This document shows positions 1 through 32,000 of a stretch of DNA of 32,000 nucleotides, in pieces; the first letter of the stretch is position 1, and each line of letters opens with the position of its first letter. Source of the DNA: Candidatus Saccharimonadota bacterium (GTDB lineage: Bacteria; Bacteroidota; Bacteroidia; Cytophagales; Amoebophilaceae); assembly GCF_936981045.1 (NCBI RefSeq), contig NZ_OW441264.1:150001-182000 (forward strand). The letters are read 5' to 3'. The notes below the pieces were generated by a model. It saw nothing but the letters and a program-made list of their open reading frames with translations, searched no databases and was not told where the DNA came from. Position numbers and translations under genes: made by a program.

Positions 1-1
1 G

Positions 2-379
2 CCAAGAGCAGCCTTACAAGCGGCAACCATTTCACCATTGGTCGATTTTTTTAGAATTGGAACCAATGATTTAACCCAAACTACCCTTGGTATTTCACGT
101 GATGATGGCGCAAAATTTTTAGACAGTTACCAACAAAAGGGCTTGCTTAAAGGAGACCCTTTTGTTACGCTTGATCAAGAAGGCGTTGGAAAATTGATTC
201 AAATAGCGGTAGCAAGAGGTAGGTCGGCCAATCCAAATTTAAAAATAGGTATTTGTGGCGAACATGGAGGCAATCCACCTTCTATTGAATTTTTCGAGTC
301 GATAGGTTTAGATTATATATCCTGTTCTCCATATAGAGTGCCTATTGCAAAGTTAGCTGCTGCCAAGGTAAGGAAGTGA
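2..379 (+). CDS. ppdK: pyruvate, phosphate dikinase, C-terminal fragment (5' part lies left of the window)
   Basis: The frame is open from base 2. The translation contains [15 protein letters not shown] and [38 protein letters not shown], the conserved PEP-utilising-enzyme C-terminus of PPDK. TGA at 377-379. Confidence 0.85.
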
Positions 380-386
380 TATTCTT

Positions 387-1880
387 CTATCCCTTTTTTT
401 CTAAAAAAGCAGTTATTCTTTTATGGGTCCTATCTCTATCCAGTAAGACTATAATTTCTATAAGGTCTGGACCAGCTGTACTTCCTGTAAGGGCCATACG
501 CAAGAGGGGCATGATGCCAGGAACTGCCTGTAACAACGGTTTAATCTTATGGGCCTTCCATTCTACTAGGGCAGTAAGACTTTGGGTAAAAGCCACCATT
601 CCCTCTTTGGTTTGGTTGTTCCACCTTTTCTGGATCAGCTCAGCGTCATAATCAACAGGATCAAAGAAAAAAAACCTACCTTCTTGCCAGAAATCCTTTG
701 GAAAAGTAATTCTATCCTTTACCAGGTTACAAATGGCTATTGCATCTTCCTGATTACACGTTATACTTTCTTTAGCTGCTTCTGTTATAAAGTAGCTGGC
801 CCAAGCGGTTGGTCCTTGTTGTTTAATATGCTGTTGGTTAAACCATTTGGCTTTAGCTATATCAAATTTCACACCTGATTTGCCTAGTCGTTCCAGAGAA
901 AAAGCCTCTATTAAAGCTGGTTTGGTAAATACTTCTTGATTAGTGCCTGGGTTCCACCCCAATAAAGCCAAAAAATTCAACAAAGCTTCTGGCAAATAGC
1001 CTGCTTCTCTAAAGGCTTTGTCAATTGTAAGGTCTCGGCTGTTCCAGGTAATAGGGAATGCCGGGAATCCATATTGATCGGCATGGCGTTTGCTTAATTT
1101 TCCGATACCATCGGGTGTCAATAGGAGCGGAAGATGGATAAATTGAGGCATCTGATCTGCCCAGCCTAAGTAACGATATAACAATATATGAATAGGAGTA
1201 GAGGGCAACCACTCTTCGCCACGGATGACATGGGTAATTTTCATGAGGTGATCATCTACAACACTAGCAAAGTGGTAGGTAGGCAAGCCATCTGATTTCA
1301 TCAACACCTTATCGTCCAATACAGAAGTATCTACTTTTACCCAGCCACGGACACCATCTTGAAAGCGTATAAGTTCTTTGTGCGTTACTTTTAATCGAAT
1401 GACATAGGGTTTACCGGCCGCTATCCATTCCTCTACCTGTTCTGCAGGCATGGTAAGCCCATTGCGCATCCATGCACGGCTTATGGCGTTGTACTGTGGG
1501 TGGGCCACTTTTGCTGCTTTAAGCCGTTCCCGCATCGCCTCGATCTCTGTTGGTGTGTCAAATGCATAATAGGCATGCCCCGCGTCCAATAAGGGTTTGA
1601 TGTATTGTTGATAAATGGCAATGCGTTCAGATTGCTTGTAAGGCACAAATGGTCCCCCTTGTTCAGGACCTTCATCTGGAACAATCCCCAGCCAACGCAA
1701 GCTTTCTAGCATGTAAGATTCCGCACTAGCTACCAAACGCTTTTGATCCGTGTCTTCAATACGCAATATAAACCGACCCTTCTCTTTTTGGGCCAAAAGA
1801 TAATTATAAAGAATGGTTCTCACGCTACCAATATGTAGTGCACCCGTTGGACTAGGGGCAAAGCGTACATGTACCGCCAT
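387..1880 (-). CDS. gltX: glutamyl-tRNA synthetase
   Basis: 497-aa ORF with a class I HIGH-type motif (PSPTGALHIGS) and a KMSKS-type motif (KLSKR). Overall GluRS-like sequence. Convergent with ppdK with only 7 bp between the stops. Confidence 0.93.
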   Translation of the reverse strand: MAVHVRFAPSPTGALHIGSVRTILYNYLLAQKEKGRFILRIEDTDQKRLVASAESYMLESLRWLGIVPDEGPEQGGPFVPYKQSERIAIYQQYIKPLLDAGHAYYAFDTPTEIEAMRERLKAAKVAHPQYNAISRAWMRNGLTMPAEQVEEWIAAGKPYVIRLKVTHKELIRFQDGVRGWVKVDTSVLDDKVLMKSDGLPTYHFASVVDDHLMKITHVIRGEEWLPSTPIHILLYRYLGWADQMPQFIHLPLLLTPDGIGKLSKRHADQYGFPAFPITWNSRDLTIDKAFREAGYLPEALLNFLALLGWNPGTNQEVFTKPALIEAFSLERLGKSGVKFDIAKAKWFNQQHIKQQGPTAWASYFITEAAKESITCNQEDAIAICNLVKDRITFPKDFWQEGRFFFFDPVDYDAELIQKRWNNQTKEGMVAFTQSLTALVEWKAHKIKPLLQAVPGIMPLLRMALTGSTAGPDLIEIIVLLDRDRTHKRITAFLEKKG

Positions 1881-1925
1881 ATATTAATCTAAAAAATGGT
1901 AATAAATAAGGCATTTGTATGCTAC

Positions 1926-2582
1926 TTATATCTTGGCCAAAACGGTAATGCCGCCTTTTATTTTATCGCCTACAGCTACTTGAATATCAGCATCTAGCGG
2001 CAAATAAATCTCTGCTCTTGAACCAAACTTAATAAAACCACATTTTTCACCCTGTTGCACTTCCTCACCTTCTTTAAAATAAAACTTAATGCGGCGTGCC
2101 ATAAAACCAGCTATTTGTCTAAAAAGAATTTGCTGACCATTTTCATTTTCAATGACAATGGAAGTTCTTTCATTATGCGTGCTGGCTTTAGGATGAAAGG
2201 CAATCAGGTACTGGCCTGGGTGGTATTTAAAAAATACAATCTTGCCAGACATTGGAAATCGGTTGACGTGTACATTAAAAGGAGACATAAATATGCTGAT
2301 TTTGATGCGTTCTTCCTTTAAATATTCCTCCTCATATACTTTCTGAATGGTAATGATTTTACCATCTGCTGGCCCTAATATGTATTGATCTTGGGTATGA
2401 ATGATGCGGTATGGATCTCTAAAAAAATAGATTAACCAAAGATAAAAAGCACCACTCACTATTGCAAATCCTATGGATTGATGGTAACTGAGTACCACTT
2501 TTTTATGCATGCCATAGTAAATAAGCAACAGTAAGACAGGTGTCCATAATAAAATTTCTTTTCCTTCTTTATGTATTTTCAT
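1926..2582 (-). CDS. psd: phosphatidylserine decarboxylase proenzyme (short type)
   Basis: 218-aa ORF with N-terminal TM segments, then FMSPFNVHVNRFPMSG and GFIKFGSRAEIYLP, which is the Psd core with the G-S self-cleavage site. Confidence 0.88.
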   Translation of the reverse strand: MKIHKEGKEILLWTPVLLLLIYYGMHKKVVLSYHQSIGFAIVSGAFYLWLIYFFRDPYRIIHTQDQYILGPADGKIITIQKVYEEEYLKEERIKISIFMSPFNVHVNRFPMSGKIVFFKYHPGQYLIAFHPKASTHNERTSIVIENENGQQILFRQIAGFMARRIKFYFKEGEEVQQGEKCGFIKFGSRAEIYLPLDADIQVAVGDKIKGGITVLAKI

Positions 2583-2663
2583 TATTTAAAAACTTAAAAA
2601 TCTATAGTCCTGGTAGTGTTATAGATTATTCAGTCGTCTACACTTTTACTGGTTGTAATGTTT

Positions 2664-3542
2664 TTACCCATACAGTAAAGTGATTTTTAAAAATGCAACT
2701 ACTGTGGGGATGGTTAACAATAAACTATCGACTCTGTCCAAGAGTCCTCCATGGCCTGGAATCATTTCGCTAGCATTTTTTACATCTACACTTCTTTTAA
2801 GCAATGAGGCGACTAAGTCTCCATAAGTCCCTGTAAAAATAGTGATCACCGAGATCGAAAGCCACTGCCATAAGGGTAAAATATTAAAAACATAGGCCAT
2901 CGCATAGCCAGCTATTACCGAAAATAAGGCACCTCCCCAAAAGCCTTCCCATGTTTTTTGAGGCGATATCCGTTTAAAAAGTTTAGAGCGTCCTATAGCT
3001 GAACCTACTAGGTAGGCCCCTGTATCTTGGCTCCAAACAATGGCCAGTAAGCCTAATATCAGCTGGTTGGAATAGATGCCGTTAAAAAAAGCTAGATAAT
3101 GCAGCATGCTACAGGGAAGGGCAATATACAAAATACCTAAAAAGGTAGCTGCGATATCTAAAAAGGGGTTAGAGGGTTTTCGGCTATACAATGTAGCTAC
3201 ATATATTAAAATAGTTAATGGAATACAACCATAGCTTAATAGGGGTGAGTAGTTAACTTGAAGGTAGTAGGAGAAAGCTATGGTATACAGGAGTAGCCCT
3301 AGCCAAATGCCGTAGCCGCGCATGGGCGCAACATTTGCTTGTTTAAGCAACTTGTAAAACTCTAGCATGGCCAGCATGACTACATAAAAGAAAAGAAAAA
3401 AGTAGGTCCATGCGGACCAAAAAATGGAAAAAATAATAACAGGTGTAAAGAAGACAATCGAAAGAAAACGTTGTATAAAATTGTTTTGTTTTTTCAACAT
3501 AGGTGTAGGGTCTGTTTTTAATAAACGATGCATCGCCTGCAT
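2664..3542 (-). CDS. cdsA: phosphatidate cytidylyltransferase (CDP-diglyceride synthase)
   Basis: 292-aa polytopic membrane ORF carrying the CTP-transferase signature SLLKRSVDVKNASEMIPGHGGLLDRVDS. The exact start (M1, M4 or M15) is uncertain. Confidence 0.88.
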   Translation of the reverse strand: MQAMHRLLKTDPTPMLKKQNNFIQRFLSIVFFTPVIIFSIFWSAWTYFFLFFYVVMLAMLEFYKLLKQANVAPMRGYGIWLGLLLYTIAFSYYLQVNYSPLLSYGCIPLTILIYVATLYSRKPSNPFLDIAATFLGILYIALPCSMLHYLAFFNGIYSNQLILGLLAIVWSQDTGAYLVGSAIGRSKLFKRISPQKTWEGFWGGALFSVIAGYAMAYVFNILPLWQWLSISVITIFTGTYGDLVASLLKRSVDVKNASEMIPGHGGLLDRVDSLLLTIPTVVAFLKITLLYG

Positions 3543-3609
3543 CTCTTCCTATTTTCAAGCTAATAGGCTCCTACAATGATATAAAAATTTAACAGGAAAA
3601 ACATACGCA

Positions 3610-6342
3610 CTAGAAGTTGATGGGCGTTTTTGTAGGCACAACTGGTTCATGTGCTTCAAGCCAATTGGCCCCCACATTCCAATTTACTTTAATAGGCACA
3701 TTTTCCAATGGCAAGGCTTGTGCCATGAGTAGCGGAATATGATGCTGTAGATCGGCTACTTCTGCTTTTGGTACATTAAAAACCAATTCGTCGTGTACCT
3801 GTATCATCATTTTGCTTTTAAGCTTATGGCTTTCCAACCAATGGTGAATCTGGATCATTGCCAATTTAATCATTTCAGCCGCACTGCCTTGAATGGGAGT
3901 GTTTATTGCGTTGCGTTCTGCAACGCCTCGTATCGTACTATTTTGAGCGTGTATATCGGGCAGGAAACGTTTTCTACCCAGTAGGGTGGTTACATAGCCA
4001 TTTGCTTGGGCCTTGGCTATAGTTGTTTTCATATATCTTTTAATACCTGGAAATTCTTCAAAGTAGGCGGCGATCAACTCAGCTGCTTCTTTTCTAGATA
4101 AATTGCCCATGCGTTCCGAAAGGCCAAAGGGAGAGATGCCATATATAATGCCAAAATTGGCTATTTTTGCCTTTCGCCGCATTTCCTCATCTACCACATC
4201 TGTTTTAAAGAGTTTGTGTGCCGTGATCTGGTGTATATCTTTATCTTCTTGGAAGGCCATGATCATTGTTGCATCTTGTGCATAAGCTGCCATAATCCGC
4301 AGTTCTATTTGTGAATAGTCAGCAGAAAAGAGACGATCGCCTTTGTGGTGTGGAATAAAAGCTTTGCGCAGTACACGTCCTAAGGGGGTTCTAATCGGTA
4401 TGTTTTGCAGATTAGGTCCTGTAGTGCTCAACCGGCCAGTAGTGACCACGGTTTGGTGATAGGAAGTGTGGAGCCGTTTGTCTATAGGGTGGACCATCTT
4501 GGGTAGTGCATTCACATAGGTCGAGCGGAGTTTTTGCCAGATACGGTGTTCCATGATGACTGGAACAATAGGATGTGCTTTCATGAACTTAGCCAATACC
4601 GCTTCTCCCGTTGCATATTGTCCCCCTTTGGTTTTGATAGGCTTTTCATGCAGTTGCAACCTTTCAAACAATACCTCACCCAGTTGCTTTGGGGAATCCA
4701 TATTAAATGTGGTTTGCGCCAATGTATAAATCTTTTGCTTCAGGTCGTTGGTGGTGCGCGCCATTTCTTCCCCTAGGGTAGCCAGAAAGGTTAGATCAAT
4801 GGAAACACCTTCTAGTTCCATAGCTACCAATACTTGAACCAATGGCATTTCAACTCGGTAAAATAAATCAGCAACCGCTTGTTCCGTTAATGCTTGGGCA
4901 ATAATTGGGTAAATTTGTAAGGTAAGATCCGCTTGCTCGCTTATAGGGTCTTTGATCTGCTCGGGTGCTGTTTTTGCCCTATTGACCTGTTTTTTAGAGG
5001 GGGTATGGTTTAGATATTGTTCCGATAATGCAGTAAAATGGTGTTGCCTATCAGGTGCAATCAACGCATGGGCAATCATCGTATCAAATAGGGGAGGGGC
5101 CATGCTGAGGCCATGCTGCTGCAATACGATCAGCGCATATTTTAAGTTATGTATTACCTTTATCGCATCTGTTCGGTCGAATAGTGCCTGAAGCAGGGAT
5201 ACAAATGGCTTGGCCGCTGCGGTATGTGTGGGTATGGCTACATAATCCGCTTGTCCAGTTTGGTAAGCAAAAGCAATGCCTAGTAAATGGGCTGTGTGTG
5301 GATCTATGCTGGTGGTGGCTATATCGAAAGCCCATATAGTTGTTTTCTGCAGCTTTTGCATCAATGCTTCGCAGGTGGGCAGGGTGTCTATAAGGGTATA
5401 AGCAACCTTGTCGGTAGCTGCAAATAAATCAGCTGTTTGTCCCTTTTGCCCAAATAACCGTTGGTTGAGCTGCCTGAATTCCAGTAAGGTAAGTAGTGGT
5501 TCCAATTTGGCTCTATTGGGTCCCTGGTAACGGCACCTTTCCCAATCTAGCGTGATGGGTACATCTGTGCGAATGGTTGCCAGTTGTTTGGAAAGTATAG
5601 CTTGGTCTGCATATTGGATGACATTTGCTTGTAATTTGCCCATTAGCTGATGGCTATGCGCCAATAAATTTTCTAGATTGTCAAATTCTTTTATAAGCTT
5701 TCGAGCAGTTTTTTTGCCAATAGACGGAATACCTGGAATAAAATCAGAAGGATCTCCTTCTAATGCCAAAATATCCTTTACTTGTTCTGGTCTAGCGATT
5801 TCCCATTGTGCCAGAATTTCCTTTTCACCGAGTATGGTCGCCTTTTGGACATGGCTGCTAGGCTTATAAAGATAGATGCCATGCTGTACCATTTGGGCTA
5901 AGTCTTTGTCTGTGGACATAATGTAGGTAGTAGATCCCTCCGCCTTTTGGGCCAGCGTACCCAATAGGTCATCTGCTTCATATCCACTACAGGCTACAGA
6001 TAAGATACCAAACCCATCTAGAACAGCTTTAATATAAGGAATGGCTATAGAGATAGCTTCTGGTTGTACCGGTCTGTGGGACTTATAGGCTGGAAATAGT
6101 TCATGGCGAAAGGTTTTTTCTTTTCCGTCAAAGGCCACGATGAGATGGGTCGGTTTTTCTTTTTGTAATACCTCTACTAGGGTATTTACAAAGCCCAATA
6201 TGGCTCCTGTTGGAATCCCCTGTGTGGTAGTAGGCGCTGCCTTGCCAAGGGCAAAATGTGCTCTGTAGATGAGCGACATACCATCTAACAGAAAAAGTTT
6301 TTTGGATGGGTATACCATTTCATATGTTTGTCTTGTGGACAT
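3610..6342 (-). CDS. polA: DNA polymerase I
   Basis: The ORF runs 3610-6405. It has a 5'-3' exonuclease N-terminus (LLDGMSLIYRAHFA) and polymerase motifs DYSQIELRI, RRKAKIANFGIIYG and QVHDELVF. The start is placed at ATG 6342 (MSTRQ...) because the longer ORF would overlap the upstream gene's stop at 6356; start uncertain. Confidence 0.93.
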   Translation of the reverse strand: MSTRQTYEMVYPSKKLFLLDGMSLIYRAHFALGKAAPTTTQGIPTGAILGFVNTLVEVLQKEKPTHLIVAFDGKEKTFRHELFPAYKSHRPVQPEAISIAIPYIKAVLDGFGILSVACSGYEADDLLGTLAQKAEGSTTYIMSTDKDLAQMVQHGIYLYKPSSHVQKATILGEKEILAQWEIARPEQVKDILALEGDPSDFIPGIPSIGKKTARKLIKEFDNLENLLAHSHQLMGKLQANVIQYADQAILSKQLATIRTDVPITLDWERCRYQGPNRAKLEPLLTLLEFRQLNQRLFGQKGQTADLFAATDKVAYTLIDTLPTCEALMQKLQKTTIWAFDIATTSIDPHTAHLLGIAFAYQTGQADYVAIPTHTAAAKPFVSLLQALFDRTDAIKVIHNLKYALIVLQQHGLSMAPPLFDTMIAHALIAPDRQHHFTALSEQYLNHTPSKKQVNRAKTAPEQIKDPISEQADLTLQIYPIIAQALTEQAVADLFYRVEMPLVQVLVAMELEGVSIDLTFLATLGEEMARTTNDLKQKIYTLAQTTFNMDSPKQLGEVLFERLQLHEKPIKTKGGQYATGEAVLAKFMKAHPIVPVIMEHRIWQKLRSTYVNALPKMVHPIDKRLHTSYHQTVVTTGRLSTTGPNLQNIPIRTPLGRVLRKAFIPHHKGDRLFSADYSQIELRIMAAYAQDATMIMAFQEDKDIHQITAHKLFKTDVVDEEMRRKAKIANFGIIYGISPFGLSERMGNLSRKEAAELIAAYFEEFPGIKRYMKTTIAKAQANGYVTTLLGRKRFLPDIHAQNSTIRGVAERNAINTPIQGSAAEMIKLAMIQIHHWLESHKLKSKMMIQVHDELVFNVPKAEVADLQHHIPLLMAQALPLENVPIKVNWNVGANWLEAHEPVVPTKTPINF

Positions 6343-6355
6343 GGGGTTTTGTAAT

Positions 6356-7309
6356 TTACCATAATCCAGTAAGAAGTCTATCTCCTCTGTACTGCTTGCC
6401 ACCATGCATATGGTCTAGTGTGGTATGGCATCCCACTATAGGACATTTGCTAAGTCCCGGTATGCGTATGCTGATGCCCACTTGGGCCATTATACCATCT
6501 ATATAATGGCTTACACTAAGCAGATGATCAGGGCTAGATGGTTCATACGGTTCTATAAGCTCATTGTTGAAGCAAAAGCCATAAGCCACTCGAAGGCTCC
6601 AATAGATGCAACGCGTAATCTGTTTTTTCCATGTACCTCCCAAATCACCATTACGGCTGTAGTGCCAATGACCGCTTTTTCCCAATTCAGAAAAGTGATA
6701 AGTACAAGGTGCCCAAGTGCCATCTATTAATAAATCATAATTTTGATTTTCAATCAGTTTAAAACCTAATCGGAGTAAGGGAGTCCAAGTAAAGTAATAG
6801 GGACGTGCAGGTATATAGGCCAGTAGTTTATTTTCCTTATTTTGATCGTCATCCGATGGTTTACCATGGACCCATTGCCCCTCCATCCTTTCTAAAAAAG
6901 AATACCTTATACCCACACCCGCGCCGATTCGCAACTGCTGAAGGTCCATAGCTACCAAAAGTTGGGCAGCAAGGGTCATACCCTTTCCCGTAAAACCATA
7001 CATACCTTTAGGGTCATAACCACTTTGTTCGAGATCATCTGTATCTTGATCTCTTTCAAAGTAAATAGAAGACGCATGATACCAACGTATGCGGTAGGCG
7101 TGTATGGTAGTTTCATCTTTACCATTGACTTCCATTTCACCCTCTTGTCTACCAGGGTGCATGCCACTAGTGTGTACTTTATATCTATCCGCTTTTATAG
7201 AAAAGGCACCCTGTAGCTGAATGCGCCTCCAAAAGGAGTCGTTTGAAGCCTGCAATACAACCAATGGGGCAAACCACAGCAAGAAAGATAAGCTGGTACG
7301 GAATTTCAA
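6356..7309 (-). CDS. hypothetical secreted or outer-membrane protein
   Basis: 317-aa ORF with a signal-peptide-like N-terminus (MKFRTSLSFLLWFAPLVVLQAS). The body is rich in aromatic/Gly alternating stretches typical of beta-barrel proteins. The C-terminus is Cys/His-rich (CPIVGCHTTLDHMHGG). No family recognised. It ends 13 bp upstream of polA. Confidence 0.55.
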   Translation of the reverse strand: MKFRTSLSFLLWFAPLVVLQASNDSFWRRIQLQGAFSIKADRYKVHTSGMHPGRQEGEMEVNGKDETTIHAYRIRWYHASSIYFERDQDTDDLEQSGYDPKGMYGFTGKGMTLAAQLLVAMDLQQLRIGAGVGIRYSFLERMEGQWVHGKPSDDDQNKENKLLAYIPARPYYFTWTPLLRLGFKLIENQNYDLLIDGTWAPCTYHFSELGKSGHWHYSRNGDLGGTWKKQITRCIYWSLRVAYGFCFNNELIEPYEPSSPDHLLSVSHYIDGIMAQVGISIRIPGLSKCPIVGCHTTLDHMHGGKQYRGDRLLTGLW

Positions 7310-7548
7310 TGGGTGAATATTTTAATTTTTTTTTCGTATGAGCCAGGCTTAGAAAGCAATGATTGGACCCTTGAATTTATATTTTTTTACTTTTATTTCC
7401 TAATTTGTGCACAGCCGTAACATCAATGGTGTCGGTTTAAGGGAAAGTATTAATGGCTACTTTTTTCATCAGCGTTTGATTTTTTGAATACTTTTTGATC
7501 CAGCAAAAAGGATCACATAAAATCCTTGCATCTAAAACGGAAATACCC

Positions 7549-8655
7549 ATGCGCTATTACATTATTGCTGGCGAGCATTCCGGGGATCTGCATGGCGCTG
7601 ATTTGATTAGGCAAATCAAAGCCATAGATCACTATGCCGATTTTTGGGCTTGTGGGGGTATGGTTATGTCAAAAGCTATTGGTAAGCCTTGCAGGGTAGA
7701 TGGTTCAACAATGGCCTATATGGGGATAGATTTTTTAAAAAAGTGCTATACCCTATGGCAGTTGCTAAAATTTTGCCAAAAAGGTTTAATCGGTTACCAG
7801 CCCGATGTAGTCATTTTAATCGACTACAGTGGTTTCAATATGAGACTAGCCGCCTTTGCCAAGCGAAATGGATTTCGAGTATGTTACTATATACCGCCCA
7901 AGATCTGGGCACATAGTTCACGAAGGATTACAAAAATCCAGCGGGATGTAGACAAAGTATTATCCATCTTGCCCTTTGAAGTAGCTTATTATCAGGCGCA
8001 GGGATACCATACCATTGATTATGTAGGCAATCCGCTGGTTCAAAAGATAGCCGACCATCGCATCAATCCCTATTTTAGAGCAGATAATAGACTGGATGAC
8101 CGGCCTATTATCGCTTTATTGCCCGGTAGTAGGTTGGATGAAATTCGGCGCATATTGCCCCTGATGGTTGCCCAAGTAGACCATACCTATCAGTTTGTAG
8201 TAGCTGGATTGCGTCATATTCCAAATGGTTTGTATAAGGCAATATGTCCACCTACCATCCAAGTGGTTTACGACCAAACCTACGACCTAATGGCCGTTGC
8301 AAAGGCGGGTATCATTGCTTCTGGCACAGCTAGTTTAGAAGCTGCTTTATTTAATTTGTTGCAAGTAGTGATCTATAAGACCCATCCACTGGCTTACTGG
8401 TTTTACAAAAGCATGATCACGGTAAAACATATCTCTTTAGTCAACCTTTTGGTAAATCAAACAGTGGTTCCAGAATTGATTCAATATCAACTCACTAGTG
8501 AAAAGATCTATGCCACTTTAAAGGGTCTTTTATCAGGAAGTGGTGGCGCCAGGCAAAAAGAAGCCTATCAAACGATTCGTCGATTATTGGGTCAAAAGCA
8601 TGGTGCTACAGAAGCAGCAAAGTGTATAGTAGCCAGTATAAAGGGCCAATTCTAG
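7549..8655 (+). CDS. lpxB: lipid-A-disaccharide synthase
   Basis: N-terminus MRYYIIAGEHSGDLHGADLIRQIK and LLPGSR ... ASGTASLEAAL motifs of GT19 LpxB. The ORF opens at 7495, but the ATG at 7549 gives the canonical N-terminus. Confidence 0.9.
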   Translation: MRYYIIAGEHSGDLHGADLIRQIKAIDHYADFWACGGMVMSKAIGKPCRVDGSTMAYMGIDFLKKCYTLWQLLKFCQKGLIGYQPDVVILIDYSGFNMRLAAFAKRNGFRVCYYIPPKIWAHSSRRITKIQRDVDKVLSILPFEVAYYQAQGYHTIDYVGNPLVQKIADHRINPYFRADNRLDDRPIIALLPGSRLDEIRRILPLMVAQVDHTYQFVVAGLRHIPNGLYKAICPPTIQVVYDQTYDLMAVAKAGIIASGTASLEAALFNLLQVVIYKTHPLAYWFYKSMITVKHISLVNLLVNQTVVPELIQYQLTSEKIYATLKGLLSGSGGARQKEAYQTIRRLLGQKHGATEAAKCIVASIKGQF

Positions 8656-8702
8656 CAGATGGCTGAATGGAGGCGCTAAAAACAGGCTGTTTATTTAATC
8701 AT

Positions 8703-8943
8703 ACGTGAGTTCGGGATTAGATTATTTTTTCATTTGATAATCAATATCAATGAAAATTTATAAAATTTGTTTTATTAGACAGTTAAATAGGTAGTTGAAT
8801 AACAAATAATTCTGGTAATCAGTTTATTATATATATTATATTTATAAAATTAGATATAAAAACTTGTTAAATAGGTGCAAATATTAACTAAATAATTGAT
8901 ATTAAATTGTTGTAAATCAGTCAAATAAATCCCGAACTCACGT
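8703..8943 (+). mobile_element. 241-bp MITE, copy 1 (orientation A)
   Basis: Perfect 16-bp terminal inverted repeats: ACGTGAGTTCGGGATT at 8703-8718 and AATCCCGAACTCACGT at 8928-8943. The interior is extremely AT-rich and ORF-less. Flanked by a direct repeat TAATCAT (8696-8702 and 8944-8950). Three other full copies lie in the window. Confidence 0.9.
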
Positions 8944-8960
8944 TAATCATTAAAAAAATA

Positions 8961-9401
8961 ATGGAAAAAAAAGCAGGTAGGGTTATGGCGATAGACTATG
9001 GGCGCAAGCGTGTTGGTATTGCTGTAACCGATCCCTTACAAATCATTGCTACCCCTTTGACGACGATAGCCACCCCCACTTTATTTCCTTTTTTGAAGGA
9101 CTATCTACAACAAGAAAGCGTGGTAAGCTTTGTGATGGGTATGCCCAAAGGTTTAAATGGAGCACCTTCTAAAATGAGTAGGATCGTAGAGCATATCGGT
9201 GTGCAATTACAAAAGGCATTTCCAGCGCAAAGCTTCTACTACCAGGATGAGCGATTTACCTCTAAGTTGGCTATTCAGGGGCTTTACCAAGCGGGCTATT
9301 CTAAAAAGGATAGAGTGCATAAAAGCAATGTAGATAAAGTAAGTGCTGCGATTATATTACAATCCTTTTTAAGCAGATTAGATCGCAAGGTTAGTTTGTA
9401 A
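8961..9401 (+). CDS. ruvX: Holliday-junction resolvase-like nuclease YqgF/RuvX
   Basis: 146-aa ORF with the typical N-terminus (V)MAIDYGRKRVGIAVTD and the YqgF family length. An alternative ATG lies at 8985. Confidence 0.85.
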   Translation: MEKKAGRVMAIDYGRKRVGIAVTDPLQIIATPLTTIATPTLFPFLKDYLQQESVVSFVMGMPKGLNGAPSKMSRIVEHIGVQLQKAFPAQSFYYQDERFTSKLAIQGLYQAGYSKKDRVHKSNVDKVSAAIILQSFLSRLDRKVSL

Positions 9402-9616
9402 AAGGTAAATGAGTGAACCATTCCAAAGTGGATGTTTGTTCAGGTAATAGAAGACTATTGCCTTTGATACTTCTTTAGGATTTTTCTTGCATGTTTTTTT
9501 GCAGTTCTGCTAGTTCTTGCTTCATTAGATCTGCTAGCTTAACCGGTTCTGTCGCGTCTATATTTTCGTTAGCAACGTCTTTTCTTTTAAGTGAAGCTTT
9601 GGATATATATTGGTTA

Positions 9617-9722
9617 TTATTCGGCCATTAGCATAACAAAATTCTCAAAAGTAGAAAGATGATTTTTAGCTCCGATTACTTGTCCTTTTTGAATCATAGG
9701 AATGTTTTCTATCTCTACAATG
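9617..9722 (-). pseudogene. IS6-family transposase, 3' exon (C-terminal 35 codons)
   Basis: Translates as (S)IVEIENIPMIQKGQVIGAKNHLSTFENFVMLMAE*, which matches the conserved IS6 C-terminal I-x-G-I-E...KGQ block. Confidence 0.75.
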
Positions 9723-11674
9723 GTCTAGAGTAAAGAAATGGTTGGACCACTTAAAATTAAGCATATCTATTGCTTCTGATTGCTCGCAATACAGTAGCTG
9801 ACTAACTTGATTCTTCATTGTTTACCCATTCCCTTCTCATCCCAAGGTACGTTCAGTTTTCCCGAATACGGCGGTCCGACAGTCTTCTTCATAAACTTTG
9901 CACAACTCTCTCAGGATACTTAATCATTCCACTACCAATGTACAACATCCCCATTGTATAGAGTTTGCTATTGGGATAGCTTTGCCACCCACACCCACGG
10001 CCTTTTCTTCTATGGGTTAAGTATCTGCGAAATCGGTTATTAATAAAGTCCTGCAATCTAACAAAAGCTTCACTCGCATTCGTATGTTTAAAATAGTTAA
10101 CCCATCCTAACACTACTGGTTTTATTTGCTCGATGAATGTTTGAGGTTTGATTAGTGCTCTTCTACAAGTCAGGTATTTTAGTCTGTTACGGATGCTTTG
10201 TTGGGATTGTTTCGTTGGAAATACATAAATGCTATTTCTGCCACTTGTTGGACTCTTTCTTTTTACAAAGTAAAAACCTATGAAGTTAAAGCCTTCTTTC
10301 AGTTTCGTTATTCGTGTCTTTTGGTGGTTAATAATGAGCGATAACCTCTTTACTAATTCTGTGAATTTCTCCAGCGCTAAGCTAGCACTCTTACGACATA
10401 CCAAAATTGCATCATCACAATACCTATGCAAGGTTGCGCTTAGCTTTTCTGGATACCCCCTTGAGTGCCACACTTGGTCTATAACATTTAGGTAGATTAC
10501 TATACAACGGTGATATTGGTGATCCTTGCGGTACTCCAACTTTCTTGCATGTAATTTTACCTTGTTTTACTATTGACGTTGTTAGGGTTTGTTTAATTAG
10601 CTTCAACATACTGCCATCTGCTATCCTTTTACTAATAAGTTTTAATAACTTTTCGTGTGAGATGCTAGTAAAGTATGATTGAAAATCAATCTCAACTACG
10701 CCCCATGCCTGCTGGTATAGATCTTCTCGGATCACTAAACTCGCTTGTTTGGCTCCTCGTTTCGGTCTATAGCCGTATGAACATTCATGAAAATCAGCTT
10801 CGAAGATCGGTTCAATGACTATTTTCATTGCTGTGAGCACTATGAGATCTTCTACGGTCATTACCTCTAGTGGCCTTGTTCCACCTTTAGCTTTGGGTAT
10901 TTCTACCAACCTGCTTGAGGTAAATTTGTATAGCTTTGCGCGTAGTTGCTGCTGCAATTTATTGATAATCTTTGCCTCACCTTGATCTATTATATCACTT
11001 ATGCTTTTACCATCAATCCCTGCTGAACCTTGATTTGCTTTGACTTGACGCCAAGCTTCCCAAAGTACATCTTTTAGATAAATTTTATCATATATACTAT
11101 AAAATCTGACTTCCTTACATTGCTTGGATTTGAGATATAGAGTTCTTTGGAGTTGCTGAACTTTTAATGTTCCGTTCATAGCTTTAGGGCAATCAGACAT
11201 TCTCAACTCTTTTAAACTCGTTAACTGAAGTAGGGTCCCTTTCCTCTTGAGTGGTTTCCCAATCAATACGAACGGTATTATAGACCCCGCGGACTTCTGA
11301 TATCACCCTTATTGATTTCGCTTTACTTATACAATAAAGTTTCCAGTGGCCTACTGGATTCATATCAGATCTCCCGGACTACGATGTGAAACATTCATAG
11401 CGTGCAACCCCTAACACCCCGGCACTTGTATGATGGTCATGGTCTATTTTTTCCATCCTACTATCAGCCTTCCTGTAGCCACTAGATAGTCGGCAAATGC
11501 GCTTAAACGGCTTAACGAGGCTAATTTAGGTTCACTTTTGTTGCAGCCCGCTATTTTGCAGATGCATTTAAAGGTAACTTAAACCTGTGAATCACCCCAC
11601 AAATCCAACCTCCTGCTAGACTCCCGAAATAGACAAATTAGAGTCAGGGGACTTACACCCCATTTGTTGCACAC
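9723..11674 (-). mobile_element. bacterial group II intron (1952 nt) with frameshifted RT/maturase ORF
   Basis: On the minus strand it begins GUGUGCAAC (GUGYG consensus) at 11674 and ends ...CUCUAGAC (AY) at 9723. It encodes a reverse transcriptase/maturase. A domain V-like hairpin lies at 9842-9874. Removal at these boundaries joins the IS6 transposase frame without a stop. Confidence 0.8.
9889..11200 (-). pseudogene. group II intron-encoded reverse transcriptase/maturase, frameshifted
   Basis: Two overlapping ORFs (10424-11266 and 9889-10539). RT motifs include GSAGIDG, PKAKGGTRPL, GVPQGSPISPLYSN and RYCDDAILVC (YxDD), and the maturase X motif is LGWVNYFKHTNA. No endonuclease domain. A 2-bp deletion near 10496, relative to the second copy (..ggtagatattac.. 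at 19397), breaks the frame. Confidence 0.85.
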
Positions 11675-12089
11675 CTGTGCCGGCGTGCAATGGCTGCAGA
11701 CTTAAAACACTTAAAACTAAGCAAAAGCTGCAGACTTGTCTCTATGCTCAGATAGAAAAAAGTCAACTGTATCACCATAACGATCTACTGTTCTATATAA
11801 ATAGATCCACTTCCTGTTTAGTTTAACATAGGTCTCATCCATTCTCCAACTACCACCAACTGGTCGTTTTCTTTTGCTTACTGCTTCATCTATTAAGAGG
11901 AACAAACTTAATAACCCATCTTTGTAGCGTAGAATGATCAACTCTTGTGCCTCTCATACGCATCATCTCTTCCAAATCTCTATAGCTCAAGGAAAAACGA
12001 TACTTCATCTAGACAAATAACAGGATGACTTCTGCTGAAGAACAATAGCCCTTAAAATAAGGTAATAATTTGGGCGAAATACTAAACAT
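11675..12089 (-). pseudogene. IS6-family transposase, 5' exon; in-frame TAG, frameshift and ~200-bp internal deletion
   Basis: From ATG 12089: MFSISPKLLPYFKGYCSSAEVILLFV*MKCRFSLSYRDLEEMMRMRGARVDHSTLQRWVIKFVPL, then a frame change to IDEAVSKRKRPVGGSWRMDETYVKLN.KWIYLYR.VDRYGDTVDFFLS, as in IS26-like Tnp. About 200 bp present in copy 2 (about 19832-20031) are missing after 11723. Confidence 0.8.
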
Positions 12090-12241
12090 AATAACTACTT
12101 TTTTAACTGCAGATACTAAAATAATGATTTTTTAGAATAAACGCGACAAAACCAATATACATCCAAAACTTCACTTAAAAGAAAAGCCTTTACTAACGAA
12201 AATATAGACGCGACAGAACCTATGGCGTATTACTGGATTAA

Positions 12242-12389
12242 AAGGCCGCTATTTTGCATACTTTTTAAGCGACAATCATGGCGCATGGTACGCTTTACCA
12301 TTGCCAGCAGCCGTTAAGGCCGCTATTTTGCATACTTTTTAAGCGACAATCATGGCGCATGGTACGCTTTACCATTGCCAGCAGCCGTT
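12242..12389. repeat. perfect tandem duplication, 2 x 74 bp
   Basis: 12242-12315 is identical to 12316-12389. The unit holds the last ~12 codons plus the stop of the ABC ATPase gene and 34 bp downstream of it. Confidence 0.95.
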
Positions 12390-13045
12390 TTAGCTGACTG
12401 CAATATACCATCTTCTAGTAATAAAATTCTATCTGCAATGGTTGCCAACGATTGGTTATGGGTTACCAAGACGAAAGTTTGCTTTAACCGCTTTGAGAGA
12501 TCTAAGAATAGCGCATGCAGCATTTCTGCATTTTTGGCATCAAGATTGCCACTTGGTTCATCCGCGAAAATAATCGATGGGCTATTGATCAATGCCCTAG
12601 CTATAGCTGCACGTTGCCGTTCTCCTCCAGAAACCGCCTCTGGCAGATGATTTTTTCGATGGCTAATGCCCAGTAAAGCTAACAGGTCAGCAGCCCTTTG
12701 TGCTACTTCTTTTTTTGATAAAAAACCAATATAACCAGGAATACAAATGTTTTCAAAAAGTGTAAATTCGGGTAACAGGTTATGAAATTGAAAGACAAAC
12801 CCTATTTTTTTATTTCTAAATGTGGCCAATCCACTACCTTTTAGCTCTATAAGATCTATCCCATCCATCGTTAGGGAACCACTATCTGGCCTATCTAATG
12901 TAGATAAAAGATGTAACAAAGTGGTTTTTCCAGCCCCGGAGGGCCCCATAATGGCTACCATTTCTCCAGCATGGATGGATAAATGGATCTGTTTCAGGAT
13001 CTTATATCCATGATAAGATTTACAAACTTCTTTGGCTACAAGCAT
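12350..13045 (-). CDS. ABC transporter ATP-binding protein (LolD/FtsE-like)
   Basis: 231-aa ORF with Walker A GPSGAGKTT, the ABC signature LSGGERQR and Walker B IIFADEPSGNLD. Confidence 0.88.
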   Translation of the reverse strand: MLVAKEVCKSYHGYKILKQIHLSIHAGEMVAIMGPSGAGKTTLLHLLSTLDRPDSGSLTMDGIDLIELKGSGLATFRNKKIGFVFQFHNLLPEFTLFENICIPGYIGFLSKKEVAQRAADLLALLGISHRKNHLPEAVSGGERQRAAIARALINSPSIIFADEPSGNLDAKNAEMLHALFLDLSKRLKQTFVLVTHNQSLATIADRILLLEDGILQSAKTAAGNGKAYHAP

Positions 13046-13097
13046 ATATGCATAAAATTTTGTATCTTTACTGGCGAATATACAAAATTTTGGTTGC

Positions 13098-13171
13098 GCG
13101 CTCGTAGTTCAATCGGATAGAACGTCGGATTTCGGCTCCGAAGGTTGAGGGTTCGAGTCCTTCCGAGCGCA
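13098..13171 (+). tRNA. tRNA-Arg (anticodon TCG)
   Basis: Hand-folded 74-nt cloverleaf: acceptor GCGCTCG/CGAGCGC, D stem GTTC/GAAC, anticodon stem TCGGA/TCCGA with loop TTTCGGC, T arm GAGGG-TTCGAGT-CCTTC. No encoded CCA. Confidence 0.85.
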
Positions 13172-13321
13172 CGGTTTGCCTCTATCCATTTAGCCTTCTG
13201 GCAACACAAAACAAGAAAAAATGCCCATGTGTAAAAGGTTGCGATTAGAAAAGGTAACCCTAAAGTTGATCGGCCGATCAGCCTGTTTGAAGTCTGCACG
13301 GTGGGCAAGTTCTATTTTTCC

Positions 13322-13403
13322 AGCTTTAAGGGTAACTTTTTGGCAACTTTTTGCACAGGGCTTGATTTTTTGGGCTACTTCTTGATCAAGAAAAAAGTAG
13401 GCC
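13322..13403 (+). repeat. short dispersed repeat family 2, copy A, with hairpin
   Basis: The core AGCTTTAAGGGTAACTTTTTGGCAACTTTTTGCACAGGGCTTGATTTT is followed by GGGCTACTTCTTGATCAAGAAAAAAGTAGGCC, which contains the 14-bp palindrome TTCTTGATCAAGAA (13379-13392). Homologous to 23987-24068 and, inverted, to 26686-26772. Lies about 40 bp downstream of the stop of the minus-strand gene at 13445. Confidence 0.7.
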
Positions 13404-13444
13404 ATCACTTTCTTTGGTCAAGCAAGCAATAAGATACAAACTGC

Positions 13445-13903
13445 TTATCTTAAGCGATCTTCATTGACCAACTGTTCATCTTTTTTAATATGATACCGTG
13501 CCAATAGATTGGCTACTAAGGCAATGAAAGGAAGCATAATGCCTATTTTATAGCTACCATATCCACTCAGAAGATAGGCTATATGGGCCTTTTTAATAAG
13601 CACTAAAATCAAGATGAGCAATATAACCAATATTCGATTCATGCCAGCGGTTAAACGAAGCTGTAACTTTCTATTATCATGCCGTATGATGGCATACGTT
13701 GCGGTTACAATAAGGCAACAGGCTAATAAAGCGGACAGGCCATAAGGGAATATAATATGTTGCCCTGTAGAAGCAATAAGTGCATAGGGCCTGATGGTAC
13801 AAACACCATCCAAATCTACTTTTACCCAAACTGCGACCCTAAGAAAGGCGACCATAATAATAGATACTGTGCCCAAATAGAGGGATTGAATTCTTTGAAT
13901 CAT
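13445..13903 (-). CDS. small integral membrane protein (possibly DUF4293-like)
   Basis: About four predicted TM helices. An N-terminus MIQRIQSLYLG is obtained when starting at ATG 13903 (the ORF opens at 13957). The family assignment is from memory only. Confidence 0.55.
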   Translation of the reverse strand: MIQRIQSLYLGTVSIIMVAFLRVAVWVKVDLDGVCTIRPYALIASTGQHIIFPYGLSALLACCLIVTATYAIIRHDNRKLQLRLTAGMNRILVILLILILVLIKKAHIAYLLSGYGSYKIGIMLPFIALVANLLARYHIKKDEQLVNEDRLR

Positions 13904-14141
13904 GCGCAATACTATAAGAAACAAAAAATACAAAAACGAAGTAAAGTTATAAAGCACAGCATGACCAATAGGCCAGGTCCCAAAAGATGCGTTGGATCAC
14001 CTCTATTATCTTCCTACCTTAGGTATAGCTTAAGGGATTAAGCCATATCAAAAACTGTATGCGTATATACAGCCTATTTGTTTACTAAGCTACTTTGTAG
14101 CTGTTAGAGGAACTGTTTTTCTATCTAATCCCAGATACAAG

Positions 14142-14215
14142 CGGTCTGGACGGGACTCGAACCCGCGATCTCCTACGTGACAGGCAGGCATTCTAACCAA
14201 CTGAACTACCAGACC
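14142..14215 (-). tRNA. tRNA-Asp (anticodon GTC)
   Basis: The reverse complement folds as a 74-nt cloverleaf: acceptor GGTCTGG/CCAGACC, anticodon stem CCTGC/GTAGG with loop CTGTCAC, T arm GCGGG-TTCGAGT-CCCGT. Confidence 0.88.
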
Positions 14216-14449
14216 TTAAAACTTGCACGAAGTGCTACAGTCTAATGCAAATGTAATGCATAAATTGCTATTTATCAAAAATAATAGTCGTTTTATTGGG
14301 CGAAATAATTGCAAGTTCAAACTGTCTCATGTAAATTCATGGCATGATAATGAACTTGTTATCCATAGAATGGAAGGGATTTGATTGGTCTAATTAAAAA
14401 CCACCCATCCATATCAACCGTTGTATAATCTTATAAATTAGTATACGTT

Positions 14450-14737
14450 ATGACTAAAGCAGAAGTAATTTTAGCAATCTCTCGTAAAACGGGACTTGAA
14501 AAAGAAGATGTCAAAAATACGTTAGATGCGTTATTCCATGTTATTCAAGATGCAGTAACAAATAACAATCGCGTTCATTTTAGTGGATTTGGTAGTTTTT
14601 CTAAAAAAAAACGAGCAAAAAAAATTGGACGTAACATTAGTACCAATACAGCTATTGTTGTAGAGGAGCACTATATCCCATTTTTTAAGCATTCTAAGTT
14701 TTTTGCAGCAAAAGTTAAAGCTGTTGATTCTGTATAG
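14450..14737 (+). CDS. hup: HU-family DNA-binding protein
   Basis: 95-aa ORF. MTKAEVILAISRKTGLEKEDVKNTLDALF ... FSGFGSFSKKKRAKKIGRNISTNTAIVVEEHYIPFFK is the typical HU/IHF fold signature. Confidence 0.88.
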   Translation: MTKAEVILAISRKTGLEKEDVKNTLDALFHVIQDAVTNNNRVHFSGFGSFSKKKRAKKIGRNISTNTAIVVEEHYIPFFKHSKFFAAKVKAVDSV

Positions 14738-14991
14738 CCTTTAAAGCTAGGTATATGACTGATCTCTATTATGGTAACTAACCGTTGTATGGTTTGTTTT
14801 TTGAGGATGACAAAATAATGTATGCATAAATAGATGACAGAAGTAGCCTACCAAAATAGATGCGTTGCTATAAAAGCTTTTATTGTGCTGAGTATGCCTT
14901 CAAGTACCAGCACCAGCTTACACCTTTAACGTTTACCAAGTTTTTTAAAGAAAGGTGAAAAAAAAGCTAATGGCTTATATGTCATTTTTTG

Positions 14992-15031
14992 CTTGATTAG
15001 ACTTTTTAATCAAGTAAAAAGTCTAATCAAG
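14992..15031 (-). terminator. perfect 17-bp-stem hairpin, candidate terminator downstream of pth
   Basis: CTTGATTAGACTTTTTA (14992-15008), loop ATCAAG, then TAAAAAGTCTAATCAAG (15015-15031). It lies 74 bp beyond the pth stop. On the minus strand the loop reads CTTGAT, like the hairpin at 24027-24068. Confidence 0.5.
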
Positions 15032-15104
15032 ACAATCTTTGTATGCGCTAGGTGCTTGACTTGAATGGATAGGTGGCTGGCACTTCCACTAGTGGTATGT
15101 TTGT

Positions 15105-15662
15105 TTAGTTAAACTGGTTCATAGCATGCACAATGCCTCCATTGCACCAAGCCATCGATATTTGGCACGCCCTATTTAAGTGACCATCTATCTCTTGTAA
15201 TTCTTTTGTATTAAAATTGCCTAATACAAAATCTGACAGTCCTCCTTTAGGAAAATCGTTCCCGATACCCACTCGAAGACGCGGGTAATGGTCTGAGGTT
15301 AAAGCATCGGCAATGCTTTTTAGGCCATTGTGACCTGCATCAGAGCCTTTGGAACGTAGGCGCATTGTACCGAAAGGCAGTGTGATATCATCTACAATAG
15401 TTAAACTTTGTTCGATTGGTAGGTTTAAATGATGCAACCAATACCTAACGGACTTGCCACTATCATTCATATAGGTTGTAGGCTTAATCATATAGATTTG
15501 ATGATAGTTGTAATTGAAAGAGGCAGTAGCAGCCAGTCTACCTACTCGAAATGAACCTTTTTGTTGAGCAACTAGATAATCCACTACTAAAAAACCTACA
15601 TTATGCCTAGTATGAACATATTCTGCACCAATATTGCCTAATCCAACCAGTAACAACTTCAT
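15105..15662 (-). CDS. pth: peptidyl-tRNA hydrolase
   Basis: MKLLLVGLGNIGAEYVHTRHNVGF ... GHNGLKS motifs. The ORF opens at 15710, but ATG 15662 gives the canonical 185-aa protein. Confidence 0.9.
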   Translation of the reverse strand: MKLLLVGLGNIGAEYVHTRHNVGFLVVDYLVAQQKGSFRVGRLAATASFNYNYHQIYMIKPTTYMNDSGKSVRYWLHHLNLPIEQSLTIVDDITLPFGTMRLRSKGSDAGHNGLKSIADALTSDHYPRLRVGIGNDFPKGGLSDFVLGNFNTKELQEIDGHLNRACQISMAWCNGGIVHAMNQFN

Positions 15663-15721
15663 AATATATTTTGCCCCTTTAGCCAATGGTAATATTCTGA
15701 ATACATGCAAAAAGCAATTTA

Positions 15722-16309
15722 CTATTGCTTGCCTTTTTTCTCCTCTTTACTGGCGGCACTACGTAATGCCCTTGGAATTTCAATAGAGGCCACTGGCGTA
15801 TTAGGCGATGCTAAAATGATATAGTTTTCTATTGGAATTTGGAATACACGTACAATTTGTCCTAAATCCAGATCAGAAACGTCGATATGGACCATCGATG
15901 GCATATCTTTAGGATATGCAGCAATCGTTAGTTTTCTTTGTTTTTTAGAGAGCACACCCCCCTTGGTCACACCTATGGCTTTACCAACAAATGCAGTAGG
16001 AATCTGCATTTTAATTTTTTTATGATCAAAAATTTGCAAAAAATCCACGTGCAACATCATTTCACTTACAGGGTGGAACTGCATTTCCTGTAGAATACAT
16101 CTATAAATAGCTCCTTCCATATTTAGATCTACAAAATGGGCATAAGGTGTGTAAACCAAATCACGTAAAAAAACCATAGGCATATGGAAATGTACTTGTT
16201 CTGTGCCGCCATACAATACACCTGGAACGTGTGCAGCTGTTCTTAGCTTTTTAGACTCAGCTTTACCGAGATTTGCTCTTTTATACCCTAAAATCTCTAT
16301 TACTTTCAT
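15722..16309 (-). CDS. rplY: 50S ribosomal protein L25 / general stress protein Ctc
   Basis: 195-aa ORF. The N-terminus RANLGKAESKKLRTAAHVPGVLYGG and the two-domain Ctc-type length with a Lys-rich tail support the call. Confidence 0.88.
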   Translation of the reverse strand: MKVIEILGYKRANLGKAESKKLRTAAHVPGVLYGGTEQVHFHMPMVFLRDLVYTPYAHFVDLNMEGAIYRCILQEMQFHPVSEMMLHVDFLQIFDHKKIKMQIPTAFVGKAIGVTKGGVLSKKQRKLTIAAYPKDMPSMVHIDVSDLDLGQIVRVFQIPIENYIILASPNTPVASIEIPRALRSAASKEEKKGKQ

Positions 16310-16533
16310 ATCTGTTGTTTGTGATCAATGTAAAAATTAAAATTTTTCTGATTAGTATATACCCAGGATTTGGTATACGATTACCATAGTGTAACTAAGT
16401 ATAAGGAGCATCAAATTTAACAAAAAAGAACCGAGATAAAAAGATACCTTTAAATTGTTAAGGCTATCATAACGTTGCAAAGGAACCAGTTTAAAATGAA
16501 AGCGTTACCAAATTTTCAATGCACTACTTTAAA

Positions 16534-16774
16534 ACGTGAGTTCTGGATTTATTTGACTGATTTACAACAATTTAATATCAATTATTTAGTTAATATTTGC
16601 ACCTATTTAACAAGTTTTTATATCTAATTTTATAAATATAATATATATAATAAACTGATTACCAGAATTATTTGTTATTCAACTGCCTATTTAACTGTCT
16701 AATAAAACAAATTTTATAAATTTTCATTGATATTGATTATCAAGTGAAAAAATAATCTAATCCCGAACTCACGT
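16534..16774 (-). mobile_element. 241-bp MITE, copy 2 (orientation B)
   Basis: By manual alignment it matches the reverse complement of copy 1 except at 3 positions. One TIR carries the G-to-T variant ACGTGAGTTCTGGATT, shared with copy 4. Flanks are TTAAA / TTACA (4 of 5 identical). Confidence 0.9.
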
Positions 16775-16977
16775 TTACAGTCAGAAATGGATGACCATTT
16801 AGGTTATAAATAAGTATGCACGTAGTGATTCAGAGAATGTACGTAATGGATTATCCAGTAAGCAAGTTATTACTGATAATGGCGTTATATCGGTTGAAGT
16901 ACCCAGAGATAGAGCATCGACTTTTGAACCTATTTTATTGCCTAATCGTCAAACAAGAATTTCTGGTTTGGATGATA
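16775..16977 (+). pseudogene. fragment of a second, divergent IS256-family transposase gene
   Basis: Translates, with one frameshift, as LQSEMDDHLGYK / YARSDSENVRNGLSSKQVITDNGVISVEVPRDRASTFEPILLPNRQTRISGLDD. This parallels GEMAHHL...NRRNGKSSKTLRTSSGSFDLLIPRDRTGSFDPQIVKKRQT of the intact copy at 17229. Bounded on both sides by MITE termini. Confidence 0.75.
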
Positions 16978-16995
16978 ACGTGAGTTCGGGATTAG
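16978..16995 (+). repeat. solo MITE terminus (18 bp)
   Basis: ACGTGAGTTCGGGATTAG equals the first 18 bp of the orientation-A MITE. The sequence then diverges completely. Confidence 0.7.
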
Positions 16996-17154
16996 CTTGT
17001 TAAAAAATAGCTTTAAAAAGCTTCTTTGTGTTTTAAATTTGGAGATAAAAAAATACTAACCAGATTATCCAAAGGAGCCAGTTATGAATGTAGAAATAAT
17101 TAGTTGAAATATATTATGCTGTTGATGAATTTCTCATAAAGTTTATGCCGTATA

Positions 17155-18501
17155 GGAAGTGTTCTATAAACTGTGTCAAGGTGATAAAAAGTTATAAATT
17201 AATTAAATAAACATTAAAGGTTTTAGACATGGAAGAAAATAAGAACAATTCCTATGTTGGTTTAGTAGATTACAAATTTCTGGAGGAAAATATTTTGTGC
17301 TCTATCCGTTTAGGTAAGCCTTTAACAGGAAAAGGTGGTGCTTTAACGCCTCTGATAAAAAAGCTTCTAGAGGCAAGTCTAGAAGGTGAAATGGCACACC
17401 ATTTATCTAGTGATTCAACAGAAAATAATAGAAGAAATGGAAAAAGCTCTAAAACTTTACGTACAAGTTCTGGTTCCTTTGATCTGCTAATTCCTAGGGA
17501 TAGGACAGGTAGTTTCGATCCACAAATAGTTAAAAAGCGTCAAACAAGCCTACATCCTGAGCTGGAAAGCAAGATCTTAAGCATGTTTTCTAGTGGTATG
17601 AGCTATAAATCTATAGCCGTTCATGTTGAAGAGATCTATGATCATAAAGTATCAGCTGCTGAAATATCATCTATTACAGATAGCTTGTTACCGATAATAA
17701 ATGAATGGCGTAACCGCCCTCTTCAATCAGTTTATCCGATAGTTTTCATGGATAGGATGTTTTTTAAGGTAAAAGAAGATGGCAGATGTGTAAGCAAATG
17801 CATGTATACCTTATTAGGCATAGATCAAGAGGGTAAAAAAGAAGTATTGGGATTTTATTTGTCTGAAAGTGAGGGGGCTAACTTCTGGTTGGGTGTACTT
17901 AACGAGCTTAAGGAAAGAGGTGTAGAAGATATCCTTATTGCCTGTGTTGATGGCCTAAAAAGCTTTCCTTCAGCCATAAATAGCGTTTTCCCTAATGCAC
18001 AAGTGCAGGTCTGTGTAGTACATCAGATACGAAACTCACTCAAGTACGTAGCTAGCAAAGACGTAAAACGTTTTTTAACTGATTTAAAGCAAATATATCA
18101 AGCTTCAAGTAAGGAAGTTGCTGAGCATTATCTATTGGAATTAGAAGAAAAATGGGGGGGGAAGTATCCAATGGTTACCAAATCTCGGCAAAATAATTGG
18201 GAACATTTGTCTGGTTATTTTAAGTATTCAGATTCTGTCAGAAGGCTAATTTATACCACCAATCCTATAGAAAGCTTGCATAGGCAGATTAGGAAGTTTA
18301 CCAAGACAAAAGGAGCGTTTACCAGTATAAATGCTTTGTATAAATTAGTATATTGTGCCATAAAGAAGATCGAGGATAAATGGACTATTCCGCTGCGAAA
18401 CTGGGCGTTGACCATATCTCAGATAGACATCTTTTTTCCCGGTAGATTAAAAGAGACGTTGAGATGAACAGGAGATGTGACACAGTTTATAGAACACTTC
18501 C
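17155..18501 (+). mobile_element. IS256-family insertion sequence, apparently intact (1347 bp)
   Basis: Perfect 24-bp terminal inverted repeats: GGAAGTGTTCTATAAACTGTGTCA at 17155-17178 and its complement at 18478-18501. A single uninterrupted transposase ORF. No target-site duplication is visible (flanks ..GCCGTATA / GAAGATAA..). Confidence 0.88.
17229..18467 (+). CDS. IS256-family (mutator-type) transposase
   Basis: 412-aa ORF with family hallmarks: RDRTGSFDPQIVKKRQ, IVFMDRMFFKV, LIACVDGLKSFPSAI and TTNPIESLHRQIRKFTK. Confidence 0.9.
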   Translation: MEENKNNSYVGLVDYKFLEENILCSIRLGKPLTGKGGALTPLIKKLLEASLEGEMAHHLSSDSTENNRRNGKSSKTLRTSSGSFDLLIPRDRTGSFDPQIVKKRQTSLHPELESKILSMFSSGMSYKSIAVHVEEIYDHKVSAAEISSITDSLLPIINEWRNRPLQSVYPIVFMDRMFFKVKEDGRCVSKCMYTLLGIDQEGKKEVLGFYLSESEGANFWLGVLNELKERGVEDILIACVDGLKSFPSAINSVFPNAQVQVCVVHQIRNSLKYVASKDVKRFLTDLKQIYQASSKEVAEHYLLELEEKWGGKYPMVTKSRQNNWEHLSGYFKYSDSVRRLIYTTNPIESLHRQIRKFTKTKGAFTSINALYKLVYCAIKKIEDKWTIPLRNWALTISQIDIFFPGRLKETLR

Positions 18502-18503
18502 GA

Positions 18504-18628
18504 AGATAAGGGCTACAGCGGCTCACCTAACAAAACCTTATTAAAGGATAAAGCCTTAAAATCAGCTATTCAGAAGAAAGCCACTAGAAATAATCCCTTA
18601 TCACCTACTGCCAAGAGGTTTAATAAAT
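18504..18628 (+). pseudogene. fragment of IS5-family transposase gene
   Basis: Near-identical to 27742-27858 of the IS5-family element (..DKGYSGSPNKTLLKDKALKSAIQKKATRNNPLSPTAKRFNK). It abuts the IS256 right end on one side and the truncated intron on the other. Confidence 0.85.
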
Positions 18629-18629
18629 T

Positions 18630-19782
18630 CTAGAGTAAAGAAATCGTTGGACACTTAAAATTAGGCATATCTATTGCTTCTGATTGCTCGCAATACAGTA
18701 GCTGACTAACTTGATTCTTCATTGTTTACCCATTCTCTTCTCATCCCACCGTACGTTCAGTTTTCCCGAATATGACGGTCCGACAGTCTTCTTCATAAAC
18801 CTTGCACAACTCTCTCAGGATACTTAATCATTCCACTACCAATGTACAACATCCCCATTGTATAGAGTTTGCTATTGGGATAGCTTTTCCACCCACACCC
18901 ACGGCCTTTTCTTCTATGGGTTAAGTATCTGCGAAATCGGTTATTAATAAAGTCCTGCAATCTAACAAAAGCTTCACTCGCATTCGTATGTTTAAAATAG
19001 TTAACCCATCCTAACACTACTGGTTTTATTTGCTCGATGAATGTTTGAGGTTTGATTGGTGCTCTTCTACAAGTCAGGTATTTTAGTCTGTTACGGATGC
19101 TTTGTTGGGATTGTTTCGTTGGAAATACATAAATGCTATTTCTGCCACTTGTTGGACTCTTTACTTTTTACAAAGTAAAAACCTATGAAGTTAAAGCCTT
19201 CTTTCAGTTTCGTTATTCGTGTCTTTTGGTGGTTAATAATGAGCGATAACCTCTTTACTAATTCTGTGAATTTCTCCAGCGCTAAGCTAGCACTCTTACG
19301 ACATACCAAAATTGCATCATCACAATACCTATGCAAGGTTGCGCTTAGCTTTTCTGGATACCCCCTTGAGTGCCACACTTGGTCTATAACATTTAGGTAG
19401 ATATTACTATACAACGGTGATATTGGTGATCCTTGCGGTACTCCAACTTTCTTGCATGTAATTTTACCTTGTTTTACTATTGACGTTGTTAGGGTTTGTT
19501 TAATTAGCTTCAACATACTGCCATCTGCTATCCTTTTACTAATAAGTTTTAATAACTTTTCGTGTGGGATGCTAATAAAGTATGATTGAAAATCAATCTC
19601 AACTACGCCCCATGCCTGCTGGTATAGATCTTCTCGGATCACTAAACTCGCTTGTTTGGCTCCTCGTTTCGGTCTATAGCCGTATGAACATTCATGAAAA
19701 TCAGCCTCGAAGATCGGTTCAATCTAGACTCCCGAAATAGACAAATTAGAGTCAGGGGACTTACACCCCATTTGTTGCACAC
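18630..19782 (-). mobile_element. group II intron remnant (copy 2): 799-bp internal deletion, extra frameshift, 3' end clipped
   Basis: Collinear with 9725-11674 except that the equivalent of 10817-11615 is missing (junction at 19723/19724). An extra A near 19162 splits the RT ORF (19136-19642 and 18793-19017). The last 2 nt of the intron are missing. Confidence 0.85.
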
Positions 19783-20461
19783 CTGTGCCGGCGTGCAATG
19801 GCTGCAGACTTAAAACACTTAAAACTAAGCATAGGTTTTAGCCGTTTTTTGATAAACCTATGATCTTGTTCAACTCTATTATTCAAGTATTTGTTTTGAA
19901 ATATTTGAATGGTATGATCTTGATCAAGTTCTGTATTGATCGTATCAAGGGCAGCTTTATTACTACCGCTTTTGTCAATTACTACTTTCTTAGGAATATT
20001 ATTTTCTGTAATCGCCTTACGAAAAAAAGAAAAAGCTACAGACTTGTCTCTATGCTCAGATAGAAAAAAGTCAACTGTATCACCATAACGATCTACTGCT
20101 CTATATAAATAGATCCACTTCCCGTTTAGTTTAACATAGGTTTCATCCATTCTCCAACTACCACCAACTGGTCGTTTTCTTTTGCTTACTGCTTCATCTA
20201 TTAAGAGGAACAAACTTAATAACCCATCTTTGTAGCGTAGAATGATCAACTCTTGCGCCTCTCATACGCATCATCTCTTCCAAATCTCTATAGCTCAAGG
20301 AAAAACGACACTTCATCTAGACAAATAACAGGATGACTTCTGCTGAAGAACAATAGCCTTTAAAATAAGGTAATAATTTGGGCGAAATATTAAACATAAT
20401 AACTACTTTTTTAACTGAAGATACTAAAATAATGATTTTTTAGAATAAACGCGACAAAACC
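19783..20461 (-). mobile_element. IS6-family element remnant (copy 2): transposase 5' exon only, pseudogene
   Basis: Same intron insertion point, in-frame TAG and frameshift as copy 1, but it retains the ~200 bp deleted in copy 1, including ...NNRVEQDHRFIKKRLKPMLSFKCFKSAAIA. It ends at the inner IR-like GGTTTTGTCGCG (20461). The 3' exon and the other IS end are absent. Confidence 0.8.
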
Positions 20462-20712
20462 AAAAATATTGTAATCCCCAACCAGCGTTATGAATATAAG
20501 CTAATGAAATATGTCTAACATTAGGTAACCCATACGAATCCTTATATTTTTTTTGTAACTTTATAGCTTGTAAGGCAAGGCTGACTATTCAGTTCTGAGC
20601 ACTTATGTAGAAGTCGTATATTTAATTTCATTTTTTAACTACGTAAAGCAGCATCAAACGAGTAGTTTAATAGCTGTTTTCAAGTAATCATAAAAGTCAA
20701 CACCTTCCCCTT

Positions 20713-22485
20713 ATGAATGCAACAGAAGGAGTTTTCAACTGGGATCAATATGACAAGGCTGGTAAATTAGGCAGTGCATATACAGATCAAAAAAGAGCAG
20801 ATATTGCCGCAATATATGAAACTACCTTAAGCGCTATTAGCCAGTATGAAGTAATAAAAGGGTCTGTGATAAGCATCACCAATAAAGATGTTATTGTAGG
20901 TGTTGGGTACAAGTCCGATGGTTTAATTTCTGTCTCTGAGTTTAGGGATCTGCCTGAATTAAAACCAGGTGACGAGGTTGAAGTATATATAGAAGAAACA
21001 GAAAATGCCAAAGGTCAATTGGTTCTTTCTCGTAAAAAAGCAAAATTAGTAAGAGCTTGGGAGAAAATTCAGCATGCATTGGAACATGGGGAGGTATTAG
21101 AAGGACTTGTCAAACGTAGAACTAAAGGAGGATTGATTGTAGAGGTCTGTGATATTGAAACCTTTTTACCTGGTTCACAAATTGACATTAGGCCTGTTTT
21201 AGACTTTGATGTTTTTGTAGGTAAAACCATTGATGTAGTGGTTATTAAAATCAATCATGCCAATGATAATGTGGTTGTTTCCCATAAAGCACTAACTGAG
21301 AAAAAACTAGAAGGACAGAAACTCGAAATCATGAGTAAGCTTGAAAAAGGTCAAATTCTAGAGGGCTATGTAAAAAACATCACTAAATTTGGTGCTTTTA
21401 TTGATTTAGGGGGGGTAGATGGCTTACTCCATAAGTTAGATATGGCCTGGAGTAGGGTCAACCATCCAGAGGAGCTGTTTACGCTTGGCCAAAAGCTAAG
21501 TGTAGTGGTCATTGGTTTTAATGAAGATAAAAAGCGTATTTCTTTGGGCTTGAAGCAGCTTCAAGGCCATCCATGGGATGCCCTTCCAGAGACGGTGCAA
21601 GTAGGATCCACCATTAAGGGCACCATAACCAATATTGCTGATTATGGCCTTTTTATAGAATTGATGCCAGGTGTTGAAGGTTTTGTATATGTTTTAGATA
21701 TTTCATGGTCACAATATTTGCGTGATACCAATGAATATTACAAAATAGGTGATACCATTGATACCTATATATTGTCATTGGATCGGAAGAATCATAAAAT
21801 ATCTTTGGGCATCAAGCAATTAACTGGAGATCCGTGGGAACATGATACATTCTTATCTACTTATGCAGTAGGGACCACCCATGAAGGTATTGCGCGCAAT
21901 CTGACCCACTTTGGTGCTTTTATAGAGCTAGAACCAGGTATTGAAGGTCTGTTGCACGTTTCTCGTCTTTCTGGTACTAAACGGGTGGCACACCCTGCTG
22001 ACGTGTTGAAATTGGGTGAAAAATTAGAAACGATCGTATTAGGTATTAATCGGGAAAACAGGCGCCTCTCACTTGGATTAAAGCAGAGAAATTCATGGGA
22101 TGCCTGTGAAAAGATTTTCCAAATAGGTACGCTACATAAAGGTACTGTACTGAAAAAGACTCCAGGTCGTGGGGCAATGGTTGAATTGGCGCATGGTATA
22201 GAAGGTCATGTGCCGCAGCAGCATTTAATTAAATCAGATGGTAGGGAAGCAGAAGTTGGAGAGGAGTTAGATTTTGAAGTAATCAAATTTTCTAAAGGAG
22301 ATAAAAAAATAATTTTGTCATATCAAATTCTTTTTAATCCAGAAATGGAAACTAAAGTTGAGGGCAAAACAAAAGGGGATACAAAAGGAAAAATAGAGGA
22401 AGCACCATCTGCTAAAGGGTTTGAAGCTTTTGCTGACTTGAAAGAAAAATTAGAACAGAACACAAAAGGAGAAGAGAAAGGGTAG
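20713..22485 (+). CDS. rpsA: 30S ribosomal protein S1
   Basis: 590-aa ORF made of six S1 (OB-fold) repeats, with recurring G.V..I...GAFI.L..G..G..H motifs and an acidic/Lys-rich tail. Confidence 0.93.
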   Translation: MNATEGVFNWDQYDKAGKLGSAYTDQKRADIAAIYETTLSAISQYEVIKGSVISITNKDVIVGVGYKSDGLISVSEFRDLPELKPGDEVEVYIEETENAKGQLVLSRKKAKLVRAWEKIQHALEHGEVLEGLVKRRTKGGLIVEVCDIETFLPGSQIDIRPVLDFDVFVGKTIDVVVIKINHANDNVVVSHKALTEKKLEGQKLEIMSKLEKGQILEGYVKNITKFGAFIDLGGVDGLLHKLDMAWSRVNHPEELFTLGQKLSVVVIGFNEDKKRISLGLKQLQGHPWDALPETVQVGSTIKGTITNIADYGLFIELMPGVEGFVYVLDISWSQYLRDTNEYYKIGDTIDTYILSLDRKNHKISLGIKQLTGDPWEHDTFLSTYAVGTTHEGIARNLTHFGAFIELEPGIEGLLHVSRLSGTKRVAHPADVLKLGEKLETIVLGINRENRRLSLGLKQRNSWDACEKIFQIGTLHKGTVLKKTPGRGAMVELAHGIEGHVPQQHLIKSDGREAEVGEELDFEVIKFSKGDKKIILSYQILFNPEMETKVEGKTKGDTKGKIEEAPSAKGFEAFADLKEKLEQNTKGEEKG

Positions 22486-22497
22486 TTGCTGTATTTG

Positions 22498-22568
22498 GGT
22501 CGCGTGGCCGAGTGGTTAGGCGGAGGTCTGCAAAACCTCTTACGGTGGTTCAACCCCACTCGCGACCT
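22498..22568 (+). tRNA. tRNA-Cys (anticodon GCA)
   Basis: 71-nt cloverleaf: acceptor GGTCGCG/CGCGACC, anticodon stem GAGGT/ACCTC with loop CTGCAAA, T arm GGTGG-TTCAACC-CCACT. Confidence 0.85.
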
Positions 22569-22641
22569 CTTACCTATCCACTTTGAATGGTTCTTTCTAT
22601 CTGCTCATAGACATCTATTTGGTAGTTGCTTTCGCTTTTTT

Positions 22642-22725
22642 ACCTGAGTGGCGGAATGGGTAGACGCGTTGGTCTCAAAAACCAATGATAGTGATATCGT
22701 GCCGGTTCGATTCCGGCCTCAGGTA
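22642..22725 (+). tRNA. tRNA-Leu (anticodon CAA)
   Basis: 84-nt class II tRNA: acceptor ACCTGAG/CTCAGGT, anticodon stem TTGGT/ACCAA with loop CTCAAAA, a long variable arm, and T arm GCCGG-TTCGATT-CCGGC. Confidence 0.85.
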
Positions 22726-23088
22726 CTATTAAGTGCTATGTTATTCGTGCAGGGTTAATGGAAGGATTTGCCCCACGCTTTGATCAAGCAATAAGTAAGA
22801 TATAAAAATATTTTTTTGCTTTGGGTGTGAGCAGCGATAGTGAAGGAGCTATCTAATACCAGTTTTATTTTTGTAATTCTATTGGGCTTTGTTTATAATT
22901 AAATTATAGTTTATTCGCTTTGGAGGCTTCCCAAAATTAGAGCATTGCTGCTTCTATTGTTTGCCATGCAAATGTATAAAGTTGTAACTTTGAAGCGAAG
23001 TAAAGAACTTTACTTGAAGTGAGGCATTAGCCAAAAGCCGTACATTACGCAATTGGTTTATGTAGGAAACTTTTGATTGTATAGAGTC

Positions 23089-23814
23089 ATGAAAAGAAAT
23101 GAAATACTCAATCTAAATGATTGGAACTTGCATCAACTTACAAGAGCGGTGTCTGAAACGCCAAAAGAAATAAAACATACTTGGCCAAAGATACAGGAGG
23201 CGTATTCATGGGCAGAAAGGATTGCAAGACAAGCAAATTCAAAAATGTTCAAGCATTCCCTAAGGGCATCTATCGAGGTAGCTATGATTGCTGTTATGGA
23301 GCTGTCTTTGGGTCTTCCTGGTGTTATTACTGCGATCTTAGCGCCACCTTTCTTACAAGGCTTAGTCCAGAAAGCAACCATTCAAAAGCGTTTTGGCTTA
23401 AAAATAGTCTCTATATTAGTGGAGCTGAATAGATTAAAGCGTTACAAATTGTACCGTGGTGCCATGCTTAACGGTCAGAATGCTTCTGATCTAGCCGTTG
23501 TCCGTATTGTAGCCATCTTACTGCAAATTTGTGATATCGTTCGTGTAAGCTATAGGGGGGTGCCATTGGGAAGTTTAGATTCAGAATTGATCTACTATTC
23601 CAGTAGTAAACTTTTCCTTGATCTAAAATGTTTTTATATTCCATTTTCGCATAGAATGCGGTTATATAACATTCAAGCCAAATTAGCAGATTTTTGGTTC
23701 AAACATACAGATACCCTTGGTTATTATTCCATTACTGCGGAGCTGGGCATGACCAAGCTTCAAAGACAGCAAACTATAACTAATATATATATGACTGGTT
23801 CACAATATGTCTAA
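23089..23814 (+). pseudogene. relA/spoT-family remnant: N-terminal HD-domain region only, catalytic motifs lost
   Basis: The 241-aa ORF aligns by eye to the first ~240 aa of Bacteroidetes RelA/SpoT. Pairs (ORF vs family): HSLRASIEVA vs HPLAVA; FGLKIVSILVELNRL vs FG..VA.LVDGVTKL; FYIPFSHRMRLYNIQAKLADFWFKHTD vs IYAPLAHRLGLY.IK.ELEDL.FK. The HD dyad region reads ILAPPFLQG and the ADRLHN motif reads QICDIV. The synthetase, TGS and ACT parts are absent. Confidence 0.6.
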
Positions 23815-23823
23815 TCCCGAACT
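23810..23823 (-). repeat. solo MITE-like terminus (14 bp) supplying the stop codon of the relA/spoT remnant
   Basis: TCTAATCCCGAACT equals the inner-to-outer sequence of the MITE end (..AATCTAATCCCGAACTCACGT). The TAA at 23812-23814 lies inside it. Confidence 0.5.
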
Positions 23824-23986
23824 GAGGTGAGTACTAAATGGTAGTACCTATTTAGCGGTATGGCCGTTCCACGAAAAAAATAAAAAAACCACCTCCTTAA
23901 AAAAGTTGCAATCAGAAAGTGCAGCTTGCAGTTGAAAAGAAAAATAATTGAAATAGGGGCTGAAAGGTGGCTTCTGCTTTTCTCGA

Positions 23987-24068
23987 TGTAAGGGGGGATT
24001 TCAGAAACTTTTTACACAGGGCCTGATTTATATCACACTTTTTTCTTGATAAAAAAGTGTGATATAAA
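23987..24068 (+). repeat. short dispersed repeat family 2, copy C
   Basis: GTAAGGGGGGATTTCAGAAACTTTTTACACAGGGCCTGATTTA is homologous to 13329-13370. It is followed by the hairpin at 24027-24068. Confidence 0.65.
24027..24068 (-). terminator. perfect 18-bp-stem hairpin, candidate terminator of the MCF-NTT unit
   Basis: TTTATATCACACTTTTTT, loop CTTGAT, then AAAAAAGTGTGATATAAA. It starts 6 bp after the NTT stop codon (24074-24076). Confidence 0.6.
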
Positions 24069-24073
24069 TGCCT

Positions 24074-25606
24074 TTATTTAGCCTTGGTTAAGCTTGGCCT
24101 GAAAATTGGACAGTTTGCCTTGTTGATTAGGCTATGGTATTTTTTTGAGAGCATGCAAACTGCTGTCATCCAAACGATGCAAATAAACAAAAATATTACC
24201 ATTAAAAATGGCGCCAGTTGATTGGGCTGTGCAGAAGTGAAAATAGTATAAAAGATAACTTGTAAAATAGCCCCCGCAGATTTCCCTATTTTTCCACCTA
24301 ATATATCAACCGCTGCTTTTCCTTTTGTGCCCATTTCACAGTCTAAGGGAATGTAAACCATCTCTTTGGTTACATCAAAAAAACAATATTTAGTTCCCTT
24401 AGCTAATACGTTTTGTAGACCACCAATGGTTACAATAACAGCTAAAGTGGATATACCCATTATAGTCTCTGATAAAAAGTTGTAATGCGTGGCAATGATA
24501 AGCAGGAAAAAACAGCCTCCCACTATAAGTGTTGTAACAGGTGTAATCAGTGCTGCACCTAACCAACTTAGCTTTCGAATCACTACATTACCAAAACAAG
24601 AACAAGACAATGTACAAACGCCTGTCCAGAATAAGACCTTACCTTGGTAAGTAATAAAACTTGTAGGATCTTTCTTATAAAAAAGACTGGTTTCATAAAA
24701 CCAGAGGCCTTCTATTAAGTGTACAACCATAGAGTAAGAGATCATTAATACACAAATTAATGCAAGGTATTTAGATGTGGAAATCATTTTAAAACTTTTA
24801 TATAGTCCTAATTGTAATGTGGTAGCTGGCCTGGCTGGTACCCTTTGACTGTAGATAATATACTTTTCGATATACTTGTGTAAAAGTAGAATAAAGAGAC
24901 ATAAGGAGGTAATAACGATCATCAGCGTGGCTATTTTTGATGCTGCTTCCATTTTATAGCTATCTGTAAAGCGTAATAAAAAATGATCGGTATGCGAAAA
25001 GTATACTATGATAGTGCCGGAAATAAGTAGATTGGCTTGTCCAATCAAGTTGAAAAAGAAGTAAAACCGACCCGCTTCTTCTGTTGTAGTTATTTTATTG
25101 GCCAACTGCCAATATAACAGGGTAAAAACAATCATGGGCCACAGTTCACCTAGCATGTAGAAGAGTATTAATGTCCACTTACCCCACATGATAAAGAACC
25201 ATTTAAAATGAGGATAAAGCTTAATGTAAGCATCTACCCTACAAGGATCGGGATGTAATAGCGTTTGATAAGGAAACAAAAAAAAGCCGAATAGAATAAA
25301 AAAAAAGAGAAAAAAAAGTATAATGCCTCTAAAAATATTTTCTGTTGTGACCTGATTACATAAGATGGTATAGATCACTACAAATAAAATCCCTGCGGGC
25401 ATTTCAACAAATAGTTTAATAAAGCTCAATACTTCTGCTCCTATTAAGGTAACGACAAGACCATCTTTTATGCCACGGATTAAATTTTGATTCAACAAAA
25501 TAAGAAACATTAAGATGGCCATAGAAAAAAATTTTTGCAGCGCACTGCCCTTAATAGGCCAGTGCATAAGGTGCCATTTTTTTAGTAGGACGCTTATTTG
25601 TTTCAT
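24074..25606 (-). CDS. NTT/Tlc-type nucleotide (ATP/ADP) translocase
   Basis: 510 aa from ATG 25606 (the ORF opens at 25735). About 12 TM segments. Family hallmarks: WPIKGSALQKFFSMAILMFLILLNQNLIRGIKDGLVVT, LHPDP, MLGELWPMIVFTLLYWQLANKITTTEEAGRFYFFFNLIG and CFFDVTKEMVYIPLD. Confidence 0.88.
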   Translation of the reverse strand: MKQISVLLKKWHLMHWPIKGSALQKFFSMAILMFLILLNQNLIRGIKDGLVVTLIGAEVLSFIKLFVEMPAGILFVVIYTILCNQVTTENIFRGIILFFLFFFILFGFFLFPYQTLLHPDPCRVDAYIKLYPHFKWFFIMWGKWTLILFYMLGELWPMIVFTLLYWQLANKITTTEEAGRFYFFFNLIGQANLLISGTIIVYFSHTDHFLLRFTDSYKMEAASKIATLMIVITSLCLFILLLHKYIEKYIIYSQRVPARPATTLQLGLYKSFKMISTSKYLALICVLMISYSMVVHLIEGLWFYETSLFYKKDPTSFITYQGKVLFWTGVCTLSCSCFGNVVIRKLSWLGAALITPVTTLIVGGCFFLLIIATHYNFLSETIMGISTLAVIVTIGGLQNVLAKGTKYCFFDVTKEMVYIPLDCEMGTKGKAAVDILGGKIGKSAGAILQVIFYTIFTSAQPNQLAPFLMVIFLFICIVWMTAVCMLSKKYHSLINKANCPIFRPSLTKAK

Positions 25607-25728
25607 ATTGATTTTAAGTTTATTAAACGGGTATCCGTTCAGCCTTCTGGTCATACTACCCAAAAACAAGCAAAAAATAGCGTACAAATTCCTTTTATCA
25701 AAAAAAATAGGATACATCATTCTTAACC

Positions 25729-32000: not shown

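Follow-up and report, generated by a model that had tools for sequence, protein, structure and literature searches.

Insertion sequences of the IS982 family are ~1 kb long, have inverted-repeat ends with 5'-AC, generate direct repeats of variable length and encode one DDE transposase (PMC7335449). ISCca4 is recorded in ISfinder as an element of 999 bp with a 291-aa transposase at positions 104-979, inverted repeats of 18/19 and a direct repeat of 6 bp (PMC7335449). According to the report on the Cardinium endosymbiont found in the spider Oedothorax gibbosus (Halter, Hendrickx, Horn and Manzano-Marin, 2022, Microbiol Spectr, PMC9769881), this genome carries 68 copies of ISCca4 (7 intact copies and 61 pseudogenes), and the intact ones are thought to maintain MITECca01, an element of ~240 bp that lacks a transposase and has inverted repeats identical to those of ISCca4, but shorter. 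The same report gives 169 copies of MITECca01, which account for 3.5% of the chromosome and mostly are intergenic or disrupt other mobile elements. MITECca01 was found by blastn in no other Cardinium strain, and its origin was proposed to lie in the lineage of the O. gibbosus symbiont (PMC9769881). This report is also cited in a 2024 review of prokaryotic MITEs.

The DNA analysed here (the window) is a single stretch of 32,000 nucleotides. Four of its proteins are exact matches to proteins of the Cardinium endosymbiont of O. gibbosus, and its gene content, including a TLC ATP/ADP translocase, IS6, IS256 and IS5 transposases, and the reverse transcriptase and RNA domains of group II introns, agrees with an Amoebophilaceae symbiont that carries much mobile DNA. 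The mix of elements published for the genome (IS6, IS256, IS5 and group II introns; PMC9769881) is also seen in the window. Four full copies of a 241-bp repeat are present:

8703-8943, + strand: MITE copy 1, between an lpxB-like ORF (ends at 8655) and a ruvX-like ORF (starts at 8961, with the end of the copy 17 bp upstream)
16534-16774, - strand: MITE copy 2, in a degraded pseudogene of an IS256-family transposase (N-terminal part)
27864-28104, - strand: MITE copy 3, within an IS5-family (ISCca3-type) transposase gene
30043-30283, + strand: MITE copy 4, intergenic, murC-like/nusA

We are highly confident that these repeats are MITECca01, a gene-less element with the ends of ISCca4 that is probably moved in trans by the ISCca4 transposase, and this identity is by genome, length, abundance, ends and behaviour, not by a base-by-base match. 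The preliminary description of this DNA had presented the repeat as a new family, a claim that falls with the publication in 2022 of the ~240-bp MITECca01 from the same genome (PMC9769881). The published copy number and the length found here give 169 x 241 / 1,137,202 bp = 3.58% of the chromosome, compared with the published 3.5%, and the window holds 4 copies per 32 kb where 4.8 would be expected from the published density.

What the preliminary description had reported about the copies themselves was reproduced. All four lie at the coordinates and in the orientations listed above, each is exactly 241 bp long, and the 16-bp terminal inverted repeats, beginning ACGTGAGTTCGGGATT, were found at every copy. 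The 16-mer ACGTGAGTTCGGGATT has 10 matches in the window at ≤3 mismatches, compared with 0.08 in shuffled sequence; 8 of them are copy ends and the other 2 are solo ends, which had also been described (16978-16993, +, 0 mismatches; 23813-23828, -, 2 mismatches). Alignment confirmed 3 differences between copy 1 and each other copy, and pairwise differences among copies 2, 3 and 4 amount to 4-6 positions. The consensus of the four copies is copy 1, and the copies are 97.5-98.8% identical (divergence 1.2-2.5%), consistent with the recent spread proposed earlier on the basis of their near-identity. Copies 2 and 4 indeed have in common a G-to-T change in the same terminal repeat, giving ACGTGAGTTCTGGATT, which had been taken as a subfamily marker and would mark a small sub-lineage.

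When the copies were aligned with 30-nt flanks, the terminal repeats proved to be the exact limits of similarity, with unrelated flanks on either side, so that the 241-bp unit is discrete and not a piece of a larger duplication. Being part of such a duplication had been named beforehand as what would speak against a MITE. The repeat had been read as a non-autonomous MITE, and this reading is upheld by the 16-bp terminal repeats, the short AT-rich target duplications and the discrete copies at unrelated sites.

The interior is AT-rich and free of ORFs as described before, with a G+C content of 20.7% (37.9% for the window), stops in all frames and a longest stop-free stretch of 30 codons; the 11-bp direct repeat GTTAAATAGGT at 8782 and 8866 and the near-palindrome TTGATAATCAATATCAA at 8734 are also present. 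The predicted RNA fold of the 241-bp unit is far more stable than those of shuffled sequences (z = -5.8), which would favour a structured RNA or a REP-like regulatory repeat. The stability stems mainly from pairing of the terminal repeats, however, and apart from that stem the centroid structure keeps just a few short hairpins. An Rfam scan of the window matched a group II intron domain and four tRNAs but no family on the MITE. Target duplications and insertions within transposase genes likewise argue against an RNA or REP-like repeat. The other form of this alternative, a unit that is part of a larger duplicated segment, is contradicted by the boundaries of similarity at the terminal repeats in 4/4 copies with unrelated flanks, and we give next to no credence to either form. 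When the surroundings of copy 1 were scanned for promoters and terminators, promoter-like sites were fewer than in shuffled sequences and nothing rose above chance. As no convincing similarity was found between the interior of the MITE and that of ISCca4, a simple internal deletion of ISCca4 can be put forward only as a hypothetical origin.

The solo ends connect the repeat with its parent. They belong to two remnants of ISCca4, which are listed here with the element that cuts off the first of them:

16978-17154, + strand: ISCca4 (IS982 family) 5' fragment, first 177 bp, recognized by similarity to ISCca4 of plasmid pcBtQ1
17155-18501, + strand: intact IS256-family element with terminal repeats GGAAGTGTTCTATAAACTGTGTCA and a transposase at 17229-18467, given as context and outside the MITE family
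23774-23828, + strand: ISCca4 3' remnant, approximately the last 55 bp, of which 23774-23823 align with ISCca4 positions 945-994 at 84% identity

On pcBtQ1, a plasmid of the Bemisia tabaci Cardinium, the stretch 16978-17152 has a match of 80.7% identity and 100% coverage that is annotated as "IS982-like element ISCca4 family transposase". The 5' fragment is 80.9% identical to positions 1-178 of this ISCca4, the aligned window positions being 16978-17158. The left terminal repeat ACGTGAGTTCGGGATTAG of the fragment is the same as the left end of the MITE over 18 nt, and it is followed by a leader and then by the first transposase codons, which are frameshifted; transposase residues 6-23, encoded at 17100-17153, are 100% identical to those of ISCca4. 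The fragment is cut off at 17155 by the intact IS256-family element. The 3' remnant has a decayed right terminal repeat AATCCCGAACTGAGGT with 2 mismatches and no terminal repeat at its upstream boundary, and the ORF at 23077-23814 (+) runs into it. From these ISCca4 alignments, the autonomous partner has left two pieces in the window, a 5' stump and a 3' remnant, and these are the solo ends. It had been stated earlier that none of the three IS families in the window has related ends and that the partner is absent; an intact partner is indeed absent, as a tblastn search of the window with two IS982 transposases recovered only the 18-residue start at 17100-17153 and no intact gene, whereas the solo ends turned out to be truncated ISCca4. 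The ORF at 23077-23814 (+) encodes 245 aa, has a weak match to HD_4 that stays under the Pfam cut-off, and ends within the 3' remnant; the IS has probably truncated or fused a gene here.

The region 16400-20400 consists of nested and recombined mobile DNA, in the order IS256-like pseudogene with MITE copy 2, ISCca4 5' stump, intact IS256 element, IS5 fragment, group II intron and IS6 fragment. The intact IS256 element (17155-18501) has no matching target duplications. A second set of intron and IS6 is located at about 9545-12220 and, close to it, a perfect 74-bp tandem duplication of two identical units (12242-12389) overlaps the 3' end of a lolD-like ORF (12350-13045, -). Elsewhere in the window, a gene at 25729-26529 (-) encodes a 266-aa protein that matches PF00153, the mitochondrial carrier family of eukaryote type (37.7 bits; cut-off 22.3), and it adjoins, and overlaps by a few bases, the TLC ATP/ADP translocase gene (24074-25735, -).

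The ISCca4 copy on pcBtQ1 is 999 bp long, starts with ACGTCAG, ends with CTCACGT and is flanked by the 5-bp duplication TATTA; its transposase gene at positions 104-979 agrees with the ISCca4 listing in PMC7335449. The 18-mer ACGTGAGTTCGGGATTAG was also searched in a species-representative genome collection, where it was found on at least 48 contigs; the matches listed are mostly from Bacteroidota, and many are at contig ends. A search for transposase genes bounded by these ends had been recommended in the preliminary description, and such a gene was found outside the window, in Emticicia agri. This element of 1000 bp has a TAACTA duplication and perfect 16-bp terminal repeats that are identical to those of the MITE, and its ORF reached 196 bits (cut-off 130) with the NCBIfam model NF033520 for the IS982 family transposase. 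Both the pcBtQ1 copy of ISCca4 and the E. agri element show the properties of the IS982 family, with duplications of 5-7 bp. At the loci of Cardinium cBcalN2 and Amoebophilaceae recovered in the 18-mer scan, no IS982 gene was found beside the match, and there were only solo ends.

It is very improbable, in our judgement, that the 241-bp repeats are a new family of MITEs with no relation to the insertion sequences of this genome and with an autonomous partner that is absent or unknown. The interior is unlike ISCca4 and the window has no intact transposase gene with these ends, as such a family would have it, but a ~240-bp ISCca4-ended MITE has already been published from the same genome (PMC9769881), the window itself has two truncated copies of ISCca4 whose ends are the same, and an IS982 transposase is flanked by identical terminal repeats elsewhere. 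The motif AGMTTGTW given after the left repeat in PMC9769881 fits AGCTTGTT in the ISCca4 fragment and is matched at 7/8 positions by AGATTATT in the MITE copies.

The flanking direct repeats were found as previously described, TAGTA (5/5) at copy 3 and TAATCAT (7/7) at copy 1 being perfect, and TATTA/TACTA (4/5) at copy 4 and TTAAA/TTACA (4/5) at copy 2 being imperfect. Read in the orientation of copy 1, the flanks of copy 3 are TACTA and those of copy 2 are TGTAA/TTTAA. Among the ACGTGAGTTCGGGATTAG matches listed, 16 elements from other genomes have paired ends with the same terminal repeat; 11 of these have perfect duplications of 6-7 bp, and among the remaining 5 there are 4 with a single mismatch in the duplication. 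The duplications of these 16 elements nearly all start, and mostly also end, with TA. Taken together, the flanks of the window copies and of the 16 outside elements indicate an AT-rich duplication of variable length (5-7 bp), usually with TA at its borders, which is in line with the variability of duplication length expected for the IS982 family (PMC7335449). A target duplication of about 5 bp had been suggested for this repeat; it is short and AT-rich as suggested, while a fixed length of ~5 bp does not hold, the range being 5-7 bp.

Two of the four copies are located within other transposase genes (IS5 and IS256) and inactivate them, while copies 1 and 4 are intergenic. The gene hit by copy 3 is as follows:

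27006-28133, + strand: transposase gene of the IS5 family into which MITE copy 3 is inserted, given as context

In-silico removal of copy 3 with 5 bp restored a 341-aa IS5 ORF reading ..KRFNKLVAQTRYKVERVFGSIKSW.., and removal of copy 2 with 5 bp kept the frame of the IS256-like pseudogene (..TTLKSEMDDHLGYK). A second ISCca3 (IS5) fragment at 18504-18660 was compared with 27734-27863. Between the group II intron boundary in it, at 18629/18630, and the site used by copy 3 (TAGTA, 27859-27863), the offset is 0-4 nt, and this agreement may be a coincidence or may reflect a common preferred site. The fragment (18504-18629) was rejected as an empty site for copy 3, since the group II intron that interrupts it makes it end 0-4 nt short of the insertion point.

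The DDE transposase of the intact ISCca4 copies elsewhere in the genome would recognize and bind the 16-18 bp ends of the MITE and move it in trans into AT-rich sites, usually bounded by TA, where staggered cuts at the target would leave the 5-7 bp duplications. Since the window contains no intact ISCca4 transposase gene, it is by inference that we propose mobilization in trans. The low divergence of the copies and their star-like pattern point, as far as sequence comparison can tell, to a recent burst from one master copy.

Another possibility is that the copies are immobile relics whose near-identity has been kept by gene conversion and not by recent transposition. Two of the four target duplications are imperfect (4/5), which counts against mobilized MITECca01 copies and in favour of such relics; the genome is also full of nested, recombined mobile DNA, and 61 of its 68 ISCca4 copies are pseudogenes according to PMC9769881. 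On the other hand, the pattern is star-like, with copy 1 as the consensus and 3 private or shared changes in each of the others, the perfect duplications of copies 1 and 3 and the frame-restoring excision point to young insertions, and the same article counts 7 intact ISCca4 copies. We consider gene conversion among dead copies unlikely, and it appears to be a weaker alternative than a recent burst of transposition.

The reported restriction of MITECca01 to the O. gibbosus symbiont can be compared with the following results. Sensitive blastn against plasmids gave a match on p_B of the Dermatophagoides farinae Cardinium (CP101108.1, 20836-21054; 72.4% identity over 89% of the MITE, E = 1e-22), and a local search extended this match to MITE positions 4-228. 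The p_B sequence (20826-21054) is non-coding and is located after a tra operon and before an Rpn-family nuclease gene. The local search also found a second, partial copy on p_B at CP101108.1 98523-98681; HD-domain genes adjoin this partial MITE-like copy. On pcBtQ1 of the B. tabaci strain, blastn found a non-coding match at 40592-40688 (72% over 43% of the MITE). Relatives of the ~210-bp MITE core, 72-75% identical and with decayed ends, are therewith found on plasmids of two Cardinium strains. An intact terminal repeat was sought on p_B, and none is present. In a global alignment of the plasmid relative with the MITE, 20/32 terminal-repeat positions and 156/209 core positions are identical, a difference that is not significant (P = 0.09). 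Because the identity is similar at the ends and in the core, the plasmid sequence looks like an old, evenly decayed copy, and we lean to the view that the plasmid relatives are decayed copies rather than a core that would have gained ends later. As the flanks of the p_B and pcBtQ1 relatives share no synteny and have similarity only near the Rpn genes, the plasmid relatives provide no date for the MITE family.

On contig_67 of Cardinium sp. cBcalN2 (3481-3551), a solo end was found that is identical to the first 28 nt of the MITE, that is, the terminal repeat plus the 12 nt AGATTATTTTTT, and then diverges; it lies ~500 bp from an Rpn-family gene. A scan of metagenomes with a MITE-specific 30-mer gave no match. 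Three metagenome contigs matched a degenerate 25-mer of the core and were rejected; having no similarity beyond the pattern, they are chance matches. We tentatively propose, at slightly below even confidence, that the MITECca01 family did not arise solely in the lineage of the O. gibbosus symbiont: it may be of greater age, or it may be carried by plasmids and have spread horizontally, and the recent burst would then be confined to this strain. Alternatively, its core may have been recruited from plasmid DNA and not produced by internal deletion of ISCca4. If true, this would be a modest correction to the published origin of MITECca01 and would introduce no new kind of element.

In other bacteria, ACGTGAGTTCGGGATTAG also bounds short elements that are too small for a transposase gene, with lengths of 140, 150, 169-172, 202, 228, 283-286 and 392 bp among the matches listed (loci L001, L003, L005-L007, L010, L012, L017, L018, L021, L027, L029, L032, L033 and L047). 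Their duplications, among the matches listed, are mostly perfect, 6-7 bp long and bounded by TA. The hosts, represented by MAGs or genomes, are Phaeodactylibacter, Chitinophagales, Pyrinomonadaceae, Anaerolineaceae, Emticicia and Balneolales. A type of ~172 bp in Phaeodactylibacter has a common left-end sequence on at least 15 contigs and paired ends on 5, again among the matches listed. Judging from their ends and sizes, these elements have the appearance of additional MITE families of IS982 origin, found across several phyla, and they hint at a wider distribution of such MITEs than has been reported.

For this symbiont, the element, the IS family of its parent and the disruption of other mobile elements by it have been known since 2022, and little is added to these points here. 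The variable TA-bounded duplications, the identity of the solo ends, the plasmid relatives and the IS982-type ends across phyla are additions that could refine the origin of the MITE.

Compared with ISCca4 itself, the 241-bp unit has identical terminal 16-18 nt (in the fragment within the window), AC ends and short AT-rich target duplications in common, but it is only 241 bp long, has no transposase gene and has an interior without detectable relation to that of ISCca4. Other IS-derived bacterial MITEs, MITEAba12 for example (reviewed in PMC10969869), follow the same general design: they are <300 bp long, share terminal repeats with the IS they derive from, make target duplications and are mobilized in trans, while their parent families, ends and hosts are other ones. 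Within the Cardinium genome, PMC9769881 also describes MITECca02, which is likewise short and ISCca4-ended, yet has a much longer ISCca4 stretch after the left repeat and few copies, whereas the 241-bp unit has the repeat and a few bases only. A 250-bp eroded ISCca4 from the same article is another short ISCca4-ended sequence of this genome; unlike the 241-bp unit, it keeps part of the 3' end of the transposase gene, and the remnant at 23774-23828 could belong to this class. While that article contains neither an analysis of target duplications nor relatives in other Cardinium, diverged plasmid relatives were found here. From MITECca01 as it is described there nothing is shown to differ, and the published motif AGMTTGTW is one base off AGATTATT; the two agree in genome, in length class, in the lack of a transposase, in ISCca4-like ends, in high copy number and in the disruption of mobile elements.
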